DNA from: Hemiscyllium ocellatum
Lineage: Eukaryota
NCBI RefSeq assembly: GCF_020745735.1
Contig: NC_083413.1
Span: 97,870,409 to 97,934,408 of the forward strand
Direction of reading: 5' to 3'
DNA length: 64,000 bases
Part shown: positions 1 through 64,000 of the stretch, piece by piece
Position numbering within the stretch: the stretch's first letter is position 1
Layout of the letters: every line of letters starts with the position of its first letter
Program-made: the position numbers and the translations under genes
Notes under the pieces: generated by a model
Seen by the model: the letters and a program-made list of their open reading frames with translations, nothing else
Database searches by the model: none
Told to the model about the DNA's origin: nothing

Positions 1-49
1 GTGCAGACATGATGGATTCAACGTTTTCCTGCTGTTCTTTAAACATACT

Positions 50-646
50 GTCATATTCTGCACCAATATAGCAGGTTGGTCAATAAAGCTAAACTCATGA
101 GCTCCATGGGACAGTTCCAGGTTGGATTAAAACTGAGTGCAAAAACGACTCACACTATCCAATCACTATTTAATGGATTCGATCGACTGTCAACTCTGCT
201 CTGAAAATACATGCAGTTTCGTTATATGAGGAACAAATCAAGCCTCCCATTATCTCCCAACTGGATTGTTGCTTGGTGTTGGCAATGATGGTTTTCCACG
301 ATCTATCACGTGGGGCTGGGTCAGAATTGTTCTGATTCTCTGAATATTTTTCCTGTGCTGCTTCCCATTTTTTATTAAACTATTGATTCCTGTATAGGGG
401 CTGTTTTGTTGTTCTAACAGCGAGATACTGCTCACACTGGGAAACTGAAATAAATAGATGAGTATTTCCAATTCAGTTACAACATTTCAGAGGATTCTGC
501 ATGGGAACATGAACAGGAAGGAGTTAGAGGGTTAGGGGCCAAGTGCTTGCAAATGGGATTGCAATAGATCAGTTTAAGTTATCTGTTCGAAATGGATAAG
601 TTGGGCCAAAGGGTCAGATTCTCTGATGTTTGAGTCTATGACTCTA
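50..646 (+). mobile_element. Degenerate CR1-type LINE fragments (RT remnant and 3' end)
   Basis: CR1-like 3' UTR ending in the GAGTCTATGACTCT tail at ~633-646; upstream similarity is weak and boundaries are approximate. Confidence 0.5.
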
Positions 647-1989
647 AAAGCTGCTGTGGAGACAGGCTGAGGGAAGATTAAAATATCAGATTTATAAAAG
701 CTTAACATATGGCTACTCAATCTGGAGCTTTGAAATAGCCAAAACACCTGAGTTTCTCATTTGTATTAAAATTAATACTTACATACCATCCAAACTAATG
801 TTCAGAGTTTTCTGTTGTGCAAATATTGCACAATCTTGAGTAACATAGAACAGGGCAAGTTCGCAAATATCCAAACACCATTCTTCATTATATATAATAG
901 ATTGTTTTGTTTGTAAATTGAAAAGTGTACCAGTCTGAGTGTGGAGAGCACAAACAGAACCTGTTTGTTCACATGAGCTGCCTCATTACCCCTGACAGCT
1001 TCTGAGCATTTCTGCAGTTTGGTTGCAGTTCCCGCTTGCGGCCAGTAGCGGTCAGTAACCTGCAGAACAGTGAAGTTCCAGGATCAGAGAGATGGAGACT
1101 ACAGACAATAATTATTCCCCTTGTGTTGGACAGTGTGAGGGAGAAATAACAAGGTTGGGGACCAGGTGCTATTTCATTTCCAAGGGCAGGAAAATGAGTG
1201 GAAAATAACTCTGAAAGACATTATAAATGACCATTTACAGTGGGTGCCTTTTTAAATTTCATAAACGTACTTCATTCATTAAAGAAATCTGCATATATAC
1301 ATAGCCACAAAAGCAGTCTGGTTCTGTATAGGAGCATATGAGGAAACAAACAAGCATTGGGAGTTTGAGTCTATCCAACAAACAAACCAAAGGCACATTT
1401 ATTTGTACAAAAGTATATTTACATGCATTGGAGGCATCAGGAAGTTCCGGTAACTGAACGGTCCCTAAGTTTAACTTTGGCAGGAAGACCTCTGACAGTG
1501 GAGAGATTAATCCAGGACCTTCAATATGCATTTGTTAAGGCCAAGTGAACTGATGAACATGACTGACTTTTTTTGCAGAACTAGTCTGATCACAGTGATC
1601 TGATTTTGATGTGGAGCAAATGAATTTTGGGAAGGCTGTTGAGTGTGATTGGCGGAAACAGCTTAGCTGGTGAACATTTGACTGGGAAAATCTAAAGATC
1701 ACTCGTTCAGACCTGGGATTTGGCAAGAATTGTTGTTGCTTTACTGTTGCCAGAATGGTGAGTGACAAGGCCTCTTTCTGTGTTGTACATTTTCCATGAT
1801 TTCTGTTCCAATGTTACAGGCTGGCCAATAATTTAACAAATCATCTGAGTAAAGGTGAAGTGACAGGTTGTTTGCAACATAAGATTGAAGCCTGGAATAC
1901 CCAGAATGAGATTGAAAAAAGACAATGGGAGAAGTGTGTTTGTATGATTGGAAACTTGTTTCCAAAAAGCTTCCTTTGAATTACAAATT

Positions 1990-2270
1990 GATATCTTTTT
2001 TCCCTGTTATATACACCACTGATATGGAATTGGATGTAGGAGATGCAATTTACCGAAGACATAAAAATTAGCCTAATCATTAACAGTGAATAAGAAGTCT
2101 GTAGACCGCAGGATGATCTAAATCAAATGGTCATTTGAGCAGAAAAGTGACAAATAGAACTCAGTCTGGAGAAGTGTGAAGTAATGTATTTGGGAAGGGA
2201 ATAGACAATAAGTATTGAGACTGTGCAAGAGGGGGCCAATACAAAACTGTAGGGCAGTGCAAGATTTGTT
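1990..2270 (+). mobile_element. CR1 LINE RT fragment
   Basis: Degenerate remnant of the CR1 RT C-terminal region (GAAGTGTGAAGTAATG motif). Confidence 0.55.
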
Positions 2271-2957
2271 TGGGCGAGTAGCGTGCAACACAGAGAGAAA
2301 GAGATGCAAAATGAGAGAAATGAGATTAAGGGTGAAGTGAGTCATAAAGACTAAGAGACAATGTTAGACATGCTTCTTTAGAGGTAGCGGAGAGGAAATA
2401 AAGACAGAGAGAAACGCTGTGTGAGAAAGGCGAAAGAGATATGGAAAGAGAGTGTGGAACAATACCTTCACAGATTGGTAAAGGATGTGAGACAACAATG
2501 AAGAGAGAGAGAGAGAGAGAGAGATAGAGTCATAGAGACAGAGATAAGGGGAAAACATCAGACGCAGAGACAATGACAAGGTGCAGTTGGACAGGAGAGA
2601 TTAGGATTAAAGAAGCGATACTGACCATTCTAGCTGGTCTCTCGATAGTCCCTCACATTTCCTCTCTCCCATCAGAGACAGTCCATGTTCCAGGGTGTTC
2701 AGGATGGACTTAAGTGATCAAAAATGTGTTTGAGATTCAAGCACTACTCGCTCTCTCTCAGACACAGAGACAGAAATGCACAGACACATGGTCAGTCCAC
2801 ACAGAAAGAGACAGATTGGCTTCCAGAGCCAGAGTAATGTACTCCCTGCGTTGTCATTCAAAGCCATTCACCACCAAATCCCAGTTCATCCAATCAACTC
2901 CTAGTACTTTCTACCTGGACCACACCTCCCCCATGGGTGGAATAATCAAGTGTTTTT

Positions 2958-5110
2958 ATTTACATAGAACAAAAAATGTTTCAGCACAGTACAGGCCCTT
3001 CGAAACTCGATGTGGTGCTGACCTGTGAAAATAATCCAATGCCCATCTAACAAACCCATTCTATTATTATCCATATGTATGTCCAATGCCCATTTACATG
3101 CCCTTAACGTCAGTGAGTCTACTACTGTTACAGGCAGGCCATTCCATGCCCCATTACTCTCTGAATGAAGAAACTACCCTGATATCTGTCCTAAATCTAT
3201 CATGTCTCAATTTAAAGCTTTGTCCCCTCGTGTTTGCCTCCACCATCCAAGGAAAAACATTCTCACTGTCCACCCTATCTAATCCTCTGATTATCTTTGA
3301 TTAAGTCATCTCTCAATCTTCTTCTCTCCAACGAAAACACCTTCAGTTCCCTCAGCCATTTCTCCTGGGACCTTCCTTCCATACCAGGCAACATCCTAGT
3401 AAATCTCCTCTGAACCCTTTCCAAAACTCCAACATCCTGCCTCTCCTGCCAGAACTGCACGCAATACTCCAGGTGCAGCCTTGCCAGTGTGGTGTACAGC
3501 TGAAGCATGACCTTGTGGCTCTGAAACTCAATCCTCCTACCAATCAACACTAACATACCATATGCCTTCCTAATAACTCCATCAATCTGGGCGGCAACTT
3601 TCAGGGATTTACACACCAGAACACCGAGATCTCTCTGTTCATTTACACTGCCAAGAGTTTTACTATTAGCCCATACTCTGCATTCCAGTTACTTCTTCTG
3701 AAGTGAACTGCTTCACCCTTTTCTGCATTAAACTTCATTTGCCACTTCACAGCCCAGCTCTGCATCTGATGTATGTCCCTCTGTAACCCACAACATCTTC
3801 TGGCACTATCCACAACTCTGCCTACCTTAGTGTTATCCGCAAATTTACTAACCTATCCACCTACACCCACAGCCCAATCATTATAAAAATGATAAACACC
3901 AGTGGCCCCAAACAGATCCTTGTGGCACACCATTTAACTGAGCTGAGGATGGATTCCCAATCCCCACCAACCCCCTCTCTCTTCTTCAAAAACTGCCCAA
4001 ACTGCTAAAATCCACACCCAACCTCACCCATCACCCCATGCATTAGTCCACCACTGGAACCTTATCAAACAGTACTAAACTAGGTCCACCTGTTTTGTCA
4101 CCTTCTCAAAGAATTCAGTAAGATTGGTGAGGCACAAACTACCCTTCACAAAACCATGTTGACTATCCCTAATCAAATTATTCCTTTCCAGATGATTATA
4201 AATCCTATTCTTAGAATCTTTTCCAATACCTTACCCACAACCAAAGTAAGGCTTCTGGCCTATGATTATCAGGGTTGCCTCGACTCCCCTTCTTAAACGA
4301 CGAAACAACATTTGTTATCCTCCAATCTTCTGGCACTACTCCTATCGACAATGATGACTTAAAGATTGAAGCCAAAGGCTCTGCAATCTCCTCCCTGGCT
4401 TCCCAGAGAATACTAAGATAAATCCAATTCAGCCCAGGGGTCTCATCTATTTTCAGATCTTCCAGAATTGCTGAAACCTCCTCTTTGTCAACCTCAATCT
4501 TGTAACCTGTATCTCTGTATTCTCACTAACATTGTCCTTTTGCAAGATGAATACTGACTAAAAGCATTCATTAAGTGCTTCCTCTATGTCCTCAGATTCC
4601 ACATATAACTTTCCACTACTATCTTTGATTGGCCTTCATCTTTCTCCAGTCATTGTTTTAGTCCTGATATACCTGTGGAAGGTTTCAGGGTTTTCCTTGA
4701 TCCTATTCACCAACATCTTATGTCCCCTCTTGGCTCTTCTTAGCCCTCTCATTAGATTTTTTCTGGCTAACTTATATCTCTCAAGCCCCCTAATAGAGCC
4801 TTCAAACCTCATTCCTTACATAAGCCTTCTTCTTCCTCTTGACAAGCGCTTCAACTTCTTTCGTAAACCATAGCTCCCTCTCTCGACAACTATCTCCCTG
4901 CCGAATAGGCTGCTCCTTGAATAAGCTCCATATTTCAAGTGTATCCATCCCCTGCAGTGTATCCATCCTTCCCCATCCTATGCATCCTAAATCTTGCCTA
5001 ATCACATTATTGTTGCCTTTCCTCCAGTTGTACCTCTTACCTTGTGGTGTATACCTATCCCTGCCCATTGCAGTATTCCAGTCAGTATTGGGGAAGTTAA
5101 AGTCCCCAGT
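2958..5110 (-). mobile_element. 5'-truncated, internally deleted CR1 LINE (endonuclease end to 3' tail)
   Basis: Minus-strand ORF pieces 3275-3616 (KAYGMLVLIGRRIEF...RLHLEYCVQFW...VQRRFTRMLPGM) are typical of the CR1 ORF2 C-terminus; GGGGACTTTAACTTCCC (GDFNF) at ~5088-5108; 3' tail at ~2958. Confidence 0.85.
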
Positions 5111-5280
5111 TTAAGTGGGCCTAGAGAGATGAGGAGAAGAAACAGCAGCAAAATAGTTTATCCCAGGCTGCCTCTTTTTGCCCTTCACATTCCCCCCCCC
5201 CCCCCCCCCCCCCAGACACTGGCTTGCTACACACCCAGATATAAAGCTGCAGTTTCAAACCTTTCACAGACAAAGCACAC

Positions 5281-5505
5281 ATAGAGTCATAGAGCCATAG
5301 AGATGGACAGCATGGAAACAGACCCTTCGGTCCAACCCATCCATGCCGACCAGATATCCCAACCCAACCTAGTCCCATATCCCTCCATACCCTTCCTATT
5401 CATATGAATCTCCACTCCAAGATCTCGTTGTTCAGCAACACTCCGTAGGACCTTACCATTAAGTGTATAAGTCCTGCTAAGATTTGCTTTCCCACACAAA
5501 TCAAC
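5281..5505 (-). mobile_element. CR1 LINE 3' end
   Basis: ATAGAGTCATAGAG tail followed by the reverse complement of the CR1 3' UTR (CAGCATGGAAACAGACCCTTCGGTCCAAC). Confidence 0.85.
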
Positions 5506-6716
5506 ACAAGCTTTCACACAACTCATTACAGGTTGTTAAAAGCATACACGCAGTGACACTGAAGGAATAGTGATGTATCTGTAAGTCATGATGCTGAGTG
5601 GTTTTGAGAGGAACTTGCAGAGGGTGGGGTTCCCAAATACCTACTGCCCTTGTTCCTCTTGATGATTGTGGTCACAGATTTGGAAGGTGGTGTTGAAGGA
5701 GCGAGGTTGATTTTCAGCATTGCATTTTGAATGTGAAACGCACAGCTGCTACTGAGCACTGGTGCTGGAGAGACTGGATATTCTACCCCTTATTCTGGGC
5801 TTCATCTAATGGTTTTCAATCATGGTGGAAATCTTGAATATGAACCTACTCACAATACTAACCATGCAATGATCATGGAACGTGTTAATAAAATCCAGTT
5901 GTTCATTAATTAATTTGTGACTCAACTTCAGTGTGAATCCAGACCCTGAGTGGGTTATGGGTGGCTCGGAGAGCCATATGCAATGACAGAGCAAACCAGT
6001 CAGTGATAGAATTAGGAAGGTGTCCAGAATGCTGCTCCTTTCTCAATGACGTGATCAACATCGGAAGACACAAATGGATAAAGGGACAGAAGCATGTTCA
6101 AAAATAAGCAAAGACCTTTTTCTTTCTTGCTGACTTCAAGGACAGGTATGCAGATAATCACAAACTCGTCTGAGTACATATTATGGTTCTTTGTTTGGTC
6201 AGATCTGCAAGTGTGACAATGCTGCTCCTTTAGCAAAGTTATGCTGTCCTTGGCTTGTTTTTTTTGTCAGAGAGGTCATCAAAGCATCAATTCTGAAAAG
6301 TCTAAGTTTGAAGGGTTTGAGGGCAAATGTGATTGTAGCGAACAGATACTGCTTCAGGGAAAAGGTTAAAACAAACACTTGTACAATGAAAGGGGAGGAG
6401 CCAGTTCTCCCAGCTCAGCTTTAGTTTGGTTTGATTTGGTTTGGGTTTTAGCAGTTTGGCTGTTTACTGAAAGCAGTCAGTGGGCTTGAGACTGCTGGCC
6501 CAAGAAACAGCTACATGGAAGAAAGTATTCCATGCCAAATCCCTCTGCTCTCTCTCTCTCTCTCTTTCCCCTATAAGACCCTGTGTTTTATTTTACCTGT
6601 TTTTGTGCCAAGGGGTATTTTTGAGGATTTTTGCAGGAATTTGGAACAGCACCATTAAGTTGGGATAATCTGTTGGGTTTTTGGATATGTTGTTATTCCA
6701 TATTCTGTTCTTTTTT

Positions 6717-7263
6717 GTTCTCCCAGTCGAATTCATTTGGCTTGTCATCTGCGAGTAGTGTACAAAACCAATGTAGTGTACAAAATCCCATGCAAGGACT
6801 GCACAAAACACTACATAGGTCAAACAGGAAGACAGCTATCCATGAACACCAACTAGCCACGAAACGACACGACCAGCTATCCTTAGTAGCCACACACGCA
6901 GATGACAAGCAACATGAATTCGACTGGGACAACACTACTATTATAGGACAAGCCAAACAGAGAACAGCCAGGGAATTCCTAGAGGCATGGCACTCATCCA
7001 CAGATTCTATCAATAAGCACATCGACCTGGACCCAATATACCGACCACTGCAACGAACAGCTGGAACTGACAACCGGAAGCCGCAGATTCAAACCACTAC
7101 AAATGCCAGAGGAAAGATCACAGAAGCACTTCACAGGAGGCTCCCAAGCACTGAGAATGTCACCTAGACAGGGGACGAAATGTCTGCAACACAAATTCCC
7201 AGCTCGGTGAACAGAATCACAACAACGAGCACCCGAGCTACAAATCTTCTCACAAACTTTGAA
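6717..7263 (+). mobile_element. Penelope-like element 3' fragment (GIY-YIG endonuclease plus 3' UTR) with 5' inversion
   Basis: Encodes NVVYKIPCKDCTKHYIGQTGR...HEHQLATKRHD...REFLEAWHS (GIY-YIG); 6717-6758 is an inverted copy of ~6893-6933. Confidence 0.85.
7148..7187 (+). ncRNA. Decayed minimal hammerhead ribozyme in PLE 3' UTR
   Basis: GCA-CTGAGAA-T-GTC.CCT(agac)AGG.GAC-GAAA-T-GTC-TGC. Stem I GCA/TGC and stem II are intact; core G8 is A and C15.2 is T. Confidence 0.7.
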
Positions 7264-7689
7264 AAACTGTTCTTTTTTATTTGTGATTCATTCAGTAATA
7301 TTGCAGATAAATTCTGTTTTGTCTAAACTAAGTGGTTTGACAAGCTGCATCCCTCCTGGAATATCCACCTACGCCTACTTAAAACAACTCACAAAGTTAG
7401 GGTCTGGGCTACTTTCCTGAAATGTTTTGAGAGGTCTGGCCTGGTCCATAACAGAAGTGACATTACCATTTGTATCATGACCTCTCCTGTCCCGTGCTCC
7501 CCACCATCACAGACATTCTGAAGATTCTGCAATTCTCACCATATTTCCAGCTTCCATCAGTTGTGATGAACAGTCATCAGCTTGAACCATTCATTCTGTT
7601 TGTTTACCTGCTGAGTGTATCCAGCTATTAGTGTGGTCACTGACAGGCAGAGTACACTGAGAGGATTTCTGATATGTGTCATTCAGTGA

Positions 7690-9075
7690 GACATCTCTTT
7701 AAACAACAGAAGTGGGAATCCTCCACCTAGAAAATGTGAGGCTGGTAAGTAGGAATATGAGCGAGAGAGAGAAAACAGGGAATTATAGGCCAGTTTGCCT
7801 GATATCAGTTGTGGGGAAAATGCTGGAGTAATTCATTAAGGATGTAATAACTGAGCATTTGGAAGATGGTGACGGAATTGCTGCTAGTCAGCATGGATTC
7901 ATTAAAGGGAAACAGTGCTTGATAAATCTGCTGGAAATTTTTGAGGATGTGATCAGTAGAGTAGATAATGGTGAATCAGTAGATGTTGTGTATCTGGACT
8001 TTCAAAAGGCTTTTGCAAAAGGCTCCACACGAGAATTAGTCAGGAAAATTAAAGCTCATGATATCGGAGGCAGTGTGTTGACATGGCTAGAGAACTGGAT
8101 GGCAGACAAGAAGCAGAGAGTTGGAATAAACATGTTCTTTTCAGAATGGCAGATAGTGACAATAGCTATTAACAATATGCATTAACACTTTGGACAAAGC
8201 ATTGAAGACAGTGTCTCCAAAGGTGCAGATGACTCGAAGCTGGGTGGCAGTGTGTGTGTTGTGAGTAGGATGCTAAGAGGCTGCAGGATGGATTGGCTGA
8301 GTGGGCAAATACTCGATAAAGGCAAAATAATGTGGATAAATGTGAGGTTTTCCACTTTGGTCACAAAAATAATAGGCCTATTATCTGAATGGTGGCACTT
8401 TAGGAAAAAGGCGAGGGGCAACAAGATCTGGATGTCACTGTGGGACAGGTGTGACACGCAGGTGCAGCAGGCAATGAGGAAAGTTAATGACATGCTAATC
8501 TTCACAGTGAGAGGATTTGAGTACTGGGGTAAGGATGTCTTGCTGCAGTTATACAGGGCCTGGTGAGGCCATACCTTGAGCACTGTGTGCAGTTTAGGTC
8601 TCCTAGTCTGAGGAAGGACATTCTTGCTGTTGAGGGAGTTCAGTGAAGCATCTGTGTCGGGAGAAACAGAGATAATGTTTTGAGTCTGTAACCTTTCATT
8701 AGAACAGGGAAAAGTCAGAGATGTAACATGTTTTGAGGAAGGGCTGGATGTGAAAAGGTCAAAAGGTAGGTCTGTGATCAGGGTTAAGACAAGAAAGATT
8801 GAATGACAGAAGAGTGAGTCTTCCTGGGTCAAAGGGAATGATGATGGACCAGGCAAGAAACACAAATGTATGGAATGAGCTGTCAGAGGAAGTGGTGGAG
8901 GCTGGTACAATTGCAACATTTAAGAGGCATTTGGATGGGTATATGAATAGGACGGGTTTGGAGGGATTTGGGCTGGGTGCTGGCAGGTGGGACTAGATTG
9001 GGTTGGGATATCTGGTCGACATGGACGGGTTGGACTGAAGGGTCTGTTTCCATGCTGTACATCTCTATGACACTA
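7690..9075 (+). mobile_element. CR1 LINE RT to 3' end, interrupted at ~8640-8860 by a PLE-type fragment
   Basis: ORF 7859-8185 (SQHGFIKGKQCLINLLEIFEDV...VDVVYLDFQKAF) is CR1 RT; ends in CATCTCTATGACACTA tail at ~9075. Confidence 0.85.
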
Positions 9076-9289
9076 TAAAAACTAAAGATGTGCATGGAGT
9101 AGGTGTGCTGTTGACTGAAAGAAATCAGACAGAAACAAACAAAGAAATGGAAACAAATGGAGACAAAGTTTCTGTCAAAATGCAGAACCCAGTTTTCATC
9201 CAGAGGCTGGAAAATGTCTCATTAAAAGATGAAGTTTATGTTGAGCCTCACTGGAACAGTGCAGTAGATCAAGGACAGAAATGTTAGTG

Positions 9290-9430
9290 TGAGACCAAAG
9301 TGGAGATTTAAACTTGACAAGAGGCCATAGTCAGAAAGGAGGTGTTCCACAAAGCAGTCACTCAATCAGTGTTTGGTCTCCAAAATGTGGAGGAGACCAC
9401 ATTGTGAGGAGTGAATACAGTTGACAGAAA
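9290..9430 (-). mobile_element. PLE GIY-YIG remnant
   Basis: Minus strand reads VNCIHSSQCGLLHILETKH, matching the YCIxCxxCGLLYIGET motif also seen at ~23140-23200. Confidence 0.6.
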
Positions 9431-10430
9431 TAGTTGCCTTGTTTTCAGATATATGGATATAACTCCCCCACCATTCTGTTTTGTGAATATCAGAACAACA
9501 TCGGCCTATTGCTGACGACGTCCAGGAGCTGGAGGCAGAGGGCAGGGTCTGACACCAGCTGATTGAGAGAACAAGAAAGAGACAGCACTGAGAATTCATC
9601 CTGTTGTTGGAAATGCTGTTCCAATCCACACTAAATAATCCCATCTTCGGTCGTGTGTCACAATACAAACAAAATAACTGGGTGCTCCTGAACAAATCAT
9701 GGTCAGTTTTAAATCTTAAAAATGGACTTGACGCCCTGTTAATATGAAGAGACTGTTTCTGTTGCAGGTGTTTCATTGAATCTTCCCACACAGTGAGAGG
9801 CCATTTGGCCCATTGTCTTCCTGCTTGCTCTTTAAATGAACCATTTCATTCCATTGCTGCTCATTTCCTGCAGTCGCACATATTTCCTGTTTTAAATATA
9901 TATCCACTTCCAATTTTAAAATGAATGATGGCAGAATATTGTCAGTTTCTTCCATCACTCTTTCAGGCAATCAGAATCACTCCCTGTGGCCACATTCTCC
10001 CAATTCCCTCTCAGTTATTTCTGAGCCTTTTTTTTACTTGTGTTGGTGGTTGTATCGGTGACTTCCTAACCTGGGTACGGCCCTCCTCTGGAATTTTGGG
10101 AAGGACTTCACCGACTGACACTAACAACAGACCAACTACTGCAGCCGAAGACTGAAAAGCCACCTTAATGGTTACTATGCTAGTTAGATACACAAGACCA
10201 AGACAGGGTCATCCAACTCAGGAGGTAAATAGTGGGCTCAACAAGAAGAGGGAAAGGAGAGAGATAGAACAGAGAAAGAATGGGAAAGGGGACAGGGAGA
10301 TAGAGAGAGAGAGCAGAGATTAGGAGAGAAAGGTGAAGGGGGATCAGAGAGAGAAAAACACAGGGGACGAGGACAGAACTTTGGGAGGGGAGAGAGGGGG
10401 TAAGGGGGGTAACGTAGTGCTGAGGCAGAC

Positions 10431-12570
10431 ATCAGCCAGGGAGGGGAGATTACAAGGTGGGTAGGGATCAGTCAGGGAGGAGTGATTGCAGTGTTGGGTA
10501 GGGATCAGTCAGAGAGGGGGAGATTGCAGTGTTGGGTAGGGATCAGTCAGGGAGGGGGAATTGCAGTGTTGGGTAGGGATCAGTCAGGGAGGGGAGATTG
10601 CAGTGTTGGGTAGGGATCAGTCAAGGAGGGTGGGATTGCAGTGTTGGGTAGGGATCAGTCAGGGAGGGGGAATTGCAGTGTGGGTAGGGATCAGTCAGAG
10701 AGGGGAATTACAATGTTGGGTAGGGATCAGTCAGGGAGGGTGGGATTGCAGTGTTGGGTAGGGATCAGTCAGGGAGGGTGGGATTGCAGTGTTGGGTAGG
10801 GATCAGTCAGGGAGGGGGAATTGCAGTCTTGGGTAGGGATCAGTCAGAGAGGGGGGGATTGCAGTGTTGGGTAGGGATCAGTCAGGGAGTGGGAATTACA
10901 ATGTTGGGTAGGGATCAGTCAGGGAGGGTGGGATTGCAGTGTTGGGTAAGGATCAGTCAGGGAGGATGGGATTGCAGTGTTGGGTAGGGATCAGTCAGAG
11001 GGGGGGGATTGCAGTGTTGGGTAGGGATCAGTCAGGGAGGGTGGGATTGCAGTGTTGGGTAAGGATCAGTCAGGGAGGATGGGATTGCAGTGTTGGGTAG
11101 GGATCAGTCAGAGAGGGGGGGATGCAGTGTTGGGTAGGGATCAGTCAGGGAGGGGGAATTACAATGTTGGGTAGGGATCAGTCAGGGAGGGGGGGATTGC
11201 AGTGTTGGGTAGGGATCAGTCAGAGGGGGGGGATTGCAGTGTTGGGTAGGGATCAGACACGGACGGGTGATTGCAGTGTTGGGTAGGGATCAGTCAGGGA
11301 TGGGTGATTGCAGTGTTGGGCAGGGATCAGTCAGGGAGGGGTGATTGCAGTGTTGGGTAGGGATCAGTCAGGGAGGGGGGATTGCAGTGTTGGGTAGGGA
11401 TCAGTCAGGGAGGGGGGATTCGCAGTGTTGGGTAGGGATCAGTCAGGGAGGGGTGATTGCAGTGTTGGGTAGGGATCAGTCAGGGAGGGGGGGGATTGCA
11501 GCGTTGGGTAGGGATCAGTCAGGGAGGGGTGATTGCAGTGTTGGGCAGGGATCAGTCAGAGAGGGGTGATTGCAGTGTTGGGGAGGGATCAGTCGGGGGG
11601 GATTGCAGTGTTGGGCAGGGATCAGTCAGGGGGGGATTGCAGTGTTGGGCAGGGATCAGTCAGGGAGGGGGGGATTGCAGTGTTGGGTTGGGATCAGTGA
11701 GGGAGGGGATTGCAGTGTTGGGTAGGGATCAGTCAGGGAGGGGTGATTGCAGTGTTGGGTAGGGATCAGTTAGGGAGGGGTGATTGCAGTGTTGGGCAGG
11801 GATCAGTCAGGGAGGGGTGATTCGCAGTGTTGGGTAGGGATCAGTCAGGGAGGGGTGATTGCAGTGTTGGGCAGGGATCAGTCGGGGGGGGATTGCAGTG
11901 TTGGGCAGCGATCAGTCAGGGAGGGGAGATTGCAGTGTTGGGTAGGGATCAGTCAGGGAGGGGGGGATTGCAGTGTTGGGCAGGGATCAGTCAGGGATGG
12001 GTGATTGCAGTGTTGGGCAGGAATCAGTCAGGGAGGGGGATTCGCAGTGTTGGGTAGGGATCAGTCAGGGAGGGGGGATTCGCAGTGTTGGGTCGGGATC
12101 AGTCAGGGCGGGGTGATTGCAGTGTTGGGTAGGGATCAGTCAGGGAGGGGTGATTTGCAGTGTTGGGTAGGGATCAGTCAGGGAGGGGTGATTGCAGTGT
12201 TGGGCAGGGATCAGTCAGGGAGGGGTGATTGCAGTGTTGGGTAGGGATCAGTCAGGGAGGGGTGATTGCAGTGTTGGGCAGGGATCAGTCAGGAGGGGTG
12301 ATTCGCAGTGTTGGGTAGGGATCAGTCAGGGAGGGGTGATTGCAGTGTTGGGCAGGGATCAGTCAGGGAGGGGTGATTGCAGTGTTGGGGAGGGATCAGT
12401 CGGGGGGATTGCAGTGTTGGGCAGGGATCAGTCAGGGGGGGCATTGCAGTGTTGGGCAGGGATCAGTCAGGGAGGGGGATTGCAGTGTTGAGTTGGGATC
12501 AGTGAGGGAGGGGGATTGCAGTGTTGGGTAGGGATCAGTTAGGGAGGGGATGATTGCAGTGTTGGGTCAG
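10431..12570 (+). repeat. G-rich minisatellite, ~37-bp unit, ~57 copies
   Basis: Unit GATTGCAGTGTTGGGTAGGGATCAGTCAGGGAGGGG(G); period 37 measured between TTGCAG at 10561 and 10598. Confidence 0.97.
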
Positions 12571-13006
12571 GAATCCATCAAGGAAGAGTTGAGCGCTGTG
12601 TTGAGGTGTTGGGTTGTCGGTATCAGTATTGATGGATCTTCAGTCTTTATTTGGGATTGTACTTAGTGAATCTAAAATCAGTAGTCTGCCAGCCTGGGGA
12701 AATTAGTGACAGCTTATCCCGTCTAATCTCAGTGGTCAGATTAATTTCAACCTGGAATTATTTTAACATGTGGTAACTTACATCCACCAACATTTGAACT
12801 TTTCTCACTTATCCCAAGATAGACATTTGTGTCTTAACATAGAATATGCTGATCCTTTTAAAATAATTCGCTTGGATTCATTGGAATGCCCAGTTCACAC
12901 TGAGACAGGCAAAGGCTCACTCACACATACACACACATTTTCACACCCACACGCTCAAATCACGAAGCACTCACGTAGGCTTATGCAGACACATACAAAC
13001 ACAGCC

Positions 13007-13010
<4 letters not shown>

Positions 13011-13078
<68 letters not shown>
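13011..13078. repeat. Compound (CT)n(CA)n microsatellite
   Basis: Seen directly in the sequence. Confidence 0.95.
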
Positions 13079-13080
<2 letters not shown>

Positions 13081-14695
13081 CGACTGAGACCAATCCAGGG
13101 CTAATTTATGCTGTAAAATGTCGTGACTCTGTGATAGTTTGAAACAACTGACATATTTTGAGAGAGGGTAATGCATTGGTGAGCTAAATAGAATGACTTT
13201 ATTTCTGAACAGCTTCACCTTGGGTCAAAATTGAAACATTCAACATGGACAACAATCTCGAGGAGTAAAATCAGTGCAATGAGAGGATTTTAGAAAGGAA
13301 ATTATCAAAACAAAATAATTCATGAGAAACCATTGACAGATTGAATAAAGGAAAACTCATAGAAGCTGTTTAATATTGTAAGAGCAAGAGAATAACTGGG
13401 GCAAGTGTTCGGACCCATTACAGACCACTGTAGCAATCTGCTAGTGGATGGATAAGACATGGACACAGTCTTCAGTGAATAATTTGCATTTGTACTCACA
13501 ATTAAAAAGGAAAACAGAGTTATGGACATCAGATTGGATAGACTGAACAATTAGATGAAATTGCTATAGAGTGGAAATACTAGGGAGTTCAGTTGCCCTG
13601 AAAAAGGATTAACCTGAATGCATGTTTGAGTTGTATCCTGTTCTGTCAGCAGAGTCAAGAAAGGATAGATGAATGGCCCTATCAATAATTTAAAATTCTC
13701 TCTGTCCATGGATGAAGTGCAAGATAATGGGGAGCTGCTAGCATTATCCAAGTGTCACAATAATGGAGAAAGTGGTAGACCAGGAAATTAGAGCCAATCA
13801 GTGTAACAGCGGTGATGGGGAAGTTATTCAAAATAATTCTTGTCAATACACTGATGTTAGTCAGGGAGAGCCAGTAAGAATTTCATAAGGCTAGGCTGTT
13901 GTTTGACAGAGTTGTTTTTCTTGAGGAGGGAACCACAATTGTTGATGTGGGTAATGCAGCTGATTAATGCTATGGATTTTAGCAAACTTCTGATAAATTC
14001 CTTCATGGAAGACTGATCAAGTAAAGGACCATGGGACGCAAGGGCAAGTTGTATATTAGATGCAAAATTGGTTGAGACGCAAAAAAACTGAGGGAGACGG
14101 CAGAGTGATGTTCTCTGCATTAGAATTATATAGCACAGAAATTCGTATATGCCAACCAGATATCCTAAACTGATCCAGTTCCATTTGCCAGCATCTTTCT
14201 CATGTCCTTTCAACCCTTCCTTCACAAATAGTTATAGAGGTGCCTGTTAAATGTCTTAATTGTACCCGCCTCCACCATTCCTCTGGCAGCTCGTTATTTG
14301 AAGTGTGTTCCAATAGGGTTCCACAGAGCTTGGTGCTGAGGCCCTTGCTATCTACGGTGTATTTTCAGAATTTGGAGATAACTGCAGGTGCTATGATGAA
14401 GAAGTTTGAATATGACATGAAAATTGGCCAGGTGATCAATAGTGAGGAGAATGGCATAAACTGCAGGAGAGCACCAACAGATTGTTCAGCTTTGCAGAGC
14501 AATGGCAAATGGAATTCAACTTGGGAAGTAGTGAGAGGCCGTGTACTTGTGGAAGGCAACCAAGAATGACACCAATAACAGGGAGACCATGCAAAGTAGT
14601 GACTATCAGTGGGTATTTGGTATACAAATCCACAGGTCCCTGAAGGTACAGGGCAGGAAGGTAAAGTGATTCAGAAACCAGATTGGTGATTTTTG

Positions 14696-14867
14696 GAGTG
14701 GTGCTGGAAAAGCATAGCAGGTCCGTCAGCATCCAAAGAGCAGGAAAATCAATGTTTCAGACAAAAGCCCTTCATCAGGAATTCCTGATGAAGGGCTTTT
14801 GCCCGAACTGCCGATTTTCCTGCTCTTCGGATGTTGCCTGACCTGCTGTGTTTTTCCAGCACCACTC
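14696..14867. ncRNA. 172-bp palindromic cassette with two outward-facing hammerhead ribozyme motifs
   Basis: Imperfect inverted repeat centred on GAATTC (14781/14782). + arm CTGATGA-A-GGGC(TTTT)GCCC-GAAC; - arm CTGATGA-A-GGGC(TTTT)GTCT-GAAAC. Confidence 0.8.
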
Positions 14868-15120
14868 TAATCTAGACTCTGGTTTCCAGCATCTGCAGTC
14901 CTCACTTTTGCCTAGATTGGTATATTTGCGTGATTTAGCCAAGGTGATTTTGAGTTGGGGACCAAGTGTAGTGCCTCAAAGTTCGCAGATAACACTGAAA
15001 TGAGTGGGACAGTGCAGAGGACACTGAAAGTCAGCAAAGGGATATAAATAGGTTAAGTGAGTGGACAGGGGTCTGGTAGATGAAGCACAATGTTGGTAAA
15101 TGTGAGGTCATCCATTTTGG

Positions 15121-15345
15121 TGGGAGTCAGTTTAGCTCACTTGGCTGGATTGGTGGTTGGCAGAGCACTGTGATACCAACAGTATGGGTTCAATTCCCAT
15201 CACTGGTTTGAGGTTAGCATGGAGGATGCTCTTTCACAACCTCTTCCCTTGCTTGAGGTCTGGTGGCCCTCAGGTGAAATCATCACCAGTTGCTTCTCTG
15301 TAATGAGAGGGCAGTCCTATGATCTGGTAAGGCTATTGTGACACA
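15121..15345 (+). mobile_element. tRNA-derived SINE (family not HE1, unassigned)
   Basis: A-box-like TTTAGCTCACTTGG and B-box GGTTCAATTCC; inserted within a CR1 fragment. Confidence 0.65.
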
Positions 15346-16489
15346 ATACAAATACATCCATTTTGGGCAAAATAGGCTCCTATTTAAATAGTGAAAAATT
15401 GCAGGATGCTGCTGTGCAGAGGGATCTGTGTGTTCTTGTGCATGAATCACAGAAGGTTAGTATGCAGGTGCAGCGGGCAAACAGAATAGTGCCATTATTT
15501 CTAGAGGGATAGTGCTTCAAAACAGGGAGGGCATGCTGCAGTTGAATTGGATGCTGGTGAAGGGATCTGATAGCACTTTATAAGATCATGAGGGGATGGA
15601 TGGGGTGCATCAGAAGGCATTTCCTTTTTCCATCAATAGAGGATTCAACAACCAGGGGCACAGATTTATGTTTCGATGAAGATGGCTTAGAGGACAGTTT
15701 GGGAGAAGACTTATCACTCAGAGTGTTGTTGGAATATGGAAGCCACTGCCTGATGATGTGGTTGAGTCGGAAACTGATGTAATATTTAAGCAGCACCGAA
15801 ATAGAGTCATATAGACTGGTCCAACCAGTCCATGCTGAACATCATTCCAAATTACATATGTCCCACCTGCCTGCACCTGGCCCATATCCCTCCAAACCTT
15901 TCCTACTCATGTATCTATCCAAATAGCTTTTAAACGTTGTAATTGTACCCACATCCACCACTTCTTCAGGAGGTTCATTCCACTTTCAATTACTTTGCCA
16001 CAACCTCCAGGGCTTTGTAAGCAAACCTGGAAAATTGGATGATTGTAGCCAGCTATTTGTTAACATGGACACAATGATCTGAATGTTTCTAGCTTTTCTG
16101 TTCATGTTTCTGCATCAATGTTGAAACATCTTTCTCAATGTCACAAGCAAAAGCACAAACTGCTGAGAAAACTCAGCTGGTCTGGCAGCATCTGTGGAAA
16201 GAAAGCAGAGTTCATGTTTCAGGTCCAGCGATCCTCACCAGCAGTAACCAGCCTCTTTTGTTGTTTCTGTTTTCCAGCATCAAAGTGCTTTGTCTGTGTT
16301 TGCTACTTTCTTACTGTTCTTGGGTCTGCTGGGGTGTTTGGAGATTTCTGATTGGTTAAAGCAGCCATTACACTGCAAGAACTCAGCAACCATTGGACAA
16401 AGGGAATACCCATTACAATCTGTCCATTTTGATTGGTTAAAACCGTCAAAGTCATAACATGGCTGATAGGATATGTGCTAATTAGACAG

Positions 16490-16837
16490 ACAGGAAGCTG
16501 GAAGAACACAGCAAGCCAGACAGCATCAGGAGGTAGAGAAGTGGGTGTAACCCTTCTTCAGGACTGGGGGTGGGTGTGGGGGGACCTGCAGATAAAGGGG
16601 GTGGCAGGGGCAGGATAGTGAAGTGGGGATAGGTGAGGACAGGTAGAGAGTATGACCTAGTTAGTCAATGGAAGGAATGAATTCAGTTGGTGGCAGAGAG
16701 CAGTGGAAGGGCTGGGAGAGGACAGGGCGGGGGGAAGCGGCTTTGAAGGGAGTCGGGAGATGGGGAGGGAGGTTATTTGAAATTGGAGAACTCAATATTG
16801 TGTCCTCCGGGCTGCAGGGTGCCCAGGCAGAAGATAA
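16490..16837 (-). mobile_element. PLE 3' end (GIY-YIG C-terminus and purine-rich UTR), cut by assembly gap
   Basis: Minus strand IFCLGTLQPGGHNIEFSNFK* is the conserved PLE C-terminus; decayed CTGAAGA-AGGG(TTACA)CCC core at ~16546-16561. Confidence 0.75.
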
Positions 16838-17037
16838 NNNNNNNNNNNNNNNNNNNNNNNNNNNNNNNNNNNNNNNNNNNNNNNNNNNNNNNNNNNNNNN
16901 NNNNNNNNNNNNNNNNNNNNNNNNNNNNNNNNNNNNNNNNNNNNNNNNNNNNNNNNNNNNNNNNNNNNNNNNNNNNNNNNNNNNNNNNNNNNNNNNNNNN
17001 NNNNNNNNNNNNNNNNNNNNNNNNNNNNNNNNNNNNN
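16838..17037. other. Assembly gap (200 N)
   Basis: Run of N; physical linkage across it is not proven by the sequence. Confidence 1.
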
Positions 17038-17698
17038 GTCAGCAATGAGTCCCTATCCCCAACTGCCCATTGAATAGCTTGCTAAAGCCACTTCAGAACA
17101 CAGTCAATTACTTCCCAGTGGGTCTGGAATCTCATGTCGGCCAGACCATGTAGATGTGACAGATGCCTTGTCATTCGTGAACCAGCTGTTTTTGTATTTT
17201 TCCATTGACTCGGGTTACATGGTCATCATTTGCCTTCCTTTCTGATTCCAGGATTTCTTTAAATTCAAATTTCACTCAAATGCAAAACGATGATATTCCA
17301 AACCCTGGCCATTCAACATCAAAGTGGAGTTCGAGAATACTGGTCCCATGATATCATCACTGTGATCCGAATGTTGGAAATGCACAGAAAGCACAGAAAT
17401 GCAAGAAATCTGACACTTTACATCATGAACAAATATTGGAGTGGAATACTGGCAAGAACTCTCTTGCTGTTCACAGCAACATCACATTGCATCCAATCAC
17501 CAATCTAAAATCTGTCTGAAGAGCCTGACTCACCGTCATTTGCATTTGTTGAATTCTTCACTGAATTATGAAAGCGTTAGTCACATATCCCAAGAAGGTG
17601 GTCATCAGCTCCCTTTTTGAGGCCTGCCATCTTGTTCGGCTAATTATGGTTGATCTTTCTTAAGAAGCTTTATTACAATCAAATGGCTTCTCAGATCG

Positions 17699-17905
17699 AG
17701 TGCTGGAAAAGTACAGCAGGTCAGGCAGCATCCGAGGAGCAGGAGAATCGACGTTTTGGGCATAAGGCCTTTATTAAGATACCTGATGTAGTTGTTATGC
17801 CTGGGACGTTGATTCTCCTGCTCCTTGGATGCTGCCTGACCTGCTGTGCTTTTCCAGCACTACACTCTCAACTCAGATCTCCAGCACCTGCTGTCCTCAC
17901 TTTCT
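17699..17905. mobile_element. Palindromic hammerhead-type cassette, decayed
   Basis: Arms AGTGCTGGAAAAG...GACGTTTTGGGCATAAG / TTATGCCTGGGACGTTGATTCTCC...TTTTCCAGCACT; both cores mutated. Confidence 0.7.
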
Positions 17906-18556
17906 CCTGATGGGTTTCTTAGTCAGGTTCGGCACAGGAAAGGAACCATCGCCTTTTTGTTGAACAGGTAGGGAAGGCCAGGTAGGAAGGTCACACATCC
18001 TCCTCTGAAGGGCAATACTGAACCATGTAACATGCTTCAAAACTTTGGTAGGTCTGTGATTATCATTCGTTACTTCAGCAGTTTCATTTCATACTCTTTC
18101 ATTAATTGAAGCTACTATGGTATAGTTTGATTCTGGAACTTTACTCCAAACCTTTTGATTGCTTATTACATGCTCATAATGCCTCCTTAACCACTTTCTC
18201 AAACTGTCATGTTAGCCTCAATGATTTTTTTATTGACTCATGGAACACGGTGGTTGCTTTTAGTTGTCGGTAGGTGTCCTTCAGAAGATGGCAGAAAGCT
18301 GCCTTTCTGAAATAACACGTTCCAAAATGACCTGAGGAAGGGAATTCCAGATTTTGACCCAGTTACAGTAAAAGATCGATGATATATTTCCATGTCAGGA
18401 TGCTGAGTAGTTTAGAGAGGAGCTTACAGTGGTGCTGCTCCCATGTATCTGCTGTTCTTATCCATCGAGATGCAAGTGGTAGTGGGAAGGTACTGTGTAA
18501 GGAAGTGGCTAAGTTACTGCAGTGCAGTATTTTAGATAGTGCATACGGCAGGTATG

Positions 18557-18648
18557 CCTGAAGAAGGGCTTATGCCCGAAACATCGATTCTCCTGCTCCT
18601 TGGATGCTGCCTGACCTGCTGCGCTTTTCTAGCAACACATTTTTCAGC
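18557..18648 (+). ncRNA. Single-arm hammerhead cassette with intact core
   Basis: CTGAAGA-A-GGGC(TTAT)GCCC-GAAAC-ATC; the ACGT palindrome has become ACAT, consistent with CpG decay. Confidence 0.75.
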
Positions 18649-19480
18649 ATATGGCAGGTACTAAGCATCAGATTTGGAGGCAATGGACGCTTGTGGATGT
18701 GCTGCTGATCAAGTGGGATGCTTTGTCCTGGACAATGCCTAGCTTCTTGAGTGCAGTTGAAGGTGCTCCTGTCCAGTCAAAGGGCGAGCTGTGCTATTAC
18801 CCTCCTGACTTCTGTCTCTTAGACAGTCAGTTGGCTTTGCAAGTCAGGAGGGTGAGTTACTCGCTACAGTATTCCTAGCCTCTGGCCTGCTCTTACAACC
18901 ACTGTATTTATATGGAGTGTCCAGCTCAATTTCTAATGAACAATAAAACCCAGGATGTCGATGGTGAGGGATTCCGTGATGGTAACACTATTGAATGTCA
19001 AGGGGTTTTGGTTAGATTGTCTCTTATTGTCAATGGTCATTGTCTCGCAGGTTTGTGGTGTGAATGCTATTTGCCACTTGTCAGCTCAAGGCTGGAAATT
19101 GTCCAGATTTTGTTGCGTTTGAATGTGGACTGAGCAGTCACAAAAAAAGTGCTAGATCAATGCAGATTTCACTTCTGACCTTCTGAGGGAGGGAAAGGCA
19201 TTGCTGAAGCAGCTGAACATGATTGGGCCAAGGACACTTTCTTTAGGAACTCCAACAGAGATTTGCTTTGGCTGAGACGACTACCCTCTAACAAGCAGAG
19301 CCACCTTCCAATGTGTGAGGTCTGACTGCAGGCAGCAGGGAGGTTGTCACCTGATACCCATTGAATCCAGTTTTGCTAGGACTCCATAATATCACACTCT
19401 GTCGAATGTGACCTTAATGTGAAGGGCTGTCACTCTTCCCTCATTTCTGGAATTCAGTTCTTTGTCCATGTTTAAATCAA

Positions 19481-19707
19481 CTAGGAGAAAGTGAGGACCG
19501 CAGATGCTGGAGATCAGAGCTTAAAAATGTGTTGCTGGAAAAGCGCAGCAGGTCAGGCAGCATCAAAGGAGCAGGAGAATCGGCGTTTCGGGCATAAGCC
19601 CTTCTTCAGGAATCAGGCTTCAGAAGGGCTTATGCCCAAAACGTCGATTCTCCTGCTCCTTTGATGCTGCCTGACCTGCTGCGCTTTTCCAGCAACACAT
19701 TTTTAAG
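19481..19707. mobile_element. Palindromic hammerhead cassette with 15-bp target-site duplication
   Basis: Arms 19519-19708; flanked by CCATGTTTAAATCAA at 19466-19480 and 19708-19722. Confidence 0.85.
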
Positions 19708-22169
19708 CCATGTTTAAATCAAGTCTGTAATTCAGTCATGAGCTGAGTAGGCCTTGCGTAACCCACATTTTATGTCACTGAGCAGGTTATTACTGAGCTA
19801 GTGCTGCTTGATAGCACTGTTGAAAGCACCTTCCTACACCTAACTCATGATTGAGCATGGACTGATGGAGCAGTAATTCGCCAGGGTGGTTTGACCTATT
19901 TTCTGTGCACAGGACATGCCTGGCCTATTTTCCACATTGTCCATGCCAGTATTGTAGCTGTACTCGGAGTGCTTGGCTAGCACAAGTCAGCAGTATTATT
20001 GCCAGAATTTTGTCAGGCTCCATAGCATTTGCAGTAACCAGTGCCCCCCGCCCAACAGTGCCTTGATTTCACATGGAGAGAAGCGAATTCCCTGAAGACA
20101 GGTATCTGTAATATTGGTGATCTATAGAAGATGCCGAGATGGATCAGACAATTGGCACTTCTGGCTGACGATTGCTGTGAATGCTTCAACCTTAACTTTT
20201 GCGCTGATGTGTTGAGCTCTCCAAAGCAGAGCAAGGGGATATCTGTGGAGCTTATTCCTTCAATGAGTTGTTTAATTATCAACTTTAGTTCATGACTTGA
20301 TGTGGCAGCACTGCAGGCTCAGACCCCAGTTTCCTAAAGTAATGGTCTAGCCACAATATCTCCAGACTATAACTCCAACCCACACTCCATGATGTGGATA
20401 TGCACAACAGAAGATCGCTTATCCTTTGTATTTGTAGATTCCAACAATGCATCGTATATTCACTTCATTTGTTAGTCTTGAAAATGCTTTACTTCACAGA
20501 CTTTAGGATATAATGTTCTGTTTTCAATTCTTCTCTCCAACAGGCAAGGTCATCGATGTCACACTGGCTTTCCTCCTCATTAATTGCAAAACCAAACGTT
20601 TTTCACCTCATCTTTGAACTTACTGATCAAAATTGCTACATTCTTGACTAGATCGTTCATATACGCTGCAAACAGCAAAGGATCTAGCACCAAGTCGTAT
20701 AGTAAGCCACTGGACACAAGATGTCTTCACAATGACTACCTTCGACCATTACCTTCTGCCAACAAATAACCCTTCGATGCATTTGCCAAACTGCACCAGA
20801 TCCCATGAACCCTTAGTATATTGAAGATGCAAGACCTGGTCAAAAACCTGATTGAAGTCAAGAAGCATTACATCCACTTTTTACACCCGATGGCACATCT
20901 CATTGCCTCTGCGGAAAACAGAATCAACCACTTCCGATATGATCTCACTTCCACCAAAGCCCTGCTGAATTTTATTGCTTAAACCTTACAATTCCAACTT
21001 TTAATGAATGCTGTCTCTTAGATTTATTTATTACCTTCCCTCAAGCTTTCTACTTTTAAACATAGGTTTATGAGCGAAACTACATATTGTCATTTCGCTC
21101 CTTTCACCCGATGATATCTCTTCTTATCTCTCTGACAGATAATTTACTCGAGCTGAAATAATCTTGTGTCTCTTCTGCTTCATTCTGGAAAATGGGAATG
21201 GAATTGAATACAATGTTGAGACCAACAGCAAACTGTCCGTTTGTTCTTGACACTGTCAGTGTGTGTTCACCCTCAGAGGTAGGAAGACTGTTTGTGCTGA
21301 TAATACGGAAAGTAGCGCCTGATGTATCATTCTCAGCTGGCGCGCAACTTCCTGTTTCTATGTGCCAGCAGCAAGCCACACATCTCACTTCTGATCAGAA
21401 AATAAACCCAGGGGATACAATCTGGCAGAAACACCTGCCAATGTGGCCTAGATCAGGACACAGAGTGTGAAGTGATCACATTGAAGTGACATTTGCAAAT
21501 CGACCTTTCGATCTCTATTTCACGGTCTGATTCCAGGACGTCGTTGGACGAGTCTCTCGACTATCTAACAAGCTCATTCGATTCACTAACGTCTGGAACA
21601 CATTGACATGCACCTTTCCATGTCTTTGATCGTGTACTACTTGTTACTCTCTCTTCAGATTTAATGTTCCCAGCTTTTGATTCTGTCTTCTGTATCCATC
21701 ACCTTCCCACCCAAATACATTCTGTTTGATCTATTTCCTAAATTTTGATCAACTAAACAAATAATACAGTTTAGTACAGACAGGTATGTTGGTGTGTCCG
21801 ATTAACAGAATCAATATATGGAGAGATCACCTTGGCTGTATCTAAATCTGACCGACATTGAATTCAAATAAACCACAGCACTGTGTGGTTTCAAACCTTG
21901 CAAATCTTCTCTCTTTGATAGAGCTTGTTCTAACAGTTAATTCTTGTCTTGATTATTTCAGAAACTATAACTAAAAATACCTATTTTTAACCAAGTTTCA
22001 AATATTATTAAAAGTTGCAGCACTGGCATTTCCTACAGTGAGTGTTGTGGTGTTTAAATGTTCTGGTCAAAATTTGCTTCAAGCAGAAGACTGAACCATT
22101 GGTTTCTCTGAGTTCCCAGCCACTGCCCTTGCAGTTCCATAATAACTGCAAGCTATTGATAAGCCCCAG

Positions 22170-23305
22170 AATGAACAGAATGTCCAGGCCCTGTACACAT
22201 CCAAACGCCATGATGGAGGCCTCGAAGCCCTCCGTTTCTTCCTGTCATGCCAACCCAAGCAGTACATGCTCAACCTCAACTACATTTCCTTTCAATCCTC
22301 CCACTTCCTCCAAACCAAAGGGGTAGCCATGGACCCCAGCTATGCCTGCCTCTTCGTCAGATATGTGGAACAGTCAATCTTCCACAGCTACACCGGTATC
22401 ATTGCCCACCTTTACCACCGCTACATTGATGACTGTATCAATGCCACCTCATGCAACCACTAGGAGGTTGAACAGTTCATCAACTTTACTAAAACCTTCC
22501 ACCCTGACCTAAACTTTACAGGGACCATCTCGGACACCTCCCTCCCTTTCCTAGACCTCTCCATCTCTATCTCCAGTGACCAACTAAACATTTACTACAA
22601 GCCCACTGACTCCCACAGCTACCTGGACTACACCTCCTCCCACCCGACCTCAGGTAAAAATGCCATCCTTTATTCTCAATTCCTCTGCCTCCACCGCATC
22701 TGCTCCCAGGAGGTCCAGTTCCACCATAAAACATCCCAGATCCTTTATCAAAGAATGCAATTTCCCCTCCCACGTGGTCGATGATGCCCTTGAACCCCAT
22801 CCCTCCAATCGCAACAGGGAGCCCTCCTGGTCCTCATCTTCCACCGCACCAACCTTGCATACATCATATCATCCTCTGCTGCTTCCACCACTGTAAACAG
22901 ACCCCATCACTCGGGGTATATTTCCCTCCCTACACCTATCTGCATTCCGGAGACACCATTCCCTCCACGACTCCCTCGTCAGGTCCATGCCCCCCACCAG
23001 CCCACTCCCCACCCCTGTCACCTTCCCCTGTCACCACAGGAAGTGCAAAACCTGCGCCCACACCTCCCCCCTCACCTCCGACAAGGCCCCAAATGATCCT
23101 TCCACATCCCACAGAAACTTATCTATACTTCCACAAATGTCATCCACTGTGTCTGTTCCACCCGATGTGGTCTCCTCTGCATCAGGGAGACAGGACACTA
23201 ACTTGCAGATCATTTAAGAGAACATCTCTGGGACACCCGTGCCAACCAACCCCACGGCCCCGTGGCTGAACACTTTAACTCCCCCTCCCACTCCACCAAG
23301 AACAG
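22170..23305 (+). pseudogene. Penelope-like element RT and GIY-YIG pseudogene
   Basis: Remnants NVQALYTS..., FQSSHFLQTKGVAM..PSYACLFV..., YHRYIDD, then CKTCAH and CGLLCIRETG; multiple frameshifts and stops. Confidence 0.85.
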
Positions 23306-23843
23306 CCAGTCATATTCCTGTTCAATTCCAATGAATAAATACAAAATAACCGAGTCTGAATTTGGGATGATATTAATAGGATTTATTTCAATCTAAGCAT
23401 GAACAGATTATTTTGACTTAACAGGTGGAGAGATTCACTTCCTGAAAAAGCAGCTCAAGTGATATAAGCTGGCACCAAACCGAGGTTGGTCAATACTGAG
23501 GCAAAAGTACAGCATCCAGTCTTGAGTGAAATAAATAAAGAAACTATCTTAACCCCGGAACAAGATAGAGTGTATTAAATATGAACAAAGACTCGAGTAT
23601 TTTAGGATATAATAGAAAAGTAATTTATAGTATATTGAAATGCAAACAGAGATGTGAAGCCTCTACATTCTTCCTAGCTAAATTAATCATTTCAGAAATG
23701 CCTTTGTTAATTTTCATGTGTCACTCGTCGGTCCATTCCACGAACCTTGCGAGGTCCTTGTTAAATTCTGAACCATCAGGCGATGGTTCTCAGTGGTTGC
23801 GAGTTTCATGTTACAGCAAATTGTGATGTTGTCCACTGTATGC

Positions 23844-24423
23844 CAATGTCTTAGTTAAAAATTTGAAGCAATCACAGCTCCAAACATTTACAAAATATCA
23901 CTATGGATCTTCCTTGAGTCCAAAAAAAATCCCTTTGATCAATGATTTCTAAAATTTGTTCCCATATCTTTTTTTGAAGGACGTTTTCAAATAACTTGAA
24001 GTGCAAATGGTTCACATCAGTCGGAATACAGTAACATTTCATGTGTTACCCCACACAAAAAAAATCAAGCAATTTTGTTATCACGAGTTGTTCTAAGCAA
24101 GTCTAGGATGGACTGTTTTATCAAACAAAATCATTTCCAATGTTGTGAGGGCTCGTCTATCTTCTGTGCAATGGTCTGAATTTTGTATCTGAATGCAGAT
24201 GTAACTGGCTGCTCTGGGTAAAAGTACAGTTTGTGCCTTTCACATTGTTAATGTGTATTGCTGACTTTAGTTGAATAAAGTGATGTTGTCCCAGGCATCG
24301 TCTGGCACCATTAATTAGACCATTAATTTCCACATCGCTAGCCGGAGAGTCAGGTGGAGTTTATTAATATCATTGAACCGAAGGCTTGGAATATTTCCGG
24401 TATGAATCATGTGAATTAGAGCC
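23844..24423 (+). repeat. Left arm of a ~590-bp inverted duplication
   Basis: Reverse complement aligns along its length with 26041-26633 (e.g. CAGCTCCAAACATTTACAAAATATCACTATGGATCTTCCTTGAGTCC is shared exactly). Confidence 0.9.
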
Positions 24424-26040
24424 TCTGAACGAGACAAAGTAGGAAAGATGAATTGAGGAAAGATGAAGTTTTCACGACAGAGAGAGATCACTTCGCCCAT
24501 TACACCTGTATCATGTGAAAACAGAACCTTCCAGCCAACACCCACTTTATAGCATGTTGTCCATAATCCTGCAGGTGATAGCACTTGAAGTAAACATTCG
24601 GGAACATTGTGTAGGGTCTAATCCATTATCAACATAGATATGATCTCCAATGCTGTAAATCCTGGCTTATGGGGAAAAAAGTAGGGGCAGAACACCCATT
24701 TCTAAACGTTGTTTCTCAGGACGTTTTGACAATTCTTGACTTAATATCATTGTAAACTGACATGAAAAAAATGCAGACATGTTCCCCAGAAACGCTGACA
24801 GCAACATACCTTTACTCAGTCAAGATCAGCAAGATGAATTAAGAAAGTTTTTAAAAATCTTTCTTTTAACTGATTATTGGCAACACGGATTTCACAAAGT
24901 GAAACGTACAGAAGGGAAGGGTGGAGGGCTGGGTGTGGACGATGTTCACTTGTGAGAAACAAAGCTCACACACTTCAATAATTTCAGTCCGAGACAAAAT
25001 CTGAATCAGTGGTGCCCTTTATTTTACTCTTGCAAGATGGTGTGATGTCCACTGTCCACAAGGCAGGGACACACACACTGAATTCAACTAATACACAATA
25101 TTTATGTAATTTGGTTTCTATTTTTTTATTTCATTGCTCCTCCCCTGTTTACATCTTCCACTTCCCTAAGACCGGCGCCCTCCTTGTCTGTGACAAATGC
25201 TTATTTCTGGCCTCACAAGGCTGTTTGACCTCATCCCGCTGTGGCCCATTGTTAGGCATATCCTTTCTTCACTATTATCTATTCCCTCCATCTGTGCCTT
25301 CCCCTACCATACTGATCCTTATGACCCTTTTAATTGGGGTTTGTTCCTGTGTTTCAGTAAAAGTGGGAAACAAATGTTTATACCTACTGTTTGTACAGGC
25401 GTATCTAGCTTAACTCCCTCCCCTCACAGCATCTTATCTATTCGTCTGTAATATCTACCATTGTTTTGCAGTCACGTTTCATTCTTGCATACAATTTTAG
25501 TGAATACAAAAACAATTCTGTATTTCCTCTATATAGTTTCCATTCTTGTTGACTCAGCTCTTGGCTGAAACAATTACACACTGGTGTGAGTTCATTTACT
25601 TTGTATAAGTAATTATAATTGCAGAAATAACACTACTTTACCTATATCCCACACACTGTTCCCTGATGTCTGGTTGCATTTGTGAGCAACAGGTGAACCT
25701 GCGAACCAGATTCAGGATGGTACTGCAGGTATTTCAGCAGATACTGTGTAAACAGAATTCTCCCATAAATCAGCAATGACATGAACATTTATTTTTTATG
25801 GTGTTTGAAACCAAATAAAATTGAACAATATGGTGGGACAAGTTCCTTTCATTTCTTTGAACTAGTATCAAGGGACACTCTGTGTGGGCCTGGGGTGGCA
25901 GGAGGATCTTTAACAGCAGAATGTGAGGGAACAAAGTTACCGTTGGAAATCCAGATAGACTGGAACTTGTTTCACTGGAGGGTGAGAGTTCGGGGGGTGA
26001 CCTCATATAAGTTTATAAAGCCATGAGTGGAAAGGTGAAT

Positions 26041-26633
26041 GGCTCTAATTTACATGATTCATCCTGGAAATGTACGAAGCTTTCGTTTCAAAAATATCAC
26101 ATATCAATAAACTCCACCTGATCCTCTGGCGAGCGATGTGGAAATTAATGGTCTAATTAATGGTGCCAGACGATGCCTGGGGCAACATCCCTTTATTCAA
26201 CTAAAGTCAGCAATATACATTAACAATGTGAAAGGCGCAAACTGTACTTTTACCCAGAGCAGCCAGTTTCATCTGCAGTCAGACACAACTTCAAAATTCA
26301 GACCATTGCACAGAAGATAGACAAGCCCTCACAACACTGGAAATGATTTTGTTTGATAAAAGAATTCATCGTAGACTTCCTCAGAGCAACTCATGTCAAC
26401 AAACTTGTTTTTTTTGTGTGGGGTAACACACGAAATGTCACTTTAATACGATTGATGTGAACCACTTGCATTTCAGAAGTTATTTGAAAACGTCCATCAC
26501 ATTAGATACGCGAATAAATTTTACAAATCATTGATCAAAGGGGACAATCTTTTTTGGACTCAAGGAAGATCCATAGTGATATTTTGTAAATGTTTGGAGC
26601 TGGGATTGTTTTCAATTTTTGACCCAGACATTG
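26041..26633 (-). repeat. Right arm of the inverted duplication, inserted within a CR1 3' fragment
   Basis: CR1 sequence stops at AAGGTGAAT (26040) and resumes at TTTTCCCTATGGTGGGGG (~26639), ending in a tail at ~26940. Confidence 0.85.
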
Positions 26634-28114
26634 TCGTATTTTCCCTATGGTGGGGGATTTCAACAATAGGGAACATGTTTTACAATGAGAGGAGAAAAAT
26701 TTTTAAAACGATATCAGAGACAACTTTTTACACAGAGAATGGTTTGTGTCTGGGATGATCTGGTGGTGGATACTTACAACCTATAGAAGACATTTGGATA
26801 AGTAAATGAATATCAAATGTTTGGAAGGATATGGGCCAAGTACACACAGGTGGGATTAGTTTAGTTTGGGATTATGACTGGCATGGACTGGTTGGACTGA
26901 AGTGTCTGTTTCCATGCTGTATCACTCCATGACTCTATGACTAGTTATCAATTTTTCTCAACATTAAACAGTGCTGTAGTGATCCTCGAATGAACTGTTG
27001 ATGTTTAGGTTGTGTCTGAGACTCTGCGAATATTTCCTTCAATGAGAGGAGGGACTAGTTCTCCAAGTTTCACAGCTCAAAAATAAACTTTTCTCCAGTA
27101 TTGTTGCTGAGTAGATGTGTTTCTGCAGAGGCAGTGGTTATGGTCTGCAGTTTGCTTTCCACCAACTGGTCAACAGTGAGACAAAATATCTTTGATCCCC
27201 TGCAGAAACTCCACCTGCTTCCAGTAAATGAACCTGGGAACTCAAGGACCTTTTCTGCAGTCAGCTTAATTGCTGCCAACTATTGTATCTGGCCGATTAA
27301 AGGGAAAATGAATCAACTAAAGTAAAATCCTACCAAACAAACTATATTTTCCCATTTACTCACAATGGATACATTTCACTTGGCATTTCTTCTTTAAAAA
27401 GGAAAGTCACTGAATACAGCATTCACTGTATGACTATCAGAAACAGGACATTGAATGCAGTGACATTCTGGTTAGTTCAGCCTGTTTATTGAGTATCTTT
27501 AAAGCTCCTGAATATGAAGTTAATGGATCCAAAATCCCACATTGCAGTAACATTTGTTATCATCTCAAAGTAAATTACCAAACTTGAATTGGTTCAAACT
27601 CACATCACTTGGTACACCATTCACTGATTCATTTATCTCATTAAAACTGAGTGGGCCCTTTATACATGGTTAACACTGGTGTCGTGTAACAGCGAATTTC
27701 TGCTTATTTTTATGAGTTAACTGCCCCTGTCAGAGCTATCAGTGAGCAGAGAAATGTACTGTTTATAAATGTACTGTTTATAACCTACATTCGCGGTAAT
27801 GATTATTGTAATACTCTCTAATTTAACCAAACACTCCTGATGTACCCAGACAGTTACCTGCAATGGTTTAGATGTTGAGGATTTTTTAAAAAAAAACGTA
27901 TGGACTGTCCTGTTCTAGTTCATTAGATGCTCTTTCAAAAGTTTACCTAGGTGTTATGTATCACTGCCAACTCACTTTTTGTTTCTCCGGCACACAGCTT
28001 TCCTTTACTATGCATTTTAAAAAATTTGAAAAAAAAGATGCAAGGAGAGACATTCTGCAATGTAAGGAGGTGCTTCTAATCTCCGGGTCCAAACTGTTTA
28101 GTGACACACTCACA

Positions 28115-28567
28115 TTCTGAACATAATCACTTTAGTCCTGCTCCATATTAGGTTGCCTAAATGGAATTTAGAAACGCAGATTAGAAATGGGATGTTATTT
28201 TGTAAAGTGAGAGAGACGTTGAGTGACAGCAAAAATAAAGTCACTCATTTTGTTGGTTAATAATATGATTGAAGTTCTTTTTAGCTTTATCTGCTTGTGG
28301 TGGAATGTAGAATTAAAGGGAGTTAACTTCTAATTGAATATTCTGAATATAATCACTTTGGACACGCTCTGTATTCAGTTGCCTAAATTGAATTTTGAAA
28401 TGTTTAGTATGAATTACATGTTATTTTGTAGTGGGACAGAGACTGGCAGTGTCCTGGGGAAAAAAAAACTCAATTGTTTTACTAGCTAGTAATACGTTTG
28501 AACTTTGATTTTAGTTTTATCTGTTTGTGAATGAATGTAGAAATAAAGGGAGCTAACTTCCGAATGG
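28115..28567 (+). repeat. Diverged 226-bp tandem duplication upstream of the VH promoter
   Basis: TTCTGAACATAATCACTTT at 28115 and TTCTGAATATAATCACTTT at 28341; both units end in GAATGTAGAA.TAAAGGGAG.TAACTTC. Confidence 0.8.
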
Positions 28568-28836
28568 ATTTATTTTAAAACAAAATACTTGCAACTATCA
28601 TGTGAAATAGACCTGAAGGTACTCAATTTTACTTCCACCATTAAAAAAAACACTCCCAAAGAAGCTATTCAGCAAAATAAATATCCCAAGATGTGTATAT
28701 ATCCATGTTTAAGCGTAACCTGGTAAATACATGAGCCCATGTGTTGGGGCTGTGCAAGCTGAGACCAGGATCCAGTCTCAGCCTCCAGCAGGAAACCAAC
28801 AGGCGGAAGCTGTGAGCCTGCCCTTTCCGATGGCCA

Positions 28837-28842
28837 TATAAA
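28837..28842 (+). promoter_or_regulatory. VH promoter TATA box
   Basis: TATAAA 93 bp upstream of the leader ATG. Confidence 0.7.
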
Positions 28843-28929
28843 TCCTAGGCACTGGACCGTAATTCAACACTCCGGGATCGGCTTTGTTTAGAAAGATCTT
28901 GACAGAACCGCTTCCCAGAAGTTATCAGA

Positions 28930-28978
28930 ATGATTGTGTCGACAATTTTTCTCAGTTTATTACTGACTTTCTTATCAT
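28930..28978 (+). CDS. IGHV: IgM VH leader exon
   Basis: MIVSTIFLSLLLTFLS, then T|gtgagt donor; 106-bp intron with phase-1 splice giving C-V-Q-S. Confidence 0.92.
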
Positions 28979-29084
28979 GTGAGTGTTTTTTTTGTTTAAG
29001 TCTGTCTTTGTTGCTGTCTCAATGTTAGTCTACCTCAGGAATGTAAAAGTAATGCTCATGGTTTATTTCTTGTCTTTTTTAAAG

Positions 29085-29389
29085 GTGTCCAGTCGGAGAT
29101 TGTTTTGACCCAGCCAGAGGCAGAGACTGGCCATCCCGGAAGCAGCCTGACACTGACCTGTAAAACCAGCGGGTTCGATCTCAGCAGCTACTACATGAGC
29201 TGGGTCCGCCAGGTTCCCGGCCAGGGTCTGGAGTGGCTGGTTAGCTACTATACTCCATCCAGCAATAACTATGCACCAGCGATTCAGGGTCGATTTACTG
29301 CGTCCAAAGACAATTCAAACAACATTTTCTCGTTGAAAATGACTAACCTGAAGATCGAAGACACCGCCATCTATTACTGTGCAAGATAC
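29085..29389 (+). CDS. IGHV: IgM heavy-chain V segment exon (germline, open)
   Basis: [52 protein letters not shown]...DTAIYYCAR, with both Cys and the Trp conserved; resembles shark IgM VH. Confidence 0.97.
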
Positions 29390-29428
29390 CACAGCGAGAG
29401 GAACCAGGGCTGAACCCGTTCAAAAACA
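29390..29428 (+). promoter_or_regulatory. VH 23-RSS
   Basis: CACAGCG - 23 bp - TCAAAAACA. Confidence 0.9.
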
Positions 29429-29776
29429 GCTCGAGGGAACATTTTGTCAATTCCATCATAAACTGATGGTCAGTTTGAGTTTTAAATGCAATTATACCAA
29501 CTGCGATCTGAAGCAGACCTCAGGCTGCCTCTTACAAAGCTATCAAAGAGGAAATGTACCATTTAAACTAGCAAACTGGTGACACAATGGGACAATGTTT
29601 TAGGCATGTCATATGTACTGCTAACACTTCCATCAATTAAATGCTGGGACAAAATATATCTGACAGCTCAGGAAATCACTGCTAATTGTTATGTCAACTA
29701 TGGCATTCATTCTAAACATGATCAGTACTAAATGGCTCTTTCAAATGAAAATTGAGACCTAGAGTAAAGAACAGAG

Positions 29777-29856
29777 AATGAGTGTACTGGTCTACATCAT
29801 TGTGATACTACAGTGGGTCACAGTGTTGTGCACAGCGACATCCTCATACAATAACC
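29777..29856 (+). other. IGHD: D1 segment (29805-29818, ATACTACAGTGGGT) with 5' 12-RSS and 3' 22/23-class RSS
   Basis: AATGAGTGT-12-CATTGTG | D1 | CACAGTG-22-ACAATAACC. Confidence 0.9.
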
Positions 29857-30159
29857 ACTGACAAGGATTTATCTCAAATTGGTGATTTCTACCGTGGCAG
29901 GAGCGTGAAATAATGTGAGATGCAATTTAAACACAATCCAGTCGGGCTAGTTTGTACAAATGTAGAATTATTTTCTACCTTCTTCGTGTTGATTGTCAAG
30001 TTAAATGCAGACCAAACCTGGAAAAGTATTCCAAGCTTTCAAAATACAATGAATAGTAAAAGCTGAAATAATGCACCAAATCATTTTTCGAGGAGTCTGA
30101 ATCACTGCTTTCTAGGAAGTGAAGAAATTATTTGCATTTTACAGTTTACAGTCTGTCAT

Positions 30160-30230
30160 AGTATTTGACACAACGTGTCTCACAGTGATATAGCTGGGGT
30201 GACACTGCAATTATGATCAGTACAAAAACC
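30160..30230 (+). other. IGHD: D2 segment (30188-30202, ATATAGCTGGGGTGA) with 12-RSS on both sides
   Basis: AGTATTTGA-12-CACAGTG | D2 | CACTGCA-12-ACAAAAACC. Frame 1 contains TAG and TGA; frames 2 (YSWG) and 3 (IAGV) are open. Confidence 0.88.
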
Positions 30231-30557
30231 TATTCAGCCTCCATTGTTTGAAACTAGTCAGTGATTACTTCTACAAACCGTCTTAACTTGCAGTGCAGTA
30301 TTAGTTCTGTGGGGTTTTATGCCAGTATCACTATTTAATTTGTAAAAGTGTTGGGTAATTATTGATACACCAGTTGGGGATTTTGAGAATCAGCTGATGT
30401 GTTACTCTGTGAAGTATAAAACAGTATTAAAATTTATCAAGAATGATCAAAATTCACTCGCGCAATTATGTGATGAAGATTTATCGTGACTTTATTTTGC
30501 CTGTGGTTCTGAAAATTTAAAATGATGGTAGATTTTTGATTTGTTTTATGCAGAGCT

Positions 30558-30644
30558 AGTTATTGTGTGATCCAGTCCAGAGAATGTAACACTGTGATGC
30601 TTTTGATTACTGGGGCCAAGGGACCATGGTGACAGTGACTTCAG
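30558..30644 (+). CDS. IGHJ: JH segment (30597-30644) with 5' 23-RSS
   Basis: AGTTATTGT-23-CACTGTG, then AFDYWGQGTMVTVTS and G|gtaaga donor. Confidence 0.96.
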
Positions 30645-31153
30645 GTAAGAACTTTGAACATTCTTAGTGACTTTTTAAAAACTTTCTATTCATGTGACTA
30701 ATTTCTGAATTAAATGAAACTCAGATTCTGTGCTGAGTTTGGTTTGGTTCGGATTGATTTTTGTTCAGACTGATTATAGACTTCAGTTAAGGCTCAGCAA
30801 ATAGTTAAAATGGTGATGATGGAGTCATTTGCTCAGTGTATCTCTTTTTTGATCAGATGGACATTCTATGTGGCTGGGTTACTTGAAACACCTAATGTCT
30901 CTTAATCAGTCAGCTATAAATAATGTTTAATGTCAGTGACACCCTGACTGTGAGTTTTATTATCAACAACAAATGCTACGAATTCAAAGATGTTCAAGAT
31001 ATTACCAAACATGACTAAAATATGCTAAAATATCATTATTCATTTCTTGAATATATGTTCTTACCATGATTATATTTTCTCATTTATTTTGTTAATTTTG
31101 TTGATGACAAGCAGGTTAGAAACTGTCATCAAAGTTTCTTGCGGTGCTATATT

Positions 31154-31456
31154 GCATTCTGTTGATTAGATTCGGAGTTTGTTTTACTTGATTCTGTTGA
31201 ATTGAGTTGATTGGATTTTGGCTTTGTTTTAGTTGATTCGGGTTGAACTGTGTTGATTGGATTCTGACTTTGTTTTTACTTGGTTTTGTTGAATTGTGTT
31301 GATTGACTTTTGAAATTGTTTTATTTGATTCTGTTGAATTGAATTGGTTGGATTCTGATTATGTTTCATTCAAATCTGTTGTTTTGAGTTGATTGGATTC
31401 TGATTTTATTTTCCTTGATTCTGTTGAATTGAGTTGATTGGATTCTTATTCAGTTT
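31154..31456 (+). repeat. 45-bp T/G-rich tandem repeat (~6.5 copies) in the J-C intron
   Basis: Unit ~GATTCTGTTGAATTGAGTTGATTGGATTCTGATTTTGTTTTATTT starting at 31190, 31235, 31282, 31327, 31372 and 31417. Confidence 0.9.
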
Positions 31457-33057
31457 GTGAAATTGATCTGCGTTTTCATGCTTTCTGAATCGATGTTTTC
31501 TTTCTGGTGAGGAGATTGACTCTCTGGAATACTTTTCATTACCAATATTTGTGAAGTTCTTTTGTTTTTCATGAATCATTTCTGCATTTGTTAAACTTAT
31601 ATGACACATTTTTCTCTGCTTGATTGAAAACATGACATCCATTTGTAACGGTCTGAAAAACAACTTAAGGCAGAAACCCAGATGTGTGAGAAATGAAAAA
31701 AAACGAGTTTTTAATGGATTGACTTTAAAAAAAAACTCAGTTCTAATTGTAAACGAACTGAATTTTGTTTTAAGTAGCCTCATTCAAAATAAAATTTGGG
31801 ACCTAAATCTGAAACTGCAGAATTGATCAGATTACGTAATTGAAACTAACTTAAAATTATAATGTGGTAATATTTGTCCATTCAGTAATTTTGTTTTGAC
31901 CATGAGGTGATTAATCAATATATGCCTTCAACCCCACTCTACTGTGCACTGCACAAGATTGTCATGATCAGGAAGGGTGTGCAGGTTAGAAATAAATTGA
32001 ACTATTGCCAGAAACGTTACAGCTTTAAGTGTTAAGTCCCCTCACAAACAAGGTTGCTATTATGACCTGTTATTTCTATTCAATTTAATCATTAGTTTGC
32101 TTGATTCTGAGCAGCTTTGTTAGACTTCAATTTGGTTTTATTTGTGAGGTGACATCATGTTCTTGGTTCTGTTGAAAATGTTTGCAGAGCTAGTTCTGCT
32201 GCAAACATACCGTGTTGTGATCTGGTGATCGTTGATCTGTTGAGGAGGGACTGTGCTTGGGTAACATTAAATGTGTTATATTTGGGAAACCGTTTCTGGT
32301 TTCTACATTGTTTTTGCAATGTTAACACGGTTGGTGACAGTGAACTGCTCTTTCCTCATTCAATGCAATCAGCATGCGAGTTACAATTTCATAAAGTCTA
32401 TTATAAAGTGAAAGGCAAATCGCACAGGTTTTAGAAATGAAGGGAAAACAGATACCTTCAGGTGCTATTTTTACTTAAAATAAATAATTAAGGATTAATC
32501 TAATCCATGCTTTACAATCCAAATTCGAAACTCAACTATCTAGTTCAATCACAAGGTCTGTCTTTAAGCAGTTTACAAGTCATAGAGAAATATAAATAGA
32601 ATTTCAAAAGTCTAATGTTCTAATTGTTCTTGCTCTTGAGCAAAAATGCCATGACTGTGCTATAATTGATCAAGAAACACCTTTCAATTCCCCTGTACAC
32701 TACATACATATTTTTCTGGCTGGAAAAGATCATTGGCAAAGACCATTTGGAAATTCTGCTCAATTCTATGAAGAACAGATCAGTTTCACTGCTTTGATCA
32801 GTTTCACATATAACTTGAGTTAATTAATTGTTATGTCCCTGATTAAACTGGATTTGCAGGATAAAAATAAAACATTAACTGAATTATTTAACCTGCACAG
32901 TACTTTAGGTGTTCCCAATCTGTGCATGTTAAATAAATAGTTACATTTTACAACAAAATATCAACTGAAGAGTCATTCTTCAGGAAACAACTGCTATAGT
33001 GAATTATGTGACCAACCAAATTTCGAATTAATTAAAGTAATCCACTCATGAACTCCA

Positions 33058-33400
33058 GGGCAGCATGGTGGCTCAGTGATTGGCATTGCTGCCTCACAGC
33101 GCCAGGGTCCCAAATTTGATTCCACCCTCGGGTGACTGCCTGTGTGGAGTTTGCACATTCTCCCTGTGTCTGTGTGGGTTTCCTTCGAGTGCTGTGGTTT
33201 CCTACCACAGTCCAAAAGATGTGCAGGTCAGGTGATTGTGCAGTTTAGCACAGCCATAGTGTTCAGGGATGTCTAGGTTAGGGTGCATTAGTCAGGGGTA
33301 AATATAAATTAGGGGGAATGGGTCTGGGTGGGCTACTTACTGTTCAGAGGGTCAGTGTGGAATTGTTGGGCCAAATGGCCTGTTTCCATACTGTAGGAAC
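33058..33400 (+). mobile_element. HE1-type (V-SINE) tRNA-derived SINE
   Basis: GGGCAGCATGGTGGCTCAGTG...GCCTCACAGCGCCAGGG...GTGTGGAGTTTGCACATTCTCC, with a CR1-like tail. Confidence 0.88.
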
Positions 33401-33642
33401 TCTCCTCTTAAAACCATGGGAGTACTTGCTGCAAACGCAGAAAATTCATTTTACATCGATGTGTTCAGGCGTATGCAGAGTTCACAAATTTGCAGAAGAC
33501 ATGAACTAGAGGATAACAGAGCACATTGTTTATTCAAACACTGAAAATAGAGTAATATTTATTTTAATTAATATACTTGATCGATTTATTGCAATGTAGC
33601 GATCTGAAGGAATCTGCTCACATTAGTTCAGTGTGACAATCA

Positions 33643-33930
33643 TTTAGATTAGATTTCCTGCAGTATGTATCAGGCCATTTGGCCCAACAAGTCCACACTG
33701 ACCCTCTGAAGAGGAACCCATCCAGACCCATTCCCCTACCCTATATTTACCCCTGACTGATGCACCTAACACTATAGACAATATAGCATGACCAGTTCAC
33801 CTGACTTGCACATCTTTGGATTTTGGGAGGAAATCCACACAGACACAGGGGAGATTGTGTAAACTCCACATAGGCCGTCACCTGAGGCTGGAACCGAGCC
33901 TGGGTACCTGGATCTGTGAGGCAGCAGTGC
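33643..33930 (-). mobile_element. HE1-type SINE
   Basis: Reverse complement of the same consensus as the 33058 copy. Confidence 0.85.
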
Positions 33931-36648
33931 CCACATTTACTTAGACATCCGTTAAAGTGGGCAACTCCAGACAGAAGCATGTTTTCAATTCATACCTTTT
34001 TCAACATTTTAGTTCATTACAAGCAGTTAACAAGAAAATAACCTTGCCCTAATTCCTTCAACAGAAATGCTTTCCACACTGGAATGCAGTATTGTTTATG
34101 CAGTGCATGCAAAATCTCCACAATTCGAGGAACGTTTTAAGAATATGTAAAAATAATTTCGAGAATAATCCATTTCCTCCAGATCTGTGCTTTAATTGGC
34201 GATATTTCCCACCTCAATAATTTTGTTAAATACAATGACTTATTAAGTTTATGAACTCAGTGGTTATTTATGTTCATTGTGAACACATTCTCGTTCACAT
34301 TAATCCACTGGTTAGTTCCTCTGATGAATATTCAATTACAGTGAATATATTTGACGTGAGGAGTTGAGCAATGTATCCTCTGGGATTAAGTCTGTTGTAC
34401 AGTTTGTTTCAGTGCTATCTCTGACTAACTTGTCCACGGTCCTGACCATTTATAAATTGTCCAGTTCGGATACCTGAATCTCAGACAGTTCAATTTTATC
34501 TCGCGCTTCAAAACCACTTTTATCTGCCAGAAATACAATATTTGATTAGGTGCCTCAGAATTGAGAGCCCTGACTAAGTTGTTCCAATCAGAACGAACGT
34601 TTCAGGAACAAAAGGCAGATAGCAAGAGTTTTGAAATTGGTTGTTGACAACAAGAGATATTTGATTGAGCGAGGCAGAGGGAAATATGCTGCAGATTTTC
34701 TTTGTGCCTCAGTTATGCAGGAGATGTTTCGTGGCACAATGTAAAATCAGAATTTTTTTTTGCATCTTATTATTTGAAAACTTATTATCAGCTTTTAATG
34801 TTACTGGCAATGGTCTTATTACACTTCAAAACATTTTAATCTTTTTCAAACTAAGTAGACCGTCTGGTGCAGCAACATTCACAGGGGAAAGAGGAAGGGA
34901 GTTCGAGGTTGGAATCTAGTGACAGTGAATTGATGGCAATGCAATTCCTAGTTTTATTGCTCTATAGTTCCCATCGAGTTTGAACAATTTGGAGCAGCTG
35001 TCAAAGTATTCTTGGATAAATGTTGAAATGTTACTTTCATTGTACAAACATTCTGGAACAATCCCTGGTTGTTGGAAGGTGTTAATAACTAACATGGTTT
35101 ATAAACTGTCAAAACAGGTGAGCTGTGTTCTCCGTGATAGTGTCGAGCTCATTGTGTTCAGGTCTGTTGTGATGTTGTGGTAGGGTCCCTGATTCTGTGC
35201 CAGGTGGCCTGTGTTCACTTACAACCTGTTAGAGAGGTATGTAACACCATCTCTTATCAGGTTACTTCAGTACAAGAAAGCAGATTGAAATGTTTGGGTG
35301 TTTGTTGGAATTCCACTCACAGAGGCCAGTGAAATCTATTCAATCGCTGTCCTGACTTGTGTCTCTTAGACATTAAACAGAATTTTGGTGGTTAGCAGCT
35401 TTTTCCAGATCAATATTTGTTCACAAGCTTTTGGGCATCGCTAGATGGGGTTAATGGAGTAAGTGCTCAAAGAAATCCCAGCTTTTGACTTGCTGTTCTA
35501 ACAATATCATTTATAACTAATCCCGAATGAATCATTTTCAAAGTATATTTGATGAGATTTTGCTTAGGCTGTTTTACTTTATATTAAACCAGTGCTGTAG
35601 CTGAATTTGATAGTTCAGTACTGTGAGGGTTCCGTTGAATCCAACACTTGCAGCAGATGGTGATAGCTTTTCAGTTGGTCTTCCATTGCTATCTCAGACC
35701 ATCCAGTACCTCTGCTAAGAATCCTTTTTCCAACAGGAGTCAAGCCAACGGAATCACTGTTTATCTCAACGGGTGTGAGCTCTTGTGCCAAAAACATGAA
35801 AACAATTTGGTGAAGAGGGGGTCTCTGGATGGGAAAGGTTCACCTTGCCTTCTCTCCACAGGAGCTGCTAGACCTGCTGAGTTTCTTCAGACGTTTCTGT
35901 CTTTATTTTGGTTTTCTAGCATTTAAAGTTTGTTGTTTCATTGAAAAACGTTCTGTTCGATTAAACACGTTCTTCAGAGAAAAGATGCATTTGAACAAAT
36001 TGCAAATGTTCAGAGATATTATTGAATTTGAGTGCCCTGATCTCGAGCTGTAGTTTCACAAGAAACTATTATGAAGTAACAACACACTGCAGAGTGCAGT
36101 GGCTGCTGTAATTGGGTGGAAGTTATTTTGATCACTCAAATAGAGAATGTCAGTGATCCCGTTCCAAATAATCAACAAGTTTTTTTTAAAGCATGTGTGA
36201 AACAATTAATTTATCGAAATATTTTAATAAAACGTATTCACGGCCAGTGCTAGCTTAATGAATGACACAATGATAGGAAGGTAGGAACAAGAGGAGGGCA
36301 CTCAGCCCCTCTAGTTGTTCCCCCACTTACTTAGATCATGGTGCATCTGTGAGCTCAATCCACAGGTCTCCCTTTGGCTAAAGCTCTTTAACACCTTTGT
36401 TTAACAAGCAAAAGCTATCCCAGATTTACTGATTTGACTGCCCATAACAAAGGGAGACACCATTTCTGAAAGACATTCCTGTGAGTACTGTGACACAATG
36501 AGGCTGGGATTAATTGCTCATGAAAGTAAACTTTAAATATCTGACAATTTCCAATTGAAACATCCCAATCATCATATTTCATTAATTTAACACTATACTT
36601 CCCTGGAATCAAGAAATATAATGTGTGATTGCCTTGCTAAAAATGAGG

Positions 36649-36831
36649 AGAAAGTGAGGACTGCAGATGCTGGAGATCAGAGCTGAAAATGTGTTGCTGG
36701 AAAAGCACAGCAGGTCAGGCAGCATCCAAGGAGCAGGAGAATCGACGTTTCGGGCATGAGCCCTTCTTCAGGAAGGGCTCCTTGGATGCTGCCTGACCTG
36801 CTGCGCTTTTCCAGCAATACATTTTCAGCAG
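36649..36831. mobile_element. Palindromic hammerhead cassette with 12-15-bp TSD in the J-C intron
   Basis: Flanked by TTGCTAAAAATGAGG at 36634-36648 and 36832-36846; the last AGG may belong to the element end. Confidence 0.85.
36737..36772 (-). ncRNA. Minimal hammerhead ribozyme, all core nucleotides intact
   Basis: Minus strand C-CTGAAGA-A-GGGC(TCAT)GCCC-GAAAC-GTC-GATTCTC, with a GUC cleavage triplet. Confidence 0.8.
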
Positions 36832-36930
36832 TTGCTAAAAATGAGGGAAGCTTCATTCCTATTATATGATTAAGAAATAGCTCTGTTCATTCAGTGAAAA
36901 CACAGTCAAATCACTCAAAAGGAAACCATG

Positions 36931-37134
36931 ATTTGGAGATGCTGGTGTTGGACTGGGGTGTACAAAGTTAAAAATCACACAACCCCAGGTTATAGTCCAA
37001 CAGGTTTAATTGGAAGCACACTAGCTTTTGGAGTGACGCTCCTTTATCAGGTGATAGTGGAGCGTCACTCCGAAAGCTAGTTTTCTTCCAATTAAACCTG
37101 TTGGACTATAACTTGGTGTTGTGTGATTTTTAAA
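36931..37134. mobile_element. Second-family palindromic hammerhead-type cassette with ~14-bp TSD
   Basis: Arms from 36968 to 37133 (TTAAAAATCACACAAC...GGAGTGACGCTCC / GGAGCGTCACTCCGAAAGCTAG...GTGTGATTTTTAA); flanks AAAAGGAAACCATG (36917) and AAAAGGAAATCATG (37135). Confidence 0.8.
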
Positions 37135-37739
37135 AAAAGGAAATCATGTCATCTTGTGAAGACACACAAGTGCCTCAAATAATTTTCAATTCTTCTAGTG
37201 GTTGTTTGAATCTCGAGACAGGTGTGGAAGTGTCAGACTTTTTATATCGCCTTGAGAAACCAGTTGTCATCAGTCTATTTGAATTGCTGAAGTTTGTGTG
37301 GTATTAGCACATTCACAGCGCTGTTAGGAAGTGAGCCCCATGGCTGTGATTGAGGAAGAGGAAACGGGCAGGGAAATAGTTGAGAGTTAAGTTGAAGTCT
37401 GATATGGAGGAAAGCTTTACGTGCATGTGTGCCCTTATCCTCAAGGATCACAATTTTGGAATATGCTGCCGAACGGACATGTCAGCATGCAAAATGGAAG
37501 CTGAAGAAGGCATCTCGGCCTCTCTAGAAGGCTATTCCATTCATGGGATCATCATTAATCTTGCTGCTCATCAATCTTCCCAACACACTGATAACATTGA
37601 ACCTGATTGTTTACTGTTCAACACAAGAATGGTGAATTCGTTTGGAATTCTCCACCACAGAAATTCATAGATTCAAGACTCATAGATTCTTGAAAGCGTT
37701 GTCTCAAGTACCTAGTGTGTTGAAGGTGTTTGGCGCACG

Positions 37740-40085
37740 TACCTTCATTGGTCAGAGCACTGAGTGCAGGAGTTAGGGCTTCATGTTGTAATTGTCCAAA
37801 ACATTGGAATGAACTGCCAGAGGAAGCGGTAAGTGCAGAGATCGGTCCCACATTGAGAAGACATTTGAACAGCTGCAGGAACTGGATCGGTCTGGATGGA
37901 TATGGGCCAAAGGCAGGCAAGTGGAATGAGTTTAATTTGGGAACTCTGGTCAGCATGGATGGGCTGGACCAAGGGAACTGTTTCGGTGCTGTACGACTTT
38001 ATGTCTCACTGACTTTATGGTGGATAGGCTCAAAGTTGGAAGGTGGTGAGCAAGTGAGGGGCTAGATTGGGCATGTGGGAGAGTTTGGGCTGGTAGGCTG
38101 GTAGGCTGGCTGCTGGGTAAGCTTGCGTGCACTCTGTCTGGCAAAAGGTGGCATCAAGGGAAATGGTAATGGTCACAGGATAATTTGGTCGAATTGTGCT
38201 TGGTAGGTGAGGGGTAGTTTGAGCTGAAATGCAGGAGGTCTGTCTTTGCCAGGCTGGTTTATGGAGAGGTGGGCAGGATGCCAGGCTGGTTAGTGTAGAG
38301 ATGGGCAGAGTGCCAGGATGTTTCAGGGGGTGGAAGGTCACTGTAATGAAGTGACAGGTGGACGTGTTGTCAAAATGCAAAGCTCAGAGTCTGGCAAAAT
38401 GGTAGGTTGTAAAGCACAGATGCCAAAGGAGCTAGGATGCAATGTGCACAGGTTGTCTTGGGTAAGATGAGAGGTCAGTGATCAAGGGCTGAGGTCATGT
38501 CTTGGGTAGTGGGCTTTTGTCAGAGGTTGTGGAAATGATGGTGTCAGGTCCAGTCAGGGCCAGGTTCACCATGGACCAGGTACAGGGCGGCAGGAGTGTA
38601 AATGACTGAAAGGAATTGAGATCATATGTCCATCTGGAATATAGAATATAGAACATTACTGTGCAGTACAGGCCCTTCAGCCCTCGATGGTTCCACAGGT
38701 CAGTGTAAAAATCTGAAGCCTATCTATCCTACACTATTCCATTTTCATCCATATGTTTATCCAATGACCTTTTAAATGCCCTTAAAGTGGGCGAGTGTAC
38801 TATTGTTGCAGGCAGTGCGTTCCATGCCCCTACCACTCTCTGAGTTAAGAAACAACCTCTGACATCTGTCATCTATGTCCTCTCCTGCTAGCCATCACTA
38901 TTCAAGGAAAAAGACTTTCACTGTCCACCCTCTGTTTATCTTTTATGTCTCAATTAAGTCAACCTTCTTCTCTCAAACAAAAACAGCCTCAAGACCCTCA
39001 TCCTTTCCTCATTAAACCTTCCCGCCATACCAAACAACATCCTGGTAAACCTCCTCTGAACTCTTCCAAAGCTTCCACATTCTCTCTATAATGTGGCGAC
39101 CAGAACAGTACACAATACTCCAAGTGCAGCTACACCAGAGTTTTGTACAGCTGCAACCTAACCTCGTGGTTCTGAAACTCAGTCCCTCTATCGATGAAAG
39201 CCAGCACAAAGTATGCCTTCTTAACAACTCTATCAAACTGGCTGGCAACTTTTAGGGATCTGTGTACATGGGCACCGAGATCTCTCTGCTCAGCTACACT
39301 GTCAATATGGATTGCCTTGGATGTGTTTTGTGTGATAGGGGGTTGTGTGTTCCGGGCATGAATGGGTGTATAGCAGGGTGGGGTTTGTCAATGTGAGTGG
39401 AAATTTAGGTCTCGGCAGAGTAAGTGCAGTGGTTAGTCTGAGAGATGAGGTTTGGTGGTGAACTGCGTATCAGTTTGATAGTTATTAAAGTTAAAGATTA
39501 CTTGTTCATTTCTCAAATCATATTTACATAAATACTCAGCTGTAACACTCCAAAGTCTCTGAACCTTAATGGTCCTCCATTTTTCAGAGGCCTCCAGAAT
39601 TCAGATAATTGTAAATTAGATGTTTCAACTTCCAGCCAATTGGCCTGAGTTCAGCCGTGACAGCCATCCTCCCCGTCCCAGTGCTCAGCTCCTGCCTGTG
39701 CTGCTGCTGCTGCTGCTGCAGTGACCTTCCTCCCAGAGAGAACATTCTGTCTTACATTGATAAGTGAGGAAGGCTCACTGGACCTGATTTCCAAGTATGG
39801 GGACGGCAAACACGAGGGGACACAACTTTAAAGTGAGGGGAGATAGGTATAAGACAGATATCAGAGGTAGTTTCTTTACTCATTGAGTAGTAAGGGTATG
39901 GAGTGCTTTGCCTGCAATGGTGGTAGATTCGCCAAGTTTAAGTACATTTAAGTTGTCATTGGACAGGCCTATGCATGTACATGGAATAGTGTAGGTGGGA
40001 TGGGCTTCATATTAGTATGTCAGGGCAGCGCAACATCGAGGGCCGAAGGGCCTGCACTGCACTGTGATGTTCTATGTTCTATGAT
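37740..40085. mobile_element. CR1 3' fragments in the J-C intron (+ ~37740-38010; - ~38640-39300; + ~39790-40085)
   Basis: CR1 3' UTR motifs and (TTCTATG)n / ATAGAA tails. Confidence 0.75.
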
Positions 40086-40150
40086 TCACTCTGATTTCTC
40101 TCTGGGGGTACTGCCAGCTGTTGGGTATTTCCAGCAGCACGGTACCTAGT

Positions 40151-40470
40151 GGGGCGGCACGCTGGTTCCATGGTTAGCGCTGCTGCCTCACAGTGCTAGG
40201 GACTCTGGCTCCATTCCAGCCTCGGGTAACTGTCTGTGTGGAGTTGGCACTTTCTCCCCATATCTGTGTGCATTTCCTCCCACAGTCCAAATCTGTACAA
40301 GCTGGGGAAATTGCGAATGTTGTGTTCAGTGATTGGGAGGTTAGATGCATTAGTCAGGGTTAACCGTAGCATAATAGGGTAGAGGAATGGGTCTGGATGC
40401 GTTTCTTTTCAGAGGGTGGGTGTGGACTTGTTGGGCCAAATGGCCTGTTTGCACACACTGTAGAATTTCG
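40151..40470 (+). mobile_element. HE1-type SINE
   Basis: GGGGCGGCACG...GCTGCCTCACAGTGCTAGGGAC...GGGCCAAATGGCCTGTTT. Confidence 0.85.
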
Positions 40471-40813
40471 ATGAATCTGCATTTCCTTGGTTTGTATTTT
40501 GTGAAACTTCTCTGCTCTTCACAGCAATCCAATGAAAGTGTCAATTGGTGAGATCTTCAAACAGTTACTGGGGTGGGATCAGGATGTTCTTCTTCCTAAA
40601 TTATATGGCAATGGTCAAGGTCGAGGGCATGTTTCTCAAGAGGGAACCAATGATCATGATCAGCAACTGGTAGGAAACAAAAATAAACTCCAGTTATGCT
40701 GTAGACTTCAGCGGGAGCATACTGGCAAACGGTTACAGCTGAGGATACATTTGAGTAACTGATAAGGTCAAATTAACAGAAACTAACATGCTCAATTGGT
40801 CATTCTATTGTAG

Positions 40814-41122
40814 AGACACCATCTCCCCCCACGCTTTATGGCCTGGTCTCCTCCTGTGAGGAGCACAACACCGATTCGACAATCTTTGGTTGTTTGGTGA
40901 TGGACTATTCCCCAGAAGTCACCAAGGTAACCTGGAAGAAAGGTGGGGAGCTAATCACGAATGGTGGATTGAAGACTTACCCATCAGTGAGAAACAAGAA
41001 GGGAACCTACACCCTGAGCAGCCAGTTAACCCTGCCCGGGTCAGCGGTAGATTGCCCCAGCAAAATCTACTGTGAGGTTCAACACAGCGGGTCACACAAG
41101 AGCAAAGAAATGCCATGTCCAG
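40814..41122 (+). CDS. IGHM: IgM CH1 exon
   Basis: tag|AG ACA CCA...: (E)[16 protein letters not shown]...[19 protein letters not shown]...[18 protein letters not shown], then G|gtacgt; phase 1 at both ends. Confidence 0.96.
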
Positions 41123-41189
41123 GTACGTATTGTGGGAACTGAGATAAACAGAGCATCTGGCATTAATATGAATAAGGCATTATTTATAA

Positions 41190-44100
41190 CCATTTTCACA
41201 GAATCCCCTTATACAGCACAGGAAAAAGGCCCTTTGATCCATCCAGTTTGCGCCTATCAATAACAGCCACCTAACTATTCCAGTCTCATGTGCCAGCACA
41301 TGATCCATTGCCTTGTGTGACTTGCCCTTGCAAGGATGCATCTCAATACTTCATACTTATTATGAGGGTCTCAGTCTCTACATGACTTATAGGTGCTGAG
41401 CTCCAGGCTAACACCACCCTCTGTTTGATTTTGTTTTCCCCTGAGATCCACTTGGAACCTCCTGGCCTTACCTTCACCCTGTGCCCCTGAGGCATTGATC
41501 TCTCCATCAAGGGGAAAGGTTTCATCCAGTTTACCCAGTCTATGCCTAAAATAATTCTAGACATCATGATAATCTTCTCCCTAACTCTCCTCTGCTTCAA
41601 GGAAAACCCCTGTCTATCTCATCTCGTTTCATAACTAAAACCCTCCAACCCAGGCAAGATCCTGGCAAATCTAATCAATACTGCCTTCAGTGTAATCACA
41701 TTCCTTCGATAACATGCACACAACGCTTCAGTATGGCCTAACCAGTGTTCTATCAAGTTCCAGTATCATCTCCCGATTCTTCATTGTCAATGTCTAGGCT
41801 AATAAAAGCAAATATCCTCCCACCTCCTTAGTCTCTTTATCCAGACGACACAGTACTATAGGGGATCGGTGGGTACATGCACCAAAGATCCTCAGGCCTT
41901 TCCAGGGTTCCACCATTCAAAATGTCATACCTCACAGATTCTTCTGCCGAATTACATTACCTTACATTTATCCAGAATAATTTCCATTTGCAACTTCTCT
42001 TCACATACAACCAACCCTTTTATATCCTCCTGCAATCTAAAGCTATAATGCTCATGACTTACCAACATGACAGTTTTCATTTCATCTGTGAATTCACTGG
42101 TTAATCCTCCTAAATTTGAGTCTCAATCATTGGTATGTAAGAGAAATAACATGGAAATCAACCCCAATCCCTACAGAACACCAGGAGACATAGATTCCCA
42201 GTCACCCAGACACCCGATGACTATTATCCCCTGCTCCCATCACTCAGCCAGTTCTCGATCCAATCTGTCAAATTAACTCGGATCCCATTGGCTCTGATTA
42301 TTGCTATCATCTGGACATCGAGTTATCTCTCTGAAAACTACTATCAAATTGTTACACATGACTTTCTCTCAATAAAACTATGCTGAAAATTGTTGATTTA
42401 TCTTCCAAATGAAGACAAATTTCACTTTTCAATAGTTTCCCTACCACTGAGACTAGCTTGACAGATCTGTGTTTTCATTATTTATCCCTTCCTTTGTCCT
42501 GCGTAACAGTGCAACGTTGGCTGATCTACACTCACTTGGCACAACTGCTGTGGCCAGACAGTAATTCTAAATTATTGTTAGCGACCCAACTATTTCATCC
42601 CTTGCATCGCTCAACCGCTTGGTATACTTTTCATCTGCCCTGGAAATATAACCACTTTTCATTTAGCAAGACAACACAGAACATCACGTCATGTGCCCTA
42701 ATTTCTGAAAGTACATCACAACACTCCTCCATGATTTCTGTCCCCACATTGTCCCTCTTACTAGTGAACACTGACACAACACATTCGTTTTGACCACAAC
42801 CTAATCCTCCGGCTCCACTCCAATAATAACACTTAATGGGCATTACTGTTTCCCGAATAATTCTTTTATTATGAATGAGCCTGTAACTTTTAAAAATATT
42901 TTCCTTTATTTTGACTCCTATTATTTTCTCATGGTCCCTTTTGCTCTTCTAATTCCTTTCTCTTTCAAACTCCCCCTTGCGCGTTCTGTACTCCAGACTA
43001 ATTTCTATTGTTTTGAGATTTCAGTATAGACAGGAAGCCTCCCTTGTTTCTCCTTATCTCACCCTCCATGCCCTTTGGTGTCCAGAGCACGTTACATTCT
43101 TGGTCCCATTCAGTGGCTTCCTGGGAAATGTCCTCCCTATGATTTTCCTGTCTCTTTCTTAAATGTTTCACACTGCTCTGACTCAGATTTACCAATAAGT
43201 GTCAGCTTCCAGTCCACTCTGGTTAAGTCATTACCTGATCTTACTAAAATTGTCCTTCCCCTTTTCAGAACTTTGGGCCAATGTCTATTCCTTTGCAGTA
43301 CAATCTGAAATCCAACTGATTTACGATCACTGTCTGCAAAGTGCACCACCATTGATGTTTTACCCACTGGGTCGACTTCATTCCCAAAAGTTAAATTCAG
43401 GTTCACCCCTCTCTTGCAAGGTCTGGATTAAAATTCTCTGTATTAACACATACTTTGTTTAAATATTCTCCTGGGGGCATTTTCAGAATTGTGCTCCCTC
43501 TAAACGTTTGACAAAATGAATATCCAAGCCTATGCTGAGGAAGTTAAAAACCTCTTTTCTCATTCCCCTATTTAATTTACATATCTCTGAAATTTATCCA
43601 TGTATTTGCACTTGGTCTTTTGGATCTATAGTAAGGCCTATCGTGCTCTCCCAGTAGTTATGTTTGCTGTATTTTGGTTTTGAAGTACTGTCCATTTGCC
43701 TTTGTTCGAGGAGGTATCTATGATTTCATTTCTCTTTACAGCCTAAAATACTCTTGTCAGAATTGTGACAGAAGCAACATTCCGTGCCGCAAACCCCTGC
43801 CCCCATCCTTTTCCATCTTTCCCTGTCTCGCCTGAAGGCACTAAATCCTGGAAAATTGAATAGCCACTCCTGCCCCGCTCTCAATATGTCTCCGTGATAG
43901 CAACAGCATCATTTCCTCATTTATGCCGGTAATTCATCTGCCTTGATCATCAGACTCTGTCATTAAAACGAATACCATCCAACGTTGCTATCTCCCTTCT
44001 GATGTTACCGGCCTATAGTTTCTATGCCTCCTTGACTCCTTGCTGTGTCCTATAATTTTAGCCTTTCACATTGTCCTGATGATCTTTCTGTGTGGATCCC
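41190..44100 (-). mobile_element. Degenerate CR1 LINE in the CH1-CH2 intron
   Basis: 3' tail near 41190 with RT and endonuclease remnants further right; heavily decayed. Confidence 0.7.
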
Positions 44101-44227
44101 AGCTTCTCCAGCACTCTGCACAATTATGATTCTTGTATCCATTAATCACAAGAAACCTTGATATATGAGAACTGATTGTATTTGTTATGAAATTCATCAG
44201 ATAATTTATGCGATGTGTTTCCTAAAG

Positions 44228-44539
44228 GTACAGGTCCTCTCCCACCAACTCTTCTCCTAACTGTGAGCTCCAGTGAAGAAATCGCAAGCAGCAAGTTTGC
44301 AACTGTCGTTTGTTCAATCATCGATTTCCATCCGAAGGCAATCAACGTGACTTGGTTGAAAAATGGCCGACGCTTGGATTCTGGCTTCATCACGTCTCCC
44401 GTGTGTGAGGCGAACGGGAACTTCTCGGTGACGAGTCGGCTGATGGTCCCTTATGGTGAATGGTACAACAGCGCAGTCTATACCTGCCAGGTCACTCACG
44501 AAGAGAACATTCAAAGTAAAAACATCACCGCACTCCAGG
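44228..44539 (+). CDS. IGHM: IgM CH2 exon
   Basis: (G)[46 protein letters not shown]...[20 protein letters not shown], then G|gtaaga; alternative in-frame acceptor at 44234. Confidence 0.95.
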
Positions 44540-45159
44540 GTAAGAGACACATACTGAGAGAGCTACAAATCACTCTGAACTCTGATGTGAATCAAACACA
44601 CTAATTTATCAGGCGTAGTAAACAGCACGGTACAGCTTCTCATTTCCCAGCATGTCACGTATCTCATTTCAGTTTGAATGTTACATTAGCATTGCTCATA
44701 ATTCAACATTTTGGCAAGTCAGAAAAGCATGTTTCCTCTCTGTTGAAGATAGATATATAGACGGTGAGCTTTGTTAAATAGTTTGTTAAATAGTTTGTTG
44801 CCTGACCATGCTGGGAGAAGCATTCAGAGTGATGAATCCTTGCCTGGTAGTGGCTTCAAGGATAAGTTTGGGGGTGGAGGGGGGATATTGGAGAGATATC
44901 TAATTGAAACATAGAAAATACTGAGAGACTGAGGTCGAGTGAATGTGAAATAGATGTTTTGACTGGTAGGCGAGACTAGGACCCAAGGGCACAGTCTCAG
45001 GATCAAAGGGGCACCGTTTAGAACTGAGATGGGGAGGAATTTCTTCAGCCAGAGGGTGATGAATCTGTGGAACTTGTTGCTGCAGAGGGCTGTGGAGACC
45101 AGGCCATTGTGTATATTCAAGCCAGAGATGGATCGGTTCTTGTTTAGTGTGGGGAGAAG

Positions 45160-45270
45160 ACCATAGAATGGCTTTAGCCCAAATGTCGATTTTCCTGCTC
45201 GTCGGATGCTGCCTAACCTGCTGTGCTTTTCCAGCATCATTCTGATCTAAACTCTGGATTGGCCGAACAG
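45160..45270 (+). mobile_element. Decayed single-arm hammerhead cassette next to a CR1 fragment (~44890-45160)
   Basis: GGCTTTAGCCCAAATGTCGATTTTCCTGCTC...TTTTCCAGCATC; the CTGA core is lost. Confidence 0.6.
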
Positions 45271-46519
45271 CCTTATTCTGATCCTCTATCTTATGATGTT
45301 GTGGTCTCAAAATGACGTGGTTAAAATATGCAGTGACCCTAACTTGAAAATAAATCAAAATGCGTTCAATGCTTCACTCCCTGATCAGGAATGACCTGTT
45401 GGCCTTGGACAGTGTACGACATCGATTTTTATCTGGTGCTGAGCTCTTTAACTTCATTTATGGGATCAGACCACAGACCAAGTGGGTATCACATTTGATG
45501 AACTGGGATAAACGTGATCTCACTGAGCCTCTTTAAGATGCTCTCTGTAAGTAGTGGATGAGTCAGGAGAATAAATTCTGGTAAGAATGCTACAATAGGG
45601 ATGAGTGAACGAGGAACTTGAGACAGGCTGATTTAGCCTGGTTTGGGGTGGCGATGTTTACACAGTGGGTAGTGGATGTCTATAAAATTAGTGTACATTT
45701 CCATCACGTTTGTAGATTAATTTAAGACGCTTTTGTTTGTTTTTTTTTCTCCCCTGCTCTATGAAGAAATTAAAAAATGCAGCTTGGTAAATAAAGTGAA
45801 AGTACAGACCAGTCATGAACTAACTGAATGGAGGGAAAGACTTAAGGAGATGGGTGTCCTTCTCGATATCCAATGCTGTACTCAGTGCCTTGTTTTCAGA
45901 TCTACTCCAAACTCAGCCCACGAGGAACAATGACATAAATTAGAGAATGACATCACACCAATAACGCAAAGTATTTTTGATCACGTTAAATATAATGAAC
46001 AGAATTTCCATGGATATTCACTGCTCCTGTAGCACTTTAGAACTCTGCAAAGAGAATAATTATTATTTCTTATAATTTGTCCAAAATTTGGGATGTGATT
46101 TGGCAGTCAGCGTGACCAGCGCACTTGCACCTAAGGGTTATGAACATGGAAATGAACTCATTATATTCAGATTACTCTTGTCACAAGTATCAATAGATGG
46201 TCTTAAGTGAGAGACAAACTCTGAAAGAAAGGTAATTCCATGGGTTACATCATGGTATCTTCGATGGTTTTACTTTTTTCACAGCTTTCACTTGTTACAA
46301 AGCCAGTGTTCTTTTGGAATAATTACACAGGGTATGTCATAGGTAATCACAAATGCTTTCACAAATCAAAATACATCAACAATAGTAAGCATTGTTTCAG
46401 CAATGGTTGGAGTTGCCATTTTGAAGGTGGTGTCTTCACCCTGTGAAGAAGTAATCTGAAGATTGGGTGTTTGTATCATAAAGGGGCATTTTTCATTGAC
46501 TTTGATTTTTGTTTCATAG

Positions 46520-46828
46520 AAGATACCGAGTGCCACCCTAACACCGTTAAAATCCTCCCACCGCCAATCGAACAAGTCTTACTGGAGGCGACGGTGACGT
46601 TAACCTGCGTTGTGTCCAATTTTCCATCTGGAGTCAGCGTGACCTGGAAGCAAGAAAAGAAGCTTCTGAAAACCGAGATTGCTGACCAGCCTGGACAGAC
46701 TCCCGACAGCGTGATCAGCAAATTAGACATTTCTACTGAAGCCTGGCTGAGTGGTGTTACTTTTGAATGTGTGGTGTACCATCAAAATCTACCGACTCCG
46801 CTGAGAGACTCCATCCACAAGGAGAAAG
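46520..46828 (+). CDS. IGHM: IgM CH3 exon
   Basis: (E)[32 protein letters not shown]...WKQE...[22 protein letters not shown], then G|gtgagc; tandem TAG/AAG acceptor. Confidence 0.95.
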
Positions 46829-47275
46829 GTGAGCGGTGAGATTAAAACACAAAGCATCCCATGTGGAATCCAGATCCAGTTACATCAATGGCAGGCTTTC
46901 ATTGGTAATGAACAAACACCGTTGGGAGCATTAATGATGCATCTGAAGGCAGGATAACTAAGTAGCTGATAAAGAAAAAGATGGACCAAAGGATATTGTA
47001 TTCTGATTAAGTCAGATAAGGTGGGAAGAAACCTGGGTTGTGATGTCACCATCAGCAATGACAGTTGGACAGAATGCCCTTGTTGTGGGCTGGAAACATG
47101 GAGGCAACTTTCACATTAAACTTTACTTTTTTTACTGAACAGAATGTGTACTCTTTTAGAAAACGAAAGTGAATAAATCCCAAATTAAAAATGGCATATT
47201 TTAATATTGAGTGAAATTGTGATATTGGTTCAGGATGTTTTTGATTGATTTATATTTGTCTCAAATATTCTGCAG

Positions 47276-47667
47276 TGATTAATCCGCTGGAGCCATCAGT
47301 GTCGGTCCTCCTGCCACCAACAGAAGAAATCTCCGCTCAGAGGTTTCTCTCCCTCACCTGTTTAGTGAGAGGTTTCTCCCCCCGAGAGATCTTCGTCAAG
47401 TGGACAACCAATGACAAGCCGGTGAATCCCAGTAACTACAAGAACACCGAGGTGATGGCGGAGAGTGATAACACTTCCTTCTTCATGTACAGCCTGTTAT
47501 CCATTACAGCGGAGGAGTGGGCCAGCGGTGCTTCTTACTCCTGTGTGGTGGGACATGAAGCGATTCCATTGAAGCTCATCAACAGAACAGTCGATAAATC
47601 CAGCGGTAAACCGAGTTTCGTAAACATTTCACTTGCACTGATGGACACTGTTAATTCATGTCAATAA
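47276..47667 (+). CDS. IGHM: IgM CH4 exon plus secretory tailpiece
   Basis: (V)[14 protein letters not shown]...[15 protein letters not shown]...[23 protein letters not shown]|[20 protein letters not shown]. Internal donor G|GTAAA at 47605/47606 for TM splicing; tailpiece has an NIS sequon and penultimate Cys. Confidence 0.97.
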
Positions 47668-47709
47668 AAATCTCAAAGTTGCATTTAATAATTCAACAGA
47701 AGTAATAAA
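47663..47709 (+). terminator. Secretory-form polyadenylation signals
   Basis: AATAAA at 47663-47668 (overlapping the stop codon) and at 47704-47709. Confidence 0.75.
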
Positions 47710-50437
47710 GTTTCTTTTTCCTCCAGTTGTGAGTTAAATACTGAATTAGTTGTTTCTCACTGTGACTTACACTGCATCTCTGTAGTTAAAGTGGGTTATT
47801 AACAGGTCTAGGACAAGTGTCTTGTGCAGTTAATGTTCTCTGCTCAGATACACCCTGGGTCAGGGACGGAGTAAAGCTCACTCATTGCAGGATTCCGCCA
47901 AGTCCCTTGTCCATCTTAAATCCCTCTGTGACAAAATCTGACAATGTCCATTTTATGTCAAGGGTAGAGCACGAGTTTTGAACTTGGTGTTCTTGATTCC
48001 CCTGATTGGACATTCTTATAAAATTCATGTCAGTTTTAAACTGCCACATTGCACCAATTGGAAATGTAAATTTAAGACAGTTTCAAATTAAATTTGATTG
48101 GAACATACCAATCGTAAAGAGTGCAGAACAGTTTGAATGTAACCGTTGTTTCTGGGGAACTGCCAGGGATCTTGCGCCAGCGCATGAGTTGACAGAATAT
48201 ATCTTCACTTTCACACCAAAGAGAAATGACAGATAAGTTGTCGTGGAGCAGAGGGGAGGGGAACGATGAATGGTCTGTCCTCTTGCTCCCTGTGCAGAGT
48301 TTTCATGGTCGATGTCCTCTGTAATGTAACCCAGTTACTAACAGGAACAGTCAGCTTCTTGCTTACTGTCCAAAGATTTAACATTTCCATGCAAAATAAT
48401 ACCTTTGAAACATGTTGGACACGCTTGGCTCTGTTAACAAATGATTAACATTGATTCCCCTAATCCAAAACTGGTGTTTGCATTGTCCCGGTTTGAATTC
48501 TATAGTTTTGTCTCAGTTTTCTGGAGCACATGGGATCAATTCTGGTATTCGAATACCCGGTACCATTTTGTTTCACATACAGAACACAAGTAGACATTTT
48601 CTAATAAACATATTCAGAAATGTTATCTCTGGGGCAGTGGGGATTTGAACTCACGCCTTTTCTCTCAGAGACAGAAATTCTATCACTGCAACAGAAGAGT
48701 TGCTCATAAAACGCTTATCTCTTCACGACGATGGGAAATGTTTCCTACAACACCAAGGTCAAATCTAATTATAGGCAATCCATTAAAATTAGAACAATAA
48801 ATTAGAATAATAAAAATTGCAGTCTGGTATAAGAACAGATACAGAGAGATGATCGCAAATACACACGGAATGACACATATATGGGCTCTCACCTAAAGAC
48901 ACATATTGATGTGCACACTCAAATGTGCATACAGATAAGATGTCACACACGCATACTCGCACAGAGCCACACATGCAAGTGGTACTTGAACACTCACCTA
49001 AGCTCATACAAAAACTCACATACACCGAAAGAAAATTATTTGCACAAATGATCAGGGTACTCACACTTAACCATGAGAAATATAGACACACGGTAACACA
49101 CGAATGGGCATGAATACATATACATTCATACAGCACAATGCGTACAGACATACACGCATGAACACACAGATACAAATTCCAAAAAATGTCCTCCCACATG
49201 TCAACTCACACAGGCACATAAGTGCACAGAGATAAACATTAATATCATTATTTTCCCATTTTCAGAATCACAAACATACGATGACAGAGGTAGCTTAATT
49301 AGTTATTTTTAAACCACATTGATCAGCATGTATACAATGTCACACGTACACACAAATTCAGAGTCTCACATGCAGACACACAAGTGCATAGATCAATAAA
49401 TAGAGGGGCATTTATTAAATAAGGATAATGAGCACAAGCATCAGCAAGCATCCACAAACACTAACACAAACAAGCTTCTCAGGAGATGGTTTGGGAAAGA
49501 TTGCCACACAAGCAGACATCATCATATAAATATAAACATCCATCAAAACATGACGTTGCATGCTAACATTTATTAAGCATAAACAGGAAAATAACCTAGT
49601 TTAGGTAGGACCTGAAACAGACACATAAGCACACATTTTAGATAGCACTAATGAAAAGTGAACACTCACAAAGACATTACAAGATAAGCATAGGCAGCAA
49701 TGAAGTGGCATATTCGCATAATGATGCTTACACAATGTGAAAAGACCAAAATTTCGGTGCACAAACACATGAGAACACTAGCAGTAAAGGAACAGGAATA
49801 TGTTTATTCATGCACAGACTCCAACATGGGCAAGAGTGAAGTAAGAGGCACTCATAACCACATACACAACCATTAAAGGGAAACCAAACACACCAAGCAG
49901 TAGGTCAAATAAATTAAGGGACACATGTACAAAAACTTATTCCTAAATATACAGATCCTACAAACAAAAATATGAAGCAATGTCCTGACTGTGATGTCAC
50001 TTATATTCACGATTTGCCAAGCAATTGGTCACCAATACATAAAGGTGAGAATCACATTTGAACTTTTATTCAGTGATGGCCACAATTTTCAACTAAAGTG
50101 CTGTCACAGCCTATATTTAAAATATAATGATATAATTAAAATAATCATTCGTAATAAGCATTCCTCAAATAATAATATCCTTAAATAATAGATTAAAAGA
50201 AAATTAATTTAAAACATTCTGACATGGACAATGAAGAAAGAACATGTGCAGTCAGTATTTGTAATTTCTTGCTGAGAGTCAATAATGCACTGATGGGTAC
50301 AGATAAGAGTCACACTTGAGAAATACCTGACTGCTTTATGAAGATGTAATGGTCTCTAATTACATGACTTGGATACACATAGATCGATCTGGATCAATAA
50401 ACGATCTAAATGCGTTCTCTCGGCTTTATATTCATAG

Positions 50438-50565
50438 ATTCAATAGATCGCACTTGGATTGAAGACTATGAGGATGATAACAGCAACATCTGGACAACTG
50501 CTTCCACGTTCATCACCTTGTTCTTCCTGAGTATTTTCTACAGCGCTGCCGTCACTCTGGTGAAG
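50438..50565 (+). CDS. IGHM: IgM TM1 exon
   Basis: (D)SIDRTWIEDYEDDNSNIWTTASTFITLFFLSIFYSAAVTLVK|gtgag, with CART-type conserved TM residues. Confidence 0.96.
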
Positions 50566-50704
50566 GTGAGAATAATCACATCTTTCTCATGCCAAACAGC
50601 CCAATATGTTTTGTGAAATCTCTAAGTGTGCCATTGAATAAACATTAAATCTGAAAGTCCCTGATCATAAATATCTGTGTCATTGCTTTATCTCTCTTTT
50701 CCAG

Positions 50705-50713
50705 GTTAAGTGA
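50705..50713 (+). CDS. IGHM: IgM TM2 exon (VK-stop; cytoplasmic tail KVK)
   Basis: Polypyrimidine tract, ccag|GTT AAG TGA. Confidence 0.92.
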   Translation, partial: VK

Positions 50714-51141
50714 ATGAGTTGTGGACCCCTTTGATTTTCCTGATCTGCTTATCAAGGTCTCTGAATTCCCAATCTACAATCTGTCCTGTTGCTGACTCTC
50801 ACAGTGAGATCACTTCAGTTTATCAGTGTGTAACTGAGACAATTATTGATGGATTTTCGTTTTTACTTTATATCTTTGAAATGGTTGTGGTTGGAAGAAT
50901 TTGTAGCTTCCCTGTTGTTTGAAGCCCATTTGTTTTGTTTTTATTTGTTCCTTACTCAGAATGGTTGCCTACCCTTTATGATGAGCCTTTGTATTCCCTT
51001 TCTTGTGACTGTTACTGATGTACAGAAAATTCCCACCTCACAGCGCATGTGTTCTCATCTCAATGTGGCACCCAGCCATTATATTCACTTCTGTTAGCTT
51101 TTACCTCAACTTTTTGGATAAAAATGCTTTCTGAAATGGTT

Positions 51142-51147
51142 AATAAA
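51142..51147 (+). terminator. Probable membrane-form polyA signal
   Basis: First AATAAA seen downstream of the TM2 stop. Confidence 0.55.
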
Positions 51148-53149
51148 TCTTGAATGAATATGCACTAACCTTGAGTTTGCTTCATTCTTTCTTCAAGGCC
51201 AGTCAGTAATCATACATTTTCCCACATCCTACTCCTTTCCCAGCCAAATACTTTCACTTGTTCTGTTTGGTTGTGTTTCATCCAGTCATTTAGTTTAATG
51301 TTGCGCTGCCATGCCGCCCACTAATGTAAATGCATCTTTCACACGATATGCCTGATGGAACACTCCAGAGGCAGAATGATTAGAGAACATTTCCTCTTAT
51401 GCACCAAAGGTCACGGCCTCGGGTCACGTAATGATACAAATGAGGAGCTTTGCTCCACCAGAAGCCTATAAAAGGCAGGCAAAGGAGTTTGAAAGTTTAC
51501 TCTACACCGTCTAAACTACATGTACTCCCAATGTCCGGACAGCCTGGGTTAGTAATGCATAACTCACCACCTAAAATGCCCAACGAAACATTCATCAGCC
51601 AAAAATGTCAACGTTCAGTCAGGTAGTCAGACACAACACGTGCACAATCCAAGGGCGGATTCTCAGAACTGGAGATTTTCTCACACATAAATCTCATGGA
51701 GCACTATTCCTGGGATCTATTTGACACACCACACCTGTCAAATCCCAGGGAATGAGACTGGGATCTATCTGATACACGGATATTACTGAACAGCAACCCT
51801 CAAAAATAATAAATCAGAGGTCGATGTTGACCAGGCAAGTCAGAGCTCATGAGTCCCTGAAATATTCAGCCATTGGGATCTATATGATGCAAGATGGAGT
51901 TGGGAACCAATCATAGCAACTGTTCACAGAGTCTGGGAACTATCAGCAGAGGAGAACATTCTCAATTTCTCAGAGTTGGTGAGGTGTATCATCCCGGGAA
52001 TAGTGTTGTGAATCAGTCACGCACCCAATCTCATAACTTCGCATTTTGTCAAAAATGTGGCACCTGAAACTAGATGCAATATTCCAGGTGAGACAAGAGA
52101 CTGTTTGATTTCAGTTTAACATAATTGCTTTGTGTTTGTTCTCTGCGGTGTTATTGATGAAGTAGGGTTTAGTTGCTCTTCTGTCCACGTATCATGGTAC
52201 ATTCCCTGATTTGTGCACATACACATGGAGGATCCTCTGCTCCTTCACCCCCTTTGGGTTTACCCCTTACTATTGTATGTTCCCCTGAGTTCATCACAAA
52301 ACAAAGAAGCACGTCACCCCTCCCTGAGACGGAGATCTATCTGACACACCGATATTAATGAATAACAATCCTCAAAAATGATCAATCACAGGTTGATTTC
52401 GATCAGAGAAGACAAAGATCAGAAGTTCTGGAATCCCTGCTGCTTTCCATGTCCTTTCCCACAACCCCTCTGTCAAACATGATGCTCTTAGCTGTTTTTC
52501 CAATATCCTAACATTTTACCTTAAATTGCTGTTAATATTTTTCTGTAATTTTGCATGATGGACCAAAGCACAGGTTGGTACAACAAGGACTCCAAACACT
52601 GAACTCTGAGAACGTACACAGTAAGGCAGCCTACATTCTGTAACAGCAAACACCCGTTAACAAATGGTTGACAAGTACAAAACAGCGGGTGAGATTAACT
52701 TGAACTCATCAAAATAAAAGGAAAGTACTCTGGAGGTACAGCGGTGTAGGCAAGAGCTGGGCAGACAGAGTGGAGTTCGTTTTTTAAAATTCTTGTTTAT
52801 ATCCAGAATTTTCCTTCCACACAATGGAACCTTTTATTTCCCATCACCCAAGTCCCCCACAGTCTCTTTATTTTCTGCTACTAACCATCACCAGTAAATT
52901 GAATAATTTATGTTCAAAGCCCCTCCCACCATCAAAGATACGGCAGAAGTAGGAAGAGCTAGAAGGAGATTGGAGTCATTTTTTCTTGTGGTGATACATT
53001 ACTGCTGTTCTAACACAAGGTATTTCTGAGGGATGGTCCAGTGAGGCTATGTGGATGTAACTCATAAATAAGAAGGGCATGATTACTTTGATGCAATTGT
53101 AATAGTCCCCCCAGTAGTCAGAGTGAAATTGAGTAATGAATATGTGGAG

Positions 53150-53874
53150 AGATCTTATTTATATGTAAGGATAATAGGATTGCAATAATCGCAAATTTTA
53201 ACCTTCCAAACATAAAGTGAGACAGTCATGATCTTAAGAGCTTGGTGAGGAATTTGGTAAGTGCTAAAGTCAATTTTCTTCATTAATATACAGATGTAAC
53301 TCTCACAGAAAGAGCAAACCTGACCTACTCTTGTGCTATAAGGCAGGACAAGTGACTGAATGGTTAGTAGGGGAGCTTTTTGGGGCCTGGGTCATAATTC
53401 GATTAGTTTAAAACATCCATGGAAGGGATTGGCATTATATATAAGTTAAAGTTCTTAATTGAACTAGGGCAAATTTTGATAGTATGAGACAAAAATTTTC
53501 AAGAGTTGATTGGAGTAGACTGTTTGCAGCTCAAGGGACGGCCGGCAAGAGTGAGGCTTTCAGAAGTGAGATAACGAGAGTTCGGAGGCGTGATGTTCCT
53601 GTTAGTGTGAAGATAAGGCTGGTAAGAGGAGGGAACACTGGAGGAATAAAGATATTGAGGCTCTGGTTCAGATTAAGAATGAATCATATATTAGATATCG
53701 ATAAGTGAGATTCAGTGAATCTCGAAGAGTAAAAGAGGGGCAGGGACATTCTAAAGAGGGAAATGAGGAGGGCAAGAAAGGAAAATGAGATAGCCTTGGG
53801 AGATAATGTTAAAGATAATCCAAAGAGATTCGTCTCGAACATTAAGAGCAAAGGGGTAGATCACAGAGTCATAG
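53150..53874 (+). mobile_element. CR1 endonuclease/linker fragment forming the ERV left flank
   Basis: MRQKFSRVDWSRLF...KREMRRARKENEIALGDNVKDNPKRF is CR1 ORF2 linker-like. Confidence 0.75.
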
Positions 53875-54590
53875 TGTGAAAGCTCAGCCACGTTACCTGG
53901 CTTTCTGTGAACTCCTGTCCAAGAACAGAGAACCACCACTTAATTAATACACTTCAACAGTACTGTTTTTATTCAAGACTATCAGTATATGAATATACTA
54001 ACAAGGCTTGGGAGAGAAAAGCCACTTAGACCACACTGGGTACTAAAGAGTGGATTCTCTCACCGTTGATAGGGAAAGTTGTTACATTTATACATAACTT
54101 CTCACGCAATACAGAGTCCAGTGTCATTAAGCTATCGCAAAGTATATTAATCAAAGTATACTTAATTGTAAGCTTACACATCAAAACATGCTCTAAATCT
54201 AACACACAGACACCAGCACCCATCTGGTTAAGATATTAACACTATCTTTAAAGTCAGACATTAACTCCCATTATTTTTCTAACTCTTCAAAGCAACAGTC
54301 AAATCTCAGAGATGCTCTTTAAATGTAAACATTCAAACCTCATTAATGTGTTACAGCTAGACCGTAAGGCACCAGTACTCCTCTGATGGCTGCCCTTTGA
54401 CCTAGTGCTGGTACTATGTCATTCTCAGATCTGTGGGATTGGACATGTTTACCCAGCCTGTGCAAGTTGCTGTATTAGCAATTTGTTCGCTCAGGATGCT
54501 GGGCAATATAGCCAATGTGCTTCAGCCATTTTAGTTAACATTCTAAGCTCCATTTTCTATATGGTCACTATATCTATTTCCAATTTATCA
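53875..54590 (-). repeat. ERV 3' LTR (716 bp)
   Basis: Minus strand starts TGATAAA and ends TTTCACA; TATAAA at 54092-54087; AATAAA at 53973-53968; 6 substitutions versus the other LTR over 497 bp. Confidence 0.95.
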
Positions 54591-54603
54591 TTCCTCCCTT
54601 TTT
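54591..54603 (-). promoter_or_regulatory. Polypurine tract
   Basis: AAAAAGGGAGGAA immediately before the LTR TG. Confidence 0.9.
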
Positions 54604-54621
54604 ATCATTTCATGATAACCT

Positions 54622-57003
54622 TCAGATATTAATACGTTGAAGTCGAGCAAACTCTTTTTCTGTTTCTACATCTAAATTGCCATCAGTCAAAAGTGTAGGT
54701 GTCAATCTTTCCTCCTGTGTCCATATCGGGCTTGTCTCCTTTTTACATCGGCGTCGTGCGGGACAAGTTTGACAACTTCTCTTAATAAGGGCCCAAGCGA
54801 TTCGAATACTAATACAAATGCCAAGAATGATGGCCAGAATGGAGAGAATGTCCAGCCCAATAGACTTTAGCCATCCCAACAGCTGACACAGTAGGTTCCA
54901 CCAGGCACAGGCCTCCTTTGAGTCTGTGTGGTCCCGATCATATGCTTTAGTGGCAACATCGTTAATTAGTGAAGTGTCATTATATACAGCCGAGCTCTCA
55001 TCCTCAATATAGGTACAACACACCGGGCCAATAACTGCACATGCTCCCCCTTGGCTTGCTAAGAGATAATCTAAAGCCATCCTATTCTGTAAGGTCATCA
55101 TTCGCAGGGCAGTCTGCTCGTGTTCCAAATGATCCAGGGCATCAGCAGTGGCCTTAGCTATTTCCTCAAGCTCGTGACTGAGATCACGAATCTGGTCCAG
55201 GGCTTGCATGACCCCATAATTGGGCAGAAGGGCGCCAAAGAATCTGCTCCAAAATGTCTGTTGGTGGAACAGATCTCTCCTGCCTCGAGCATGAGGTTTG
55301 TAATTTGAATTAAGATCATGCCACTTCTTCCATTCGCTGTTAACCTCTGGGGTTGAATTCAATAACCGGAATGCTGGGAGGTGATATATCAGCGCACAGG
55401 TGCCCTTAAAGTTAATAGGTAGGTATTCATAGGCTGTGTGATTGCATAACCAAAATGTCCCGTTAAGTGCAGGCGTAATACAGTGTTTAGCGTGGAAGAG
55501 GACAGCACCCATGCGGCTTGTAGGGGCGTCGGGACGAGTCTTTTCATTAACACAAAGGTCCCAATCGTCCTCCGGGAGGCCCCCAAAGGGGTCTGACCTG
55601 GTTTGATCATGAGATATTATTACCTGGCATCTACTGTCTTCTAAGTCTCCCATGGCATGTTTTCCTGTATCACTATGAAAGCACCATTTAAATTCTGGCA
55701 CCACCGCTACTACAAAACCTTTTGGTACCACTTGCCAGGTGTCATAGCAACGCCTGAGGTAACCATACTGGATCGGGTATTGGTCAGAAATGTCTCTATA
55801 GGGAATAATTTTTGGGGTTTGTTGGGTACGCCTGTAGGTAAGACTGCATAATTCATCCTGACCAGTAGGGGCCGCCATCATGAGGAATCCGGACCCTACC
55901 GAGTGTGGGCCTGGGACACATACTACTTTGGTATTCTTTCCTTCATCAGTCTGATTGTCAAGATGAGTTTTTACTGTTTCAAGGAAGCCAGTAAAGGTGT
56001 TGCCGGTAAGGCTCGTTGCTTCCGGTAAATTGCTTCTTTTCTTTCGGTGGGTCTTAAGAAAACGGTGCAGTGTGCGGACGAGATTTTTTAATTTTAAGTA
56101 ACTGGGAAAGTTGAACAAATAGTCTCTAGGGTCCGCTGCAGTATTATTCACAAAGGCATGGCAGCACGTGCGTGTATCATTTAAGTACGTATAGGTATCC
56201 TCGGATTTGGTGCCATTTCCTCGTAGGCATACATACATTACTTCCTGGCAGATGCCAGTGTTATGAATTGTTATATTACTGGGACATTCTGTCCTAGCAT
56301 CCAGAGTTGTAATATTATATCCAGGGCACCACTGTTGAAGTCCTGTTAGGTTTTGCAAATGCTGTACGCAATCCTGTGACCAGGCAATATTTTGGACAAC
56401 TATGCTGCTATAATTAGAAGTGGCCTTAGAGTAGTCAGGAAAACCGACCAAGGGACAAATTGTCTGGTTAAACCCACTGTTACCTGGGCCATGACGATCA
56501 CACGTGGCATTCACTCTGACCTGAACTATTCTTGTGGGGCCTGTGTTATTCAACATTTTGCTATTCTCCTGTTTCCATACCCACCAATCCCTGATGAGAT
56601 TGCAAGGGGTAGCTAGGGTCTGACTTGGTTCACTTATATTATTAGACTGGGTACCTATCACTCTGGACAGTGATAAACTCATTAGGGGGGTGCTAATAGT
56701 CATATTGTCACTCATAGTACTCACGAGATCCCTCGGGACTATTACTGTACCATTGGGGCCATCAGAAGCAATACGTGGTGCCATACTCACAAAACCTTTA
56801 GTCATTTTAGTAGTAACATCTGTAGAGTGTGAAGTCATCACGGGGGTGCCTGTTTTTATCCACGTCTCCGCGGTGGCTGCACTAGAGTTGCTTGTAGGCC
56901 CTTGGAGAGTAGGGGGTGCACCGCTGGTGGTGTTACTGGTCTGCATTGATGTCCCTGTCACTGTTAGGCAGAGGCCAAAGAGAAAGAGGGTAGGTTTCAT
57001 CAT
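54622..57003 (-). CDS. env: Retroviral envelope glycoprotein, open, 793 aa
   Basis: Signal peptide, Ser/Thr-rich region, RKKR (320-323), RGRR (573-576), fusion peptide, heptad, ISD LQNRMALDYLLA, CX6CC (655-663), TM helix and Cys-rich cytoplasmic tail. Confidence 0.96.
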   Translation of the reverse strand: MMKPTLFLFGLCLTVTGTSMQTSNTTSGAPPTLQGPTSNSSAATAETWIKTGTPVMTSHSTDVTTKMTKGFVSMAPRIASDGPNGTVIVPRDLVSTMSDNMTISTPLMSLSLSRVIGTQSNNISEPSQTLATPCNLIRDWWVWKQENSKMLNNTGPTRIVQVRVNATCDRHGPGNSGFNQTICPLVGFPDYSKATSNYSSIVVQNIAWSQDCVQHLQNLTGLQQWCPGYNITTLDARTECPSNITIHNTGICQEVMYVCLRGNGTKSEDTYTYLNDTRTCCHAFVNNTAADPRDYLFNFPSYLKLKNLVRTLHRFLKTHRKKRSNLPEATSLTGNTFTGFLETVKTHLDNQTDEGKNTKVVCVPGPHSVGSGFLMMAAPTGQDELCSLTYRRTQQTPKIIPYRDISDQYPIQYGYLRRCYDTWQVVPKGFVVAVVPEFKWCFHSDTGKHAMGDLEDSRCQVIISHDQTRSDPFGGLPEDDWDLCVNEKTRPDAPTSRMGAVLFHAKHCITPALNGTFWLCNHTAYEYLPINFKGTCALIYHLPAFRLLNSTPEVNSEWKKWHDLNSNYKPHARGRRDLFHQQTFWSRFFGALLPNYGVMQALDQIRDLSHELEEIAKATADALDHLEHEQTALRMMTLQNRMALDYLLASQGGACAVIGPVCCTYIEDESSAVYNDTSLINDVATKAYDRDHTDSKEACAWWNLLCQLLGWLKSIGLDILSILAIILGICISIRIAWALIKRSCQTCPARRRCKKETSPIWTQEERLTPTLLTDGNLDVETEKEFARLQRINI

Positions 57004-57038
57004 TTCACTTTTCTTCAGTCTTCCTTCCTTAGTGGCAC

Positions 57039-57062
57039 CTATGTCAAAGGAAGAGAAAATAC
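57039..57062 (-). promoter_or_regulatory. env splice acceptor
   Basis: Minus strand TATTTTCTCTTCCTTTGACATAG|GTGCC, between the pol stop and the env ATG (35 nt downstream). Confidence 0.75.
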
Positions 57063-57087
57063 ATACAGCAGTAGCTGCCCCTTATTC

Positions 57088-60000
57088 TCATTCCTCCCCA
57101 ATAAGCTTGCAATGGTGTAGGCTGATCCAGGCTTTACGACCCTCAACCTTAACAGCAGTAGGGGTGGTAAGGAGGACTTGGAAAGGGCCCTCCCACCGGG
57201 GTTCCAGGCCGTGCTTTCTGGCAAAGTTTTTGATCAATACAAAGGTGCCAGGTCGGATATTTGGGGGCAACGGCAAATCCGACCGCAAAGGCCTGGCAGC
57301 TTTAACCATCGCATGGTTCATGCGTAAGGCATCAGTTAAGGATAAAACATAGAAGATCATCCCATCTGACATCTGATGTATGTCAACAGGAGAATCAGAG
57401 AAGTCAGAGCTAAAGGGAGTGCGGAGGGGCCGCCCATACAAAATCTCGGCAGGGGAGAGACGGTGGGCTCCTGCCGGGGACACCCGGAGTTGAAACAAGG
57501 CAATGGGCAAATTTTGGAGCCACGAGAGAACATTGTCAGCTGACAGTTTGGCCAATTTAGATTTCAAGGTCTGATTAGCCCGTTCCACCACTCCCGCGCT
57601 CTGAGGGTGGTAAGCACAGTGGAACTGCTGCTTGATATTAAGAACTTTACAAAGTTCTTGACTAACAAAGGCCACAAAATGAGAGCCGTTATCGGAACTG
57701 AGCGTCCGCGGCACACCAAATCTAGGAATAATCTCCTTGAGTAAAGTCTTAACAACAGTGTCAGCCTTGTTATCGGCTGCAGGATAAGCCTCAATCCATT
57801 TACTAAAAACATCAACAATAACTAAAACATATTTACACTTGGCCGTTCTGGGTAGCTCAATGAAGTCCATTTGCAACGTATCGAAGGGGCCTTCAGGCAG
57901 CGGGGTTCTACCCTGTTCACAGGGGACCCCCTTGCCGGGGTTATGCTGCATGCATGTCAAGCATTTTTTAGTTTGTGCTCTAGCCAATTGCAGAACACTG
58001 GGATGCCACCAAGATTCCCAGACTAAATCTGCAGTTTGTCTAGCCCCACAGTGTGTTAAGTGATGGACAACATCAACCACCCAGACGGCTAAAACATTAG
58101 TCATACACACCTGGCCTGCTGGGGTTTTCCAAAGACCGTCAACGTCCTTGAAACATCCCAGATCAGTCCATTCATGAAGTACATTGTCAGGGGCGTCCCC
58201 CTGTAAAGCAACAATATCAGCGGTGGAGGGAGGCTGCTTGTCAGGAACTGAGGCCCTAATAGATTTCCTCTGAACCATCATTAAGGAGCCAGGGAGCTCC
58301 GTAGCCTGTTTAGCAATTTCATCTGCCTGTTTATTTCCCATAGAAACCGGAACTGTTCCGGCAGAGTGCGCGGAACATTTAATAATGGCCAATTCGCGAG
58401 GACTTTGAATGGCCTGTAACAAATGAATGACTTCCTCCCTGTGTACGATAGGGGTCCCCGACGAGGTGAGGAAACCTCGATTTTCCCATAGTGTCCCAAA
58501 ATCATGGGCAACCCCGAAGGCATACCTAGAGTCAGTATAAATATTAGCTGTAACTCCGGAGGCTAGCTCACATGCCCTAGTTAATGCAATTAATTCAGCT
58601 TTCTGAGCGGATACCGCAGGTATGAGGCGACACTGTTCCACGATCCTGCCCTCCGCATCCACTATACCATATCCAGCCACCCTGTCTCCATTCTTGTTTA
58701 CAGAGGAGCTACCATCCACGAACAAAGTGACATCGGGATGTGGGAGGGGGCGGTCAGTCAAGTCAAGTCTGGGCCTAGTGTCTAGCATGATTTTGTGGGC
58801 GCATTCGTGAACGGGGACAGGACTCTCAGCAGGAATATCAGACATAAACGTTGCCGGGTTAATACTTGCGTAATATTTGAAGGTCAACAAGGGGTTCCCT
58901 AAAAGGAAGATTTCATAGCGAGACTGGCGGGCAGATGTCAGGTGTTGCGTCTGCATTTGGCCCAACATAGAAACTACTGCATGAGGACTAAAAACAGTGA
59001 CCGGTTGTTGGAGCGTTGTGTTTGCTGCAGCCAACACCATCAAATACGTAGCAGCCAGTTGTTGAATACAATGAGGCTGACCACTAATCACAGAATCCAA
59101 CTTAGTAGAAAAATATGCCACCGGCCTACGGGTACCTCCATGGTCCTGCGTCAAAACCGCGACCGCGCAGCCCGAGGTAGTGGCCACAAAAAGCTGAAAA
59201 GGCCTATCGTAGAGGGGTCTCCCTAAAGCAGGAGCATTGATTAGCGCCTGCTTCAACTGGTTAAATGTCTCAAGTGCAACTTCGGATAGAGTGAAGGGCT
59301 GTCGCTCAGTGGTAAAGGGAGTGAGAACCTTTACTAAGGGGGCAATGTTAGGAATCCATTGTCTGCAGAAGTTAACTAATCCCAAAAACCGTCTCATCTG
59401 CTTAGCCGTGGTAGGGGCCGGAGTATTGACAATCGGACCAATTCTATCCGGGGCCAACCTACGCTCATGCGCTGAAATTTCTACCCCCAGGAATTTAATT
59501 TTACGTTGGCCGATGACAACCTTGTCATAATTAGCTACATAACCTAACTCGGCCAGCTTGTTGAGGAGATGCTTAGTGTCCTTTTCATTCGACAGGGCAT
59601 CAGGGCTGGCAAGTAAAAGGTCATCCACGTATTGTACCAGGGTGGATCGACAAGGCAAATGGATCTGGTCTAATTGCCTTTGGAGGATCTGAGAAAATAT
59701 TGTGGGGGAATCACAGAATCCCTGTGGTAGTCTCGTCCATGTATATTGCTTGCCCAAAAAGGTAAAGGCAAACAAATGTTGGCTGTCAGGGGCTAGGGGA
59801 ATAGCAAAATAGGCATTTTGTAGGTCTATCAAGGAGAACACACAGGCCTCTGGAGGGATTGCCGCAAGTATGGTGGCAGGATTAGGGACGATAGGGTGCA
59901 AGGGCGCCACGATTTTGTTAATTTCATGGAGATCCTGAAGTAAGCGATACTCGCCAGGTTTACCTGGTTTAGCTACGGGAAGGATAGGGGTATTTGCTTG

Positions 60001-60483
60001 TGATTGACACTCGATCAGAACTCCCTGAGCCAGTAGGTGATCAATCAGGCCACGTAGAGGGGCCACAGCTTGACTCTTGATAGGATACTGCTTAACACTG
60101 GGGATCCGTGCTCCTGGCCTTAACATGACACTGACAGGGGCAACCCCCTTCGCCAACCCCACGCAGTACTTGTCGGTGGCCCAGACCGCAGGGTCAATCT
60201 CGACCTGGCTGTAACCACCTTCATGCTGCCGTAGCGTGGATAATACTGGTTCAGGATGGTCAAGGTAGACGATAGAAAGGCCGTCTCTTAAGTCCTGATA
60301 CCCCATTACATTCGGATCTGACAAGGCTACAGCCTGTGCTACCATGGGTCCTAAGTCCTTTGCTACATATCCCTTGTGAACTAAGACAGTTTGATGTGGG
60401 GCAATACCGGGCTCTTGGTCCCACAGCTCTGGTGGCACCCAAACGTACCAAGCCGTACCCTGTTTCCCATTAACTTTAGCCAA
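57088..60483 (-). CDS. pol: pol: C-terminal half of 2H-like domain, RT, RNase H, integrase (1131 open codons)
   Basis: LPQGFCDSP and YVDD (RT); FVDGSS, AELIA, YTDS (RNase H); HHCC, D-D-E (MDF, SDNG, VERAN) and WEGPF (IN). The frame is preceded by in-frame stops, so it has no normal start. Confidence 0.95.
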   Translation of the reverse strand: MAKVNGKQGTAWYVWVPPELWDQEPGIAPHQTVLVHKGYVAKDLGPMVAQAVALSDPNVMGYQDLRDGLSIVYLDHPEPVLSTLRQHEGGYSQVEIDPAVWATDKYCVGLAKGVAPVSVMLRPGARIPSVKQYPIKSQAVAPLRGLIDHLLAQGVLIECQSQANTPILPVAKPGKPGEYRLLQDLHEINKIVAPLHPIVPNPATILAAIPPEACVFSLIDLQNAYFAIPLAPDSQHLFAFTFLGKQYTWTRLPQGFCDSPTIFSQILQRQLDQIHLPCRSTLVQYVDDLLLASPDALSNEKDTKHLLNKLAELGYVANYDKVVIGQRKIKFLGVEISAHERRLAPDRIGPIVNTPAPTTAKQMRRFLGLVNFCRQWIPNIAPLVKVLTPFTTERQPFTLSEVALETFNQLKQALINAPALGRPLYDRPFQLFVATTSGCAVAVLTQDHGGTRRPVAYFSTKLDSVISGQPHCIQQLAATYLMVLAAANTTLQQPVTVFSPHAVVSMLGQMQTQHLTSARQSRYEIFLLGNPLLTFKYYASINPATFMSDIPAESPVPVHECAHKIMLDTRPRLDLTDRPLPHPDVTLFVDGSSSVNKNGDRVAGYGIVDAEGRIVEQCRLIPAVSAQKAELIALTRACELASGVTANIYTDSRYAFGVAHDFGTLWENRGFLTSSGTPIVHREEVIHLLQAIQSPRELAIIKCSAHSAGTVPVSMGNKQADEIAKQATELPGSLMMVQRKSIRASVPDKQPPSTADIVALQGDAPDNVLHEWTDLGCFKDVDGLWKTPAGQVCMTNVLAVWVVDVVHHLTHCGARQTADLVWESWWHPSVLQLARAQTKKCLTCMQHNPGKGVPCEQGRTPLPEGPFDTLQMDFIELPRTAKCKYVLVIVDVFSKWIEAYPAADNKADTVVKTLLKEIIPRFGVPRTLSSDNGSHFVAFVSQELCKVLNIKQQFHCAYHPQSAGVVERANQTLKSKLAKLSADNVLSWLQNLPIALFQLRVSPAGAHRLSPAEILYGRPLRTPFSSDFSDSPVDIHQMSDGMIFYVLSLTDALRMNHAMVKAARPLRSDLPLPPNIRPGTFVLIKNFARKHGLEPRWEGPFQVLLTTPTAVKVEGRKAWISLHHCKLIGEE

Positions 60484-61020
60484 TCATGTAAATATATACT
60501 GATTGCCTAGCAAGGATTCAAACTTTTCCTCCTTTTTCTAGTCAACTCCTGACTTATCGTAACAGAGCGTTACATGAGGAGGGTATCGAAAAGGGGTCTG
60601 GGTGTCACTGTCAGAGTCAGGGAAAAGTGCCCAAAAGCGTGCTGGAATGCGGACGGAGTACTGGCCTTTCTGTGTCAAGCGGATCTCTTCTGGGGTGCAC
60701 TTGATGATCACGCCAAGACCACCAAGAATATCTCGTCCTAGGATGTTGATACCAATGTGGGGGTTAATTACAAATTCATGCTCCCATTCGTCATTTTCCC
60801 AGCTAACTTTCAATGGTTTAGTAATTTGATAAGGCACGAACTTGCCCTCAAACCCCAATAAACGTTGAATCTTGTTACCACAAGGATAGTGGGTCCCTGC
60901 TAGTGAAGATGCGCATGCTCCTGTGTCAACCAAAAAGCGTTCAGGGGTACTTTCAATTAATAGGGTCACAATGGGCTCTGGAATGGCGTTGTGAGAAAAG
61001 ACAGGCAGCATCTCATCATA
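60484..61020 (-). pseudogene. pro: Aspartic protease plus N-terminal half of 2H-phosphoesterase-like domain, two in-frame stops
   Basis: FLVDTGA and ILGRD; then PPHVTL; TAG at 60540-60538 and TGA at 60486-60484, same frame as gag and pol. Confidence 0.9.
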
Positions 61021-62967
61021 TCACTGTTGTGGGGGCGGTGGGGGTGGTAGTATATTACTAAACGGATTTTGGCCGCCATAGCCACCTCTGGGGGTGCCTT
61101 GAGCACCCCGGCCCCTTCCTCCTCTGCTCCCTCGACCTCGTGGCTGTTCAGGGCAATCTTGTTTCCAATGGCTAGGATTTCCACAGTTAAAACAACCCTT
61201 CCCTTTAAAGTTATTCGTGGCCCGAAATGTCTGGGGCTGACTGGGATAACCCGAATTCCAGAGATTGGGAGTCCACGGCTGGCCACGCCAGTCAGGGGGA
61301 CCTAATGAGTAAGGACCACCCCTAGCTGGACCATTTGGGTGCTGCATCGCGTGAAACTCGCCCTTTTGGTTTTGCCAGCCTGGGACATAAAAATCCGGTT
61401 CCAGCTGATAGCCTCTATTGTCAGACTGCAGCTGGGGACCGGGTAATCTCCACAGCCCTTGCTGCTGGGTCTGCTGGGGAGGGGTGGGAGGTTGCCGCAA
61501 GGGGGCCATGGTATTTTGATCACTTTCCCGTACAACAAATTCAGATTTAATAGGTTTTTCGGCCTTAGGACCGTCACCCTCACCCCATAATGCTTTAATT
61601 GCCCTAGCTGTATCACCCTGTGAGGAATTGATCCAATTTAAGTTGTTAGTTTTCCATCTATCTTGTGTAGGTTTAGGCAAAGTATTCATCAAGAGACTAT
61701 TATACTGTTGTGAGACCGCCCCCGCTCCCAAAGGGAAAAGAGGGTCCCCAGAATATGTGCCATACGTTTCATTAAACCTCTGTAGGTATTCCTCAGCACC
61801 CTCCCCCTTTTTTGGTTTTAGATCAATGATTTTTGCGAAGTAAACCGGTTTTCTGAGGACCTGCCGCATTGCTTCTTTAATTTCCTGCTCCTGTTGTTGT
61901 TGGTTCGGGTGTTGTGCTGTAAAAGCAGTCCAACTGTTGGCACCAGGGGGCATATCTAATATTTCTAAAAATTTTGTCCACTTCAAGCCAATAAACACAA
62001 CCCTCAAAAAATTCCAGATATCTTCTCCCACTGCCCCGTAAGCCTGCCAAATGCTTTCAACTGATTCACACTATTTTTGTGGATCCTTATCTTTGTCAGG
62101 GAGATTCATAGTCAGTGCCAAAATTTCCTGCGGTTTCCATGGCGTAAAAATTTCTAGGGTAGGAGGGTGACGAACCGCAGCGACAGGAGGGACAGCATTC
62201 GGCTGGGCGGGGACTCTTACCCGTCCCGCTTGAGGGTTAGGAACAGTACGCATAGGGAACATGTGACCTGAGGGTTCCTCTATCTCTGAACTGTCATCGT
62301 CAGCCTCCTCTGTCCAAGGGTAGGGCAATTGCTGTTCGGGTTCACACTGTGGTGGAGGCCGATATCCTTTTTTACCTGTGCTTGGGGTAAAACTCCTTTC
62401 ACTACGTGCCTCCTGGGGTGCTGTACCCGATGGAGGGGGTTGGGGAGGAGATTCCACATTCGTAGAACTAATTCCCTTATCCTCCCATCCTGCACCCAGC
62501 CTCAGGTCTGACAATGCCGTCTCCACCGCTTGGTTGGCCAACCGTTTGTTCTTATTAATATTTTCATCAAAATTTGCACATGCAACCTTGAGCTCATGGA
62601 GGGTCAAAGGAAGCCCATCCTTAGTGACACTTAACCCCCTTTTTGTAGCATTATGTAACCAACTGTTGTAAACCTTCTGCTCGTGTTGTTGTTTAGCTTC
62701 CTCTTTCTTTCTAAAGCATGCATCTCTTAGTTTAGCCATAATTTTCTTACCCTTCTTTCCCCCTGTTCCCTCTTTCCATACTAACTCCGTAGCTCTTTTT
62801 ACAATCTCCAATTTCCACGTACCCCCTGCAGGCCATTCATCAGGTCCCAATTTTTCTGTTAGCCATCCTGACAATTTCCTGAGTGACTGTGCATCCTCAG
62901 GATCTTCTGCGCAGACTGTTACAATTAATGATCCCGAATCCTCACATTTATCCATAAACTGTCCCAT
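61021..62967 (-). pseudogene. gag: gag (648 codons) with one premature in-frame TAG at codon 299
   Basis: MGQ myristoylation start; MHR-like KKGEGAEEYLQRF; single CX2CX4HX4C knuckle CFNCGNPSHWKQDC; frame continues across the TAG at 62073-62071 (DPQK*CESVESIWQAYGAVGEDIW). Confidence 0.93.
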
Positions 62968-63202
62968 AATATTCCCTAAACTTTCCCTAACCTTTTGTGA
63001 GTGTTGCGTTTATTAGATCCTGCTCAAGGGACTTTAAACCCTCTCACACATACGTACCTCGGTGCTTTTATGAGGACTCTAACCCCATGGGACTTTAAAC
63101 CCGTACGTATCTAAACAACTACTTGTGAGCGGTGCTTTTATGAGATCCTGCTCAAGGGACTTTAAACCCACTCACACATACGTACGTATCTAACTATTCT
63201 TA

Positions 63203-63241
63203 CTTCTTACCGCGCTCCCAGCACCTTTTTATTCCTACCTT
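63203..63241 (-). promoter_or_regulatory. Candidate ERV splice donors in the leader
   Basis: AAG|GTAGGA (63238) and GCG|GTAAGA (63210). Confidence 0.5.
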
Positions 63242-63482
63242 CTATAGCACTCCCAGTGCTTTTGTGGTGGTCCCTTTAAAAAGCTGTTCACTGGTTCGTT
63301 CTCGATCCCGTCCGGTAGCAGCTCCTGCTGCGGTGAGTTGGATCCAGGTCCGCCCCTGACTTGAGGAGACACTAGTCGCGAGTCCCAAACGGTATACTCA
63401 CGTCGTAGTTGGGCCCATGTCCACCTTGCCACAGCAAGACCGTGTCCTGTTCAACCGTCACCAGGAGCCGCCTTCCGTTGGG

Positions 63483-63500
63483 ATCCCACCGCTGCCACCA
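63483..63500 (-). promoter_or_regulatory. Primer binding site, tRNA-Leu (AAG/TAG)
   Basis: TGGTGGCAGCGGTGGGAT is complementary to the 18 3'-terminal nt of vertebrate tRNA-Leu (...ATCCCACCGCTGCCACCA), 3 nt from the LTR end. Confidence 0.9.
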
Positions 63501-63503
63501 AAA

Positions 63504-64000
63504 TGTGAAAGCTCAGCCACGTTACCTGGCTTTCTGTGAACGCCTGTCCAAGAACAGAGAACCACCACTTAATTAATGCACTTCAACAGTACTGTTTTTA
63601 TTCAAGACTATCAGTATATGAATATACTAACAAGGCTTGGGAGAGAAAAGCCACTTAGACCACACTGGGTAATAAAGAGTGGATTCTCTCACCGTTGATA
63701 GGGAAAGTTGTAACATTTATACATAACTTCTCACGCAATACAGAGTCCCGTGTCATTAAGCTATCGCAAAGTATATTAATCAAAGTATACTTAATTGTAA
63801 GCTTACACATCAAAACATGCTCTAAATCTAACACACAGACACCAGCACCCATCTGGTTAAGATATTAACACTATCTTTAAAGTCAGACATTGACTCCCAT
63901 TATTTTTCTAACTCTTCAAAGCAACAGTCAAATCTCAGAGATGCTCTTTAAATGTAAACATTCAAACCTCATTAATGTGTTACAGCTAGACCGTAAGGCA
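63504..64000 (-). repeat. ERV 5' LTR (partial, 497 bp in window)
   Basis: Colinear with 53875-54371 without indels. Confidence 0.95.

Follow-up and report, generated by a model that had tools for sequence, protein, structure and literature searches.

A conserved second furin motif and a probable tripartite Env in an endogenous retrovirus of Hemiscyllium ocellatum

The window analysed in this work, a stretch of 64,000 nucleotides of Hemiscyllium ocellatum DNA (contig NC_083413.1, positions 97,870,409 to 97,934,408 of the forward strand), contains a full-length provirus flanked by a 4-nt target duplication. Its env gene is an intact open reading frame of 793 amino acids (aa), which runs on the minus strand from the ATG at 57003 to the stop at 54622. 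The principal features of the provirus and of its Env protein are as follows:

53875–54590, minus strand: 3' LTR, 716 nt, 99.0% identical to the 5' LTR, with the duplication ATAG
54622–55275, minus strand: TM subunit, aa 577–793 (Pfam PF00429; syncytin and filovirus GP2 matches; hydropathy)
55276–55287, minus strand: SU/TM furin motif RGRR, aa 573–576, strict in 30 of 46 copies
55276–56034, minus strand: compact, complete gamma-type SU, aa 324–576, 9 Cys (110.7 bits against an SU-core profile)
56035–56046, minus strand: upstream furin motif RKKR, aa 320–323, followed by Ser, strict in 41 of 50 copies
56047–56103, minus strand: variable linker, aa 301–319, basic and amphipathic in the window copy, Pro-broken in subfamily B
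56104–56613, minus strand: Cys-rich glycosylated domain, aa 131–300, 10 Cys and 10 sequons (Cys conservation; dN/dS 0.29)
56614–56952, minus strand: mucin-like segment, aa 18–130, 35% Ser/Thr, 5 sequons, no Cys (composition; dN/dS 0.87)
56953–57003, minus strand: Env signal peptide, about aa 1–17 (N-terminal hydrophobic stretch; putative cleavage point)
57088–63009, minus strand: gag-pro-pol, with in-frame stops at 62071, 60538 and 60484
63504–64000, minus strand: 5' LTR, extending 219 nt beyond the window end (locus L071)

The pro-pol region is in frame with gag, and a stop at 61021 falls at the gag/pro junction. Because the reverse transcriptase (RT) is MLV-like (484 bits for MLV, its best match, vs. 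183 bits for foamy virus) and the integrase C-terminus is of the MLV type (PF18697), we assign this provirus to clade I (gamma/epsilon-like), as a young endogenous retrovirus (ERV). A primer-binding site is located at 63486–63503 (minus strand), which we take to resemble the 3' end of tRNA-Leu, and the proviral leader contains a 63-nt direct repeat (92%; 62995–63057 and 63123–63185). Elsewhere in the window, a G-rich minisatellite array with a 37–38-nt unit occupies positions 10368–12483, and a stop-free frame of 242 codons (56624–57352, plus strand), antisense to the end of pol and the start of env, is probably a shadow frame. About 49 kb downstream lies a near-identical copy of the provirus including its flanks (L002, L072 and L073; 99.9–100%), which is a segmental or assembly duplicate and not a separate insertion. 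The region encoding the N-terminal module of Env gives 141 matches in the genome (matches, not copy numbers); together with the similarity of the two LTRs, this does not fit a co-opted, syncytin-like env at a single fixed locus with decayed LTRs.

A sequence-only reading of this locus had drawn attention to RKKR as a furin site additional to RGRR, and our analyses bear this out, since these are the only two strict RX[KR]R motifs in the protein. The accompanying description of a Ser/Thr-rich, mucin-like stretch plus a Cys-rich domain was likewise correct in all of its counts, viz. 15 N-X-S/T sequons in aa 18–323 vs. 4 in aa 324–576. The entire Env has 20 sequons, and aa 131–323 account for 10 Cys and 10 of the sequons of the module. 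A total of 15 sequons was reached in none of 5000 shuffles (shuffle mean 5.4). The presence of a furin motif is by itself just modestly unusual: a strict motif appeared somewhere in aa 18–572 in 8.8% of 10000 shuffles and R[KR][KR]R in 0.9%, and hence the meaning of the motif rests on its conservation and position. The N-terminal module is devoid of any hydrophobic segment after the signal peptide. The TM subunit (E = 7e-14 and 51.9 bits against PF00429, cut-off 22.5) contains a heptad and immunosuppressive region, a CX6CC motif at 655–663, a membrane anchor near 711–740 and a tail, and the Cys of its CX6CC are kept in at least 27 of 29 subfamily-A copies and in 16 of 16 subfamily-B copies. 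The odd number of Cys (9) in the SU is compatible with a predicted SU–TM disulfide.

The region behind RKKR is a complete and compact SU, of the gamma type in a broad sense. It matches positions 4–210 of a profile built from 62 SU cores, and distant relatives align with the window Env only from aa 330–360 onward. A CXXC motif is absent from this SU, the homologous position holding one Cys (C362), so that the window Env counts as gamma-type only in a broad sense; the distance from C362 to the TM CX6CC is 294 aa, the median in relatives being 293. With aa 324–576 forming a complete SU, aa 18–323 constitute an extra module. A recognizable SU start is present in 66 of the 151 proteins that were examined: it lies at most 45 aa from the N-terminus, with no strict site, in 28 (some of which may be truncated gene calls), behind a strict site in 16 (two of them being the Hemiscyllium ERV family), and in 22 it follows a longer extension with no strict site close by.

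To follow the upstream site within the ERV family, 50 loci were examined, consisting of the 30 best of the 141 matches (including the window copy and its duplicate) and 20 hand-picked divergent loci; 31 of these belong to subfamily A and 16 to subfamily B (L031–L049), with L001, L040 and L050 left out of both. A strict upstream motif is present in 41 of the 50 loci, and a strict SU/TM motif in 30 of the 46 in which that site is covered. RKKR is kept in both subfamilies with a synonymous difference in the Arg codon at R323, and 6 of its 9 losses are changes of CGA to CAA or TGA (CpG-type transitions), the remainder being two point changes and a short deletion. In most subfamily-B copies the SU/TM site is just a minimal RXXR, with Gln at P2 in 13 of 16 (RGQR) and Lys in 3 of 16, and thus the upstream site is the better furin motif there. 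Four conserved codons in one family are, however, weak evidence alone.

Comparison of the two subfamilies also indicates how the different parts of Env evolve. Pooled pairwise dN/dS values between A and B, for which the pairs are not independent and no intervals are given, are 0.87 for the mucin, 0.29 for the Cys domain, 0.62 for the linker, 0.36 and 0.28 for the SU and 0.25 for the TM; the mucin evolves near-neutrally and the Cys domain is under purifying selection. Each Cys of this domain is kept in at least 29 of 31 subfamily-A and at least 14 of 16 subfamily-B copies, and an extra (11th) Cys is found at position 302 in 16 of 16 subfamily-B and 5 of 31 subfamily-A copies. The basic amphipathic helix that had been described ahead of RKKR is real in the window copy, where the hydrophobic moment of aa 302–319 ranks 6 of 673 18-mers and their charge is +5, but it is no family trait: an internal Pro interrupts it in all 16 subfamily-B copies and in 8 of the 31 copies of subfamily A. 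The idea of a helix, amphipathic or antimicrobial-like, that is conserved in the family is rejected for this reason.

The stronger evidence regarding the upstream site comes from other Envs. With the Hemiscyllium ERV family removed, 67 of 148 proteins have both anchors, and 37 of these contain at least 63 aa before the CXXC. A strict motif located 18–58 aa before the SU CXXC is found in 13 of these 37 extended relatives, where shuffling gave a mean of 0.57 and a maximum of 4 in 3000, a positional enrichment of more than 20-fold; the shuffle test ignores relatedness, although its rows represent groups of 50% identity and the site label has to change at least 5 times on well-supported branches of the tree. 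Among relatives with at least 110 aa before the CXXC, 5 of 17 carry the strict motif (0.31 expected), and windows inside the SU cores contain it in 4 of 240 cases. The spacing from site to CXXC is 37 aa in the window Env and 22–51 aa in the relatives, and 12 of 14 Envs with the upstream site also keep a strict SU/TM site. The check on conservation proposed by the earlier reading has thus come out in favor of RKKR, both among the genomic copies and among fish and reptile Envs that are only distantly related but have a site at the corresponding place.

The named hosts of two-site Envs include chimaera, stingray, salmonids, tuatara, rainbowfish, guppy, pipefish, damselfish, Aldrovandia and Dallia. 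The upstream site is retained in most or all members of five clusters, viz. 8 of 9 in a mostly salmonid cluster, 13 of 13 in pipefish, 3 of 3 in tuatara, 3 of 3 in a further cluster and 2 of 3 chimaera proteins. In a quick tree with many open forks, the site label is scattered, with 12 changes of which at least 5 are forced by well-supported branches, and the chimaera Env, which has the site, is sister to the Hemiscyllium ERV family (support 90). The predicted released parts in the relatives are 28–170 aa long with at most 7 sequons, and the 323-aa predicted leader of the window Env is the largest and most glycosylated seen. Because 13 of 37 distantly related extended Envs carry the motif when about 0.6 are expected, the putative two-site layout is a recurring design and not a one-off. 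Two of the clusters are candidates for co-opted or recently spread envs: the P0010 cluster (P0155–P0162), whose two-site Env shows at least 90% conservation among records from Salmo, Oncorhynchus and Salvelinus, and the P0093 cluster, with another that is conserved to this degree across Syngnathus species.

Taken together, these results suggest that the window Env is probably a gamma-type Env in a tripartite form, whose third subunit is unusually large. Its precursor consists, in order, of the signal peptide, the mucin, the Cys-rich domain, RKKR, a complete compact SU, RGRR and the TM. Furin, which in our judgment probably uses the RKKR site, would cut after R323 in the Golgi, yielding a heavily glycosylated third subunit of about 306 aa, and would also cut after R576. 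The 10 Cys of the module in the window copy could all pair internally, leaving no spare Cys for tying it to the SU, and by this even count the module would be free to leave; the SU, with its 9 Cys, would be linked through its spare Cys to the CX6CC of the TM. Cys302 of subfamily B could tether the module. We favor, at slightly less than even confidence, a function in which the module is an accessory glycoprotein that occupies a swappable N-terminal slot before a self-sufficient SU and is set free by furin. It would shield the SU and be released in soluble form, serving as shield or antibody decoy, and the SU–TM would carry out entry. Given cleavage, this shed shield or decoy is favored because of the fast-evolving mucin, the dense glycans and the self-sufficiency of the SU.

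The main rival accepts the cut at RKKR and holds the Cys domain to be an attachment or receptor-binding domain (RBD), either associated with the SU or acting in trans. That this domain is under TM-like purifying selection fits a specific role in binding better than it fits a passive decoy, and its location ahead of the CXXC core is where gammaretroviral RBDs sit according to the available text of PMC9967133. A spare Cys in subfamily B points in the same direction, as do the features of aa 128–323 in the ESM Atlas, which are nearest to the TLV_coat and Avian_gp85 clusters (score 0.92, 143 of 256 features shared), a nearness that is a lead only. On the other side, the SU behind the site is already of full length, like SUs that directly follow a signal peptide, and the module matches no solved RBD or Pfam family in sequence. 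A retained or trans-acting attachment domain is accordingly judged rather unlikely.

A less probable reading, which we regard as improbable, is that the site is unused: aa 18–576 would then form a single large SU whose N-terminal domain is rich in glycans, and RKKR would serve as a basic linker. The chance frequency of the strict motif in the shuffled ectodomain is consistent with this, and long uncut extensions are common: no strict site is found in the tested interval of 24 of the 37 extended relatives, nor in any of 16 decayed loci tested of the EGF-type Env family described below, which indicates that extensions also work uncut. It is opposed by the positional enrichment in relatives, by the optimal tetrabasic nature of the motif, followed by Ser and placed outside both folded domains, and by the retention of RKKR in both subfamilies while the flanking linker changes.

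The N-terminal slot in related Envs can carry domains of host type. A second, decayed Env family in the same genome (L051–L070; examples L065:1321-2463, plus strand, and L067:2012-2368, minus strand) has EGF domains, variable in number and accompanied by a Ser/Thr linker, ahead of a homologous SU, and these domains (E = 2e-8 and 8e-7, above cut-off) look like a captured host domain. In a cavefish Env (P0009), aa 38–121 resemble an Ig V-set domain ahead of the SU (E = 2e-4, below the Pfam cut-off), and the extension likewise lacks a furin site; the protein P0011 contains a long insertion between SU and TM that is Ig-like by eye and has no Pfam match. By such precedents the Cys domain could be a captured host protein domain, signaling or immune-modulating, that is released as a virokine. 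This is an outside chance, as a search of 5.8 billion proteins (word-based, by which distant homologues can be missed) retrieved no homologues beyond the Hemiscyllium ERV family, and the ESM Atlas, once Env families are excluded, contains nothing at or above 0.9. The only named homologues of the module are two Hemiscyllium ocellatum proteins, 80–86% identical over the matched part. It has no match in viral contigs, PDB sequences (best E = 0.41), the extensions of the chimaera (P0003) or P0083 Envs, or any other fetched protein (best E = 0.19), and nothing in Pfam beyond a weak circovirus ORF4 match (E = 0.046, 6 of 23 members) that we treat as chance.

A tandem SU, in which the module is a second, diverged SU gained by recombination and RKKR its old SU/TM site, is highly improbable and is rejected. 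In its favor are the ESM features shared with Env families and the resemblance, by eye, of aa 252–285 to the motif at the SU C-terminus. Against it, aa 128–323 score just 0.2 bits against the SU-core profile (157 of 500 shuffles score as high), hhalign gives a probability below 1% in six runs and likewise against the Env's own SU, and a tandem SU would not account for those other Envs in which a short leader carries the same site.

The proposal of a tripartite Env with an extra glycoprotein of about 300 aa before a compact SU is therefore supported in part, as the module does not align as an ordinary SU, the SU behind it is complete, and the site is both kept and recurring; the module itself may be a decoy, a cap or a captured protein. 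We further put forward, as a tentative and somewhat doubtful generalization, that fish, shark and reptile gamma-type Envs include a widespread tripartite group, in which cleavage at a furin site before the SU core would set free an N-terminal subunit that varies from Env to Env (a short pro-peptide, a folded domain or, as here, a 306-aa glycoprotein of mucin plus new fold). The slot would then work as an accessory cassette whose content can be exchanged, an orthoretroviral equivalent of the foamy leader or of nairovirus GP38, and the released protein would act on a receptor or immune target of its own.

The common view of orthoretroviral Envs is one of two subunits and a single furin cut, and ERV screens seek only the SU/TM site. 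A conserved second site implies that, for many non-mammalian Envs, annotation may be wrong as to the mature N-terminus, the number of subunits and the antigenic surface. It likewise implies that ERVs with many copies could be secreting an unrecognized glycoprotein into their hosts. The two-site Env would also offer a natural setting in which the idea of an RBD acting in trans can be tested directly, and it is a candidate for a new fold.

In the open-access literature searched, a two-site layout is not described for gamma-type Envs and a second furin site is described only for foamy viruses. The available text of PMC9967133 deals with one furin cut, 4–13 glycosylation sites (as compared with the 20 sequons of the window Env), N-terminal CXXC types and trans-acting RBDs; that of a chondrichthyan Env survey (bioRxiv 10.64898/2026.05.06.723177) mentions furin once, for the SU/TM site; and the available portions of PMC12690878, PMC8672886, PMC6682551, PMC6784293 and PMC8582398 contain no second site for gamma-type Envs. 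The closest known relatives are the gamma-type Envs with an N-terminal CXXC (syncytin-2 type; fish and amphibian ERVs), which, as far as the accessible sections of PMC9967133 and PMC8278194 describe them, share with the window Env the TM immunosuppressive region and CX6CC, a compact SU starting near the CXXC position and the SU/TM furin site. In the window Env, by contrast, the SU is preceded by a further glycosylated module of 306 aa and by a second furin motif, and a single Cys stands in place of the CXXC, a state shared with alpharetrovirus-type Envs (CXXC-less gamma-type Envs of alpharetroviruses are described in PMC9967133, section 3.4). The RBD-PRR-CXXC SU of MLV and FeLV likewise has, on the N-terminal side of its CXXC core, a folded domain and a linker of low complexity, and secreted RBDs of this type (the FeLV-T cofactor) can act in trans, helping FeLV-T to enter cells. 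However, a furin site between RBD and core is not described for these SUs in the portions of the sources available, and in the window Env the mucin precedes the domain and the core is of full syncytin-2-like length.

The foamy virus Env (LP/SU/TM) likewise has two furin-type sites and three subunits, and two cleavage sites are a distinguishing feature of it in the available text of PMC11468914, a second furin site being listed as a foamy feature in that of PMC8278194. The foamy leader is anchored in the membrane and remains part of the trimer, with a paramyxovirus-F-like fusogen (PMC11468914, in part), whereas the window module has no hydrophobic segment of this kind, the TM is gamma-type and the RT MLV-like; a foamy-type tripartite Env is ruled out by the lack of a membrane-anchored leader and of a foamy-type Pol or fusogen. 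A works-like analogy is provided by the CCHFV precursor (mucin-like domain plus GP38) and by the filovirus glycan cap and mucin, proteins unrelated to the window Env in which a glycosylated N-terminal region is split off by proprotein convertases. In CCHFV, furin cuts between the mucin and GP38, and the filovirus caps lie within GP1. The furin site of the CCHFV PreGn and its 38-kDa product are described in the available text of PMC6682551.

Follow-up and report, generated by a model that had tools for sequence, protein, structure and literature searches.

A predicted CNPase-type 2H phosphoesterase domain in the Pol polyprotein of fish retroviruses, broken by two stops in a shark provirus

Organization of the provirus

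The window, i.e., the whole 64,000-nucleotide stretch of Hemiscyllium ocellatum DNA that was analyzed, harbors a single provirus on the minus strand (53875-64000). Its arrangement of LTR, gag, pol, env, and LTR is read directly from the letters, as is a primer binding site at 63483..63500 (minus strand), which we take to resemble tRNA-Leu. The 3′ LTR (53875..54590, minus strand) is ~716 bp long, and the 5′ LTR (63504..64000, minus strand) extends ~220 bp beyond the window end. The two LTRs are ~99% identical, with 6 mismatches in 497 bp and 5 in an overlapping 628 bp, and the insertion is therefore young. A 63-bp direct repeat (62995-63057 and 63123-63185, 92%) lies in the leader, after the primer binding site and ahead of gag.

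The gag gene (61021..62967, minus strand) encodes a visible CCHC zinc knuckle, carries a premature TAG at 62073-62071, and ends with a TGA at 61023-61021 in frame with pol; the shared frame suggests readthrough at the gag stop. The pol gene encodes a retroviral aspartyl protease at 60703..60978 (minus strand; Pfam RVP, E 9e-11), as well as a 1,131-aa open frame at 57088..60201 (minus strand) that shows YVDD and integrase-type motifs and covers reverse transcriptase (RT, beginning near 60200), RNase H, and integrase. The env gene (54622..57003, minus strand) lies in a stop-to-stop frame of 819 aa (54622-57081) with signal-like, furin-like, and transmembrane-like stretches. This env frame is open over all 819 codons, whereas gag and pol carry premature stops, one in the former and two in the latter.

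Both pol stops fall within an insert between protease and RT. They are an in-frame TAG (60538..60540, minus strand) and an in-frame TGA (60484..60486, minus strand), each inside the 2H domain described below and between its two HxT motifs, and the broken gene was translated with X at these positions. The provirus copy in the window is dead, as the two stops cut the 2H domain and everything downstream of it.

The provirus is repeated together with its flanks at a distance of 49 kb on its own contig (99.9-100% identity; L002, C17:97978295-97981759; L062, L063) and again on contig C107 (97-99% identity; L005, L064, L065). These repeats stem from a recent segmental duplication, from allelic copies, or from duplication in the assembly. 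Replication in trans, which copies sharing both stops could suggest, was considered and rejected: L002 and L005 share the flanks of the window copy (97-100%) and are therefore duplicates or alleles of one insertion.

The insert between protease and reverse transcriptase

The protease and RT are separated by an insert of ~148 residues. A sequence-only reading of the window had described ~145 extra codons at this place with two HxT motifs 60 residues apart, and both elements are confirmed. Motif 1, H-V-T-L (PPHVTL), lies at 60565..60576 (minus strand), its histidine encoded by CAT at 60576-60574; motif 2, H-Q-T-V (APHQTV), lies at 60385..60396 (minus strand), its histidine encoded by CAT at 60396-60394. 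The two are spaced by 60 residues in the pol frame. Such a pair is not attributable to chance because the whole 1,311-codon pol frame contains just three HxT/S-hydrophobic motifs, two of which are PPHVTL and APHQTV.

On the basis of structural alignment (model residues 15-162), the predicted CNPase-like 2H phosphoesterase domain, broken in this copy, spans 60217..60660 (minus strand). At its N-terminal end, the aligned domain (~60217-60660) is slightly wider than the range of 60215..60650 proposed earlier. Motif 2 is followed by a loop and a helix (A-K-D-L-G-P; 60322..60384, minus strand) that would be the equivalent of the CNPase-specific β5-α7 loop and helix α7.

Predicted fold and comparison with CNPase

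The modelled sequence is a naturally unbroken sister copy, 97% identical, supplied with a 52-row alignment. The resulting model has a mean pLDDT of 88.3 and a pTM of 0.80. In the VIA comparison of this model with 48,161 representative chains, mouse CNPase is the closest match, with a Z of 14.3, an rmsd of 4.2, and 146 residues aligned. It is the only chain at Z ≥8, the next one reaching 6.8, and 13 of the 14 chains at Z ≥5 are 2H proteins. CNPase is followed by CPDases (Deinococcus 6.8, Arabidopsis 6.7), rotavirus VP3 (6.5-6.7), Acb1 (6.3), and LigT (6.2), with lower values for MHV ns2 (5.4), Usb1 (5.2), AKAP18 (5.1), and the penguinpox cGAMP PDE (4.9). A Foldseek search of the PDB gives E 7.6e-6 and 51 matches at E ≤0.001; the matches listed are CNPase or goldfish RICH, except for the last, 6u05, a ‘Fungal RNA Kinase’.

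The resemblance extends to an element that distinguishes CNPase within the superfamily. Helix α7 and the β5-α7 loop are reported to be unique to CNPase among 2H enzymes, possibly setting stereospecificity (PMC4643303), and in the model a helix (residues 114-127) immediately follows motif 2. The segment after motif 2 aligns without gaps to the CNPase exon of the host genome itself (hhalign E 4.4e-4, at a probability of just 33%). The domain profile scores 4.8 bits on this exon, compared to ≤3.4 bits in 1,000 shuffles and ≤1.5 bits on pieces around matches to the AKAP7_NLS family.

Sequence similarity to CNPase is faint. None of 23 domain members matches the Pfam CNPase model (PF05881), which in the host genome finds the host gene only. 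Other Pfam models give sub-threshold hints of Acb1, LigT, and 2-5 RNA ligase (best E of the members 0.005-0.017); for the window copy, Acb1 matches motif 1 along 23 residues with E 0.019, its 15 bits falling short of the cut-off of 27. Searches of the PDB by sequence and profile returned nothing relevant, and a single-sequence search of longer proteins yielded none among 146 candidates.

The domain shares with the catalytic domains of CNPase and RICH (2xmi, 1woj, 2i3e; PF05881) its predicted fold (TM 0.6-0.69), two HxT/S motifs, an aromatic residue at His1+5, the β5-α7 loop with its helix, and a glycine at His2+15. By spacing, the aromatic residue is a tyrosine (51 of 52 rows) that matches CNPase Phe235 in the numbering of PMC4643303. 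In contrast to CNPase, the domain comprises ~148 rather than ~210 residues, is 10-14% identical, lacks the N-terminal P-loop domain and the C-terminal membrane tail, and is flanked by protease and RT. Judged by spacing from the histidines, the position of CNPase Arg307 (His−2) is not kept, and that of Val321 (His+12) is mostly occupied by lysine or arginine. These differences may entail a base or RNA preference other than that of CNPase; the CNPase mutants R307Q and V321A remain active (PMC4643303).

Taken with the conserved histidines, the predicted fold places the insert in the 2H phosphoesterase superfamily, in line with the earlier assignment, and the confident model matches 2H proteins. 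Within the superfamily, the fold is predicted to be of the CNPase type, including the β5-α7 element, and the AKAP7, NS2, VP3, or Acb1 type put forward earlier for comparison does not hold (Z 4.9-6.7 vs 14.3 for CNPase). On the features tested, it qualifies neither as a complete vertebrate CNPase nor as an enzyme of the AKAP7 or Acb1 type.

Conservation, distribution, and selection

A search of the genome with the insert gave 140 matches among 150 scored, out of 434 candidates. All of the best 30 loci, three of which represent the window insertion or duplicates of it, retain both histidines; 28 retain both full HxT motifs, and 23 have a domain free of stops. The histidines are hence conserved in sister proviruses, as expected of the 2H assignment. 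Twenty divergent loci were chosen with 29-39% identity and a match without a stop; RT lies directly downstream in 19 of the 20 and protease upstream in 13. In several old divergent copies (L031-L041), one motif is missing or the frame is shifted, in keeping with the decay of such insertions.

Homologues are also widespread outside this genome. A profile search of proteins found 34, with both motifs 62-63 residues apart in 29; those with names are mostly Pol polyproteins of ray-finned fishes, and many teleost Pols carry the homologue between protease and RT. Cartilaginous fishes supply the closest named relatives: a search of representative proteins returned 19 matches, and among the 10 looked up, the named ones come from skates, a catshark, and a devil ray.

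The 52-row alignment includes members down to 20% identity from cartilaginous and bony fishes, and both full HxT/S motifs are present in 45 rows. The histidine of motif 1 is found in 49 rows and its threonine in 48, while the histidine and the Thr/Ser of motif 2 are invariant (52/52 each). After motif 2, alanine at +11 (49/52), leucine at +14 (52/52), and glycine at +15 (50/52) are likewise kept.

Pairwise dN/dS is 0.32 for the domain (95% 0.17-0.56), compared to 0.13 for RT and 0.16 for protease, values that come from two groups of 13 copies (27 of the 30 loci usable, one ungrouped) and are inflated by post-insertion decay, with copies that are not independent. The domain is under purifying selection, which is weaker than that on RT and protease.

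Proposed function and alternatives

A shared fold does not fix the substrate, and CNPase-like activity of the domain is a prediction of the model. By analogy with CNPase, the chemistry is likely the conversion of a 2′,3′-cyclic phosphate to a 2′-phosphate and a 3′-OH. That the conserved Pol domain, with its predicted CNPase fold, performs this hydrolysis on RNA ends is on balance the reading we favor. CNP reduces both 2′,3′>P ends and ligation by RTCB (PMC13247085), and mammalian CNP can stand in for the CPDase module of yeast Trl1 (cited in PMC13247085). RIG-I/MDA5, NLRP3, and TLR8 respond to RNAs that carry 2′,3′>P ends (bioRxiv 2021.06.16.448777). RNA ends are favored as the target because CNP removes such ends and they are innate ligands, and also because a domain in Pol accompanies the genome and the primer tRNA.

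The domain would be made within Gag-Pol and would in this way reach the particle and the newly infected cell. There, it may have been released by the viral protease or may stay attached to RT. Its role, the most speculative step, could be to clear viral or primer RNA of the cyclic-phosphate ends that result from cleavage by host endonucleases. Such clearing would remove a ligand for RTCB and innate sensors and would restore the 3′-OH. The broader proposal is tentative and perhaps doubtful: an entire clade of fish retroviruses, with hosts among sharks, rays, and bony fishes, would package in Pol a miniature CNPase that erases 2′,3′-cyclic-phosphate ends. If true, retroviral replication would include a step of RNA-end healing, by which nicked primer tRNA or genome RNA is rescued; alternatively, the erasure would be a form of immune evasion acting via cyclic-phosphate RNA and not via 2-5A or cGAMP.

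The same cyclic phosphodiesterase chemistry might instead act on free small molecules, either 2′,3′-cNMPs from RNA decay or ADP-ribose 1″,2″-cyclic phosphate, which we regard as unlikely. CNPase itself turns over 2′,3′-cNMP and cNADP in vitro (PMC4643303), fish ERVs are also reported to carry macro domains (PMC4977317), and the first structural matches after CNPase are the Deinococcus and Arabidopsis CPDases. However, Appr>p-type CPDases reach half the Z of CNPase, and Pol, as a low-copy packaged polyprotein, would suit RNA in the particle better than a cell-wide metabolite pool.

A quite unlikely alternative is that the domain degrades an immune messenger, either 2-5A, as do NS2, VP3, and AKAP7, or 2′3′-cGAMP, as do Acb1 and avian poxvirus PDEs. 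Viruses have repeatedly used the superfamily in this way (PMC10835031, PMC11410667), and the domain shares with MHV ns2, MERS NS4b, the VP3 C-terminal domain, AKAP7/18, Acb1, and the poxvirus PDE its superfamily, its catalytic motifs, and, with the viral enzymes, carriage by a virus. A functional OAS-RNase L pair exists in cartilaginous fish (PMC10400998), and the host genome has OAS genes, with 11 OAS1_C matches. A Pfam search of this genome for RNase L gave two matches, a result in which RNase L and IRE1 are not distinguishable. Acb1 is also the Pfam family with the weak match on motif 1, yet that match covers just 23 residues at 15 bits, well under the cut-off of 27.

Structure and distribution both speak against an immune-messenger substrate. 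The viral 2′,5′-phosphodiesterases, Acb1, and the poxvirus PDE trail far behind CNPase in Z, and the known enzymes are described as being without helix α7 (PMC4643303). Ray-finned fishes have lost OAS-RNase L (PMC10400998), yet the Pols of many of their retroviruses keep the domain, whose distribution does not track this pathway; the 2-5A reading is weakened as a result, an argument that does not apply to cGAMP. The predicted structure makes cyclic phosphates the more promising substrates and disfavors 2-5A, the obvious candidate. The sequence-only reading had offered an innate-immune antagonist or an RNA-processing enzyme; of the two, the CNPase-type fold and retention in ray-finned fishes favor RNA processing over antagonism of an immune messenger.

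In the host genome, OAS-like genes form a cluster of at least three units at C59:18.29-18.36 Mb (L053-L055), and one further locus lies on C2.

It is very unlikely that the domain is a captured CNPase fold that does not catalyze and instead binds RNA or works as a decoy directed at host CNP. Host CNP is antiviral, with reported blocks to the assembly of lentiviruses and the replication of HBV (PMC5434554, PMC7471995, PMC3832489), and two pocket residues have diverged from CNPase. In contrast, retention of both HxT/S motifs by 45 of the 52 rows, whose identity falls as low as 20%, is the pattern expected of selection on catalysis. The chance that the insert is a non-functional spacer with fortuitous motifs is negligible: the want of a significant Pfam or PDB sequence match and the two stops of the window copy would fit, but the confident 2H fold, the conserved motifs, and a dN/dS below 1 refute it.

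Relation to other fish retroviral domains

The usual complement of retroviral Pol is protease, RT, RNase H, and integrase, to which dUTPase is sometimes added. If fish retroviruses maintain a CNPase-like enzyme by selection, it would represent an extra Pol activity, in a domain that has been annotated for two decades. As a small, stand-alone version of the CNPase fold, it may also help with the question of CNPase’s own substrate.

The domain is not special to this ERV lineage. 2H domains have already been reported in fish retroviruses, including walleye dermal sarcoma virus (WDSV; Mazumder et al. 2002, cited in PMC9503650), and some epsilon-like ERVs of ray-finned fish are stated to encode CNPase (Basta et al. 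2009, cited in PMC4977317). In a viral structure search (BFVD), the top match is Q9WHI8 from walleye epidermal hyperplasia virus 1 (WEHV1; E 5.6e-9, 21% identity), followed by an unnamed 1,072-residue protein (Q2VF30) and WDSV A4GTG3 (E 4.5e-6); the matches are whole polyproteins, and the search does not give the position of the match within those of WDSV and WEHV. The link to WDSV/WEHV comes from this fold search and the citing paper because a protein search aimed at walleye and salmon virus Pols returned teleost ERVs only (11 matches).

On this basis, the domain is a member of the known fish retroviral Pol 2H group of the WDSV/WEHV type. Like the walleye virus and epsilon-like ERV domains, it is a 2H-type domain in a retroviral polyprotein, and its teleost homologues also lie between protease and RT. 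It differs from these relatives in its cartilaginous-fish host, in motif spacing (60 here vs 62-63), and in the H-Q-T of motif 2.

A search of the literature, largely open-access main texts, found no functional study of the retroviral 2H domain and no mention of the domain for cartilaginous fish, copies of which supplementary domain tables could already list. PMC10835031 and PMC11410667 make no mention of retroviruses, and no passage about the domain emerged from PMC3185748, PMC8672886, or the first part of PMC4422223. The domain itself is not new; what is added here is the subfamily assignment, the estimate of selection, and the copies from a cartilaginous fish.

Ranks 4-7 of the BFVD search are occupied by two unnamed ~154-residue proteins and by giant-virus proteins from Sylvanvirus and a Marseillevirus (an RNA ligase). 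There may therefore be more than one candidate donor of such CNPase-like domains.

A domain-only tree of 33 chosen rows reveals a second family of domain-bearing ERVs in the genome (L043, L048). These two loci group with a bamboo shark protein (P0003) inside the teleost group, away from the cartilaginous-fish group that contains the window copy. Their placement hints at exchange between fish classes, with modest support for the two groups (87/98).
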